Shown here in pieces: positions 1-64,000 of a stretch of DNA of 64,000 nt (positions within the stretch are counted from its first letter, which is position 1; each line of letters starts with the position of its first letter). The DNA lies in assembly GCA_047967505.1 (NCBI GenBank), contig CM106538.1. One strand, given 5' to 3'. This stretch comes from Dipteris shenzhenensis (taxonomy: Eukaryota). Under the pieces are notes generated by a model, which did not search any database, was not told where the DNA came from, and saw nothing but the letters and a program-made list of their open reading frames with translations. Made by a program: the position numbers and the translations under genes.

Positions 1-2828
1 TACAAAATTCTGGCCAAGGCAATCAGCCTCCGATTGCAGCCCCTTCTCCCAGATCTTATTCATGACACTCAGACGGGATTTGTGCATGGCAGAAGCATTT
101 TTGATAACATTTTCTCTTTCTGGGAAGCCTCAGAGTGGGCCATGCAGAGTGGCCAGCAGAATCTAGCCATTCTACTTTTGGATTTTGAGAAAGCTTATGA
201 CAGAGTAGATTGGAGTTTTTTGGAGGGCACCCTTCTACGTTTTGGCTTTACTGATGCTTGGATCAGAGGTGTTTCGTCCTTGTACATATCAGCCCACAGC
301 CAGGTACTTATTGGTGCGGTAAGGAGTGAGAGATTTCAGATTTCTAGATCAGTCCATCAGGGATGCCCCCTTGCTCCTTTCCTTTTTTTGTTCGTGGCCG
401 AAGCTATGAGTATCTATGTTAGATCTCAAGCTGACATTATTGGGCTGAGACTTCCCATTAGAAGGGAAGAGGAGTTACTTGACAGTGAGTTGGCAGATGA
501 CACAACAGTTTACTTGGATGCCACCACTCCACAGACGATCACTTCTTTTAGGACAGCATTGGATTTATTTTGCTTGGCGGCGGGAGCGCAGATAAATTGG
601 CATAAATCCAATGGCTTTTGGATCAGTGATGAGGACACTCCAGTTTGGGGGCTTGACATAGGATTTACTTGGGTTCAGAGGGGTGTGCCTGTCAAGTATT
701 TGGGCTGCTAGGTCGGCTTGGATATTTCTTCCACGCAGCAGTTTGCTCCCGTGTTGGAGAGCATCAAGAGGAAGCTCCTTTTTTGGAGCTCAACCAAGCT
801 AGATCTTGCCTCTAGAGTTGTGGTGGTCAACCAGGTCCTCTTGACCACGGCGTGGTTTGTTTATTCTTGCTGGTGCTATTCTAGGGACTGCATCACTCAG
901 CTCAAGAGACCGATCAGAAATTTTCTTTGGAGTGGGCTTGATGGCACAGCAGATACCTTAGCCAGGGTGGCTTGGGAGACCCTCATCCTCCCTACATAGG
1001 AAGGGGGTCTCAATATTATTGATCCAGATTTACAGAGTGTAGAGCTTTACTATGCAAGATGGTGGTGCGAGGACTTATGCCAGGGCAAGAACCGTGGAAG
1101 GCCTTTCTTATTAGCAACATACAGAGGTGCACACCTTATTCAAGAGGAGACTAGATGAGTAGTATTAGGTGGATCTTCACCACAGCACACCTCAGATCAC
1201 CTTCGTCCCCCCTCATGGTTGCCATTCTGAAAGCATGGGCCAGTTTTAGAAGCACTCTTCGGAGGATTCCTCGTTCCTCTCATGAAGAGATTGATAGGCA
1301 ACCCATCATGTGGAATGACAGTATTTTAGATGATCATGGCAGACCACTTGGTGCTTCACTCTACATGCAGTGGTCCAGGTGGGAGAGGGGATCTGCATCA
1401 TCTTTGGGGTCTTGGAAAGCTTTCCGCATGCTTCCAGAGGAGACCAAGTCTCAGTTGACAGGACATCTCAGAGGGAGTGCAAGGAGGATCTTGCAGATTG
1501 AGGCAGCCCTTCTAGAGGAGTGGGTAGACACAGATGATATGCCACTCACTTGCTCCACTTGGGCAGGTATTTTTACGAGAGGCGGTGTTCCGCTTCAGGT
1601 TTTGGACTTTCGAGATGCACAGGAGGATGCTTTAGTTTTTACTATGCAGGATGGTGGCAGATTGCTCAGATCCACAGAGGACATCTTGCTTGAGTCTGCC
1701 TTTCAGCCTATCAAGGTTGTAGGTCTTTTGGTGCAGGGATCAAATTCAGAGTGGTTCCTCGACCAAGACCCCCGGCTACTCTCCACCGGGTCTTGGAGGC
1801 TTTGGCTCTACGGTGGAGTTCCCATTAGGTATTTGCAATGGGACCCTGGAGAGTGGGAGTGGATTGACGCAGGGCATCAAGAGAAGAGCATCCCTTTCTT
1901 TCGTTACACGATCAGTAATGCCAGGAGATTTCAGCTCAGTAGTAGAGGCTGGAGACCTTCCAGAGTTCCTCATTGGGAGACATTTGATATCACTGCGGAT
2001 CTGCAGAGGTACTTCTGGAGGAGACTCTGGAAATCCCACAGGAATAGAAAGATCACTCTCTTCTTTTGGCTTTCTATCCATGGTGGGATTGCAGTGAACC
2101 TTTGGAGATCTAGGTTCGGGGCCGACCCTACTTGCCCTCGTTGCCTCTCTGCTTCGGAGACTAATCAGCATTGTTTATGGGATTGGAGACATGCGAGGAT
2201 GATTTGGATGGGGGTAGCCAGGATTTTCAGTCACTTTGCCCACTCCCCATTCTTTATGACATGGGGCTCAGTGGCTTGGCTTTCTCTTACAGGGCCTCAG
2301 GTATTCTATGAGAGACTTGACTCCTCTCAGGCCTTTTTGGTTCGACGTCATCAGATAGAGCCCTGTTCATTGGATGTGGTACCACACCTTCCTTTTACAG
2401 ATGTACATGCCTATGTGGATACTTCTTGGGAGATTTTAGCGAGCATAGCATCCTAGCATATCTGGAGAGCCAGATGCACAGAGGCTATGGAGGGTACTCA
2501 GGTTCATCCCTCACACACTTTGGCTAGTATCTGGACAAACACCGTACATACTTTGATGGCCGTATGGATGAGTATACAGGGAGACTCCCGTGCAGCCTCA
2601 ACTAGGAGGGCTTCTTTCTTCAGGGAATGGAAGGATTCTTCTTTCGTCTCTGAGACTCCTACAGGGTTGAGGTGGCACTTTCAGCCTCAGCCTTGGTTGT
2701 TTTCCACCTCACTTTGAGGGGGTTTTATTTATCCTCATGATTTCATGATGTTGTATTTCCGCTCAGAGCTTGCTCTAGCGAGTTTCTTTCTTATTTACTA
2801 GAAGTCTCTTTTTTGCAAAAAAAAAAAA
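1..2828 (+). mobile_element. L1-clade LINE, 3' part (RT, long C-terminal region, zf-RVT), degenerate, poly(A) tail
   Basis: ORFs 34-711 (QTGFVHGRSIFDN, LLDFEKAYDRVDW, HQGCPLAPFLF, ELADD), 718-999, 1155-2456 (CPRC..ETNQHCLWD zf-RVT) and 2487-2717, broken by stops/frameshifts; poly(A) at ~2817-2828; continues beyond the window start. Confidence 0.95.
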
Positions 2829-2859
2829 GATCGAGTAAAAAACATGGGATTCAGACTTT

Positions 2860-4210
2860 TATAACCAGCTTAAGTGAAAATCATAAGGTGAGCATTACAT
2901 CTGAAAGTAATGAGCAATCATACATTGTATGAATGACTATCCAACATGATACACATAAGGTGGACTGAGGATATGGGGTAGTTATCCTTAATTTCCACCC
3001 TATGACTACATTATCTATGTGAGACCCAAGTCATCTCTCTGCTTGGCGAATCCTCTCGTGGTAGAGATTTGGTGAAGATATCAGCTAAAGTCTTTCTGAG
3101 GCAATACACCGTCTCAACTTCTCCATTTGTGCTTTGTGAGAGCATGGGACATCAGATTCATTATCAATGCAATACAACTCTGGTTGTCACAATAAAATCT
3201 GTGTGGAATCCTCTTGCTGAAATCCAAATCAGCAAGGATCAGATGAATCCATATGCTCTCACAGACTGAAAATGTGGTTGTCTTATACTCTGCCTCTATA
3301 GATGAAGGTGCTGTACCAAGAAACTATGGATTCACAGAGAGTAAAGCAATAACTCGTATGTGAACTCTTGAATTAGTAGGCATCTCCACGTACCTTCAAA
3401 CTCCTTTTTCAGCTCTCCAATAAATCGCTTTTGGCTGAGCCATTTGTTGACTGAGCCATTTGTTGACTTAATACTCCTGCTTGAGATGTCTGTCGGGCCT
3501 GGTAGTAGTCACTATATAAGACTGCATTGGGCCTGGCTTGCCATAGTAATGGCATGGTCCTTTAATGGCTGCTCTGAAGCTTTTAATGTACTGAATTGTG
3601 CTTATGATCAGAAGTTAAACCTCCTTCGCAACAAGAGGAGGTTTGTGAGATTGGCTTGCCTCTCTTAAATCCTTTGTACTGCTTTTGATTACCCCCTGTT
3701 GACCTATTGGTCTTCTTTTCCATTCATTCCTTGAGGAAAGATATATGCATCTTCACGATTGTGCTGTCCCAAATCCTTTTGGCATTGCTCTTCGTATAGA
3801 AGCATTCCATCCAGCTCTGTGATGATGTAGGGAGTGGCTCTTTGCAATGGCATCATATCTCAACTTGTAATAAAATCTTGAAACTTGGTGTCAAGTTATT
3901 CAAGGTAAAGAGGGAGTATGTGTGCATCCTTGACCTTTCTACCAATGGATGCAAGCTGCTGAATAATATCTTTTAGCTTTGTTAGATGACTCTCCACTGT
4001 ATATAGTTCCTTAAATACGAACTCATTGCACTTTATTATGGACGACGACATCACTTTTGCCTTTTGGCTACAAGAATGTTCTTCATGGCGACTTCCACAT
4101 GGACTAGTTAGTGCAATCCAGCTTACAGCAAGAATTAAGCCACTTCTTTGCATCTTAAATGTCTTTCCAAGCTTGTACTATGCTTGTGCCTACTTGCTAG
4201 AACCTTGAAG
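2860..4210 (-). mobile_element. Degenerate Ty1/copia remnant (gag fragment, RNase H end)
   Basis: Minus strand encodes ADIFTKSLPR (~3055-3085, copia RNase H C-terminus) and TVESHLTKLKDIIQQLASIGRKV (3896-4153, copia gag-like); heavily deleted; boundaries approximate. Confidence 0.75.
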
Positions 4211-4224
4211 CTGTTGGCATGTCA

Positions 4225-5991
4225 GCAAGGCAGTGCAAGCATGAGCTTCTTCCACTATAAAGGCTGGTGCAGCTGCTTGTTTGTTCTCTCTGAGAGTTTA
4301 TGTCTCTCTACTTGTTGTTTTCATTAGCGAGTGCGGCAATGTCTTGGTCTCTTGTGTGAGCCTTTGTGGCCGAGTCTCTAGTCTTTTACAAATTCTATTG
4401 TGGGCCATGACAAGCCTGGTAGGGATGCGTGGCAGGCCTTTGAGTCATTCTATATAATAAAATGTGTGGACCTTGTAGGAGGGTTGATCAAGGTATTACG
4501 AGATTTTGTGGTTGTGCCACATGGCAACTTGCCATGGAACTGTGGACGTGGTAAGAAGATTTGTAAAAGGATTCCGGTGGCTCTTCCTTCCTCCCGGTTG
4601 GTTCGTGGATGCTTGGCCTTTAGGGTCGTTGGCGACCTCTTGTTTGGCTACTGGAACCTCGGAGCTACTGGCACGTCGGCAAGGCAGTGCAGGCATGAGC
4701 TTCTTCCACTATAACGGATGGCGCAGCTGCTTGTGTGTTCTCTCTCAGACTTTACATCTCTTTAGCTTTATTTCTATCAGCCTGCTACTTTTTTTTTGCC
4801 GAAAAAACAATGCTAATTATATTACTTCGAAAACAAGATACAAGAGGTCAGCATTGCAGCTGACGGGCTGCGTTCACAAATCGGACGCAGCCCAAAAAGA
4901 TAACAAAAGTAAAGCTCTCTCTCACGGAGGGATAAGGCGAGTGTGAATGAACAGCCAGAGAGGTGGTGAGTAGCGCCACCGAAGGCCCTGCGAAGCCTGC
5001 TCGAAGAAGAGGCCCTGTGTGTCCCAAACCCGGAGGAAGCGTCTCCGCTTCTCCCGACCGGCCCGGGAGTCCCCCTGTATCTGGTCCCACTGGCCTCTGA
5101 GGGTATGTATAATCTCACTCCAGATGTCAGTCATGATCTGGGAAGTCGATAAGGAGGTGCCACCGAGGATCTGCGCAAGGTCCAGATGTGCCAACCTGCG
5201 ATGCTGCTGATAATCTCCCAGACTGGCTGCCTCTCCTGAGCTCCTGTGCCGGCCTCTACCAGGTGCTGCGGGATACTCTCGAGCGGCCCCCACGTCCCCT
5301 GTGTAATAAGGAATGTGGGGTCCTGCTGACAGGCCTCGAATAAATGATGAAAACCAGGTGCGGTGCTGCACCAGCAGAACGCGCCCCAAGTGATCAATCC
5401 TAGCTCCGGTGCTGCGCGAGTAAGGATCCCGAAAGTCCACCTCCACACTTCCTGGGCACGAGTGCAACTCCATAGGCAGTGTTTTGGTGACTCCTCGTCC
5501 TCATGACAGATCTGACAACGTCCGTCCTGGCCAATCTGCCGCAACCAGCTCCCCACTGGAAGACCTTTGTGGGCAAGAAGCCACAAGAAGTAGGAGATCT
5601 TCCGCGGCCGCCAACTCTCCCACAAGGCCTTCCAGAAGGCTTGCAAAAAGAACCTGGAAATACCCTGTGCATACCAACTGGGCCGCTGGGTGGGAGGGCG
5701 GCTCTGCATCCTCCCTAGAACTCACCTGCCCAAAGTCGTGCTGTAGGCAAAGGAGGTCGGCCCCTGACCTGTCGCAATCTCTGGCCATCTCCACTCTCCT
5801 GGGTCCCAATCAAGTCTGACAAGGCCCGCCCCTCCCAGAGCCAGAGACGCCAAAGCTGCAGCTGATCCTGCTCTATGCAAGGGCTATCAGCCTGCTACTA
5901 GGTCTTGGTCTCTTGTGTGAGCCTTTGTGGCTGAGTCTCTAGTCTTTTACAAAGTCTGTGAGCCGCAACAGGCCGAATCGGGATGAGTGGC
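4225..5991. repeat. Imperfect ~210-bp direct repeat (LTR-like); second copy split by an L1 insertion
   Basis: 4225-4432 matches 4679-4789 joined to 5900-5991 (gcaaggcagtgca.gcatgagcttcttccactataa ... gtcttggtctcttgtgtgagcctttgtggc.gagtctctagtcttttacaaa). Confidence 0.7.
4790..5883 (-). mobile_element. 5'-truncated L1-clade LINE with 16-bp TSD
   Basis: Poly(T) at 4789-4797; minus ORFs 5131-5709 (RKISYFLWLLAHKGLPVG, CQICHEDEESPKHCLWSC zf-RVT) and 4922-5473 (WRYSPPLWLF); TSD ctatcagcctgctact at 4774-4789 and 5884-5899. Confidence 0.95.
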
Positions 5992-6430
5992 TGTCACAAA
6001 ATCATTCTCATCCCAAGAAATAAAGTTTATTATTGAATCCAATCAAAGAAAGTTGACTTTAGTCGACTAGAGCAAGTTTCTTTTTCCTTTGTTTTTGCAT
6101 TAGTTAAAATACTTTGTGGGGACACCCATAAGGGACTAGAATCAATCCAAGAACTAGAATGCATGCATTAGCTAACCTCTAATGGGTTAAAGTGTGTTGG
6201 ATATTGTTGTATTTGCTGCAAGACCTTGGAGAGTGCAAAAAGTCCCACATTTTAAGGGAAAAATGTGCCAAGCTGGACTACCAGCTTTTAGAAAGGATCC
6301 TTCCGAGAGGAAAACGAGATTCAGCTAGCTTTTACTGGCTGAAAGCAAGGCAAAGCTAGAATTAGCAAGGCTGCCCTAGTTTTTTAAATAAGTAAGCTTC
6401 TGTTATTAGAAATCCAATTGTATTAGATTC
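5992..6430 (+). mobile_element. Gypsy LTR fragment (same family as the LTR at 56285)
   Basis: Starts TGTCAC and aligns with 56285-56570 (aagggactag...gaatgcatgcatt.gctaacctctaatgggt.aaagtg..ttggatattgtt); right end approximate. Confidence 0.8.
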
Positions 6431-6459
6431 ATGCTTCTTCGTGAGCCAGCTTGTAAACA

Positions 6460-6461
<2 letters not shown>

Positions 6462-6516
<55 letters not shown>

Positions 6517-6638
6517 CTCTCCGCTCAGCCTCTCCGCCTCTGCTAGCCCTCCGCTCAGCCTCTCTGCCTCAACCACCCCTCACTCGCTCCGCCTCCCCTC
6601 TGCTCAGCCTCTCCGCCTCAGCCCCCCTCACCCGCTCA

Positions 6639-6680
<42 letters not shown>
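6462..6680. repeat. (CT)n microsatellites and CT-rich low-complexity tract
   Basis: Long (CT)n at ~6462-6512 and ~6640-6677 with ccgcctcagcc-type units between. Confidence 0.9.
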
Positions 6681-6681
<1 letters not shown>

Positions 6682-6865
6682 GTAGCTCTCCCACCCGTAC
6701 AGCCCCGTCTGTACCCCTCCGTCCGTACTTCTCTGTTCGTACAACCCCGTCTCCCGTTAGCAGCCCATCAGCAACAAACACACTAACCCTAACCCTGAGT
6801 TGGGCTAAACCCCCAACCCAACCCGGGGGTTAGGTTCAGCTAGGGGGTTCAACAAACATCCAATT

Positions 6866-7400
6866 ATGGACTGGCCTACCCTCTCCTCCAAGTCCCCATC
6901 AACTCCTTCAACCTCCATCAGGATTCGATACTCCACAGTTGCAGCCATGACACACTCTCCTTATGCACGGAATTACGAACAAGAAGGCTCAAAACGACCC
7001 ATCCTTGGGCAACAGGATCAGATTTTTTATCTGCAGGAGGCAGTGAGAGAGCTACGATAGGAACTGGCAAAACTAAAGGCTTGAATTCACATTCTGGAAG
7101 GGCTTGGTAAGCAGACAGTAATTGATGAGGCTGTAAAATCTTGTAAGGATTCCCCCCCTACCCCACAGCTAGTCTCTATAGTCAAAGATCTTGTTCACAT
7201 TGAAGTACAAACTGCTAAGAAGGAAGTGATTGTGGAAATGGACACCAAAGCAAGTAAGTCTGATATTCAAGCAAAGATCAAAGAACATGAAGCTAGAAGT
7301 GATAATGTACCGAAGATTAGAATAGGGGGACTCCCCGAAGATTGGTACAAAGAGGAGGACACATATAGTGAAATATTGACAAAGGTCAAAGGGATATCCA
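6866..7400 (+). pseudogene. LINE ORF1-like fragment (coiled coil + IRIGGLPE), probably RTE-X family
   Basis: QQDQIFYLQEAVRELR ... KIRIGGLPEDW; homologous to 8970-9705 (HEQIYFLQRKLR ... IRIGGL); in-frame stops. Confidence 0.6.
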
Positions 7401-8205
7401 CAAGTTCATCACAGAATGTCTTACCTGTCGGAAAGTAAAGTGTGAAAGACAATAGACAGCTAGTCTTTCGGTGCCCCAGGCTCCTTGGGAAAGTATAGCC
7501 ATGGATTTTATCTTTGATTTTCCAAGGTCAAAGAATGGAAATGATAATTGATAGGTTCAACAAGCAGGCTCACCTTATTTCTATCAAGAAGACCCTAAAG
7601 ACCAGACCACATGGCAAGATTGTTTTTGGCACAACTTTACAAGTACAATGGGATGCCTAAGCCCATAGTTAGTGAACCGAGATCTGAGAATGATCAGCTT
7701 GTTTTGGAGAGCAATATTCGATAACTTGGGGACAAAGTTGGATTTCTCATCTTCTTTTCACCCCCAATCAAACGGTCAAAGCGAGATTGCTAATTCCATG
7801 GTGCTAGATTTTGGAAGTGCTATGTGTCTGAGCAAAAAGCTGAATGGGAAAAGCATCTTTCTTTTCTCACCCACAACTGCACAAGAAGGAAAGTCCCATT
7901 CGAATTGGTCTATGAAAATGTAATTTTGCCGCCTATTCTAAGGACCAAGGACGAGATTTTGGCAACCGATCAGTATGTTCAAGATCTAGAAATAGTTTTT
8001 TCTTACGATCGTACATCCATTGAAATATCTAGAGAGAAGCTCAAGTAAGATGCATATAAGCACAAAAGGAAAATTAATCTCCAAGAGGGAGATTGGTACT
8101 TCTCAAATTTGAGAAGCGTGGCTGAGGAAGATGAAAGGCAAAGAAAAGGTATATCCAAAGCTTTCAATCAGATATTATGGACCTTTCCAGGTCACAAAAC
8201 CAATA
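7400..8205 (+). mobile_element. Gypsy integrase fragment, degenerate
   Basis: PWESIAMDFIFDFPRSKNG, FWRAIFDNLGTKLDFSSSFHPQSNGQSE, RYYGPF; nearly colinear with 55200-55930. Confidence 0.9.
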
Positions 8206-8969
8206 AGATCTTCACAAGACCGTCTTTACGATGACTCAGGTAGCTAGGGCATGACTCCCACGGGGGCAGAATGCTTTGGCTCAACTAGAGATACAGTGTT
8301 TCCAAAAACACTTTCAAGATCCACTGACAAGGGCTGGCTTTTCGACACTTAACTGCAGCCAACTACCATGTATGCATAGCACCTTTTTGGGGGAAGAGTG
8401 ATCTCCTGAAGACAAAGTGGAGGAGATTTGAGTGGCTATAGGTGACTCTGGAGTCTAGGATGATTCGGAGTAAGCCCTCAGTCCCACATGAGATAGTACA
8501 TGCAGAGGTCACCATGACACCTCTCTAGGTTGATGCCATCTTTCAGATAGTGGCATTCATCCACAGATTCTAGGACTTACCTCACTGGAGACTACCGAGG
8601 CTCTGGCCTTACAGTCATCCAAACGACTAGCAGAGAGTGAGATAGACACATGGTATGCACGTATATCCATATGGTTTTCCTGGCATTGTATTCATATGGA
8701 CAAGCTTCCCCCCTTTTCAGTACGGCATGGATGCGCCACCTAAGTCGATCCCACGAGATGAGATCACCAAGCAGAAGGACGAGGAGGTCGACGCCAAGTA
8801 GGAGGTTATCATCGAAGAGTCACCGAACACAAAACCCTAGTCGCTGCCGCCTCTAGGTCTTCACCACCACACAAAACCTACCCGCCACTGCTTCTAGGTC
8901 ACCACCGCCTCTGGTCGTCTATTAGCTGGAGCAAACCCACCCTGGGCTGGGCTGAACCCTTGCCCCAGC

Positions 8970-9705
8970 TTGGGGGCTAGCCTTAGCAAAGGGAATCCTT
9001 CAGCACAGGCTAAGCTTTTTGCTATGACTCCAGCCAACAAGAAGCCCTGTTACACCTCCATAGCCCCAACGCCATCTCCCTATGCCTTGACCTACCACAT
9101 ATTCCAGAGTAAACTTGATCCACATGAGCAGATTTATTTCCTACAACGGAAACTTAGAGATGCAAACCTTCGCATTGCATCTTTGGAGAAGACAGTTTCA
9201 GCAATGAAAAGCAAGGGCAATGAGGGAATAATTCAAGAAGTTCTATAGCAATGCAGTACAACAACACTTGCACCACAACTTGTGAGCAAGGTATAGGAAT
9301 TGGTTACCGCTCAGCTCAAGTCTATTAAATAGGAATTCACAGCAACAGAGAATACCAAGATCAATAAGTGTGATGTGTATGAGGAGGTAAAGGATTGGAA
9401 ATAATCGGATTATACGAATAGGAGGGCTGTGCGGCGAGAACTGGACTCTGGAATGTGGAAGTATGACAACAAAGTTTGAACACCTCAAGAAGGCTATTCC
9501 GCAGATTGAATGGGATCCAGAAGATATAAATTTACAGGCAAGGATAATCTTTCAAGACAAGAAAGCAAGGAACGAAGTCCTTAGACAAACCAACAGCTGA
9601 GAGGTACTAGAATATGGATTTCAAAGAAGCTCACCCCAACTCAGCTCAAGGCAAGAAAAGCAGAATTGACAAAAGTAAAAGAAGCTCGAAAGGAAGGAAA
9701 ATGTA
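8970..9705 (+). pseudogene. LINE ORF1-like fragment (RTE-X/CR1-type ORF1 C-terminal motif)
   Basis: Coiled-coil ORF 8970-9248, then frameshifted ...KARNEVLRQT.LRGTRIWISKKLTPTQLKARKAELTKVKEARKEGK, a motif typical of L1/CR1-type ORF1 C-terminal domains. Confidence 0.65.
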
Positions 9706-9755
9706 ATGAAGGCCACTTCACAACAATAGTATTAGACTTTAGTAATGTGCTGAAT

Positions 9756-9868
9756 AGAGAGTTTGTTTGAGTATGCTTGTGCTTTCTAAGTTAGAAATGT
9801 ATTTTTGCCTCTTTGTAGAAACGATACATAAGTGTAAAGGGCCATTTAGCTATTTATGTTTTAAATAA

Positions 9869-9905
<37 letters not shown>

Positions 9906-10282
9906 TAGTTTTTTGGAAGTTTTTGTTTCTTGACTTGCTTGTTTATTTTTGCTTAGTCACCTACTTCGTTTCTTCTTTATTTCTTGTTTTCATTCTCTTT
10001 TGTTTATTTGACATATTTTAGTAAGCACTGGGTTTGCCCAAGAGACTCCGCGGGTCTTTAGAAACCCAGTATAGCTGCTTATGCTTGGGCTCTGATAACA
10101 ACATAAGTGTTGCTTTGCTTGCTAAGTATGTCTTCCTTTTGTTTTTCATAAAAGTTTTTGTTTACCTCTTTTTTCTTGTCTTTCATTTTCTCTTTTATTT
10201 TCTTTGTAGATTTTTAATCTTTAGAACAACAAAAATTCTAAATTTGTATGATTGGACTTATTCTAGTCTTACAAAGGTATAT
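9756..10282 (+). repeat. 5' pseudo-LTR of the PLE
   Basis: Near-identical to 16199-16699 from agagagtttgtttgagtatg to acaaaggtatat; internal (GA)n is longer here than in the 3' copy. Confidence 0.92.
10010..10132 (+). ncRNA. Candidate hammerhead-like ribozyme with non-canonical strand order (copy 1; core reads CUGAUAA)
   Basis: CUGGG-UU-UGCCCAAG / hairpin AGAC..GUCU / UUA-GAAA-CCCAG / CUUAUG-CUUGGGCU-CUGAUAA-CAA-CAUAAG, enclosed by stem 10010-10027/10116-10132. Confidence 0.6.
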
Positions 10283-10469
10283 TTTCCTATCACCTTAGCG
10301 GACATGCAAATTCTTTGAATTTTCGTCCAAGTGGTGATCATCTGTTCAACTACATTGTTTTATCTTACGCGGGTGCAGAAGCCCCAACAGCTAATCTTAT
10401 TCTCATTTATTCTTATTATTATTTTAACTCTTTTCTTTTTGTTTAATTTTTAATTCTCTCTCTCTCTCT

Positions 10470-13400
10470 GTCGGACTTCATCAGACTGCACAGTACAGCC
10501 CATAGATCAGGGACGTCAGTTACTGGAGCTTCTCACCTCGCACAGTATGGTCATTTATAACGGCTTGTCCAGGTGGCCACAGTCTTCCATGCCTACATTC
10601 TCTTCTGCTTCTGGGCGTGGTACTAGCATGATCGACTACATCATAGGTCCCCCGACTCTAGTCCCTTCCATCCATAGCCTTACTGTTAGCCCCTTCATGC
10701 CCTCTGCCGACCATGTACTCATCCACTTTACTTTGACTAATGTCTCCCATGACCCACCCCCCCCTCGTTATCATGACCGCCAACCCTATTACGAGGTTCA
10801 TTTCGACCACCAGTTCGATGATGTATATAGCCAGAACCTCAGCCGCCTACTCCGTCCTCATCTATTAGATGCTCTACCATCCACGCAGGACCGGTGGGAA
10901 CTTGTACATACTTCACTCGTTTCTGCCGCTCACATGTCGTTCCCTGCCACATGTCATTCGTCTAGTCCCCCACCGGTTGGTCTTGTTCCTTGCAACGGTT
11001 GGTATGACGAGGAGTGTAAGGAACTCCGCAGGAAACTTCACCTTGAGACCAAGGAGAAGTCTCCCCTCCTTGCCGAAACCAAGAGAGACTACAAGTGGTT
11101 GGTTAGGCGCAAGAAACGCCAATTTCTAGCCCGGAATGAGGAGGAGCTGAGAAGCTTGCTTTTCAGCTGTGACTCCAAGGAATTCTGGAGAAAATTCCTC
11201 CGCTCGAAGTCTCAGAGCCCCCTCACAGATCCATGGGTCTGGTTTGCATACACTTCAGCTCTATACGATGTTCCAGATCAGCCAGCCATCGATTTATCCC
11301 ATTCCCCTAGGCCAGCTTCATCTAGTCTCTTCACACCAGAGAGTGTCCGTGCAGCAGTCCACCGATTAAAGAACGGGAGAGCTAAGGATCATGATGGATT
11401 GCAAGCGGAGTATGTAATCTATGGGATTGATGCCTTAGATTTTGTTCTTTCCCATCTCTTCAATGAGTCTGTTTGTACAGGCCTACCACAGTCCTGGTTA
11501 GGCAATACCATAGTACCTATCCACAAGTCGGGGGACCCTATGGAGCCGTCGAATCACAGGACCATCATGATTGGCCACGTTATGGCCAAGATCTATGCAT
11601 CAGTTTTGGAAAGCTGTATAAATGACCATGCCGAGATGACAGGACTCAGAGCCAGAGGGCAGGCTAGATTTCGCAGGGATCATTCGACACTTGACCACAT
11701 CCTCACACTCAGGGCACTGGTAGAGGAGGCGAAGTCACGAAGGCAACGGCTTTATTGTTGCTTCGTGGACTTCAGGAAGGCATTTGACACAGTTCCGCGA
11801 TTCAGATTGTTTCAGAGGATTCGCCAGATGGGCTTCATTGGAGAGATACAGTGGGCTATCATGGCTTTGTATGAGAGGGTCACTGGTCGGGTTCGGACAC
11901 GTGAGGGGCTCTCAGAGGAGGTATGCAGCACAATTGGGGTGAAGCAGGGTTGCCCGCTCTCTCCTACTCTCTTTGGATTATATATTGATGAGCTAGAGAT
12001 GTTTATACAGATGACAGGCGGTGTGGGCTCTACTCTCTCAGGATCCTCCATTCCTATCCTCCTGTATGCGGACGATGTGGTTCTCATTTCCTCTACTGCT
12101 CAGGGCCTCCAGGCACATATTGAGGCACTCCACAGGTTTTGCCAGGATAGGGGGTTGACCGTAAACCTTGGCAAGACCAAGGTTATGGTTTTCAACACCT
12201 CTGATCGTATTTATAGCACGGATGAGTTTTGCTTCACATATGACGGACAGCCCATTGAGCTTGTTAGAGAGCACTTATTTGGGGGCAGTTTTCCGGGGAC
12301 CGGTTTTCACCATGACATATGCAGCACGAGATAGGATTAGTAAAGGGTATGCTTCGTTGGCTCATCTTGAGCGTCAGTGTTTTCAGTCCCACTTTCAGCA
12401 TCCCGATACGAAATCCTTGCTTTTTGATACATTGGTGAGACCAGCTGCGATGTATGCAGCTCCTTTCTGGGCAGGAGACCTCGGCGCTGCAGATTGGAGA
12501 CGAGTAGAGAGGTTACAGGTCATCATGTTCTCTCGGCTCATTAGGGCCAAGGCTACAGTTCCGCACGAGATCATGCTAGCAGAGTTTGGAGCTACTCCCC
12601 TTGCATTGGATGCAGCGTTTCAGTCGGTCATGTATTTGCATAGGGTTAGGGAGTTTGGAGACTCAGCAGCAGGCAGAGCTCAGTTGCCATGGTTAGCACT
12701 TGCATCTTCTATGGAGTTGGCACGATCTGGGGCCCGATACTGCTGGTACTTCAGACTCACTAGGTGGCTCACATCTCTTGGACTAGACATGGATAGACTG
12801 CCTCCCTTCCGATACAGCATAGATGCCCCTCATCTCGAGTTGACTCGCCACGAGCTTAGCCAGGTCACGAGAGCAGACTTGCTGCAGCTTCATACGTATC
12901 GCACTTGGATTTATCCCACGCAGCTTCCGACGAAGATGGCCACATATCGTGACCACTTCCTTCGGATCTCAGAGGATGGATTTGTCATTCCACCAGGCTA
13001 TACAGGTATCCACATGTCCCACTCACTGAGGATTGCCCTTGGCCAGCTTAGAGTCTCTTCGCATCAGCTCGAGATAGAGGCTGGTAGGATGCGACGCATG
13101 GAGGATGGACGGCGACCAGGCCGAGAGACCAGGATCTGCCCTTGTTGCACCATGGGAGAGGTGGAGTCAGAGGAGCACTTCGTTTGCAGATGCCCGCTAT
13201 ATTATGAGCTCAGAGGTAGATTCCACTGTCTCTTCACGGATGGCTTTGGACCTCTCTCACGAGTGATGGACTACGAGGATCAGCATTGCCTAGCTCTTTA
13301 TGTCAAGGAGGCCACTATGCTTCGACGAGACTACCTCAGAGACCATCAGCACAGACCGGAGCGTGATAGAGCCCAGCCTGATAGAGCTTAGGCACACGCT

Positions 13401-13990
13401 ATACCAGAGGACAGAGACCAGGAGGAGCACGAGGAGGTCAGAGCTCACACAGGACACATGCCTCCACCCTGTGGATGTACATATGAGATGGTTTGTAGAC
13501 ACCGCAAGATCTTGTTACATAGGGGACATACTCGTCGCTTCATCTCCAGACGATCCAGGATGATGGCAGCTTTTCGGAGGAGACTTACTCATGGAGATCT
13601 CGCCCCACTAGCCGCTCACCTCACCTTTGCTCAGATTTGTACTCTCATAGCAGGAGGCAGAGTCGATGGACAGGATTTCCAGTATTATTTTGGTTCTCAG
13701 ACTCCGTGACACCTGGACTTGTATCTTTGCATTGGCATATTGTACTCATCCCCCCATTTTGCACCCAAGGGCGGTTTCCTTGCATCTAGTTTACTTTGTA
13801 TTTAGGCTCAGATTTGACATTATGTACTTTCACTTGCATTGTATTGCGTAGCACTTAGATGATATTCGACGATGCCTCTTCTTTGTGGCACGTTGATTTT
13901 GTGCTATCTTGTATGCAGAGTTCTTGATGTCCCATGGGCCCATTTTGGCCTTTAGTGGACAATAATACACTTTCTTTCTTTCTTTCTTTC
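10470..13990 (+). mobile_element. RTE-X-like LINE, 5'-truncated (EN C-terminus, RT, CCHC domain), (TTTC)n tail
   Basis: ORF 10547-12334 (SMIDY, SADH, YCCFVDFRKAFDTV, GVKQGCPLSPTLF, LLYADD) frameshifts into 12168-13391 (QLRVSSHQLEIEAGR, CPCC..ESEEHFVCRCPLY); (TTTC)n at ~13971-13990; flanked by (TC)n on both sides. Confidence 0.93.
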
Positions 13991-14295
13991 TCTCTCTCTC
14001 TCTCTCTCTCCCTTAATTTTATTTTATTTTTAATTTTATTTCTTTAAAAAGTGTGCTTTTGCGTTTTGTTTTAGTTGCTCTCCTTGGTTTATTTCACTGT
14101 ATGACTGCTTTATTTTTTATTTGATTTGATTTGATTTTATTTATTTAATTTTTAAATCATTGGTAACTTTCCTTTTCTCTTTCTCTTTCTTTGGTGCTTC
14201 TAGGTTGATTAAGCTCTTACAGTGGCCTTGGGGCCCTGGCTAACCCTAACTGTAATCGCCAGTTTGGGGGTATATTGGCATTAGCGATACATGCT

Positions 14296-16191
14296 ATGAT
14301 GAATTCGCCTTTTGGAAACCAACAGGGCGATCTCCTGGGATGTCATCTGGCTCCTGTGACATTCCCTTGTAGTAGTAAGGGAGGCGTTACCTTGGGACGA
14401 GTAACGACTGTGCAAGCAAGCCCCCCCCTAAATACTAGTCTTGCTCCTACTAGAGTTAGGGGATATAGCAAGGGAGAAATTGCCTTGGGATGGGCAGGGA
14501 GAGTGCAAGCAAGTTCCCCAATGTTGGATCATTTGACCTCACCGAATTGGTCTTACTTTAAGGCTTTATTAGTTAGCACTCATTATACTAATAATAACAT
14601 AAGAATTCTTAATAAACTAAGACATCTTAGAAACAAGCTGCTTTAAAACTAGAAGAAGTCCCTTCGGTTAATTGCTCAAAGAAAAGTAACCATCTTTCTA
14701 AAGAAGATGAAACTCTTCTTCGAAAATTCCATAGGAATTTGGTCATTTCTTATGTGGACGAATGTTCCAATAACTTTGTTTTTATTTGCAAGAAGTTTTA
14801 CTTAGAATGTCTTTTGAGAGAAGTGAACTCGTCTGCCAAAACTTACGCCCCTGCCTTAGTTTCTCAGAAGGATTTGATCTCAAAACATCAGAGTTTTTGC
14901 AAGTCTTCTGGGTTTGTTTGCAATCCAAGCATACCTTTTCTTTGTCATGCTTGGAAGTTTCACAAAACTCCAAAAAAGCCAAGATTTATTGCAACTGCTT
15001 GTGAGACTACTTTGACGGATGTCTCTAAATGGCTAAGCTACTGCTTCAAAGCCATGTTGCCTAGTGTCCATGAACTTTGGAGGGACTTATTAAAAGAGGC
15101 AGATGTCCCCTCGAACTCAAGCTGGATTTTAAATGACTCTGTAGAGGTGATTTCTGTTGTAAAATTTTTTAATTCCTCTCGAAGCATTCAGGAAAAAGAG
15201 TCTCCTATTCTCCTTCAAACCTATGATTTTACCATGCTTTACACAAAGATTGAGTTGGAAGACCTGAAGTTTAGAATTAAAAAGCTAGTGGCTGAAGTTT
15301 TCAAGCTGAGATTTGACAAAGATAGATGCAAAGTGCTAAAAGTTGAGAAAAAAGCCTTATGCTTTGACTTTTTGTGGCTAAAAAATAAAGATCATGACAT
15401 AGATTCTGAAAAGAAAATATACACAAAGGTAGTAAGTGTAGAAGATGTTTGCTCTTGAATAGATTTTCTTTTAGATAATCTTTACATCACAATAGGTGAT
15501 TCTTTATTTCAACAAGTTATAGGAATCCCCATGGGCACTAATTGTGCCGTCTTTTTAGCAAACTTTTATCTTTTCACTTATGAATTTAAGTTTATGCATC
15601 GTCTTATTTCTATCAATACCTGCCCTATCATTTTACATCAGCTTAGTTAAGTTAGGCGTTTTATAGATGATTTATTTGTACCAGATGTTCCTAACTTTCA
15701 AGACTTTATGTACAAAGATGCTAGAGCTTTTGGAGAAGGAATCTATCCTCGTGACTCTTGTGAATTGAATTGCACTTCAATTGGGTTAGATCTTAGACTT
15801 TCTCAATCTACCATAGGATTAGAGCATAGGATTAGAGGTTGATATATACGATAAACGTGAACAACCTGAATATAGTGGTTTACACATTATAAAAATGCCT
15901 CACATTGACTCAAACATTTCTGATTTGGCAAAATATGGAGTCATTTCTTCCCAATTCCATAGATTTTCCTGCCTTTGTACAACTAAGGAGTCTTTTATCA
16001 GTCAATGTAGTAATTTGATCACTTTACTATTACACAAGAGGTATAATCCAAGGAAAATAATGAAAAAAGTTCGCACATTCTTAGATATGAAGTCTTTTAT
16101 CTATGGTGTTTCGGCCTTAGGTTTGTTTAGAATGATTGAACATAAGCTGAAAACAAAAAGCAGGGAGCTGATTAGCCCGTTTTTCTTTTAG
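14296..16191 (+). pseudogene. Penelope-like reverse transcriptase pseudogene
   Basis: VDECSNNFVFICKKFY, WKFHKTPKKPRFIA, LQTYDFTMLYTKI, QQVIGIPMGTNCAVFLANFYLFTYE (~15510-15584), VRRFIDDLF (~15651-15677), thumb MPHIDSNISDLAKYGVISSQFHRF; ORF ends right after the thumb with no C-terminal GIY-YIG; stops at 15456 and 15648 plus frameshifts. Confidence 0.88.
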
Positions 16192-16198
16192 TTTCAAA

Positions 16199-16699
16199 AG
16201 AGAGTTTGTTTGAGTATGCTTGTCCTTTCTAAGTTAGAAATGTATTTTTGCCTCTTTGTAGAAACAATACATAAGTGTAAAGGGCCATTTGCCATTTAAC
16301 TTTTCATGTTTTAAATAAGAGAGGGAGAGAGAGAGAGAGTTTCTAGTTTTTTGGAAGTTTTTGTTTCTTGACTTGCTTGTTTATTTTTGCTTAGTCACCT
16401 GCTTTTTATTTCTTGTTTTCATTCTCTTTTGTTTATTTGACGTATTTTAGTAAGCACTGGGTTTGCCCAAGAGACTCCGCGGGACTTTAGAAACCGAGTA
16501 TAGCTGCTTATGCTTGGGCACTGATGACGACATAAGTGTTGCTTTTCTTGCTAAGTATGTCTTCCTTTTGTTTTTCATAAAAGTTTTTGTTTACCTCTTT
16601 TTTCTTCTCTTTTATTTTCTTTGTAGATTTTTGATCTTTAGAACAACAAAAATTCTAAATTTGTATGATTGGACTTATTCTAGCCTTACAAAGGTATAT
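16199..16699 (+). repeat. 3' pseudo-LTR of the PLE
   Basis: Matches 9756-10282; begins just after the RT stop and runs into (TA)n at 16695-16704. Confidence 0.92.
16439..16561 (+). ncRNA. Candidate hammerhead-like ribozyme with non-canonical strand order (copy 2; intact CUGAUGA)
   Basis: CUGGG-UU(16462-63)-UGCCCAAG; UUA-GAAA(16490-93)-CCGAG; CUUAUG-CUUGGGCA-CUGAUGA(16521-27)-CGA-CAUAAG; closing stem 16439-16456/16545-16561. Confidence 0.65.
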
Positions 16700-17033
16700 A
16701 TATATGAATAATTCGAGGTGAGATGCCTTGTGCACTCTTGGACTCTCTTTGACACTCAGAGATGTAAGGGTTTCTGTTTTGTAGATGTGTACTTTGTCTT
16801 CTGCAGACATTAATATATCTTTCTTTCTTTCTCCACCCGCAAGCTAATAGCTACCTTCCCTCACTCTTTTCTCTAGTTCGAATGCAATTCCTGCAAATCA
16901 TTGAGTCTGAGCTAATTTCCATCGCTTTCTAGTTTCAAAGGGATTGAATTTGCTAGTGTTTCAGATTAGGGTGTTGCTGCGATTTATTTTGCAGACAATG
17001 GCAGCCCTTTGTGTCTTTCTATCTAATAAACCT

Positions 17034-20000
17034 TTATTATCATATTCTTGGCAGTGGCCAATTTATTGTAATAAGTAGGTTAGGGGCACTTTTCCCTCTA
17101 TGAGGTTTTATCTCCCTAACCATAGTCTAATCCCTAACTACGGTTAGTGGATAAGATAGGGTTTTTGTCACTTGCATTCCGTACACAAGCGTCAACTCAC
17201 CGTACCGCCGCACGTGCAAACTGCTTTCCTGCTACATTTGCTTACCAGTGTCCGTACAATAGTACAAATTTTGTACTATTGTGCAGGTGCCGTACCATCT
17301 ATCAGTCCGTACGGACTGACACTTCCGACCGTACGAGTTGCTATCTACACCGTGCTCTTTGCAGCTCTCGTCCGTACTACCTGTTGGTCACATTTGGTCT
17401 TCAGGTGAACATTGCTCCGTGCACGAACATTTTGGGAATTGGATGCTATTGAGCAAGAAATTGCTCAATTTTTGTGAGCCATTGTTAGGCTGAGTTTTTG
17501 GGGACAAATCTGTTGCATCAAGCCATTCTTTGGCTAAGATTCAATCAAATTTGTGGGTAGATTTGTGCACATTTACAAGTGTTGAGCACATTTGGGGCTT
17601 TGGCAGACAAATTGCAAATTTGGGGCTTTCAGTTAATTTGCCCTCTTTCGGTTGCAATTTCACCCCAAAATTTGGGGCTTTTGGTTTTGAACTGCAATTT
17701 CAGGCATTTTTGGGGCTTTCAGTTAATTTGCCCTCTTTTGGATGCAATTTCTCTGAAGAAATTGGGACTTTTGGCATTTGGATGCAATTTGGCAGTTGAA
17801 AGACCATTTGGGAGATTTGCAAGCAGTTTTGGACTCAATATGAGTCAATTTGCAGACTTTTGCCACCTTTTGCAGATTTTCTTTGTAGATTTTTGGGCAT
17901 TTGCAAAGCATTGTGGTGCATTTCAAGCCTTTGATAGGCTGTGACAGTATTTGTCATTGTGGGCAGATTTTCTTTGGCAGACTTTGGTTGTGCATTTTAC
18001 ATCCGAGGAAGGGATTCTACTTGTTCAGGTTGCAGTGTTTTTTTGAGTTTATCTGGCAAAAATGGCTCAACAACCATAATGAGGTTTTTGGAGTCATCAC
18101 ACAGGAGAAGTTGGATGGCACCAACTACTCCTTGTGGAGTTTTATGGTTCGCAACATCCTGGTTAGCATACATCTTTGGGATTATGTCAATGGAGATGAA
18201 GCAAGGCTAGATTCTATGGCTACACCTGTCACTCCTACAGCTGGAGGCAGGGGTAGAGGTCAAAATGCAGCACAAGTAATTGGAGCAGCTGCTGCTCCAG
18301 TGGCTCCCATAGCAGAGCAGAAAAGATGGGATTCTAGGGATGCACAAGCTTTATCTGTTATTTTTTCTTTCTGTCAAGAGGTTCATTATTCCACACCTTC
18401 GGTCATGCAAGACCTCAAAGGCATCTTGGGAGATATTAGAGAGTATGTTTGCAACAAAAAGTGATGCTAGAGTTTCCTTCCTGAAGAGAGAGCTCTCATA
18501 CGCACATGGATGAGGGAGATTCCATGAATACTTACCTCACAAAGCTTTAGGATTTGAGGGAGCAGTTGTTGAATGTTGATGAAGTTATTCCAGATTCAGA
18601 GATGATTACCACCACTCTGAATTCTCTTCTTGAGTCCTATCTTGGTTTCCACACCTCGCTGAATTTGTCATTCAGGGGGGGTAGCAATTCTCTCTCTTTT
18701 CGCGAGTTGGTAGGACTTCTGTTGCAGGAAGAGTAGACACAAAGAAATATGGCAACACGGGCTGGTGAGCATGCCATGCTTTCTAAGTTTAAGACCAAGG
18801 GAAAAGGGCAACAAAAGCAAAACGCCAATCAGCCCGCACATTAGCATAGAGTCGATTCAGGACAGCCCTCTTATAAGGCTAAGATAAAGAAAAGAAAAGG
18901 GATTGAAGTATGGCTATGTCAGATGCATCAGCTTCTCATGCACATGATGAGGGAGATGCTATAGCCAACTTTGTGGAAGAGCACTATGCCTTTTTGTCTT
19001 GCATTTCAGATGTTTCAGTGGGTTGTTCAGATACTACAACCACTATTGAGGATGATCCTTATGCTTTCTTGACTTGTAGTTATGATCTTTCAAAGGATGC
19101 ATGCTCTCTCAGTGTCAATGAGACGGTGTGTCAATGAGACACTGAATACTTGGTATTTTGATAGTGGTGCTTCCAAGCACATTACTTCTAAGAAGAGCCT
19201 ATTTGCATCTCTACATCCTCCATCTACTTAAAAGAAGGTTACTTGTGCAAAGAATTCTTCTTATTCAATGTGTGGAGTGGGGGACATCATCTTTATGTCC
19301 ATTAGTTGGACATAAAAACAGCTTTCCTTAATGGGGACTTGTAGGAAGAGGTTTATGTCAAACAATCTCTTGGATTTAAACTTTCTGGTGATGCACTTCA
19401 GGTTTGCAAGCTAAACAAAGCTTTATATGGGCTGAAACAAGCCCCCCGTGCATGGTATGCCAAGATTGACGCATTCCTGGCAAGTAAGGGGTTACATAAT
19501 AGTCCCACAGAAAGCACCTTCTACATCAAGAAGGATGGGGGGGATATTTTGGTCATCATTCTTTATGTAGATGACATGCTGCTCACAGGGTCAAATGAGG
19601 AAATAATTGCAGATTTCAAAGCTGAATTTGACATGACAGATTTGGGCATGTTAAATTTTTATCTGGGGATCCAGTTTATACAAGACAAGCGTGGCATCAT
19701 TATGTCTCAATCCAAGTATGTGCAGAAGCTCTTGGATAGATTCAACATGCATGATTGTAAGCCTATAACCACTCCCATGGAGCCGAGGCTGAAGCTTAGT
19801 ATCTATGATGCAGGTGAATCAGTGTCACACTTTACAGCTAGGCTGTTGGATGCCTCATCTATTTGTGCAATACTAGGTCCGATATTGAGTATACAGTATC
19901 TCAGGTGAGCAGGTATATGCACAGCCCAAAGACAACATATTGGCAGGCTGTAAAACGCATCTTCCGTTATTTGCAAGGCACAAAGTATTATGGATTGATG

Positions 20001-20825
20001 TTTCCCAAGGGGGGTGACTTGCAGATGCATGCTTACAGTGATTCAGATTGGGCTGGAGACTATGATACCAGGCAGTCCACTAGTGGTAATTGTTTCTTTT
20101 TGGGCAAAGCTTGCATTTCTTGGCTGAGCAAGAATCAATCTACAGTGGCTACTTCCTCATGTGAAGCTGAGTACAGGGCAGCTTTCACGGGACAGTTCAA
20201 TGTGTTTGGCTGAGACGTTTGTTTGTTGATCTTCGTCTCTTATTAGAGGGTCCTTCTCCAATTCTCACTAATTGTCAGAGTGCTATAGCAGTGGCAAAGA
20301 ATCCTATGTTTCATGCTCGCGCGAAGCACATTGAGGTTCATTATCATTATGTCAAAGAGAAGTTGCATGCAAGGGAGATTAGTATGATCTTTGTGTCAAC
20401 ACATGACAATGTTGCAGACATCTTCACCAAAGCACTTCTAGGTGAGAAGTTTGAGGCATTTCGCAGTGCCCTAAACTTATCTCCTTTTGGTAATTGATCA
20501 CTACCTTGTACACCACATTGGCATTGCAGGGGGGTGTTAGAATTATTATTATATTCTAGGCAGTGGCCAATGCATTGTAATAAGTAGGTTAGGGGCACTT
20601 TTCCCTCTATGAGGTTTTCCCCCTAACCACAGTCTAATCCCTAACTACGGATAGTGGATAAGATAGGGTTTTTGTCACTTAGACAAAACCCCTCACTTGT
20701 CTTTTGTACTCACTTCATTTCAGTCCACTATTCAGTACACTTACGTTCTACTCACTCTCTCTCTTGCTCATCACTCTTGCTCTCCATTGTGCTCACAGAT
20801 ATCTCTCTCAAGCTTCTATATTTCA
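17034..20825 (+). mobile_element. Ty1/copia element, degenerate, integrase deleted
   Basis: Partial 5' LTR 17034-17173 matches 3' LTR 20535-20825 (TG..CA, preceded by PPT gcagggggg); gag (KLDGTNYSLWSFMV); protease WYFDSGASKH (~19170) joined almost directly to RT LDIKTAFLNG (~19305); YVDDML; RNase H YSDSDWAGD...ADIFTKAL. Confidence 0.93.
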
Positions 20826-20889
20826 TGCAGTATTATATGTGAAGATTTACACGATTAGTTGTCTTTGGGTTGAGTGAGATAAAATATGT

Positions 20890-21550
20890 TAAGCATTGAT
20901 TTTCTATTAGAAACTAGTTTGCAGACGACATGCCAATTACAATTAGGGAAAATCCATTTGACTACCAGTGCCGCATCCATTGTCAAGTTTTGCCTAGCCT
21001 TAGGAGGTGTCGTTAATTACAATAATGAATACATATTTGGCTAGGTTCTATGTAGGATGGTCCGGATTTGGGGTGTTAACAGAGGTTTCGTTGGCCTTCC
21101 CAAAGACACCCCCTTTGGCTATCTTGGCTTTTAGGTCAGGGTTGATGTATCTCTGGCTTAGTAGTTTGTACTTGTGTTGAAGAGTATACCTCTTGTTGGT
21201 GTTTCCATGCATACATCACTAAGCAAGTGAAAAGGCTGCTTAGCAATTTCCTATGGAGTAGGGGGAATGGCTCAGTGGATACCTGAGCCAGAAACAATAC
21301 AAATCTTCCTTCATCACGGGGTGGATTGGGAATTCTTTATCCATAGCTTCAGAGTAGGGTTCTTCTAGTCAAGATTCTTGTTAGAGTTTTGACCCCATGG
21401 AACCAGCCATGGAAGCAATTCTTGCTTCAGGGTATTCTTTATTGCATACCATGAGCAACTGGGTAGTGGTCAGGGAGTTGTTGATGCTCTGGTTTGCTCA
21501 CTCCCCAACGGTTAACGTACAGATGCTCGGTGTTCAGTGATTGCGGACCG
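20890..21550 (+). mobile_element. Degenerate L1 RT/thumb fragment
   Basis: FADD-containing segment colinear with 24830-25560 (FCLA.GG.VN, YLGF.VG, GGLG.L.P, VKILVR). Confidence 0.75.
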
Positions 21551-22343
21551 TTAACCTAGCTCATGCAGTGCTTGGATGAAGTTGCTCGCTCTTTCAATCC
21601 TTGGTGAGTTGTGTACGTTCGTGCTCGGGTGTGATAAAGCAGATGTCAACAAAACAACTCGGAGGTCGGGGTTGCTATTGAAGGGGAAACCGTATGATGA
21701 TGGGGGATTGAGTTCTTCACAGTTAAAACAGACAAAACAAAACATATATATAAATAGAAGTAAAAGCCACAATCGTATTAAGGGAGTCTATTTACAACAA
21801 ATACACCATGGGTTGAACTAAGCACTTAGTAGAGAGCTCTTAACCTAGTAAGCCACGTGAGAGAGAGATCATGAATCACAATGTCACTCGTCTCTTCTGC
21901 TCCTTGTTACACCACCTCTTTTTACTAAGACTACTGTAGAACCGACTTATATTGTTAGCACGCTCGGTTCACTGGACCGCTACTCGCCATTGGCCTATCA
22001 CCGTTCACTCCAGGTTGCATCCTCTTTAGGCTCGGGGTCACCACTTTCTGTTGTTGACGCTCATCGCTTGGAAGTTAGCCACTGAAGTAGTCTGATCGCC
22101 AATCACGGGTGCCACCTGCTCTTGCGTCTATGTCGGTAAGTCTGCTTGGCTTGGCTTGAGGGCCAACATTTCGCCTCGGCTTTTTGATGACTGGGCCCTC
22201 ACGGTTCAAGGCTCGCTGGAACTAGGTGTTGCTCAAACGTCGATGATTGAGGGTGGAATCCCCAAGGTCACCGCTAGGATTCCGCCATCGTCGTGGGGCA
22301 ACAAAGGGAGGACTAGGGGTGTCGGTTGGAGGACCTGGGGAGA

Positions 22344-22493
22344 AAGATGGCCTGGGACATGGGGGATCAAAAGGGTCTAGCCTTGGGTGTTGATCCAAAG
22401 GAGGCCAGGGATATAGACAAGATGGCCTGGGACATGGGGGATCAAAAGGGTCCAGCCTTGGGTGTTGATCCAAAGGAGGCCAGGGATATAGAC
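22344..22493. repeat. Tandem duplication, 2 x 75 bp
   Basis: aagatggcctgggacatgggggatc...ccagggatatagac at 22344 and 22419, one mismatch. Confidence 0.95.
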
Positions 22494-23759
22494 TGCGGAG
22501 GAGGGTAGGGATATAGTTCACGGATGTCGATCAGAGGCGCTCCAGGTCCAACAGCCAGTCCACCGACCAGAGCTCAGCAAGAGGGTCCTCAATGGGGTTG
22601 GAAATGCCAAAGGCATCGTCAAAATGAGTCACATATCGGACAAGCTGGGGTGACTCCTTCCTGCCACTTGGTTCGCGGGTTTATAGAGATCCTGGATATT
22701 ATTTCTCATAGCTGCTGCCTTTGTGATATGGATGCCTAGTAGCTTTTCTATTTCCCTTAGTAGCTTCACATAATAATGTAGCAGCTGTGGCACAGTAGGC
22801 TGGGGAAACTCACGGATCCGAGCAACGATAAGGCAACTTTTAGCCTTATGAATACTGTGCCTGCGAGCAGCTCAGTCTTGAACAAAAATATAAAAATTTC
22901 GGATGGCGGTTGTAGATGGACACTTCTCGAGTGACCAGGCTGAGTATTCCGTCGTGGAGAGGCTGTGGTGGTGCGGGCAGATTAGGATTGACAGGATCTA
23001 TGTGTATCCAAGCCTTGTGGTGGATAGGAAACTGGTTGTGCTCGGGTACATGGTGTAAGGCAACTGGAATGATATCTTGCCCGTTCAAAACGGCTCCAAA
23101 AACCCGCTTAGGCAAACTCTGAGTGGCCATCTCAAAAACTTGTTTCGCCAAAAGAGAAACCTGGACACTTGTCTCAGCAAAAAGAGTTAAGTGTGCCTAA
23201 GTTCCCACTTCAACTCGTGATCGGCTGTGCCTTGACCCAAAGGGTCTAACAGCAACATGGCCTATGCAATGTTGTCTTGTACTGCCTTAGATTGCCATGA
23301 ACCAATTGCTGCACTCTTAGAACTGGAGGCCGGCTTTTGAATGATCAGCCGGGTCTGAGGGATGGCCTACAAAAAATGGAGAGGCCCGGTCTGATCTGCT
23401 GCTGAGTCGTCGTCATTAGGCTCTTTCCGCTTGGGCTTCGCTAGAAGCTCGTCGAGTGCTTGGAGGAGCCAGATGATGATTGAAGATGGGCATAACGGAC
23501 CGCTTTCCCTTGGAGCTGCGCATTTGGATTTGAAACCTCCATCTCTTCCATGGCCCGTCAGAGCCTTGTGTTGTCTGCTCTAAGATTGACCGCTTCGTCC
23601 TATGACTTTTGTAGGATTTGCTGGTTGGCTCGGGCATTCTGGCATCCTCCAGCACTAACTACAGTCGAGCAACTTCGGCTGCCATGGTGACCTAGGAAGC
23701 CTGCAGTCTGGAGTTGACAGCGAGGAGCTTCTCTACCTCACAATGGGGTTGCCAATATC

Positions 23760-24738
23760 CCACTGTAACTCGGTGTGGGTGTGTTGATGCACCACCAGCT
23801 CATCATAAACCCTCAGTGCATTACTGACTTCACTGGAGCACCTCTCCCCCTAGGGGCTGATCATACATACCTTTTCTTTAGCATCTCTACCCCCTTTCGC
23901 ATAGCACCTTCCACCCCACTCAGTTCTTACTCCACCTACCACGATATACGCTTTAATCACGATCACTCACTTTCTTACTCTGGCCGTCTGGGAGCTACTG
24001 AACATTTTGTTTAGTAACAACTCTAAGGACTTCTAGCGGAGATTTCAAGAAGGGTGGTCCCCTCCGCCACTCACTGACTCTCAGATCTGGTTTGATTAGC
24101 CACGCACACTTTATGACATCCAAATCAGCCAGTCCCTAATCTCTCACACATGCCTCGTCCCACATCTTGCACCCTCTTCACTAGAGGAGGAGTAAAGGAT
24201 GCCGTAATGAAACTTCATAATGGCCGAGCGAAGGATCATGAGGGGTTACGCATTGAGTTCATTGCATATGGGATTAACCTCCTAGCCTCGATCTTAGCAA
24301 AGCTATTCAATGAAGCTGTTTGCTTGGGGTTTCCACGCACGTGGACCATTAACACTATCTCACCCATTCACAAGGCAGGGGATCCCATGAGCCCGGAGAA
24401 CTACAGGACCATTATGATTGGACATGTCATGTCCAAGATTTATGCATTAGCAGATTTGCGGAGTGTCGAGGACTAAGAGCAGCAGGATAGGCCGGTTTCA
24501 GCGGGATCATGGGACCATGGATCACATTCTCATGCTCAGATATATCATCGAGGAGGCGAGGGCACGGAAGCAGAGGGTTTATTGTTGCTTTGTGGATTTC
24601 CGCAAGGCATTTGAAACGGTTCTGAGAGCCCGCCTCATACGATGCCTACAGGATTTGGGTTACGACCAGGAGATCATTTGGGCTGTCATGGCACTTTATG
24701 AGCGAGTTTCAAGCAGAGTCCGGATAGGATCTGGATGG
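23760..24738 (+). mobile_element. RTE-X-like LINE internal fragment
   Basis: GADH; LHNGRAKDHEGL, HKAGDPMSPENYRTIMIGH (24150-24476); FQRDHGTMDH, YCCFVDFRKAF (24463-24738). Confidence 0.9.
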
Positions 24739-27165
24739 GCAATCGTAGCGGATGCTATGGGATACTTTATGCAGGCTACCAGTCATGGCACTTTGGGCCT
24801 TGATCTGCCTATCTGGCAAGAGCAGGAGCTTCTGGACACTGAGTTTGCTGATGACATGGCACTGACAGTCAGAGGAGATGCATATAGTCTTGCTACTACT
24901 GCGGATTCAATTGACAAGTTCTGCCTAGCCTCAGGGGGACTTGTCAATTGGAACAAATCAAAAGGCATCTGGACTGGAGCTCAGCAGGATACCCCAACAT
25001 GGGGAGGAGACAGAGGCTTTGTATGGATACCCAGAGGCACCTCCACGAGATATCTAGGCTTCCAGGTTGGCATTGAGGTGTCCCTGATGCAACAGTTTGC
25101 CCCAGCTCTTGAGAGTATCCGGAGAAAGCTAGCCTACTGGAGTACGGCTAGACTTTCTTTGGCCGGAAGAGCGCTGGTACTCAACCAGGTTCTACTAGCG
25201 ACTATGTGGTACGTTGCGTCATGTTGGTGCTTTCATGCTGACTCGATCCGTCAGGTGAGGAGATTGCTTCGGAACTTTCTGTGGAGTGGTGGTGATGGTT
25301 CTGAGGACACTAGGGCCAGAGTTTCACGGGATACTATCACTTTACCCTCCTCGCAGGGAGGACTCGGGGTTCTTGATCCAGAGATGCAGAGCAGAGCCCT
25401 TTTAGTCAAACTTCTTGTTAGAGGTTTGACTCCAGGAGATTAGCCATGGAAGCAGTTCCTACTGCATGGGATTCACCAGTGCACCCCCAGAGCAGCAGGC
25501 CAGTGGGTAGGTAGAGTCAGTTGGATCTTCCTGACGGACCAACATTCTCAGCCTTCCTCACCACTTGTGAAAAGGCTTATTCAGATCTGGGATCATTTTC
25601 GACAGCACCTCATCAGAGCAGTTCCCTCCTCCAGAGAGGAAATTGCCCGACATCCACTTCACCATAACCCCCTGGTTCGGTATCAGGGATCTTCCCCTGG
25701 TACAGAACTTAGGACTCCCTTGGCCCGATGGCATGCTCAGGGGGTTGTGACAGTTGGAGATTGGTTCAGGGGAGATGTGGAGATGTCAGAGGAGGTGATC
25801 AGAGATAGACACGGGCCACTTGGACAGATTGCTGCCACCAGATTACTGATCATGAGAGCTATTCCTCAGCAGTGGAGGGATATACTTACAGATCCAGCCT
25901 ATGTTCACCCCATCTCTAGTTGGTTAGGTTGTTTTAGTGAGGCTGGGCTATGCATTGGAGTTCGTTTAGGACCGGCGCCGTTTATTTATTTTGAGACGGA
26001 CTCCTCTCACAGATTGTATCCCACTCAGCCCCTGGATCGACAGGAGCTCCTTTGGCAGAGAGTCAGGGTCATTCGTTGCATGGGTAAGGAATGGGCCACA
26101 GATCCTTCCAGGTTGACCATTGCAGAGGATACTAGATGGAGACTTTGGATTTTTCAAGGTCGACCTCTTGCGGAGCTTGATTGGGACCCAGGTGAGTGGG
26201 CATGGCCTGCTCCGGTGGTAGGCGATCGTCCTCTTTTCTTTTTTCAGTACTCGACGACGGCAGGTTACAGGCTTCAGCAGAGAGACTCTCATCACCTACC
26301 ATCTGCCTCCCAGCATTGGCACGCACAGGGACTTACTACAGAGCTCTTGCTGAGCTACTGGACTCACTTTTGGGGCATCAGTAGAGCCAGGAAAGTCTTC
26401 TACTTTCTTTGGCTCACTATACATAGGGGCATACCTGTGGGTACTTGGCTTCAGCAGATGGGTAGACCCTCCTTGTGTATGTGTTGTCAGCTTGCAGAGG
26501 AATCTAGCAAGCATTGTTTATGGAGCTGCCCCAGCTCTAGAGTGGTCTGGACAAGTATCTTCAGGTTGTTCTCACATGTTACATCCGAGTCCTTTTTGAT
26601 GACATGGGGCGCTGCCCTTTGGGGGAGAGGATCTGGAGCCTTTACTCTCTTTGAGTCAGAGCCAGGAGACCACGGTTTCTTCATGCAGCGTCGCCAGAGA
26701 CAGGGTCCCACAGAGGCCAGCATCATGGAGCCGCAGGATTTGCTTTTGGTACCTGTACCAGCTCAGGATTCCCTGCCTACTTCAGCTGCAGGGTCAGCCT
26801 GGGAGGTGATTTCCAGCATTACCCTATGGCGGATATGGTGTTTGCGATGTTCTTTTGTCCTTGGGGGCCATTTATGCACGGAGGCTGACACTCGCTTCCA
26901 TTTGGGCGGAGATTATCTTCACTCTCAGGAGTCAGTGGGAACGGTGTACAGGCACCTCTTTGGCAACTCGTGGGAGACTTATATCCTTCATGAGGACATG
27001 GGACTGCTCATTATTTTTTCATTTGACCCCTTTTGGGATGTCGTGGCATTTTAGACCACCACCATGGCTTTTTTGCCACATTGTTGAGGCTAGGGATAGA
27101 GTACTTTCTCTCCCACCTGTTGTATGATTCGTTTTGAATGGAATATATCACTCTTTTATTAAAAT
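24739..27165 (+). mobile_element. 5'-truncated L1-clade LINE (second subfamily)
   Basis: EFADD, VNWNKS, RYLGF, LSLAGRALVLNQVL, GGLGVLD; ORF 25567-27054 with WDPGEW and CMCC..ESSKHCLWSC; ends WHFRPPPWLF; 3' end approximate. Confidence 0.92.
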
Positions 27166-27289
27166 TTGATCGCTTTATTTGTAGATTTAGCTTCTCCATT
27201 ACCTTGTGCATAAGAAATTATAGACTGTATGCATAATCTTGACTTCATCCTTTTGCATTTACATGACTTCATTTAGAAAGTGTGACCTT

Positions 27290-27645
27290 GATCACTGACA
27301 ATTTGTATTGGGCACCCGTATCTATAGAGTAACTGAGTCAAATTCTCAGGTTCTGGCATTTGCTGAATGATGAATTCTACCCAGTTTTGTTCGGATACTA
27401 TCTTGTGAAATCACATGCCTAAGGGAAATACCAATCGGACACCGAAAACATTCTTAGCTGGATTAAGTGAAATGCCTACTTGCCTGCATCGCTGAAATAC
27501 TTTTTCCAAAAAGCATAGAGGATCTTGATCTATAGAGTACAGACAAGTACAGACAAAAATCATCCAAATAAATGGCTTTGAATTTAGTCAGATAGTCTCT
27601 GAAAGTTTCAACCATGAACTTTTGAACCAAACGACGCTCAAACCT
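27290..27645 (-). mobile_element. Gypsy RT fragment
   Basis: Minus strand ETFRDYLTKFKAIYLDDFCLY, followed in shifted frames by GISLNPAK and HVISQD. Confidence 0.75.
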
Positions 27646-27679
27646 ACATGATCGTTTTGACAATGAGAGGCTTCCAAAA

Positions 27680-28023
27680 TCATGATGTTGCATCTCAATC
27701 AGATAGAGCCCAACACAAACCTGGTCGGGAAAATGGATTAACCATGAAAGCGGACCAAAGCCATGCCCCCCCTGAAGGAGGCAGTGATATCGTCCTCGGA
27801 TCTCATAGTAGACTGGACAGACACATAGAAAGTGCTTCTCTATCTCGACCTCCCCTATCGGGCATAGTCTGTAGATCCTTTGCTCTTTGGGTATGCCTGC
27901 AGCTCTCCCTGCTGCAATCCGCAGTTGATGTGACAAGACTCGCCGATGTCCGATGGCGATCCGCAGTGCATCTGAGACTCTCCTATCCTCGAGAAATGAG
28001 GTCTGATGATGTTACCATACTCC
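27680..28023 (-). mobile_element. RTE-X-like C-terminal fragment
   Basis: SHQLRIAAGRAAGIPKEQRIYRLCPIGEVEIEKHFLCVCPVYYEIRGRYHCL. Confidence 0.85.
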
Positions 28024-29100
28024 GAAAGAAAGAAAGAAAGAAAGTTTATTAAAGTCTTCGGAAGACCGATGGGTCTATGAGACTGTGAAAATCCTGATAC
28101 AATAAGCTGTGGTAGTGAAGCTACTAAACGAGCATCCATACCAATGCAAAATGGCAGTACTAAGTCCTAAGTACAACATAGTCATGTCGATGGTTGACTA
28201 TATATCAATCTCAGCATCGTCATCAATATCATCATCATCATCGGCAACAGCAAGATATCAGGATGGATGAGGCAATGGAGGCATGAAGTCGGCAATAGAG
28301 TGCTGTCGGCCACTCAGAGGTGCGGTCCTAGCACGTCTCCTAGTCGTAGCTTTGCGTCTAACCAGGGCTATTGTGACCCCCGTCAGTCGGGCTCTGACTC
28401 TAAACAAGGAGGGGATGTCCCCAAGTGTGATCTGTGTATCGACCCTCTGTCTGAGCTGTCGGCTCACAGGCTCCGAGTCACGGTCATGTCGAGGCCTCGT
28501 CTCGTGGGGGTCCATGTGATCTAGCTGAAAGAATTCCGTGATAGAGCTCTGAGAGGGATTAGCTGAGGAAGAAGTCTGCTCCTGTCTCCGTGCTCGGAGT
28601 ATCCTCTCACGGTGTCTAAGTGCCTCATGAATGAAACCTGCCAAACACTGCTGGTATGGGTAGGAGAGGAAACAGGCCAAAATCCCATAACTATCCTTGA
28701 AGAGGCAGTGGAAACACCCTCGGATCTCATAGTACACATGACACCTGAAGATGAAATGCTCCTCTGTCTCAACCTCCTGCATGTCACACAGTGTGCATAT
28801 GTGCCTCTCCCTGGGTAGTTGCTCTGCTCTGCCACTCTCGATGCAAAGTCTGTGTGAAGAGACCCGAAACTACCCAAGAGAGATCCTCAGCGAGTGGGGT
28901 AGGTGAATCTGCGTGTATCTAGGTGGGTCAATGAAACCCTCCGCTATGATATATAAGAAGTGATCTCTGTAGAAGCTAAGCTGCTTCAGTGGAAGTTCAC
29001 TCAGTCCCAACCAGGTTCGAAATGTATGTAGTTGTAGTAGATCCTCATGGATAACTTGGTTGACATCGTGTGATAAGAGGGGAGAAAACTGAGCATCCAA
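28024..29100 (-). mobile_element. 5'-truncated RTE-X-like LINE with (TTTC)n tail
   Basis: (GAAA)n at ~28024-28043 plus AATAAA and a 3' UTR homologous to 48590-48790; ORFs 28258-28782 (VETEEHFIFRCHVYYEIRG) and 28870-29100. Confidence 0.9.
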
Positions 29101-29161
29101 GAGAGACCCTCAAGAAGTGGTCATGGTAAAAGTGGATCTTTGGGGGGGGGGGGGGGGGGGG

Positions 29162-30705
29162 AAGAGAGAGAGAGAGAGAGGCTCGCGGGCCTATGGGACA
29201 AAGTACGGAATCAAGTAACTCATATAGACCACCACTGTGGGCCGGGACAAAGGGCTCACTAAGGCCCTTGTTGAGTACTAAAATGGTATACTAGTACAAA
29301 ATAGCAAAGTAGCAAAGTAGCAAAATGCAAAATGAGAAAGAAAGAAAGATATCAAGTGCTCAGAGCTAGAGTCCCAAGTGCGTGGACCAGCTCTACGTAT
29401 CCAAGCTCCATGATGGCTCTCTGCTGAGATGCAAAGAGCTCACGTATCTGCATTTGTCGGGATGTCTCCCGTGGTGGTGGAGGACATGGTCTCCTCCATC
29501 TCTGGATCCGATGGGCTATGCCAAGAGTGATGCCTCGCCTCGGTCGATCTCCCCTAAGGAGAGCTGAAATAGGTCAAACCTCGATCATGTGTGCTCTGGT
29601 CTCCTGTCGCGCCGTGTACGATCTCTGTGCCCCTCGTCTGGCAGTGCTGTGTTCGCTACCTCCACTGATCCATATATCTCTCATGTTGACTAGCGCCTCC
29701 TCCTCTATCCCAGAGTGCCCTGGGGCCGAGTCAAATGCATAGAAATCTGTGACCTGTCTCTGCGCTCGGTCTACCTCGGTACCCTGTGGTGCGGTGGTCC
29801 CATCCCCTTGCTCTGTGATATGTGGTAGTAGTATCTCCCTGTGTCGTCGCATCTCCATCAGGTAGAGCCCAATGCAGACCTGGTCCTAGAAATGGATCAG
29901 TCGTCGTGAGAGTGTGCCAAAGCTGTATCCCTCCTGAAAAAGGCAATGGTAGCGCCCTCGAATCTCATAGTAGGCTGGGCAGACACACAGAAAGTGCTCC
30001 TATGTCTCGATCGCCCCCATCGTGCACAATCTGCAAGTCCGCTGCTCTCTGGGTATGCGTGCAGCTCTCCCTATCTCGATCCTCGCTGATGGGACGAGAC
30101 CCACATCTGTCCGATGGCAATCCTCAGTGCATGTGAGACTCCTCTGTCCTCGAGATACTGAGGTTTGATGATGAGCCCGTCTTCCGATACTCTCAGAAAG
30201 TGGTCATAGTAGAGTTGGGTCTTAGTGGGGAACTCCTGGTCCCCCCTCCAAGTGCGAGATGTGGGGAGCTGGAGGGGATCTAACCGTATGATGTGGGGAG
30301 CTAGAGGGGATCTAACCGTATGATGTGGTTAATCTCATCTCGTGGGATCAACTCGGGCGGTGCATCTATGCTATACTGAAATGAGGGAGGCCGATCCATC
30401 CGAATCCCATGACTGGTGAACCATGTGGTGATGCGTGCAAACCATGCTATACCTGCCCCAGTCGTATGGAGGACTCTAGTGCCAGTCTCGGAAGTCTCTC
30501 ACGAGGTAGGTCCCAAACTCTGTGGAGGAAAGTCACTGTCTGAAAGATGGCATTAACCTGGAGAGGGGTCATGGCAAACTCTGCCTGTACTATCTGATGG
30601 GGGACCGAGGGCTTACTCCGAATCATCTTGGAGCCCATAATCACCTGTAGCCGCTCGAATCTCTTCCACTCTGCTGAATCTCTAAAAAATTCTGGCTGCA
30701 AGCAT
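29162..30705 (-). mobile_element. 5'-truncated RTE-X-like LINE ending in (TC)n
   Basis: ORFs 30447-30701 (ERLQVIMGSKMIRSKPSVPH), CCHC region 29930-30080, 29574-29858; 3' terminal gtcccataggcc motif abuts (GA)n at ~29162-29180. Confidence 0.88.
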
Positions 30706-30714
30706 CAGAGCTGT

Positions 30715-31300
30715 TGCTCCTCCTCGACCCTTGCCGCCCCCTCTCCCTCAACTCCTCTCTCCCTCCCCCTCCCTCGCCCTCAGCCCCTCCCCCTCCCCCT
30801 CCCTCCCCCTCCTCTCCCTCTCAGCCCGCTCCCCCTTCCCCTCCTCTCCCTCTCCCCGCCTCAGCCTTCTCCTCTCCCCCGCCCCCTACCCTCCGCCTCA
30901 GCCATCTCGTCTACCCCCCTCTCCACTCCCCCGCTCCCTACCCCCCGCCTCAGACCTCTCCTCTCCCCTGCTCCCTACCCCACCTCAGCCCTCTCCTCTA
31001 CCCCCCTCTCTTCTCCCCCGCTCCCTACCCCCCGCCTCAGCTCTCTCCTCTCCCCCACTCCCTACCCACCGCCTCAGCCATCTCCTCTACCCCCCTCTCC
31101 TCTCCCCCACTCCCTACCCCCCTGCCTCAGCCCTCTCCTCTACCCTTTCTTCATGCTCCCTGCCCCTCCTCCCTCTCCCTCTTCTCCTTCTCCTCCTCCT
31201 CCTCCTCTTCCTCCCTTCTCATCCTCCCCTTCATTCCTTTCCTCCTCAGCCCCTCCTCCTCCTCCTCCTCCTCCTCAACTCATCTTCCTCCTCCTCCTCT
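30715..31300. repeat. C/T-rich low-complexity tandem tract
   Basis: Repeated ccgcctcagccctctcctctaccccc-type units and (CCT)n. Confidence 0.9.
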
Positions 31301-32110
31301 CCCGGGCAGCTTAGTGCGGAAGGAACCTTGTTCGTGTTTGAGTCGGCCTCTCCCACCTTGATTGGCGATGGCTGTGCCTTCAACAAATCTCCGTCCACTC
31401 CCACCGGCCGCGAAAACAGTTGTTTTTTCAAAAGACGAGTTGCAGCAGCTCAAAAAAGATACTGACCAAGAGAGCTCGACATCTTTGCTTGCATCCATGG
31501 GTCCCACCCTTCTAGGTTACAAGCCAGGGACTGGATGCTCGCCACTCTACTTGGAGACCTTGCAGGGCACCTTACAAATGTTTGTCTGCTTGGGTGAGGT
31601 TTCTTCCAGACTCCTCGAAGGTAGATCGTACAATGCTACAGGCTAGCCCGTTAGCACTGAGCTCCAAGAGGATTTTTTTGACCCCTTTTTCTTTGGGGTT
31701 TGATCCTATCGAGGAAGACAGCCGGACGACGTCACTTTTCATCAGATTTCCAGGCCTTCCTCAGGTGTACCATCGATTGCTACATTCCATTGGAGCCGCC
31801 TTTGGAGTTGTTACTAAGATCCCCCCTCTCCCTGAGATGCCTACTGTAGTAATAAACGAAGTCAAGTCCGATGGGGTACTACGTCTTAGGGTCATTGTCT
31901 CTGACCCTAACATCTCGGATGACCACATTATGCTTCAGCATCCAGATGGCTCCTTCTTCTGATAGAGAGTCGAGATTGCAGGGAGACAGGATCAATGTAG
32001 AATTTGCAGGATCCTTGGGCATTTTTGCGAGAGATTGCCCAAGGAAAAAGAAAAGACCAAAAAGATCCACGAGTGCGCCTCATAACTTCACCCGACTTGG
32101 ACCTTCTTCA
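31300..32110 (+). pseudogene. L1 ORF1 fragment (DUF4283-like region + CCHC knuckle)
   Basis: SLFIRFPGLPQVY..LHSIGAAFG (31582-31962), then frameshifted CRICRILGHFARDCP at ~31995-32040. Confidence 0.75.
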
Positions 32111-32400
32111 TGACCAATTCCTACCACCTCACGCGCTGCTAGACATAGTTCAAAGAAACGTTTCAATACTTACAAAACATGAAACGTTTCAAAAAAACAG
32201 GGGGCGTTTCAAAAATTGAGTTTGTATATTTGGGTCTTAATAAATGCAAATTTTAAGCCCTGCATACATATAGTATACTGAAACTATGTAAGCTAAGCTA
32301 AAAATTCACAAAATTCGTTCATACAATGCCTATAATGTCCAATGATTTTGGAGTACTCTAGTCTGTAAGTTGTTACTAGCTAGTTGTTACAGAAGACTAG

Positions 32401-35400
32401 GAAGGCCCCCTCCCCCAATTAGGGGAGAATTTGCTTTATACTTGGAGAACTAAGAAATACAAAGAACACTCCTCGAGAGAGCACGGAACGCGCTTCTGAA
32501 GAGCTCACTGTGCACACGTATAGTAGACCCAAAGACTGAGAGGCAATGCCGACCAATACGGAGACCTTGATGCTGTCCACAGTGACGATGTAGGATGCTT
32601 CTGCAAGGCAAGGAAGAGGCTTGTGCTGTCCACCGGAATGCAGGGTTACTGCGTGAGTGAGAGAGTGAAAGCTGAGAGTAATAGATACTGAGAGAGAGCT
32701 GAGATACGACTGAGAGAATAGAGCTAAGAGATAGGCTGTGTAGCCTGTAAAAGAAAGCTGAGAAAGATGATTAAGCGGTCTCCAAACCTCTCTCCGTTTG
32801 CTGGTCCAAACCTCCGACTGTGGTGCTGCGTGGACAGCTTCAGATCAGGCTGAACTGATGGCCAAGGGACTGAGGCTAGAGCAGGGCCAGATCTTAGGAG
32901 TTCAGGGGCTGCACAAGGAGGCTGAAGAGGGCAGCAAAGGGGCCCTTTTAGCCGACCCAGTCAACCGACTGGGTCGGTCTGTTTTACAGACTGGTTGGCC
33001 TACAAGCAGCCTATAAATAGCCCTCCTGGCTCATTTGCCAGGGGAGTTTTTGGGCAGCATTTGCAGGCTGCTTTCCCTGCTTACCTGTCCAGCCTTTGGG
33101 GGCCCTAAAGGGGCTCCTAACCTAAGCTAAGACCTAACCTATAAGATGGAAAAACTAACCTACTGTTCTCCAGTGGGCACTAATGAGCAAGAACTGAATT
33201 GTTGACTTGACCTAAGGCTGAGAGATTGACCTACGTAGCTTGTGCCTGACTGTCCCTGGACAAAGGCTCACAAAGGGGTCACAGCATATGACAAAATCTC
33301 CTATCTGGGAACTATAACACACTTGTTGATGTAGCCAGTGTGTCACTTTGCACCCAAGTGCAGGGGTGCATGTGACATTCTCTCCTTCTTAACTTGGCGG
33401 TAGGCTCATTGCTTCCAAGTAGTCCTCCAATATCTGGGGAAACTCTTGGAAAAAATCTTCGTCCAACCACACTGCTTCATGGGTAGCTCGATCACGGAAC
33501 TTGGTGTAAAACTCACGGATCCTACGTCCTGACCCATGCTTGAATTTATGAAGAAGGATATGTTATGGCTGCAAAACTTCGTCTTCATCAAGAACTTCAG
33601 GTTGTTGCTCGTTGGAAATCTCTGAAAGAGGAGGTCCAAAATATGGCTTCAACCAACCTACATGGAACACGTTGTGCATAGTCCAACTGTCTGGTAGGCG
33701 TAACTTCATTGAGACATCGTTGATCTTTTGAATAATAGGGAATGGTCCGAAGCTCCTGAAGGACAGCTTAGGGCATCACTTGCCCACCTGCTTCAATCTT
33801 TGCTTGATAATGCGTAAATACACCCATTGACCCTCTTTATACTGGACATCTCGTCTGGATTTGTTAGCTTGGCGCGTATACGATGCTTGAGCTTGGCGAT
33901 GCGGCTTTTCACGGACTCCGTAATTTCTGCCATTGATTCGGTGGTTATGTTGACTTCAAGAGATGGAGATACCATCTGGGTGAGGAGTGAGGTAAACCGT
34001 CGTCCAAACGCCGCTTCATAAGGTGTGCGACTGATACTTGAAGAATAGGTATTGTTTAGAATGGCCTGCACAAGCGGAAGAAACTGCTCCCACTTTCCCT
34101 GAGCATCATGACAATATGATTTCAAAATATCAAATGCCATACCATTATACTTTTCCTTTGCGCCGTTCGATTGCAGATGGAAAGCGCTGACATCTGCAAC
34201 TTAGTACCAAAATTATCAAACAAGGATCGCCAAAAGTTAGACGTAAACTTGGGAGTCCCTGTCGGATGTGATGGTCTTTGGCAACCCTCCAATGGGATAC
34301 CAATACTTGATAAATAAACGAGCTACATCTTCAACGCTGGCTGTTTATTTGCAGGGAATAAGCATACAATACTTACTAAAGCAACAAACAATAGTAAGAC
34401 ATTGAGTATTACGCGTACCTGGGGATGTTGGAAGTGGCCCCACGAAATCCATACCTATGTCCTGAAAAGGACCGTCGGGGATTGGCAATGGCATAAGTAA
34501 GCCTGCCGCTTTCTATGGGTGCAGCAAAAGGCGAGGAAGAAGGTCTAATAAACCTTGGGCGCAGTAATTGAGACAATTTTTGCTCTAACTCTCCCTCCAT
34601 AGACTTTGAAAGTCAATAAGGGAACTTACTTGGAGGTGTTGAGTCTAGAAGTAGATCAATACGATGGTCTTCCGGTCGTTTGGGAGGCAACTGGGGTGGC
34701 AGATCATCCCGGAGCCTGATGTCTTGGAAGTCTTGGAGTAGATCCACCATCGCTTGCCCCATCGGAGGAGTGGCTTGAACTGTAGTGATTTGGCAGTGGA
34801 CATAGACAAGTGCACACATGGTACCCTTGCGGGCGGCGTGACCTGCTCTAACTATCCCTCCATAGACTTTGAAAGTCAATAAGGGAACTTACTTAGAGGT
34901 GTCGAGTCCGGAAGTAGATCAATGCGATGGTCTTCCGGTCATTTGGGAGGCAGCTGGGGTGGCAGATCATCTCGGAGCATGATGTCTTGGAACTCTTGGA
35001 GTAGATCCACCATCGCTTGCCCCATCGTGAAGGTAAACCTTCCACAATCATGAAGGTGTCCTGCCGCCAATCAGGCATCGGAACATGCTCACGGAACCAT
35101 TGAATCCCGAGGATCATGTCGCACTGCAGCAAAGGAGTCAAAATAAAATCCTGCGTAAACTTGGCCTTTTGAACTGAAAAAGTGAAATGGATGGCCTTAT
35201 TCATGATGTGTGTGTGCAAGCCGGGCGTGAACCCATCCACTGCAAGCTCGTGAGGCACCAAGGTACACCCCACTGTCTTGGCAAGCTAAGGGGAGATGGC
35301 ATCTTCTGAACTCTCCATATTGAATAGGACAATAAATTGATGCGCGTTAGCTGTGCCGTACGCTCGAATGAGCGCCTTCTTTTGATGTGAGAAATCCCCC

Positions 35401-38007
35401 TCCTTACCTTGAAAGACCACCGTGGGAATGGTGTTCAAAGCAAGGAAGACGGCATTCGTAGCTGAGAATGGAGGCGGGGCTGGAAGAGCCAATACATTGG
35501 CGACAGACGAAGTAGGTGCTTTCGCAGCCTTTTCGGCAAGCCACTTCCGACAATCCTTCTTGCTATGCCCAGCGATGTGGTGCTAATGAAAGCAGCGATG
35601 TTCTTGGTGGTACCGCTTCTGCTCGTCGGGCTATAGTAGATAGCCTCCCGTAATACCCGCTTTAGCCTTCTCATCCGGAGTCATCTTTGGCTTGGACTCC
35701 TTCTTTCGACCAGAAGCCTGGCCGTCTTTCTTTTGGAACTAGTTGTCCTTCTTCTGATCCTTACCTGCTGTGTTGTTTGACTACTGTGGGGCTTTGGAAT
35801 CTTTTTGGACCTGCTTGGGCTTTCCCCCGTTCAGCATCATCTCTTAATTTTGTGTGAGAGTCAGCGCCCGCTCGTAATGCCCGCTCGTAATCTGGTGGGT
35901 TGAAGTTCCGAATGGTAAAATGTATGTTCGTGTCCAATCCTCGAATGAATTGCTTCATCTTGGCGCTCTCTGTCATGCCCAACTATTGTGCCAGTGTGAT
36001 GACCTTGTTATTGTATGTCAACACAGGCAAACCATTCGGCCACAAACGTTGCCCAAACAAAATTCGTCTTAAACGTTGTTGGGTCAGTATGCTTACTAGC
36101 CCAATGCTGCCACCAAGTCACCACCTCACCTGTAAGATGAGGGGCTGCAAGGTGGACTTTATCTTGCTTATCTTGAATCCGCGCTAACGGAAAATGAGCT
36201 ACAAACTAATGAATAAATTACAAAATTGCTGAATGGTCACACTAACCATCATACTTAACAAAATTTGAGTGGACCACGTGAGTGGTGTTACCTTTGTCGA
36301 TGGCGAAGCTGTGGTAGTGATGGCTGCTACGCTCAAACTTGCTTGCATAGTGGCTAACATCTGTTTGTGTTGGAGAAGCATCGCCTCTCGGTCTAGCTTT
36401 TGTTGCCTCTCTGTCTGGGTGAGCTCTGCGCATCGCAATGCCTCCTCATTTTTGCGTTTCTCACGCATCAACAAGAGCAGTTTTTCAAAATCTGTGGTTC
36501 CTCTTTCTTCCAGCAGCTTTTCCGCTTCTTTTTCCTCTAGACGTTGTTTTGTCTGGTCCAGCTGTCTTCTACTTTCTTCTAGCTGGGATGAATGTTCTTC
36601 GAGTTGCTGCAGGAGGACCCGATTTTGCTCTAGAAGGTTCGCCATCAATTCTTGAGCACTTGGCGGAAGCGTATCTTGTAGTCTTTCTCCTCTTCAAAGT
36701 CTTCGAAGATGAAATCTTTTCCTGACCCTTCCATGGCGCTTGATTGTGTGTCCTTTCCGGATCTCAACACAACCATACACTTGCAGCAGTCAAGCTGGAT
36801 ATAGACCAAAGCTCTGATACCAATGTAACATGCAACGGTAATCTGATCGTGTAATTCACAGCAAGACCTTCTTTAAACCTTTAGCAAGGAATTAGCGTTG
36901 TTTACCATAGAGAGAGAAAGGAGATGAGGGTAGAGAGAGAGTAGAGTCGATAACCGATTGGGTCCCTGTACCCACTGAGGGCCGCCTCCCCCAATTAGGG
37001 GAGGATTTGCTTTATACTTGGAGAACTGAGAAATACAAAGAACACTCTTCGAGAGAGCATGGAACGCACTTCTGAAGAGCTCATTGTGCACACGTATAGC
37101 AGACCCAAAGATCTGAGAGGCAACGCCGACCAATACCGAGACCTTGATGCTGTCCACACTGACAATGTAGGATGCTTTTGCGAGGCAAGGAAGAGGTTTA
37201 TGCTGTCCACCATAATGCAGGGTTACTGAGAAAGCTGAGAGTAATAGATACTGAGAGAGAACTGAGATATGACTGAGAGAATAGAGCTAAGAAATAGGCC
37301 GTGTAGCCTATAAAAGAAAGCTGAGAAAGCTGATGAAACAGTGTCCAAACCTCTCTCCGTTTGCTGGTCCAAACCTCCGACTGTGGTGCTGCGTGGACAG
37401 CTTCAGATCAGGCTGAACTGATGGCCAAGGGACTGAGGCTAGAGCAGGGCCAGATCTTAGGAGTTCAGGGCCTCCACAAGGAGGCTGAAGTGGAGCTGTA
37501 GAGAGCTGTAGGCAGGAGCAACTGGATGCTTCAAAAGGGCAGCAAAGGGGCCCTTTTATAGGGCTGTGGAACTGAGCCAATCCAGTCTGTAAACAGCCAA
37601 CTGGGTGGGTCTGTTTTACAGACTGGTTGGCCTACAACCAGTCTATAAATAGCCCTCCTGGCTCATTTGCCAGGGGAGTTTTTGGGCAGCCTTTGCAGGC
37701 TGCCTTCCTTGCTTACCTGTCCAGCCTTTGGGGGCCCTAAAGGGGCTCCTAACCTCGGCTAAGACCTAACCTATAAGATGGAAACACTAAGCTACTGTTG
37801 TCCAGTGGGTACTAGTGAACAAGAACTGAATTGTTGACTTGACCTAAGGCTGAGAGACTGACCTACGTAGCCTGTGCATGACTGTCCCTGGACAAGGGCT
37901 CACAGGGGTCACATCATATGACAAAATTTCCTATCTGGGAACTATAACGCACTTGTCGATGTAGCCAGTGTGTCACTTTGCACCGAAGTGCAGGGGTGCA
38001 TGTGACA
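32401..38007 (-). mobile_element. Chromoviral Ty3/gypsy element with RT/RNase H deleted
   Basis: 5' LTR 36824-38007 (TG..CA); PBS-iMet (gctctgatacca 36811-36822); gag with zinc knuckle; protease (CDMILGIQWF); RT start IRPSSSPFAAP fused to integrase (~34510); chromodomain-like end (~33400-33600); PPT 33378-33390; truncated 3' LTR 32401-33377. Confidence 0.95.
36824..38007 (-). repeat. Gypsy 5' LTR (1184 bp)
   Basis: tgtaaca...tgtgaca termini; 36977-38007 matches 32401-33377 with indels. Confidence 0.93.
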
Positions 38008-40554
38008 ACTTCTCAGATACATGGGTCAGAGGGGTGTCAGCCCTCTACAGATCAGCCCACAGCCAGGTTCTTATTGGTGGAGTCAGGGGAGACAGGTTTG
38101 AGATTACCAGATCAGTCCGTCAGGGTTGCCCCCTAGCCCCCTTTCTTTTCCTCTTTGTGGTTGAGGGTATGAGCTATTACATTAGAGCTCAAGCTGGAAT
38201 TGTAGGGCTCAGGCTTCCTCTGAGGCAGGAGGATGAGCTCTTAGACAGTGAGTTGGCAGATGACACGGCTGTTTTTTTGGATGCCACTCCACAGACACCA
38301 AATTCATTCAGGACAGCATTGGATTTGTTTTGCATTGCAGCAGGTGCACACATTAATTGGAACAAATCCAATGGCTTTTAGATCAGTGATGAGGACACTC
38401 CAGTCTGGGGGATTGACATAGGGTTCACTTGGATTTAGAGGGGAGTCTCGGTCAGATATCTGGGATGCCAGGTTGGGTTGGGCATCTCTCCGGCATAGCA
38501 GTTCGCTCCCGTGTTGGAGAGTATCAGGAGGAAACTCATCTTTTGGAGTTCAGCTAGACTTGACCTTGCATCCAGTGTTGTGGTTGTGAACCAGGTATTG
38601 TTGGCCACTACTTGGTTTGTTTGCTCATGTTGGTGCAGATCTAGAGATTGTATCACTCAGCTCATGAGACCTATCAAGAACTTCCTATGGAGCGGTTTAG
38701 ATGGCACCTCAGATGTTGTATCCAGGGTGGCTTGGGAGACCCTCATTCTCCCCACAGGAGAAGGGGGTCTCAATATTATTGACCCGAGCTTGTAGAGTAT
38801 GGCCTTGCTCTGCAAGTTTGTAGTACGTGGATTGATGCCTAAACAGGAGCCCTGGAAGGATTTTTTCTCACGCAGTATTCAGTCTTGCACCCCTTCTCAT
38901 GGGGGAGATTGGTTGGACAGTAGCAGATGGATCTTTACCTCAGCCCACCTTATCCCCACCTTCCCCTCTCATGGCTGCTATTCTGAAAGCTTGGGGCTGC
39001 TTCAGAAACACACTTCGCAGAGTTCCACCCACTTCTCGTGAAGAGATTCAAAGGCAGCCAGTCATGTGGAATGACTCGATTTTGGATCATCATGGCAGGC
39101 CACTAGGAGTGTCACATTTTATGCAGTGGTCTAGATGGGAGAGGGGACATGCCTCTACTGTAGGCACTTGGCAAGCCTTTATGAGACTTCTAGAGGATCA
39201 TAGATTTTTAGCAGTTGGCCACCTCAGAGGGAGAGATACAGGCAGCCATTCCGCCAGAGTGGATTGACACAGATGACATGTCGCTTACAGAGTCCACTTG
39301 GTGGGGAGTGTTCTAAGGGACGGGCATTCCGTTAGAGATCATTGCATTGCAGGATGCACATGAGGATACCATTGTCTTTAATGTTCTGTCGAGAGGCAAA
39401 CTTATCAGATCTTTTGATGATATTCTTTTGGAGGTTGCATTTCAGCCTATCAGGATTGCAAGATTCATGGAGTGGGGCAGGGATTCACAGTGATATCTTG
39501 ACCCTGATCCTATTCTCCCTGCACTGGGGTCTTGGAGACTTTGGCAGCCGTATGGTGGTTCCCCTATTAGGTTCTTGCAGTGGGACCTAGGGAAGTGGGA
39601 ATGGATTGATGAGGGGCACCGAGAGAAGAGCTTTTCCTTCTTTCAATATACAGTTAGAAATGCCCGGAGATTTCAGCTCAGTAGTAGAGGTTGGAGGCCC
39701 TCCAGAGCGCCACACTGGGATAGTTTTCAGATTTCCCCAGCTGTGCGGAAGAACTTTTGGCGTAGGCTCTGGAAATCCCTCAGGAATAGAAAGGTCACTC
39801 TTTTCTTTTGGCTTTCTATTCATGGAGGAATTGCAGTGAACTTGTGAAGATCCAGGTTCGAGGCTGACCCTACTTGTCCTCCTTGTCACATGGCAGTTGA
39901 GTCAGTACATCATTGCCTTTGGGAGTGCAGACAGGCGAGGACAATATGGAAAGGTGTTGCTAGGATTTTCAACATCTTTCATACAGCACCTTTTTATATG
40001 ACTTGGGGTTCAGTGGCTTGGTTATCTCTTACTGGCGCACAGGTGTTCTTCGAGGGACATGATCCAGATCCAGCTTTGATTGTACGGCGACATTCAGTGG
40101 AGTCTTGTTCCCTCCAAGATGTTCCCCACACTCCTTTTAGAGCTGCTCATGCCTCAATAGACACGTCTTGGGATATTTTGGCTAGCATTGCAGCTTGGCA
40201 TATTTGGAGAGCCATGTGTACAGAGGCGATGGAGGTTATCCAGGTTCACCCTTCCCAGACTATGGCCAGTATTTGGACTGACACAGTACACACTTTGATG
40301 GCCATTTGGGCGAGCCTGCAGGGATCCTCTTGAGCAGCCACTACTAGGAGAGTTACTTTTTTCAGAGTTTGGAGGGGATCTCCTTTCTTCTCTGAGTTGC
40401 CTTTAGGGTTGAATGGCATTTTCAGCCTCCGCCTTGGTTCTTCATTAGCTCACTTTGAGCTGTTTTTTCATGCATTGCATGATGTACTCCCGCATTTGAG
40501 CTTGCTCTCGCGGCTTTCATTTATACTTAATGAAGTAATTTTCTTGAAAAAAAA
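38008..40554 (+). mobile_element. L1-clade LINE 3' part, same family as 1-2828, poly(A) tail
   Basis: Colinear with 245-2828 (WVRGVSALY, RQGCPLAPFLF, ELADD, zf-RVT); poly(A) at 40547-40554; left end cut by the gypsy LTR. Confidence 0.95.
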
Positions 40555-40559
40555 ATATA

Positions 40560-41285
40560 TATCACGTCCCTAAAACGGTGCCGCATACATGGCGGTCGGC
40601 CTTACTAGAGTGTCGAAAAGCCAACACTTCGTCGGTGGATCCTAGAAGTGCGCCTGGAAGCACTATCGCTCTAGTCCGGCCAAGGCACCATGCCCTCGTG
40701 TGAGTCGTGCTTTGGCTGTGTGGGTCATCGTGAAAACTGACCCTGTGAAAACCGCACCCAAGTATGTTTAGGACTGCACAATCTCCACTGGCTGACTCTG
40801 GTATGTAAATCTATGTTGGTGAAGCACTGTGTAGGAGGTGTTGAAGATCATGACCTTGGTCTTCCCACGGTTGACACCATCAGGTCTCTCTCTTTGCAGA
40901 ATGCCTCTAGGGTATCTAGATGTCTCTGTGGTCCCTCTGCCGAAGATGACAAGAGGACTATGTCATCCGCATATAGTAGAACCTGTATCATCAAGTCCAC
41001 TAGTGGTGCTCCCTCACCTCCTAGGCGGTCTATGAAAGATGTAATCTCATCAATGTAGAGCCCGAAGAGAGTTAGTGAGGGAGGGCACCCGTGCTTTACT
41101 CCGATCGTGCTCTCAATCCAGTCTGATAGGCCTCCTGGGGCACGAATTCTCCCTCTAACGGACTTGTATAGGCTCACCACTCCCAGATCAGAACCTCTGG
41201 AATCTGCATATCCTGTAGTCTCTTGATCATGCAGGATCACAGGACAGCGTCGAAGGCCTTCCGAAAGTCTACAAAACAAGCGAAG
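40560..41285 (-). mobile_element. RTE-X-like RT fragment
   Basis: STIGVKHGCPPSLTLFGLYIDE, LLYADDIVL in ORF 40848-41453. Confidence 0.9.
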
Positions 41286-41559
41286 GCGAGGGTGCCCCCC
41301 TTCATTACAAAGGTGCCTCCCTTCATGGGCTTGGATCCAAGTGATAGTTCCAATTATTGTGGGGATCATTATTTGGGGTTTCGTATCCCTTTGGTGAAAT
41401 GACGTTCTATTGAGTGCATCTTCTCTTGCTATACACCTTCTTGGAGAGGGCAATCAATCACTCCTTGCATGTGTCACACATTGTGGCCCCGTATCACCTC
41501 CACTACTCGCACCTAAGTTGCCTCCTCAGCATTTCCCCCTAGCTTGATGGTGGGTAGTG

Positions 41560-42480
41560 AGATCCATACCAACAAGCCAACTGTGGATTTGTGCAAAAGG
41601 ACAAGAGGAGAAAGTACGCAAACTCAAAAAGTCACTCCTTGGTCTCAAGGAAACGGCTAGCTTATGGGACATAGAGATCGATGCCTTTGTCAAGACTTTT
41701 GACATGCAAAATACCACATCAAATCCCAACTCTATAGCATCATCCTTGTGATTCTATAGGTGGATGACCTTGTCATTAGAAGCAATGACTATATACTCTC
41801 ATTGAACAGCTCAAGGTTGCAACTTGCAAGCAGTTTGAGATGACAGATTTGGGGCAGTTTGCACTAGTTCTTGGGCATAGGAGTATTTAAAATGAAAAGA
41901 TGGAATGTTTGTGAGCCATATGAAGTAAATATCGAAGCCAAAAGATGGAATCTTTGTGATCCATGTGATGCAGGCTTTTGAAAATCTCATTTGTAGGACA
42001 GCAAAAATAGCCATTAAGACAGGACTGAAACTGGATGCTACTATGAGGGTCTTGGTTAACTTAATGAGCATGAGGTTGGGCATTCATATAGTGTCACTTG
42101 TGTCAGCCAATATATGGGACACCCCCAAGAAGGAAGGCTAAAGTATTTTCAAGTATATCATGCATATGTTTGGACATTTAAAACCTTAAGATGAATGGTT
42201 TTTGTGATAGTGATTGGGCTGGGATCAAGGACTGGAAGTCCATGACAGGCTATGCTCACTCAGCAATGGCAATATTTTCTGTGTGAGGAAGAACTAGAAC
42301 CCTAGTTCTCTCATATTCAATTAGGTTCAGAATATGGCAGCTAGTGCAGCAGTGTGTGCAATTCTGGCTTCTGAAATTTCTTTGTGAGCTTGGCGTAGCA
42401 CATTAAGATTCAGCTCTTTCCGGTTGCAATAACCAGTCTTGTGATGATGTGGCCAAGAATCCTTTAAACACATTTACATG
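41560..42480 (+). mobile_element. Degenerate copia RT/RNase H fragment
   Basis: KGQEEKVRKLKKSLLGLK, VDDLVI, FEMTDLG, GFCDSDWAG. Confidence 0.85.
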
Positions 42481-44131
42481 TGATGAAAAGGAGGAAAACA
42501 CGCAGCAAACCGATAAGCAAATGTGCTGCAAAAGTATATGGTACATGAATGCTATACAATTGAGACCTGCTTGCATTTTCCAACTCCGGCTTTGCCAGTT
42601 TGTACAACCGCCACTGCTAATGACGATTCTTTCATTTGCCAAGCTCTACTGTTCATTATTTGTCTGCTATCCTCCTCTCTATCATCTTCCGTCACCGTGC
42701 CTTATATTTGCTAATTATCTACTTTAAATCTGAGTGCAATTAAATAGTCCTATCCTAGTGTTCTAGGTGCCCTGCCTACTGTCCCATATACCTTAATGGC
42801 CTTAGTGTCCTAAGTGTTCATAGGAATCCAACTTTTTCGAAGCCATCTTTTTTGCCCTAGTGTTTTACCTACCTTTGTTGTCTTCATTTATTTTAAAAAA
42901 CCATGTTTTAGACAGCGTCTATATGAGACCTCCTTTGCTCATCTTCATACTCTTCATGTGTCTGGAGTACTCTTGAGATTATTGCTTCTGGTTTTGTGCA
43001 TATGTGCATGATTAATCTCTAACATGCCAGCCTATTGGGGCAGTGTATCAGGTGCAGAAGTTTCGGTGAATACTAGTTTAGGTGTCGGATAAGAAAAGGA
43101 AAGTACAAAGCCAAGTTTCACAAAGTTGCGTGTAGAGAAGATTAGCCCGGGAACCCCTATATACAGAGTTGTTAAAGCTCCACTTTCTTTTTGGTTTGTA
43201 GATCACATTGAATGGAATTCTTTTGTAAGGCTATAAAATGGGTCGAGGAATGTCCAGCATGAGGATGTTTGGCCAGAAGCCAGCTATTAATATCCTTGGC
43301 CACTAGGCTGATTGAGGCAAAAGTCTTTCTCTCTTAAAGCTTTCTGGTTTCATTGAATCTAATGCCGATTCTCTTAAAGATAATCTATTGTCGCTTCTTG
43401 CACTTACCAATACAGCAGACAATAGAAAGGCCATAGGTTTCTCCATTTCTATACATGGTAGGTTGAAGCTCTGAAACGTGGTTTAAGAAAACCCTGAACT
43501 TCCTCAAGAGCAGTCAAGAAAGAAAGCTTCAGTTCACTCGGTAATGAGGGAAAATAGAGGTGAGGAGGCAGAAAATTGAAATACGTTGGGGAAGAGGAAC
43601 GAGGCATGGGGAGGGAAACACACTCAAGGAAGGATGGAGGGAAGACCAAGGGGACATAAAAGAGGGCATCATAGGTTCAATAAGGTCGAGAGAAAGATCA
43701 AGGATGGAAAACAGCAGCGGTGAGAAGAGCAAGCAGGAAAGGGAAGAAAACATCCCCAGGTGGGTGGGGAGCAATAGTGAAAAGGTGTCAAGCAGTAGTA
43801 GTGAAAATCAGGGTACATTGCAGAAGAGATAATTAGTAGGAGAGGGTGGGGATAAGCAGGGAAAAAATTGACAAGAGGCACTGAAAAGCAGTAAATGGAA
43901 AATGAGGGAAATTGCGTGAACCCTTGAATGGTCAAGGGATTAGTAGGGCAGTGAGGGGGGGAAACATAAGTGAGAGCAGGGCGTCTCACTCTCTTGGTAC
44001 TGCAGTTTTTCTTCTGGTACCCGATCCGTCATATAGAGGAAGCAATATAAATAAAAGTGTTCCTTACAACTCAACATTTTCAAGAAATAAACCTTAGCAC
44101 TATTTTGATTTCAAAAGGATTTCACTTGCAG

Positions 44132-44178
44132 GTGGGTCTCTAAAGATGGGCTAGGAGCTTTTGGTCGGCTTTTTATTG
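44132..44178 (+). CDS. RUS5: RUS5-like exon (WVSKDGLGAFGRLFI)
   Basis: ttgcag acceptor, gtgtgt donor; RUS family WxxKDGxG motif. Confidence 0.9.
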
Positions 44179-47100
44179 GTGTGTCCATCCTGCTATCTCC
44201 TTGGATTACTTACTGCTTAGCTCCTTATAATTGACTTTCATCATTATGAAGGGTGGGTTTGTCTTGTAGAAAATTCCATATCTGCTGTATAGTGCTTCAG
44301 GTGGGCGTTTTGGAAGACTCTTTGATGATGACCCTAAACAATGGCGAATGTATGCTGAATTCATTGGCAGTTTCGGAAGGTTAGCAACTGCTCAGGCTTT
44401 TGAAGAAAAAGGGACAAGTTCCCTAGCCTGTGTTTCTAGAGCATATCTTATTCTTTTATAACATACTTTTTTCAATGATCACCTTATGTTGAAAGTTGAA
44501 CTAATATTAGGTTTATAGGTAAGCCTTTTTATTCTTAACCACACTATCGCTATTTTACCATTTGTAGCATTTTTGAGCTTGCTACACCAATTATGCCTGG
44601 ATTGTTTCTTCCTCTTGCTTCTCTTGGGCACCTTACCAAGGTACTGTGCATTTCTTGCATTGATTATAATCGAGGAATACATTCATTTGTTCAGTCATTT
44701 CTGGTTTCTAAGTTTTCTGGAGAATGCAGGTAAAAGCGGGCTAATGCTATTCTTGATATCAACTTCTTGGTGTGTATTATACTAAATCAGGCTGTAGGAA
44801 GAGGTTTAAAAGATCCTTCTTTCCGGGTTATCCAGAACCATTTTGCAATAGCTGGAAACATGGGAGAAGTTTCTGCTAAGGTGAAACATTCGGACCTTTC
44901 GAATGCTAATCGTGAGAATGTGTGGATCAGTCCACACACAATTTTTATTGTCCAACACTGATGCATAATTTTTATTAAAAGTATGAAAATGCATGTGATT
45001 TGAAAAACGTCATTAGCAATAGAGTTTAAATCTTGAAAGAGATTTTGGTGCAGCAACACAAAATCTTGGCATGGCCACACAAGCTAGCTAGACAAGTATT
45101 AGTCTCATAGATGGTCCTAGAGGCTAGAACACCTAACAACTATTCTTTGAGATGTTATAATCATTACTTGTGGATTATTGGATCTGTCCCATAGGTCTTG
45201 TTGGGTCTCCCAGTGGACATTAATAAAAATCATATTCTCTCTCTTTCTCTTTCTCTCTCAAAGATAGCTCCGGGCTGTTATCCCGATGCCTTCCCGTACA
45301 CCACACGTTCCACTAGACCTCCATCTCTTGGTTATGTGCCCCGCGATGGTTGGTACGATGAGGAGTGTAAGGCTTTTCGCTGACATCTCCGACTCGAGGC
45401 CAAATATAGCCTTCCAACGGAACCTGACACGATCTGCGAGTATCGTCACCTAGTACGCCAGAAGAAGCAGGCATTTGTTTGCCGAAACGAGGACGAGCTA
45501 CTGAATACTTTGCTCAGCAGCAACTCTAAAGACTTTTGGCGCAAGTTCCTTGAGCGGAAATCACCTCTACCCCTCACTGACACTCAAGTCTGGCACACCT
45601 ACGCACGTAGCTTGAATGACGTCCCCAACCAGCCAGCCTTAGACTTATCACACTCACCTCGCCCTACCATTTGCACTCTATTCACTAGAGGCGGTGTCAA
45701 GGACGTGGCATGGAAGCTCCATAGCAGGCGAGCGAAAGATCATGAGGATCTATGCACAGAGTTTATTGCATATGGGATTGAATGTCTTGGCCCTAATCCT
45801 TGCAAGGCTTTTCAATGACACGGTTTTCCTTGGCTTCCCACACACATGGACCCTCAACACCATCATGCCCATTCACAAGGTAGGAGATCCCATGAGCCCG
45901 GAAAACTACAGGACCATTATGATTGGGCATGTGATCTATGCATCAATACTTGACATAGAGGTCAGCAGATTTGCAAAGGTGCAAGGGCTCAGGGCCGAGG
46001 GCCAGGTAGGATTTCGACGTGATCATGGGACCATGGATTAGGGGGGTCATAGAGGAGGCCAGGTCGCGGAAACAGAGAGTATATTTTTGCTTTGTGGATT
46101 TCCGCAAAGCCTTTGACACGGCCTCATAAGACGCCTATAGAGACTGGGGTATGACCAAGAGATCATATGGGTTGTTATGGCGCTCTATGAGAGGGTCTTA
46201 GGCAGAGTTCGGACAGGTGCTGAATGGACAGATGAGGTTATGAGCACCATTGGGGTCAAACAGGGTTGCCCATTGTCACCAACCTTGTTTGGCCTCTACA
46301 TAGACGAGCTCGAGACCTTTATGGGAGGGCTAGTTGCTCTCTCGTCAGCACGTTGATTCATATACTGTTACATGCGGATGACGTGGTTCTAATGTCCTCA
46401 TCTGCTGAGGGCCTCTAGAGACATTTGGATGCGCTACAGGTTTTTTGTGAGTCACATGATCTGAAGGTCAACCTTGGCAAGACCAAGGTAATGATCTTCA
46501 ACACATCTCGAGCCGTCATGCATAGAGAGCAGTTCACATTTGATGGATCACTGGTTGAGATCATCTCCTCATATACCTACCTGGGTGTCGTCTTCTTTGG
46601 CTCGATTTTCACGATGAGACCAATGATGTAGGCCTGTTTGAGCCGCAGATATGCCTCACTTGCTCGCCTGGAGAGATAGTGCTTCCACTCACACTTTCAG
46701 GACCCTCAGACCAAGGCTCTTCTTTTTGACTCCTTGGTTCGACCAACAGGCATGTACTGCCCTTGTTGGGGGCCAGATCTCTCAGAGGCTTGGGTGGAGC
46801 GATTAAATATCCTCTTGCTCTCGCGGATGATCCGAAGCAAGCCATCAATTCCAGAGCACATCATTCGGCACGTTCCCATTGCAACTAGATGTGGCGTTCC
46901 AGACCATTACCTATCTACACCGGGCCAGACTGTACGAGTCCAGTACAGCGAAGCGACGTAGGTTGCCATGGTTGGCTCTATCTTCATCCATGAGCCTCAC
47001 AGATGGTGGGGATGAGAGAGGTTGGTATGCCCAGACACGTAGGTGGTTTGAGAGATTGGGGCTTCACATAGACAGGCTGCCTCCATTTCAGTACAGCTTA

Positions 47101-50100
47101 GATGGTCCATCTATCCCACTAGGATACCATGAGGTCAACTAGGTCATTCGAGAAGATCTACTACAGTTACACACATTCAAGACCTAGTTGGAGCCATAGA
47201 GACCATTGTCTGCACATTTCTGAGGAGGGTTTCATTGTCCCACCAGAGTACACTTGGATCCACCTGCCACACTCACTGAGGATCTCTATCGGGCAGTTTC
47301 AAGTTTCATCACACGACTCTGTATTGACAGTGGGCGAGTTGAGGGGACACCCAAGGAGAGATGCATATGCATGTTATGTGATCGACAGGAGGTGGAGTCA
47401 GAGGAGCACTTCGCATTCAGATGGCCCATGTACTACGAGATTTGCAGTCGATACCATTGCCTTTTTAGGGACGGCGGTCTTGGGCCATTATCCAAACTTC
47501 TCATACGCAGACCAGGGATGCCTCGCCGCCTTCATCCATGAGGCGGTCCGGTTTAGGGAGTACTTACTCAGGACGCAAAGACATAGGACTCGTTCCCTCT
47601 CAGAGCAAGATCACAGAGTTCTTCTAGTCAGACTGCACGCGCCCTATAGTCACTGATAGCAGACGCAACAGAGATCCAGAGCCTGAGGCACATCGCACTT
47701 GATAGCGGACGAACATGCACATCACACTGAGGGACCTCCCATCCCTGTTCAGGCCTGGGGCTCGACCCATAGGGGTTACTATAGCCTTGGTCAAGAGTAG
47801 AGTCATTGCCAGGAGACCGAGACGGGCGGCACCCATAGATAGTATCCCCCTAACACACATATACCTCTATGGGGCCGCTTGCATGGACTAGTGCCAGCTA
47901 GCCCTGATGGTGGACTGACCCAAATATGAGAATGATGACGATGTTGATGACGATGATGATGATGTCACTATTGATGATATGACTATGTACTACTTAGCAC
48001 TTAGCATTCAACATGGGTAATGATGCTCGTTTAGTAGCTCCACCCTTTCTGCTTGATTTGTATCAGTTTTCTATTAGTCTCATAGACCCATCGGTCTTTC
48101 AAACGCTTTAATAAACTTTCTTTCTTTCTAAACTTTCTCTTTTCCAGATCAAAGATGCTTGAACAAATTCCTTCATGAGGCAGTTAGGCATCGTGAGCGC
48201 CTACTCCGATCCTAGAAACAATAGGAGTGTACCTTGGTGGACGCTTCTCAGAGCATGATCATGGAGTTCTTCCAGCCGGATCACATGGACTCTTCCCTAG
48301 AGGTCCTAGACATGATCGTGACCTAGAGCCAATGACACAGCAGCTCAAGCAGAGGTTTGATGCACAGATTACACTTGGGGACATTCCCTCCATGATCAGA
48401 GTGGGAGCGAGATCGACAGGTGTGACTGTTTCCCTCGTTAGGTGTAGAGCCGTGACCAAGAGACAGCATAGGATTGCATCCATAGGGGGCCGGCAGCACT
48501 CCATATCTGATTTCATGCTATCGTTCCCTCGTACTTGACGAAGGAAGGGACCACATTGACCTTGGAGCACACGTCACTTTGTATTATGATGGCAGTTGAG
48601 GATGTTGATGCTGTAGATGACTACTATTTTGATATGACTATGTAGGATACAATTTTCCTGCTTTTGTACGGGTGTGGATGCTCGGTTAGTAGCTCCACCC
48701 CTCCGGCAGGATTTGTATCAGGTTTCTTTCACAGTGTCATAGACCTATCAGTCTTCCGAAGACTTTAATAAACTTTCTTTCTTTCTTTCTAGGTCTAGCA
48801 CACAAGCTAGCCCAAAGACATGATAAGTTGTATAATGACAAATTGATGAGCTTGAGACAGTGATGCAGACACAGGGGGGTGTAGGTTGCTCTCTTGCGGG
48901 CACGCTGATCTAGATTTTGCTCTATGCAGATGACGTGGCTCTCTTGTCTTCCTCAGCAGAGGGGCTTCAGAGACACCTAGACGCACTACAGTCCTTTTGT
49001 GAGTCTCATGATTTGAAGGTCAACCTGGGTAAAACCAAGGTCATGATCTTCAATACATCTCGAGCCATCATGCGTCAGGAGCAGTTCACATTTGTGGGGT
49101 CATCTGTTGAGATAGTTTCATCATACACTTATCTTGGGGTTATCTTCTTTGGACCGAGCTTCACGATGAGACCCGCGATGCAGGCACGCTTGAGTAGAGG
49201 GTATGCCTCATTGGCCAGACTAGAGAGGCAGTGCTTCCGCTTGCACTTTCATGATCCACGCACCAAGGGGTTGCTTTTTGACTCCTTGGCTTACCCAGCG
49301 GGGATGTACGGCAGCCCTTGTTGGGGGCCAGACTTGTTGGATACAGAGTGGACAGTTGGCCTCAAACAGACCATGGAATGGCTTGTTTACTGGCCCATGC
49401 TGTGGCCTATATGAGGCCCTAAACCAGCCTTTAACACAACCTCCAACTCTGGTATAACCTGCAAGAAAGAGAGTGAGAAAGGTCCTGATATCAAATCAAC
49501 CCGATGGAGCTGGAATGCCCATTGATCATCTGTTGTGGTAGAGGCTTGGTAAGCGAGTCTGTTGTGTTGTCCTTCGTCAAACAAAAAGACAAGAATGTAT
49601 CCCCATCAATGATCTTTTCACGGAAAAAATGGTACTATATCACAATGTGCTTAGTCTAGGCATGGAACGCAGGATTCCTTGCAATCGCTATACAACTCTT
49701 GTTGTCACACTTGACGATGCTCGGATCCCTCTATTGGAACCCAACTTCTCCAAGTAGCCTTCAAAGCTAGACCACCTAGCAGGTTGCTGCTCAGCCTCAA
49801 TGGATGACAAGGCCACAGTAGGCTGCTTCTTACTGCTCCACATAATGATTGCTGAACCAAGGGTAAAAACATAACTGATTCTCGACCTCCTCGTGTCCGC
49901 GTCTCCTCCCCAATTTGAATCACTCCAACCTTGTAGATGGATCCTAGGCTTCACTCCCATCCCCGCAGCATAAAACAATCCCTAATCCTTTGTATCGTGT
50001 GTAGATACTGGAGGATCCGCATACCTGCATCCCACTGTGTCTTTAGTGGTGTCTGCATGAAGGAGCTTAACAGCCCCACTGAAAAGCTGAGGTCCAAACC

Positions 50101-53091
50101 TGATGTTGAGTAGCCAGATCAAGGAGCCAACGAGCTTCCGGCCAATGCTGCATCCAACCGCTCACAGGGATCAGTCTAGGGCATCTTCGTGTTCGGGTTC
50201 CATGGGAAACAAGATAGATTTATAGTTTTCCATGTTGAAGTTGCCAACAGAGCTCACGAACATACCGCTGTTGGGACACAAAAAAAACCCTTTGTGTCTG
50301 CCATATTTCTAAACCTGAAAAGAGATGGAGAAGATCCAAATCTGTCATCTCATGCATAATATTAGAAGGGATGAACAATTTTGAGCATTGAGAGTTTGAT
50401 CATCCAATTCTTCAGCTAGCTTTGCTTGCACTTTGCTCTCCTTTGGGGAGATGTAATCATTTTTTGAAACAAAACTATATGAGATAAGGCCGACAGCTTT
50501 GATTTCAACTCAGTGAAATATGGCTTGCCTAGATTGTTAGGAAAATTTGCGTACCATTGTACATAGATATAGCAATGGCTGTTGCAGTGAATGTAAGGGT
50601 GCCCAGCGTGCATATACCATTGACCCATAGTAAAGGATGGATATTGGGAAGGTATCCAAAATCATGATAAATCTAGACTTTCAAGGTGAAGGCGTGCAGT
50701 TTGCTAATTTGCAACATTAAAAATAGAGAAATGTAGCCTTGATAAAACAAATTTGGTCAACATAGAAGTGACCAAAGATTGAGGTGGAAAAGTGGCCTTG
50801 CTTGACCGCATTGAATGCAGCCTTTGTCATGGCAATATGCTCCACATGGCTGCTTATCAAGATGAAATCACTGACATACAAGATGATGAGGGTAACCAAA
50901 CCTTTCTCCCGGAATATATACAAGTTTGGATCAGCCATAGATGTTTAAAACCCCTTTCGAACAAAGAATGCGTCAATTTTCTGATTCCACACCCGAGATG
51001 CTTCATACAATGCCTTCCTAAACCTATAGACCATCCCTTATGAATTAGGAGCCTGAGATCCAGGAGGCTGCTCCACATACACTTCCTCAAATCGCGTTTT
51101 TCAAGTGCTTTACTTGCAGTCCCAAATGCTTAGTGCTTTGATGTTACATGCGCAGTCACCACACCATCAAGACATGGGCGATGGTTTCATCCATATGCGA
51201 TGCTGTTGGGATGGGTGGGATATCGACAGTGGCAATATCTGCAGACTGTCCCCACCTCAAACAATTGCCGACAACAAACTCCGAACTGTCCACGCCTCAA
51301 ACGCTATCCAATTCCAACCTTTTAGACAACTTGCTGCTCTGATACCATGTGAAAGTGCAGCAGAAAGGCGAGTAGAGCTGACAGCAGAACAAGCGAATTG
51401 AAATAGCAAGAAGATGCGAATGGAGAGTGGGAAAGGGGGCCCTATCTATAGGGGGGCCTTGAAACTGAACTGGCACATTGGGTCTGGTTAACCAGATGAT
51501 TGACCCGACCTAACAAGCCGACTGACTCAACCAAATCTGGTCAAGTTAACCTAATGTAGTCTGTTTGGTTGGCCTCAAACTGACCACAGACCAGCCTGGT
51601 TACTACGCCATGCTGTGGCCTATACCAGGCCCTAAAACAGCCTCTAACATTGGCATAATTCCCTAGCTAGGCTCCCACCTAGCCTGCAGAAAACGCAATG
51701 AGAAAGGACTAACACACTACACCTCTCTCTAGGCGGGCACACCCACATAGCAGCCCTCACTCTCTAGTATACATATAGGAGATGACTAACATCAACACCA
51801 GCCAGAGTCCACTCAGAGGGTAATTCTGATTTTTAAAGTTAGATAGCATAGAAGACAGCACAGCCTAGACCCAAAGCCAGAGACACTACAGAATTGCCAA
51901 CGCGCTGACACATGGATGAGGCTTGGGGAATCATCCAGCCACATCTGCATAGTATTTTGATAGGAGGGATAGAACTTGAGATTGTTGGAAACTACCTTTA
52001 GTCAGGGATTGGATAATCATAATTTTATCAAGACATCAAAATATGAGAGAGAAGACGCTTCATTCCCAAACTGTAACCCAAGCTTCTATTTTCTGAGACA
52101 TTTTGTGAGGTTATACAGCAGGATCAGGCCTGAAGGTTGGAGGTTCTTGATTTTCATTGAAAGCGATTGATGCATCTATTTATACTTTTACCTGGTGCAA
52201 AATTTTCTTTTTTGGTGAGATCAATATGTGTTCCTTAACAAAGTTAAATTGTGCTCTGCTTCCTTGTTTTGTAGAGGGATGTATATGTTTTCCTGTGAAT
52301 TAGCCTGCTCAATCACCCAAAATAAGAATTTATGCTTGTGTAGGAAGAGGTCTGGGAGGTTACTGGTGAGCTGCTTGGCATTGCTCTTGGCGTGATTTTG
52401 CTGGTGCGTTGTAATTCACTGATAATTTTTTTGGCCTTAAACCTTTCAGAAATGACATGCTAGCCAAATCAATAATCTGGTCAGGGCATGCATGAAAGTC
52501 TCATATAATAATATGATGGAAATTGACAGGCTACACCTGGACTATCAGCATCATATTCAACCTTGATATTAACTTGGGCATCAATTCGATTGCTTCATCT
52601 ATGGCTACGATATCAATCACTTGCATCATTACAGTTTTCAACTGTTAGTATTGTGAAGTATTAAAGCTTTGATATTGAAACATGCGTCATAAAATTTAGT
52701 ATGTAACCACTGTGCTATCCCTGGTATCTTTGTTCTAATTGTATTTTTTTAAATGCCACAGATCAACTTGAAGCGAGCACTTATAATGGTGGAATCACAT
52801 GTTGCGGGTTCTCTGATTCCAGGTATGTATGGTCGCATGCCAGATAATGCATTCTTGTCAAAGACTGTCATATTTTTATATGTGGTGTACATTTTATTAT
52901 TTCTACAGTGATCAAAAGTTGCCAGAGTTCGTTTCTTTCTGCAGTTCTGATTGATTCCTGCCTTGCTCTCAGGTATATCAGAGTGTAATAGTAAAGAAAA
53001 TCTTCTTCTGCCCTGGCAGTTTTCAAAGCCATATCTACAATTAGGTTGCTCTCTGAAAGATGTGGTCGGAAGTCACATCTCTGTACCTGAG
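44132..53091 (+). CDS. RUS5: ROOT UVB SENSITIVE 5-like (DUF647) gene, 8 internal exons, partial
   Basis: Phase-consistent GT-AG exons 44132-44178, 44301-44379, 44568-44640, 44791-44880, 52344-52403, 52530-52643, 52762-52822 and 52973-53091 splice to WVSKDGLGAFGRLFIGGRFGRLFDDDPKQWRMYAEFIGSFGSIFELATPIMPGLFLPLASLGHLTKAVGRGLKDPSFRVIQNHFAIAGNMGEVSAKEEVWEVTGELLGIALGVILLATPGLSASYSTLILTWASIRLLHLWLRYQSLASLQFSTINLKRALIMVESHVAGSLIPGISECNSKENLLLPWQFSKPYLQLGCSLKDVVGSHISVPE, which I recognise as RUS5-like. Confidence 0.93.
44301..44379 (+). CDS. RUS5: RUS5-like exon (GGRFGRLFDDDPKQWRMYAEFIGSFG)
   Basis: cttcag acceptor, gttagc donor. Confidence 0.93.
44568..44640 (+). CDS. RUS5: RUS5-like exon (SIFELATPIMPGLFLPLASLGHLTK)
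   Basis: ttgtag acceptor, gtactg donor. Confidence 0.92.
44791..44880 (+). CDS. RUS5: RUS5-like exon (AVGRGLKDPSFRVIQNHFAIAGNMGEVSAK)
   Basis: aatcag acceptor, gtgaaa donor. Confidence 0.93.
45259..48130 (+). mobile_element. RTE-X-like LINE, 5'-truncated, degenerate, (TTTC)n tail
   Basis: Starts after a TC-rich tract; GWYDEECK, HKVGDPMSPENYRTIMIGH, GVKQGCPLSPTLF, HADD, CMLC..ESEEHF; AATAAA then (TTTC)n at ~48117-48129. Confidence 0.92.
48140..48791 (+). mobile_element. Short 5'-truncated RTE-X-like 3' fragment with (TTTC)n tail
   Basis: Homologous to the reverse complement of 28024-28660; AATAAA then (TTTC)n at ~48773-48790. Confidence 0.88.
48840..49352 (+). mobile_element. RTE-X-like RT fragment
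   Basis: LYADDVALLSSSAEGLQRHLD, VNLGKTKVMIFN, YTYLGV in ORF 48917-49414. Confidence 0.9.
49356..51649 (-). mobile_element. Internally deleted Ty1/copia element
   Basis: 5' LTR 51348-51649 (TG..CA); PBS-iMet gctctgatacca 51336-51347; partial 3' LTR 49356-49436; RT (ADPNLYI, IILYV) and RNase H (WSDSNWGGDADTRRS, WSSKKQPTVALSS); gag/protease/integrase essentially absent. Confidence 0.88.
52344..52403 (+). CDS. RUS5: RUS5-like exon (EEVWEVTGELLGIALGVILL)
   Basis: gtgtag acceptor, gtgcgt donor. Confidence 0.92.
52530..52643 (+). CDS. RUS5: RUS5-like exon (ATPGL...LHLWLRYQSLASLQFST)
   Basis: tgacag acceptor, gttagt donor. Confidence 0.92.
52762..52822 (+). CDS. RUS5: RUS5-like exon (INLKRALIMVESHVAGSLIP)
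   Basis: ccacag acceptor, gtatgt donor. Confidence 0.92.
52973..53091 (+). CDS. RUS5: RUS5-like exon (GISECNSKENLLLPW...SVPE)
   Basis: tctcag acceptor, gtattg donor. Confidence 0.88.
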
Positions 53092-53779
53092 GTATTGCAC
53101 TCACTTTATGCAGCGAAGAATACAAGATTGTAGATATCAGAAAAATAACAATTTTTATTCAATTTCACTGGACAGAGTTACGTACAGCCTCAACATTATG
53201 GTTGGCTTGTAGTCATGAACCATGAAGGACTGAATTGCATGTCTGGTCACATCCTCTAACACCCGCTCAGTATAACGAATGATGAAAGTGGACTGGCTTG
53301 ATGACATTATTCAGACTTACTCGGAGTGTAGTATTTTGCTTATTGGAAACATACATACCACATCGAGTATGCCAGGGCATATATCAAACGGCTTGCTCCT
53401 CCGATTGATTTCCTCATTGAAGGTTAGAGCATCGGTAGGCTGCATCATATATGGACATTCGACGACAACTAAGGTGAAGTTTAGAAATCATTGCCATTCC
53501 CATTATGTTCAATGGGACACCCTTCAAATGTATGCAGTATCAATTGAGAACGGTTAATGATCTGACAATCTCGAGTCAGCTTAAGAAGTAGTGATTCTTC
53601 TAGACCCATCTTGCTAGCTTGAGGTGATTGGGATATATTCTAGATTCAAATCGAGGCATATCTGGTTCTGCTATATCAACTCACCCTCAGATGCAGAGGA
53701 TGCTCCCCAACCCAACTTGCCAGCTTTAGCTGTTTGAGGTAGTCTTTGATATCCTAATCAGGCATCTTGTGCTAATTCA

Positions 53780-56700
53780 CCGATTTGGAAGAACTCCCAT
53801 CTTTGCCCTGACACTAAGAATTAGACTTTGAAAAGAAGGAAATACAAGGACTGCTATCATACGGGCATTGTTAGGCCAGCCCTTGTTAGACGATGTTCCC
53901 AACAAGTTGAAAGGGGCCACAATTTCAGTAGGATTGATTTGAAGAGTGGGTATCATAAAATACGGATTCATCCTCCAGACATCCACAGGACAGTCTTTTG
54001 AACAATGTTCGGCTTATATGAGTCCTTGGTCATGCCTTTTGGGTTGACAAACGCACCAATCATTTCAATTGAACGATGGATCTGATTTTCAGGCCCTACA
54101 GGCCTTTTACAAATACTTTCTTTGATGATATTCTAGAATTTTCCAGCTCTGAAGAAGAACATAAGAGGCACTCTCGCCACAGCGTTCCAAGAAGTTCGGA
54201 ATAACAAACTATACATTAACGACAAGAAGAGTGAATTCTTTCTAAATGAGATCCACTATCTTGGTCATATAATCTCCAAGGAGGGGATTCGGATGGACCC
54301 AGCCAAGATTAAAGCTATACAGGAATGGCCAGAACTCAATCCAATACAAGAAGTATGCATTTTCTTGGGACTTTGCTCATATTATAGGCTGTTCATCAGA
54401 CACTTTGTGCTGATATAGCAGCTCCATTGCATGATTTGACCAAGAAATTCAGTCTTCAGGTGGGGAGGGCAGGCAAAGGACAATTTTCAACACTCTCAAA
54501 CAAAAGTTAACAACTAAGCTGATCCTTGTCGTTCTAGACTTACACAAACCTTTTGATGTGGATTGTGATGCATGCGGAGAGTGTGTGGGAGCTGCACTCC
54601 TGGTCTACTCTCCACCAAGATGGGCCTACGAGAGTCGGAGGCTGGAAGATGTTGAGAGGCAATATGGGTATTTATGAGAAAGAGATGCTGGCTGTAATTC
54701 ATGCCCTCACTATTTGGAAGCATTATCTTCTTGGAGCTGATTTCAGAGTCAAGATGGACCACCAGAGCCTTAGGTATTTCTTGATGCAAACTAAGCTCTC
54801 CAAAAAGCAGATGAGGTGGACAAACTTTTGTCCATGTTTCATTTTCAGATTGTCCACATTCCACGAGCCCGAAACAGAGTAGCGGATGCTTTATCTAGAA
54901 GGCCCCATGTAAACAATGTCACCATAGCCTATCACAGGGACCTCGAGGAAATGAAAGATCTTTATCTATAGGATTCAAACTTCGGAGAGATCATGAGGAA
55001 CATTCAACAAGGACAATCATTCAACCAATATTCACTTAGGGATGGGTAGCTCATGAAAGATGATCACCTTTGTGTGACCCAAAGCATGAGAACAAAAGTT
55101 TTGAAAGAATTTCACCCCCCTCCATATGCAGATCATTGGGGTATTTCTCTACTACCCAGGTACTTTTGGCCATGAATGTGGAAAAATATCCACAAGTTCG
55201 TTTCTGAATGTCTTACATGCCAAAAAGTTAACTACGACAAACAGAAGACTATAGGATTCCTGATGCCGCTTCTGATACTGCAAAGGCCATGGGAGAGTAT
55301 TGCTATGGATTTTATATTTGATCTTCCACGATCAAAGAATGGGAATATTGGGATATGGACCATAATTGACAGGTTTTAGCAAGCAAGACCACTTCATTCC
55401 AGTTAGGAACACTATCAAGGTAGACCATATAGCCAGTTGTTTATGGCACATATTTTCAAGCACCATGGGTTGCCTAGATCGATACTAAGCAACCGAGATC
55501 CAAGAATGACTATTCTGGAGAGCACTTTTTGATAACATGGGTGGAGTTATCATCTTTATTTCACCCTCAGACAGAAGGTCAGGGAGAGCACAATGCTAGA
55601 TCTTTTAAAGTGTTATGTGTCGAATAGAAATTTGATGGGAAAAGTACCTTAACCTAGTGGAATTTGCATACAACAACATGACTAACAGTTCTATAGGAAA
55701 AGCCCCTTTTGAAGTAATATATGGGAAGGTGGTTTTACCACCTATTCTGCGGACCAAGGATGAGATATTTGCAACTGATCAGTATGTTCGAGACCTCGAT
55801 ACAACCTTCTTTTAAGTTTGGACAACGATCGAAAGGTCACAAAAAAAGCAAAAGAAAGTTGTAGGTAAGCATATAAGGTATACCCAAAGTTGTCTCTTAG
55901 ATACTATGGGCCATTCCAGGTTAGTGAGCCCATAAATGAAGTTGCATATTGACTAAAGCTACCAAAGACTTGGAAGATTCACAATGCTTTTCACGTGAGT
56001 CTTTTAAAGAAGTATTAAGGATTAGAGAACACAGAGCTAGTTTACGAGAAGAGTCACTAGAAGTGGAAGAAATGGAGGGGATCTTCCAACCATAACAGAT
56101 TGTATATCACATAAAGAAGAGACCCAAAGGCAAGGTTACCTGCAGGTACCTTATCAAGTCCAAGAACTATTCGACACTCAATGCCAAGTGGGTAAATGAG
56201 GAGTTCTTTTTGGAGTATCCTTAAGTTTTAAAATTGTGTCAAGAATCTTTTTAGTTGAGGGAAACTGATTAGAAATCGAGAGTATGTCACCAGTTGCTGC
56301 TTCTCCCAATAAACAAAGAGGAATCTTTATTAGATTGACTTTGGTCAAAGAAAGCTGACTTTGGTTAACTAGAATAAGTTTTATTTTACGTTGCTTTGTA
56401 TTGGTAAAAGAGAACCGTAGGAATGCCACAAGGGACTAGGATTAGTTCAAGGACAAGAATGCATGCATTTGGCTAACCTCTAATGGGTAAAAGTGTTGGA
56501 TATTGTTTGTGCAAGGTGCAAGACTTGCAAGACTTTGGAGAATGTTAAGTTCCCCCACATTTTAAGTGGCATCCCAAATAAAGAAGAGCCCACTTGAGCT
56601 AAAAGCATTAAAGGTGCCCCACTCTATGGAGGAAAGTGCTTGCTTTTGGGAAAAGCCCAAGATTTTGGAGAAAGCTCGACTTTCTAGAGAAAAGTGCCTA

Positions 56701-56796
56701 TTTTAGGCAAGAAAAGCAGGCCTGGCTTTTAGAAAGCACATGCTTTCTAAGTGTCTGGCCTAGTCTATAAAATAAGGACCTCTAGGCTCCCAGTTG
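53780..56796 (+). mobile_element. Chromoviral Ty3/gypsy 3' half (RT, RNase H, integrase, chromodomain, partial 3' LTR), degenerate
   Basis: IDLKSGYHKIRI, VMPFGLTNAP, FFDDIL, YEKEMLAVIHAL..WKHYLLG, PWESIAMDFIFDLP, IHNAFHVSLLK, RYLIKSKNY..AKW; 3' LTR starts TGTCAC at 56285 and is cut at ~56796 by a LINE tail. Confidence 0.93.
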
Positions 56797-56797
56797 T

Positions 56798-56828
<31 letters not shown>

Positions 56829-58889
56829 TTAACATCTCTAAAAGGCCAAACGGCCTATGAGACTAAAACAGTTGATACATCTACTAGTGTTGTCTCATCA
56901 AAGAGAACAACAAAATAAATAAGCTGAAGGCTGAGAGCTACTAAAGGTACTTACAGTCAGAGGGATTGCAAGTGACCCAAAACTAATGAAATACCAAGCA
57001 AGTATTTACTAAAAGTACCAATTGATCAGCATAGGCAGAAAACTAATCAATAAAAGGGTTGCACTCTTCTTATGTCAAAAATCCCAATCATGGGCAGCTC
57101 TAGGATCTCATAACTCGGTGCCACACGTTTCCTGTGTTTGGCAATGATGGCACGGATCCGATGAAGATATGGGTGCCGGGCACGGGGTCTTGGGAGCCTG
57201 GGCCTCCGTGACCTGGATATGGCGATGGCTCGGTCCAAAATCACACCACTAGAGTGTGGCAATCTGCCTGTGTGTGATAAGGTGGTGGTGGCGCCAGGGG
57301 TTTCTGATGGCGAGGAGGGCATAAAACTAGCTAAGGTGCTGGCAGTGAAGAAGTCTCTGAGTGTACTTTGCCTGGGTGGGGCTGGTCTCGGCTGTCTGTC
57401 TCCCAACAAAGTCTCTCTATGTCGCTTGAGCTCTGATAAAAACAAACCCAAGCATTTTTTATCTTCGTACTCCATCACCCTACGGAGTGGGCCAAATCCT
57501 TTTCTGAATAGACAGTGGTATCTGCCTCGGATTTCATAATATACCGTGCATCTACATACGTAATGCTCCTCTGTCCCCTCCTCCTGCTGGCATAACTGAC
57601 ATATCCGATCCTGAGGGGCTGTGTGGGTGTATCTCCCTGTCTCTATCCTCAACTAATGTGATGAGGTTCGAATTTGGCCAATAATACTACGTAGCCTGTG
57701 AGATAGGTGTGTGTCCATGTATGCTGGCCTGGCTATAAGTTCATCTGGAGATAGATGAAGAAAATGGCTTTGGTAGTATGCCATCTTCTTCCCTAAGGGC
57801 TCATGTGGTCTACTAGTCCAGGTTCTCTCAGTCTCCAATTTGACAATATCAGCTCTAATGATCTTGTTTCGGTCATGGCGAGACATGTCTAACTTGGGAC
57901 AATCCAAACTGTATTGAAAGGGTGGGAGTGCATCCATTGTCAACTCATGCTCTACAAACCATCTCTGTAGCTGAGCATACCAGCACCATGTTCGACCCTC
58001 CTCTGCTAGCTGCCTGGATGATATCATAGCCAACCGTGCATATCTGGAGCTAGGTAGATCCCACAATCTATGTATGCAAGTTACTGCCTGGAACAGAGCC
58101 TCAGTCACTAGTGGAGCAGCTGCTAATTCAGCTCGTATTATCGGATGGCTTGCTCCGGATCATGCGGGCAATCAATGTCACTAATGGCCTTTCCAATCTC
58201 CTCCACTCAGTTGCACCCCCTACACTGGGGCCCCATATAGTTGCACCGTAAAATAATGTGGGCACCACCAATGTCTCAAACAACCATAATTTTGTGCGTG
58301 GCTCTTGAAATTGTACATGTGCACACTGTCTCTCTAGTGCCCCCAAAGCTGCATAGCCTCTATCCAATCTGGCATCAATCGCGGCTCTCAGTGAAAATTG
58401 TCGACCAGAAAAGATCACGCCGAGGTACACATAAGATCGTACCTGCTCTACTGTCTCACCTTTGAAAGTGTACTGTTGTGCTGAGCGCGTCACCCAAGCC
58501 TGTGTAGTATTAAATACCATCACCTTGGTTTTCCCAGGTTTACTGTTAGATCCTTGTCCTCACAAAAAGCCTGTAGCGCATCTAAATGTCTTTGTAATCC
58601 TTTCGGAGAATCTGCAATCAAAACTACATCATCTGCATAGAGCAGAATGGGTATCAACACTCCTGCTAGGCTGGCTCCGGGTCCTCCTATCCTGTTGATA
58701 TACTCTGAGAGCTCATCAATGTATATGCCAAATAGTGTGGGAGAGAGAGGGCACCCCTGCTTCACGCCAATAGTACTCATAACTGCATTTGACAGCCCTC
58801 TAGGTGCTCTAACTCGGCCCATCACCGTCTCGTACAAGGCATATATCCCCCACTGCATCTCATGTGGTACTCCAATATCATGTAGTCTT
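56797..58889 (-). mobile_element. RTE-X-like LINE (distinct subfamily) with (ATCT)n tail
   Basis: (TAGA)n at ~56798-56827; minus ORFs 58520-58906 (GVKQGCPLSPTLF, LLYADD), 58128-58523, 57653-58108 and 57047-57652 (RICQLC..TEEHYVCRC); interrupted by a copia LTR at 58890. Confidence 0.93.
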
Positions 58890-61800
58890 TGTTGGGGTAA
58901 AGGCACATTGCCACCCTTTAAAAGTTATGACCCCTATGACTGTCTTAATCCTAATAAAACCTTTGAGTTTGTGGTGTGGCTCAACACTTTTTACACACCC
59001 ACACTTCTTGTGTCTCCCTCTCCTAACGTTCCACCTCCTCTCTTTCCCTCACAAGTGGTATCAGAGCCACTCTCTCACTCCGGTCTACCCCTCCCTCTAC
59101 CCCTTCCTCTCCCCTTGGGCCTCGTGCCCTCAACAGCGAGCAGGGCAGCAGCAAGCCAGGGCACCCGCCGCGCGCAGCAGGTGCGCGAGCACCCATAGCT
59201 GCAGCAGCAGCTAGCTGCTACCCGCTACACGGCGGCCGCAGCCTACCAGGCGGGCGCAACCAGCGCGCAGCACTGGCCGCGCACAGCCAGTCGACCGGCT
59301 GCAAGGCAACAGCCGCGACCAGTCGTACAGCCAGCCGTACCGGCTGTACGGACGCCGCGACAGGTACAGCCAGCCGTACCGGCTGTACGGACGCGTGCAA
59401 GTACAAGGTACAGCTGTACCGACTGTACCCTCAGCCAAAATTTCGACAATTTTTTTTGGGGATCCGTGCCCTTGCAAGTACAAGGTACAGCAGGTACACT
59501 GTGCAAGCACAGCAGGTACTTGTAGGTACAGCAGGCACGGAAATTTTTTTTTGGGGGAAGAAGGAAAAAGTGAGAGCACTCTGCTCTTTTGCATGGTACT
59601 TGCAAGTACACGCAGGTACAAAAGTACAACGAGGTTTTTTCTTGATGCATTCCCGGAATTTTTTTTTCAGTTCTAGAACTGTGTGTTTGAGGTACAGCAA
59701 GTACACTCGTGTCCCTCGTGCTTGAGGTGACTAGTGCCACAGTGTGTGGTGGTTGCACAGTTATTTTGTTTCGGGAAGGTCAGATGCCTTAATTTGCAGA
59801 GGGCTTTTATGCTTTTGCTGAGTGCAAGTCTCAGTTTTTGGGTGACAATTTCATAGGGCTTTTGCCTGGAAGTGTATGCAGTGTATGCCTTGAGGCAGTG
59901 TGGAGCCAGGGTGCCCACATTGGTCTCGTTTTTGGCAGTGTATCAGTGACATTTCTTTGCAGGTCACAATTTGTGTACGACACTTTGAAAATCTCAGTTG
60001 AGCCACGCTTGGCCAGGGCGCATCGAGTTTACTCGGTCCCTAACTGTCCATCGTTGACAATGCTCAAAAGATCTTCTTTTCGGTGTTTGTACGTTGGGAT
60101 CTGTGTTGCCACTGTGCACACAGGCAGTTTATGCATTACTTTGTCAGGTGAAAGTGCCAGGAGAGCGCTGTATTTTGTATGCTACCTCAGTGTTGAGGTG
60201 TTTTTCACTTGGTACAGGTGTCAAATCAAGGGGCTTTTGCCCAGATTTTGCTTGTGAGCACTTGAGTTATTGTTTGAGAACTTCAGATGCCTTTTATCCC
60301 CTTGGTAGAAGGGTGATTGTTTGGGATTTGTCCCATACTTTGTTGCAGGTTTGTGACAGGCTGAGGTGTTTGGAGCCTTTTTCAGTGAACAAAACAGTGT
60401 ATGACAAGTGGTTTATGCATATAAAATCAGTGCAATACCTCATCTGAGGTGGGAGAAGTGTCCAGGACAGCAGTGTTTTGTGCTTCGTCAGATGATGATG
60501 CACTGATAAAACACTTGTGGAACAGCTGCAGCATTCTGTAGTTACTGTTTTATGCCTATTTGAGCACGGTACAGTGTGTCAGAAGGTACAGTGACTAGAG
60601 GGAAAATTTTCTGTTTTGCTGCAGATTTTTTGACAGTAAAAAACAGCACTATTGTGAGTGCTCCTGGCTCTTGATAGAGCAGGTTTTCTGAGAAATCAGA
60701 ATTTTATTTAGTCATTTTTTGACTTACAGGGAGTCAGTAACTTCCCTTGTCTGATATGGCATCAGGGGGAAGTGAATCCTCAATACTGAACATAAAGAAA
60801 TTGGAAGGGGCACACAATTATGCATTATGGGCAGAACAGTGTTTGAATGTACTTCTGCTAAAGAAGATTTCTAAGCCCATAAGGGTGAAGGGTGTCAAGC
60901 CATCTGGGATGGCAGATGATGAGTGGGAGGAGCTTGATTTGTCCGCAAGGGCGGCTATCATGCTTACTCTCACTGATTCTCTTGTGTTCAATGTTCAGGC
61001 AGAAAAGACCTCTTATGGCCTATGGCAGAGGCTAGAAGAGTTGTATGCCCAAAAGAGTTCAGCCAGTAAGGTTTATTGGTTGAAGAAGCTTGTCGACCTT
61101 CGCATGAAGGAAGGTACAGCTATGACCTCACACTTGAGTGAGTTCAATGCCATCTTTACACAGCTTATCGCACAGGGATTGAACCTTGATGAGGAGTTCA
61201 AGGCTACTTCTTGTTGTGTACCCTCCCTGAGAGTTGGGACACTTTCAAGACCACCCTGTCAAATTCAAATATCACTCTTATGTATGCTGATGTGGAGAGC
61301 TCTCTCCTTATGGAGGAGATGAGCAGGAAGAATAATATGGGCAGCAAGTCTTCCGATGCTTTGCAGGTACAGGAAAGAGGTAGGACTCAGTAGAAGGGGA
61401 GATCTGCTGGCAAGTCCAAATCCCGCAGTCATTCCCGTGGCAAAAAGGATATTGAATGCTTTTACTGTGGCAAGAAGGGACATGTGAAGTCCAAGTGCTT
61501 CAAGTTTATACGGGATCAGAAAGCCAAGAAGGCTGAGACAAAGGATGCAGGCAGTGGAAGCAAAGGCAAAGGCAAGGCCAAGGCAGATGACTTGGATGCA
61601 GTGAATGTTGCAGCAGAGGACAGTGACAGTGACAGACATGATGTATTATGTTCTTCTGCTGTAATTGCACATACATTGGTTGTTGATGGCCACGACATGC
61701 ACACCTGGCTCTTGGATTCAGGTGCTTCTGTTCATGTTACGCCTCATAGGGAGTGGTTTACTTCCTACACAGGTACTCATGGAGTTGTTCACCTTGGGAA

Positions 61801-64000
61801 CAACTATGAATGTCAGATTGCAGGGATTGGCAGTATACAGATAGTATTCCCTGACGGACGCATATTTATGCTTGATGGTGTTCGCCATGTGCCACAAATC
61901 AAGAAAAATCTGATTAGCACTGGCTTGTTGGATGACAATGGTTATCACACCACATTTGGGGATTCCAAATGGGTAATTACTGATGGCCAGGTTGTAGTGG
62001 CTGAGGGTTATAAGAGTGATACCTTGTACCCTCTTTATGTTTCCAGTGTAGGTAATCATGTTGTTGCCATAACCGAGCTGCCAAAGGTTTCATTGTGGCA
62101 TAGCCGGTTGGGACACATGTCCGTTAAAGGAATGCAAGAACTGTCACGTTTGGGTTATCTGCCGTCTCTTTCATTTTCAGATTTGCCTACTTGTGATCAT
62201 TGCATTTTTGGAAAGCATTCTATGACTCCTCATAAGAGGAGAACTCCCTAGAATAGAGCACCGCTTGATCTAGTGCACACTGATTTGTGTGAGATGCCAC
62301 AGCTATCACTAGGGGGTGCAAAGTATTTCATTACTTTTATTGATGATGCCACATGCAAAGTGTGGGTCTATTTCTTGAAGCATAAGAGCGATGCCTTAGA
62401 TGCTTTCAAGAAGTTTGTCGCTCAGGTTGAGAATCGGATAGGACGCAGGCTGAAATGCCTCAGATCTGATAATGGGGGTGAGTATGTGTCACATACTTTT
62501 GTACAGTTATGCGAAGCTAAGGGCATTAAACAGGAACTCACAGCCCCTCATAATGCATCTCAAAATGGTGTGAGTGAGCGGATGAATCGAACTATTCAGG
62601 AGAAAGTTCGATGTATGTTGTCTTATGCTGCATTGCCCCATGGCTTTTGGGCAGAAGCCGTGCAAACAGCAGTTCACCTAATTAACAGGTCGCCGAACAA
62701 GGCTTTGGAGTTGAAAGTGCCAGAGGAGGTGTGGTCTGGCAAGCCACCTTCATATAAGCACTTACGTGTGTTTGGCTGCGAGTGCTTTGCTCATGTACGC
62801 AAAGAACTGCGCACCAAACTGGAGCCAAAGTCTTTCAGATGCATCTTCATGGGTTACGGTGACGAAGGTGAAATGGGGTACCGGTTATGGGATCCTGTCA
62901 AACGGAAGATTATACGCAGCAATGACGTCATCTTTAAAGAGGATTGTGTACACAGAGAACCCGTGCAACCTGCGGAATACAGGAGGGTTGTCTATGATGA
63001 TGTCGGACAGCAAAGAATGCCCATTAATATGCAGCAGCAGGCTGCTGTAAATAACCCTGTTCAAGAGGGTATACAGGCTGAAAATCAGCCAGACAATTTT
63101 GCCAATGATGCACCACTGGATATGCCAGCAAATGGTGCTGTAGAACAGCCAAATATGGTGGTACAGCCACCCGTCATGCATGACGAACAGGCTAGACAGC
63201 AGCCTAATACGGAACATTTTGTTAGGAGGAGCACGCGTGTACAACGGCCTCCTGACAGGTTTGTTCCAGGAGCCAATAATGTGGCTGATTTTATCATGCT
63301 GACAGATTGTGGTGAGCCTTCCAGCTTCAGGGAAGCTATGGGAAGAACAGAGAAAAGGAAGTGGGAGAAAGCCATGCAGTCAGAAATGGACTCCCTACTT
63401 CAAAATGATACATGGGACTTGGTGCAGCTACCTGTAGGCAGAAAGGTTTTGCTGTGCAAGTGGGTTTACAAAGTCAAAGTGGATTCAAATGCTTTACCGA
63501 GGTATAAGGCCAGATTGGTTGCCAAGGGATTTAAGCAGGAGAAGGGCATTGACTTTGATGAGATCTTTTCCCCCGTAGTCAAGATGACTACTTTGAGAGC
63601 AGTGTTAGCTCTTGTTGCTCATGAGGACATGGATTTATGTCAGATGGATGTGAAGACTGCTTTTCTTCACGGAGATCTCCATGATGAGATCTACATGAGT
63701 CAGCCAGAGGGATATGCTGTTAAAGGGAAAGAGCAGATTGTGTGTAAGCTCAAGAGGAGCTTGTATGGACTCAAGCAGGCGCCAAGAGAATGGTACAAGA
63801 AGTTTGATGCCTTCATGCAGTCCCAAGGGTATCATAGGTGTGAGACCGATCACTGCTTGTACACCAAACGGGCAAAGGATGGCAGTTTGATGCTACTCAT
63901 TCTATATGTGGATGACATGCTGATTGCCAGCAAATCTCAGCAGGAGATTAGTGCTTTGAAGAAGCAACTGCATAAGTCTTTTGACATGAAAGACACGGGT
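58890..64000 (+). mobile_element. Ty1/copia element, largely intact, runs off the window end
   Basis: 5' LTR 58890-59053 (TG..CA); PBS-iMet tggtatcagagcc 59056-59068; ~1.7-kb leader; gag from ATG 60756 (CFYCGKKGHVKSKC), protease WLLDSGAS, LWHSRLGH, integrase (LVHTDLC, RSDNGGEY), RT (KARLVAKGF, MDVKTAFLHG, YVDDML); one frameshift (~61205) and TAG stops at 61391 and 62249. Confidence 0.96.

Follow-up and report, generated by a model that had tools for sequence, protein, structure and literature searches.

Can a ribozyme whose conserved strands follow one another in reverse order be a regular part of a retrotransposon, and what is left of it once the element has decayed? The question is raised by a motif of 123 positions that occurs twice in the window, i.e. 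the whole 64-kb stretch of DNA analysed here, each time with hammerhead-like strands and with lesions of its own. The first-pass annotation had described it as a hammerhead of reversed strand order, and this order turns out to be a published one: Eckert, Friedrich, Weinberg & Weinberg (NAR 2023) defined the blocks S, G and C and described natural type-SGC hammerheads, which, according to the passages on their activity, cleave at the predicted site and in cis (PMC10085705). Non-circular permutations of ribozymes were first shown in that year, and the relevant passages of the same paper trace them to metatranscriptome RNAs and to five DNA sequences from soil, none of them tied to any host biology (PMC10085705).

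We consider it likely that positions 10010–10132 are one of two mutated copies of such a non-circularly permuted type-SGC hammerhead, residing in a pseudo-LTR (pLTR) of a Penelope-like element (PLE). The type-SGC class itself has been known since 2023; what appears to be new is its presence in a plant-type nuclear genome, its tie to PLEs and its four-way-junction variant. If correct, this reading would place type-SGC in a defined mobile element, at the very position where PLEs usually carry their hammerheads, and would provide a natural variant for testing, with a four-way junction, an extra hairpin and a minimal stem II.

A Penelope-like element with a doubled 3′ UTR

Both motif copies lie in direct repeats of about 0.5 kb each that are spaced 6429 nt apart (Table 1). 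The element's ORF ends 4–5 nt upstream of the start of the 3′ repeat, and loose ends of Logan contigs accumulate at 10280–10282, marking the 3′ terminus of the family; the repeat is therefore the 3′ UTR of the element, present twice. Such a doubled 3′ UTR is the pseudo-LTR arrangement of PLEs, and hammerheads are typical of PLE pLTRs, as described in the sections of Craig et al. 2021 that deal with these elements (PMC8557442). Motif and RT ORF share one strand (+).

The coding remnant of the element was recognised by tblastn with the protein P0001, whose residues 72–467 match the window at 64% identity and whose residues 463–580 match at 61%. P0001 contains GTKF and DKC (GxKF- and DKx-like), GIPMG and FVDD motifs, and its comparison with Pfam returned no RT match. 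Among named proteins, the nearest to P0001 is a hypothetical one from the fern Ceratopteris richardii (71% identity), and more distant relatives of 900–1000 aa combine PF00078 with PF01541 (GIY-YIG). The RT at 14652–16179 differs from that of the LINE nested in the element, which shows a weak Exo_endo_phos_2 match besides RVT_1; this LINE is also GC-richer and makes up most of the 6.4-kb repeat spacing.

Among the minor features of the pLTRs are a (GA)n microsatellite of unequal length (9872–9903 versus 16325–16339) and indels of 9–12 nt at 9983–9991 and 10183–10194. The window is largely transposon sequence, with Copia-type fragments (gag, RVT_2 and integrase-related domains) at 17889–19908 and 60741–62251 and several more LINE RT fragments. 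A Pfam scan of 25 of the 49 window ORFs of at least 130 aa, plus three shorter ORFs, returned transposon domains as its only matches. The first-pass annotation had supposed a host pre-mRNA on the same strand as the element, whose cutting by intact ribozymes might have favoured their inactivation; none of the scanned ORFs had a non-transposon Pfam domain that would point to such a host gene.

Table 1. Features of the element and of the hammerhead-like motif (positions in the window)
Feature	Position	Strand	Basis
5′ pLTR, copy of the element's 3′ UTR	9753..10282	+	direct repeat of 16196–16699
Copy 1 of the type-SGC hammerhead-like motif, G8 to A	10010..10132	+	base-by-base pair check
Outer stem P0, 5′ strand	10010..10027	+	pairs with 10116–10132; 16/16 listed pairs standard in copy 1; also in MFE fold
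Block S: stem III 5′ strand CUGGGU and H17 = U	10028..10034	+	6/6 paired with 10064–10069
Stem I 5′ strand	10035..10042	+	pairs with 10084–10091; 7/8 standard in copy 1, 8/8 in copy 2
Hairpin P (AGAC/GUCU) between stem I and stem II strands	10043..10057	+	4/4 pairs in copy 1
Block G: stem II 3′ strand UUA, GAAA (10061–10064), stem III 3′ strand	10058..10069	+	pair check
Hairpin P2, GCUUAUG/CAUAAGU, 7 bp (10077–10083 with 10102–10108)	10077..10108	+	18-nt loop = block C
Block C: stem I 3′ strand 10084–10091, core CUGAUAA 10092–10098, stem II 5′ strand 10099–10101	10084..10101	+	
Nested non-LTR (LINE-type) insertion inside the element, outside the ribozyme	10454..13391	+	RVT_1 E 2.4e-29
Remnant of the element's RT ORF, frame break near 15824	14652..16179	+	tblastn of P0001
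3′ pLTR	16196..16699	+	direct repeat of 9753–10282
Copy 2 of the motif, core CUGAUGA intact	16439..16561	+	one broken pair each in stem III, hairpin P and P0

Strand order and helices of the motif

Blocks S, G and C succeed one another in this order on one strand, both in the two window copies and in the metagenome relatives described below. Hammerhead types I, II and III have the opposite cyclic order; as a consequence, each of the three stems of the motif crosses the other two. A seven-helix model comprises 44 pairs, of which copy 1 has 42 in standard form and copy 2 has 40. Seven of the 123 positions distinguish the copies (10013, 10055, 10067, 10091, 10097, 10100 and 10117); elsewhere in the repeat, the rate of differences is visibly lower.

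A base-by-base check bears out the complementary lesions that the first-pass annotation had reported. Copy 1 has a perfect stem III (CUGGGU/ACCCAG, 6/6 pairs, compared with 5/6 in copy 2) and a perfect AGAC/GUCU hairpin (4/4), together with a core damaged to CUGAUAA by a change of G8 to A at 10097 and a U.U at the base of stem I (10035–10091). Copy 2 is its mirror image: it has CUGAUGA and a U-A pair at the base of stem I; its stem III is interrupted by G x G, its hairpin by A x A and its outer stem by C x U. The type-SGC core—CUGAnGA, GAAA, A15.1-U16.1 and a position 17 other than G—is present in copy 2 and in the family state reconstructed below; copy 1 departs from it by its CUGAUAA. By analogy with the ribozymes that the type-SGC passages report as validated, the cleavage site of copy 1 is predicted at 10034/10035 (PMC10085705).

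Stem II consists of only two pairs beside a 10.1/11.1 mismatch, which is C.A in the window and A.A in the metagenome relatives. Stems I and II are linked by the 15–16-nt hairpin P (15 nt in the window), and stacking on this hairpin may lengthen stem II. In the model, no unpaired bases separate helices I, P, II and P2, which form a gap-free four-way junction; here, P would be stacked on stem II and P2 on stem I. The loop of hairpin P is a palindrome that reads CCGCGG in the window (10047–10053) and UUCCGGAA in the metagenome relatives (L002:3810–3819), and the presence of loop palindromes in both families suggests kissing-loop dimerisation.

Ancestral state and decay of the two copies

Logan contigs from four runs, covering four other organisms (A–D), were mapped to 9700–10400 at a likeness of at least 80% and served to read the state of the family. 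Position 10091 is A in 43 of these contigs, with at most a small share of the depth differing, and 10097 is G in 30. At 10100, 22 contigs of organisms A–C have G and organism D has A; at 10013, G is found in nine contigs. Positions 10055, 10067 and 10117 have no variant among the variant rows listed for the contigs of the four organisms, and the paired state of copy 1 appears to be the family state at these three sites. The family state at the listed sites is CUGAUGA with a U-A pair at the base of stem I, and stem III and the hairpin appear intact. The intact core that the annotation had postulated for the family consensus is indeed what the contigs of four organisms contain.

Measured against this state, copy 1 carries four changes, of which three are G to A (two at CpG), and copy 2 has acquired three, all transversions. 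The A at 10091 and the G at 10097 support the proposal, also made in the first-pass annotation, that the two copies decayed independently from an intact ancestor. A further claim of that annotation, namely that some differences between the copies preserve pairing, holds as a description: at both 10013 and 10100, the A-U pair of copy 1 corresponds to G.U in the other copy. As evidence it carries no weight, since both changes are CG to CA opposite U, which cannot unpair and are thus uninformative on selection. With regard to activity, copy 1 is probably dead, given that a G8 mutation abolished the activity of a PLE hammerhead in the experiments described in the relevant part of PMC11167929, and copy 2 would be impaired.

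One contig of organism B, with a depth of 752, lacks 6 nt of the P2 5′ strand (10077–10082) and has C for G at 10109. The modelled fourth helix cannot form in this abundant subfamily, which counts against the ribozyme model. As to loose ends, one contig each from runs X1 (10035) and X5 (10036) starts at the predicted site, with unrelated sequence upstream; these contigs could be copies made from cleaved RNA, which we take as a hint only. Further positions among the loose ends listed are 10045, 10046 and 10055.

A second family with the same architecture

A protein-guided scan of metagenome contigs yielded 80 loci with relatives at 45–60% protein identity, for which blastn found no nucleotide similarity to the window pLTR. 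GAAAC is followed 42–54 nt on by CUGANGA, 150–258 nt past the ORF match, in 25 of the 45 loci in which the ORF end is present. Sixteen loci without that pattern were inspected: 12 retain the block, with GAAA or CUGAUGA altered by one or two point mutations, one has block C only, two have blocks S and G only, and in one the block is absent.

The layout in this family starts with CUGAGU, C at the cleavage position, UUCCC, a hairpin with the loop UUCCGGAA, and GCA-GAAA-CUCAG; it continues with a linker, CCCACUG [UAGGGAG-CUGAUGA-AGU] CAGUGGG and a 10-bp outer stem. Block order, helices and position in the 3′ UTR are those of the window family, the site being GUC as opposed to GUU in the window, and P2 measures 7 bp in both. 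The strict SGC descriptor has 18 matches in the 80 loci, all of them at the 3′-UTR site and on the ORF strand, and none elsewhere in the loci (2 x 467,629 nt). A descriptor for canonical hammerheads gave no recurrent 3′-UTR match in the metagenome loci.

When the window and metagenome families are compared, 33 helix levels are paired in both, of which 12 are identical, two differ on a single side and 19 on both. The outer stem, where the register is arbitrary, accounts for ten of the 19, P2 for another four (of its seven levels), and stems I, II and III for one each. In alignment A3, which comprises 31 metagenome sequences, 94.1% of 1306 pair cells are standard, compared with 30–56% when the partners are slid by 1–3 columns. 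Covariation within the metagenome family does not exceed that of column shuffles, the observed values being reached by 344 of 500 shuffles for percent paired, by 147 of 500 for both-side-changed pairs and by 299 of 500 for the covariation score. This null result is expected if copies decay after insertion, and it means that real covariation rests on two lineages. The least variable part of the metagenome alignment is the core, whose columns contain 3.6% non-consensus letters as against 8.1% in the linkers, and the core is intact in 19 of 30 distinct rows.

Under default filters, a covariance model derived from A3 had no match in the window. With the filters off, copy 1 ranked first of 42 matches in the window at 10.8 bits (E 0.3, not significant alone), and copy 2 was not among them. 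Among 20 partial matches in the metagenome loci, none was a 5′-truncated copy beginning at the cleavage site. Viral contigs contained no relative of alignment A2 and one weak, unrelated locus for P0044, and the genome contigs searched with P0005 gave no match.

Folding and proposed mechanism

Copy 1 folds with an MFE of −46.0 kcal/mol (z −5.25), which none of 200 shuffles equals; the corresponding value for copy 2 is −36.7 kcal/mol (z −1.86), with 10 of 200 shuffles as good. The MFE folds favour nested alternatives in which GAAA is paired with the UUU of the cleavage site and hairpin P is extended over the stem II strand. Two further pairs can be added at the base of hairpin P in both families (10041–10059; L002:3802–3828), at the cost of stem II and the top of stem I. 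This extended form, preferred by the MFE folds, may be an inactive alternative conformer.

We picture the intact family RNA as two hairpin modules enclosed by the outer stem. In module A, stem III would close a loop in which the cleavage-site nucleotide is followed by the 5′ strand of stem I, hairpin P, the 3′ strand of stem II and GAA. Module B would be hairpin P2, whose 17–18-nt loop presents CUGAUGA between the 3′ strand of stem I and the 5′ strand of stem II. On docking, the two loops would form stems I and II and thereby an ordinary hammerhead core beneath the gap-free four-way junction of I, P, II and P2. The RNA would then cut itself after GUU, or after GUC in the relatives, and if a read-through or tandem transcript were cut in both of its pLTRs, a unit-length RNA would be set free (10035–16463, 6429 nt including the nested LINE).

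Weighing the alternatives

Is the motif a ribozyme at all? The bleakest answer would be that CUGAUGA-like and GAAA strings happen to be juxtaposed, with fortuitous complementarity, inside a repeat. In keeping with this, Rfam yields no hammerhead, whether in the window at gathering scores, around either copy at E<=10, or in an intact metagenome relative; neither window copy passes the strict SGC descriptor, and choosing the better allele of two copies is a biased procedure. The Rfam result, however, is what a non-circular permutation leads one to expect: descriptor and covariance-model searches for ordinary hammerheads cannot see the S-G-C topology. A relaxed type-SGC descriptor matches the 64-kb window, on both strands, solely at the two pLTR sites, with 44 matches in 20 Mb of Markov-2 random sequence, in which the strict descriptor matches just once; the 19-mer of block S occurs twice in the window against an expectation of 0.02. 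Moreover, independent contigs settle the ancestral state, and a second family has the same architecture in the same place. A chance origin of the motif is unlikely on these numbers, and with both families in view we regard it as hardly credible. A more serious contender is a conserved, structured 3′-UTR element with a different function, for instance in recognition by the RT for priming, the hammerhead-like core being an inactive relic or a coincidence. MFE folding indeed returns a nested skeleton of the outer stem plus two or three hairpins, stem II is marginal, and the parts of PMC11167929 devoted to these points report that reverse transcription of PLEs begins inside the 3′ region and that hammerhead mutants of the PLE Poseidon are without effect on insertion in vitro. 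Against it, 11 core letters, A15.1-U16.1 and a position 17 other than G are kept in two families that share no nucleotide similarity, stems I and III, which are meaningful only across two hairpins, are kept as well, and the four nematode consensuses discussed in the last section show, by eye, a sister permutation with canonical stems II of 4–5 bp. We therefore see this explanation as improbable, if well above mere coincidence.

Alternatively, the hammerhead might form only between two RNAs, or between the two pLTRs of one transcript, by way of the hairpin P palindrome, so that one copy supplies the block C that docks on blocks S and G of its partner. Such an arrangement would be a variant of the type-SGC reading rather than exclusive of it, and it resembles the minimal PLE hammerheads that cleave as dimers. 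Dimer-dependent PLE hammerheads are already in the literature, reportedly in work by Lunse and colleagues from 2017; the loop palindromes of both families fit in well, and pairing in trans would lift the pseudoknot constraint. Yet the diverged copy at L071:2815–3030 has a hairpin P without a palindrome, CpG decay alters the palindrome in many copies, and the type-SGC ribozymes for which cleavage is described act in cis (PMC10085705). Obligatory pairing in trans is, in our view, rather unlikely, albeit the least so of the three alternatives.

Relation to published hammerhead classes

The reading as a type-SGC hammerhead, to which we return here, invites a comparison with the examples HRIMA-1 and its variants. 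The shared features are the S-G-C order, the core nucleotides, stems I and III together with a putative stem II, a predicted cleavage site after the stem III 5′ strand, and a pseudoknotted topology unmatched by ordinary hammerhead models (PMC10085705). According to the structural part of that paper, type-SGC needs four helices, namely stems I, II and III plus a helix that encloses block C and joins the far sides of stems I and II (PMC10085705); P2 corresponds to this fourth helix. Differences are equally apparent. The published linker is typically 3 nt long and stem II has about 5 bp in the example rows, whereas the window motif has a hairpin as linker and a 2-bp stem II. The published sequences come from metatranscriptome contigs associated with hairpin ribozymes, the molecule being given as 'RNA' in the variant row, whereas the window motif belongs to a retrotransposon in nuclear DNA; and their cleavage is proven, whereas that of the window motif is a prediction (PMC10085705).

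Type-CSG, which belongs to the same reverse cyclic class, is represented in the published set by five DNA sequences from soil whose contigs carry no partner ribozyme (PMC10085705). It resembles the window motif in having a stem-III hairpin with blocks S and G and a hairpin that presents block C, but the two modules stand in the opposite order. With the canonical type I hammerheads of PLEs, as portrayed in the pertinent parts of PMC4209133 and PMC8557442, the motif shares its position in the pLTR, its sense orientation and a presumed role in the processing of tandem or read-through RNA. The canonical ones have the order C-G-S, a minimal stem III and no pseudoknots and are found by Rfam-type models or RNAmotif (PMC4209133, PMC8557442), unlike the window motif. 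A canonical hammerhead of type I, II or III was rejected as an interpretation of the latter because of the wrong strand order and the missing Rfam match.

Plant LTR retrozymes offer another parallel in a plant retroelement; they are said, in work by Cervera et al. from 2016, to carry one hammerhead per terminal repeat and to give rise to unit-length RNA by double cleavage. The window element likewise has a hammerhead-like motif in each terminal repeat, but retrozymes are small and non-autonomous, with type III hammerheads and true LTRs, whereas the PLE described here combines an RT ORF and pLTRs with a permuted ribozyme. A full-text literature search, with subscription journals and bioRxiv supplements outside its scope, found no link between permuted hammerheads and PLEs, and the term 'type-SGC' was not found in the full-text literature beyond Eckert et al. 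2023 (PMC10085705).

N-terminal-endonuclease elements and a possible sister permutation in nematodes

To which branch of PLEs does the element belong? In the metagenome relative L078, an ORF with a GIY-YIG domain (PF01541; 23.1 bits at a cut-off of 22.6) lies upstream of the RT part, with a GCDC motif in between, and pLTRs of about 530–560 nt flank the unit in both L078 and L076. To judge by its domain order, L078 has the N-terminal-endonuclease layout of Naiad/Chlamys. The window element has pLTRs and RT remnants and no endonuclease remnant was found in it, so that its own clade assignment rests on relatives.

Craig et al. 2021, in the passages concerned, describe Naiad/Chlamys as being without canonical hammerheads, yet with cases labelled 'HHR_core' or 'HHR_half_core' (PMC8557442). 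In this regard, it is instructive to look at nematode Naiad elements. The 3′ regions of the consensus sequences of Naiad-1_Nbra, Naiad-2_Nbra, Naiad-3_Nbra and Naiad_Hcon, as given in the supplement, each contain, by eye, a complete type-CSG hammerhead (PMC8557442). Block C comes first, within an enclosing helix of 8–12 bp, and is followed by the stem III 5′ strand, GUC, a 5-nt stem I strand, a canonical stem II strand of 4–5 bp, GAAA and the stem III 3′ strand. About 420 nt are displayed for three other 3′ ends (those of the records preceding Naiad_Smim, Naiad-4_Dst and Naiad_Esco), and no CSG motif was seen in these stretches.

It is possible, and we suggest it tentatively, that the whole Naiad/Chlamys branch carries reverse-order hammerheads made of two kissing hairpin modules, with SGC in land plants and CSG in nematodes, and that the two forms interconvert by tandem pLTR duplication. 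This might explain the puzzle of why N-terminal-endonuclease PLEs 'lack canonical HHR' and nevertheless show 'half cores' in the published account (PMC8557442), and it would mean that the orphan type-CSG sequences from soil reported in 2023 could derive from such elements. Among the nematode consensuses, the fifth pair of stem I varies between families, being G-C, C-G or A-U by eye. The metadata comments on the three Nbra Naiad families in the same source read, respectively, blank, 'HHR_core' and 'HHR_half_core' (PMC8557442).
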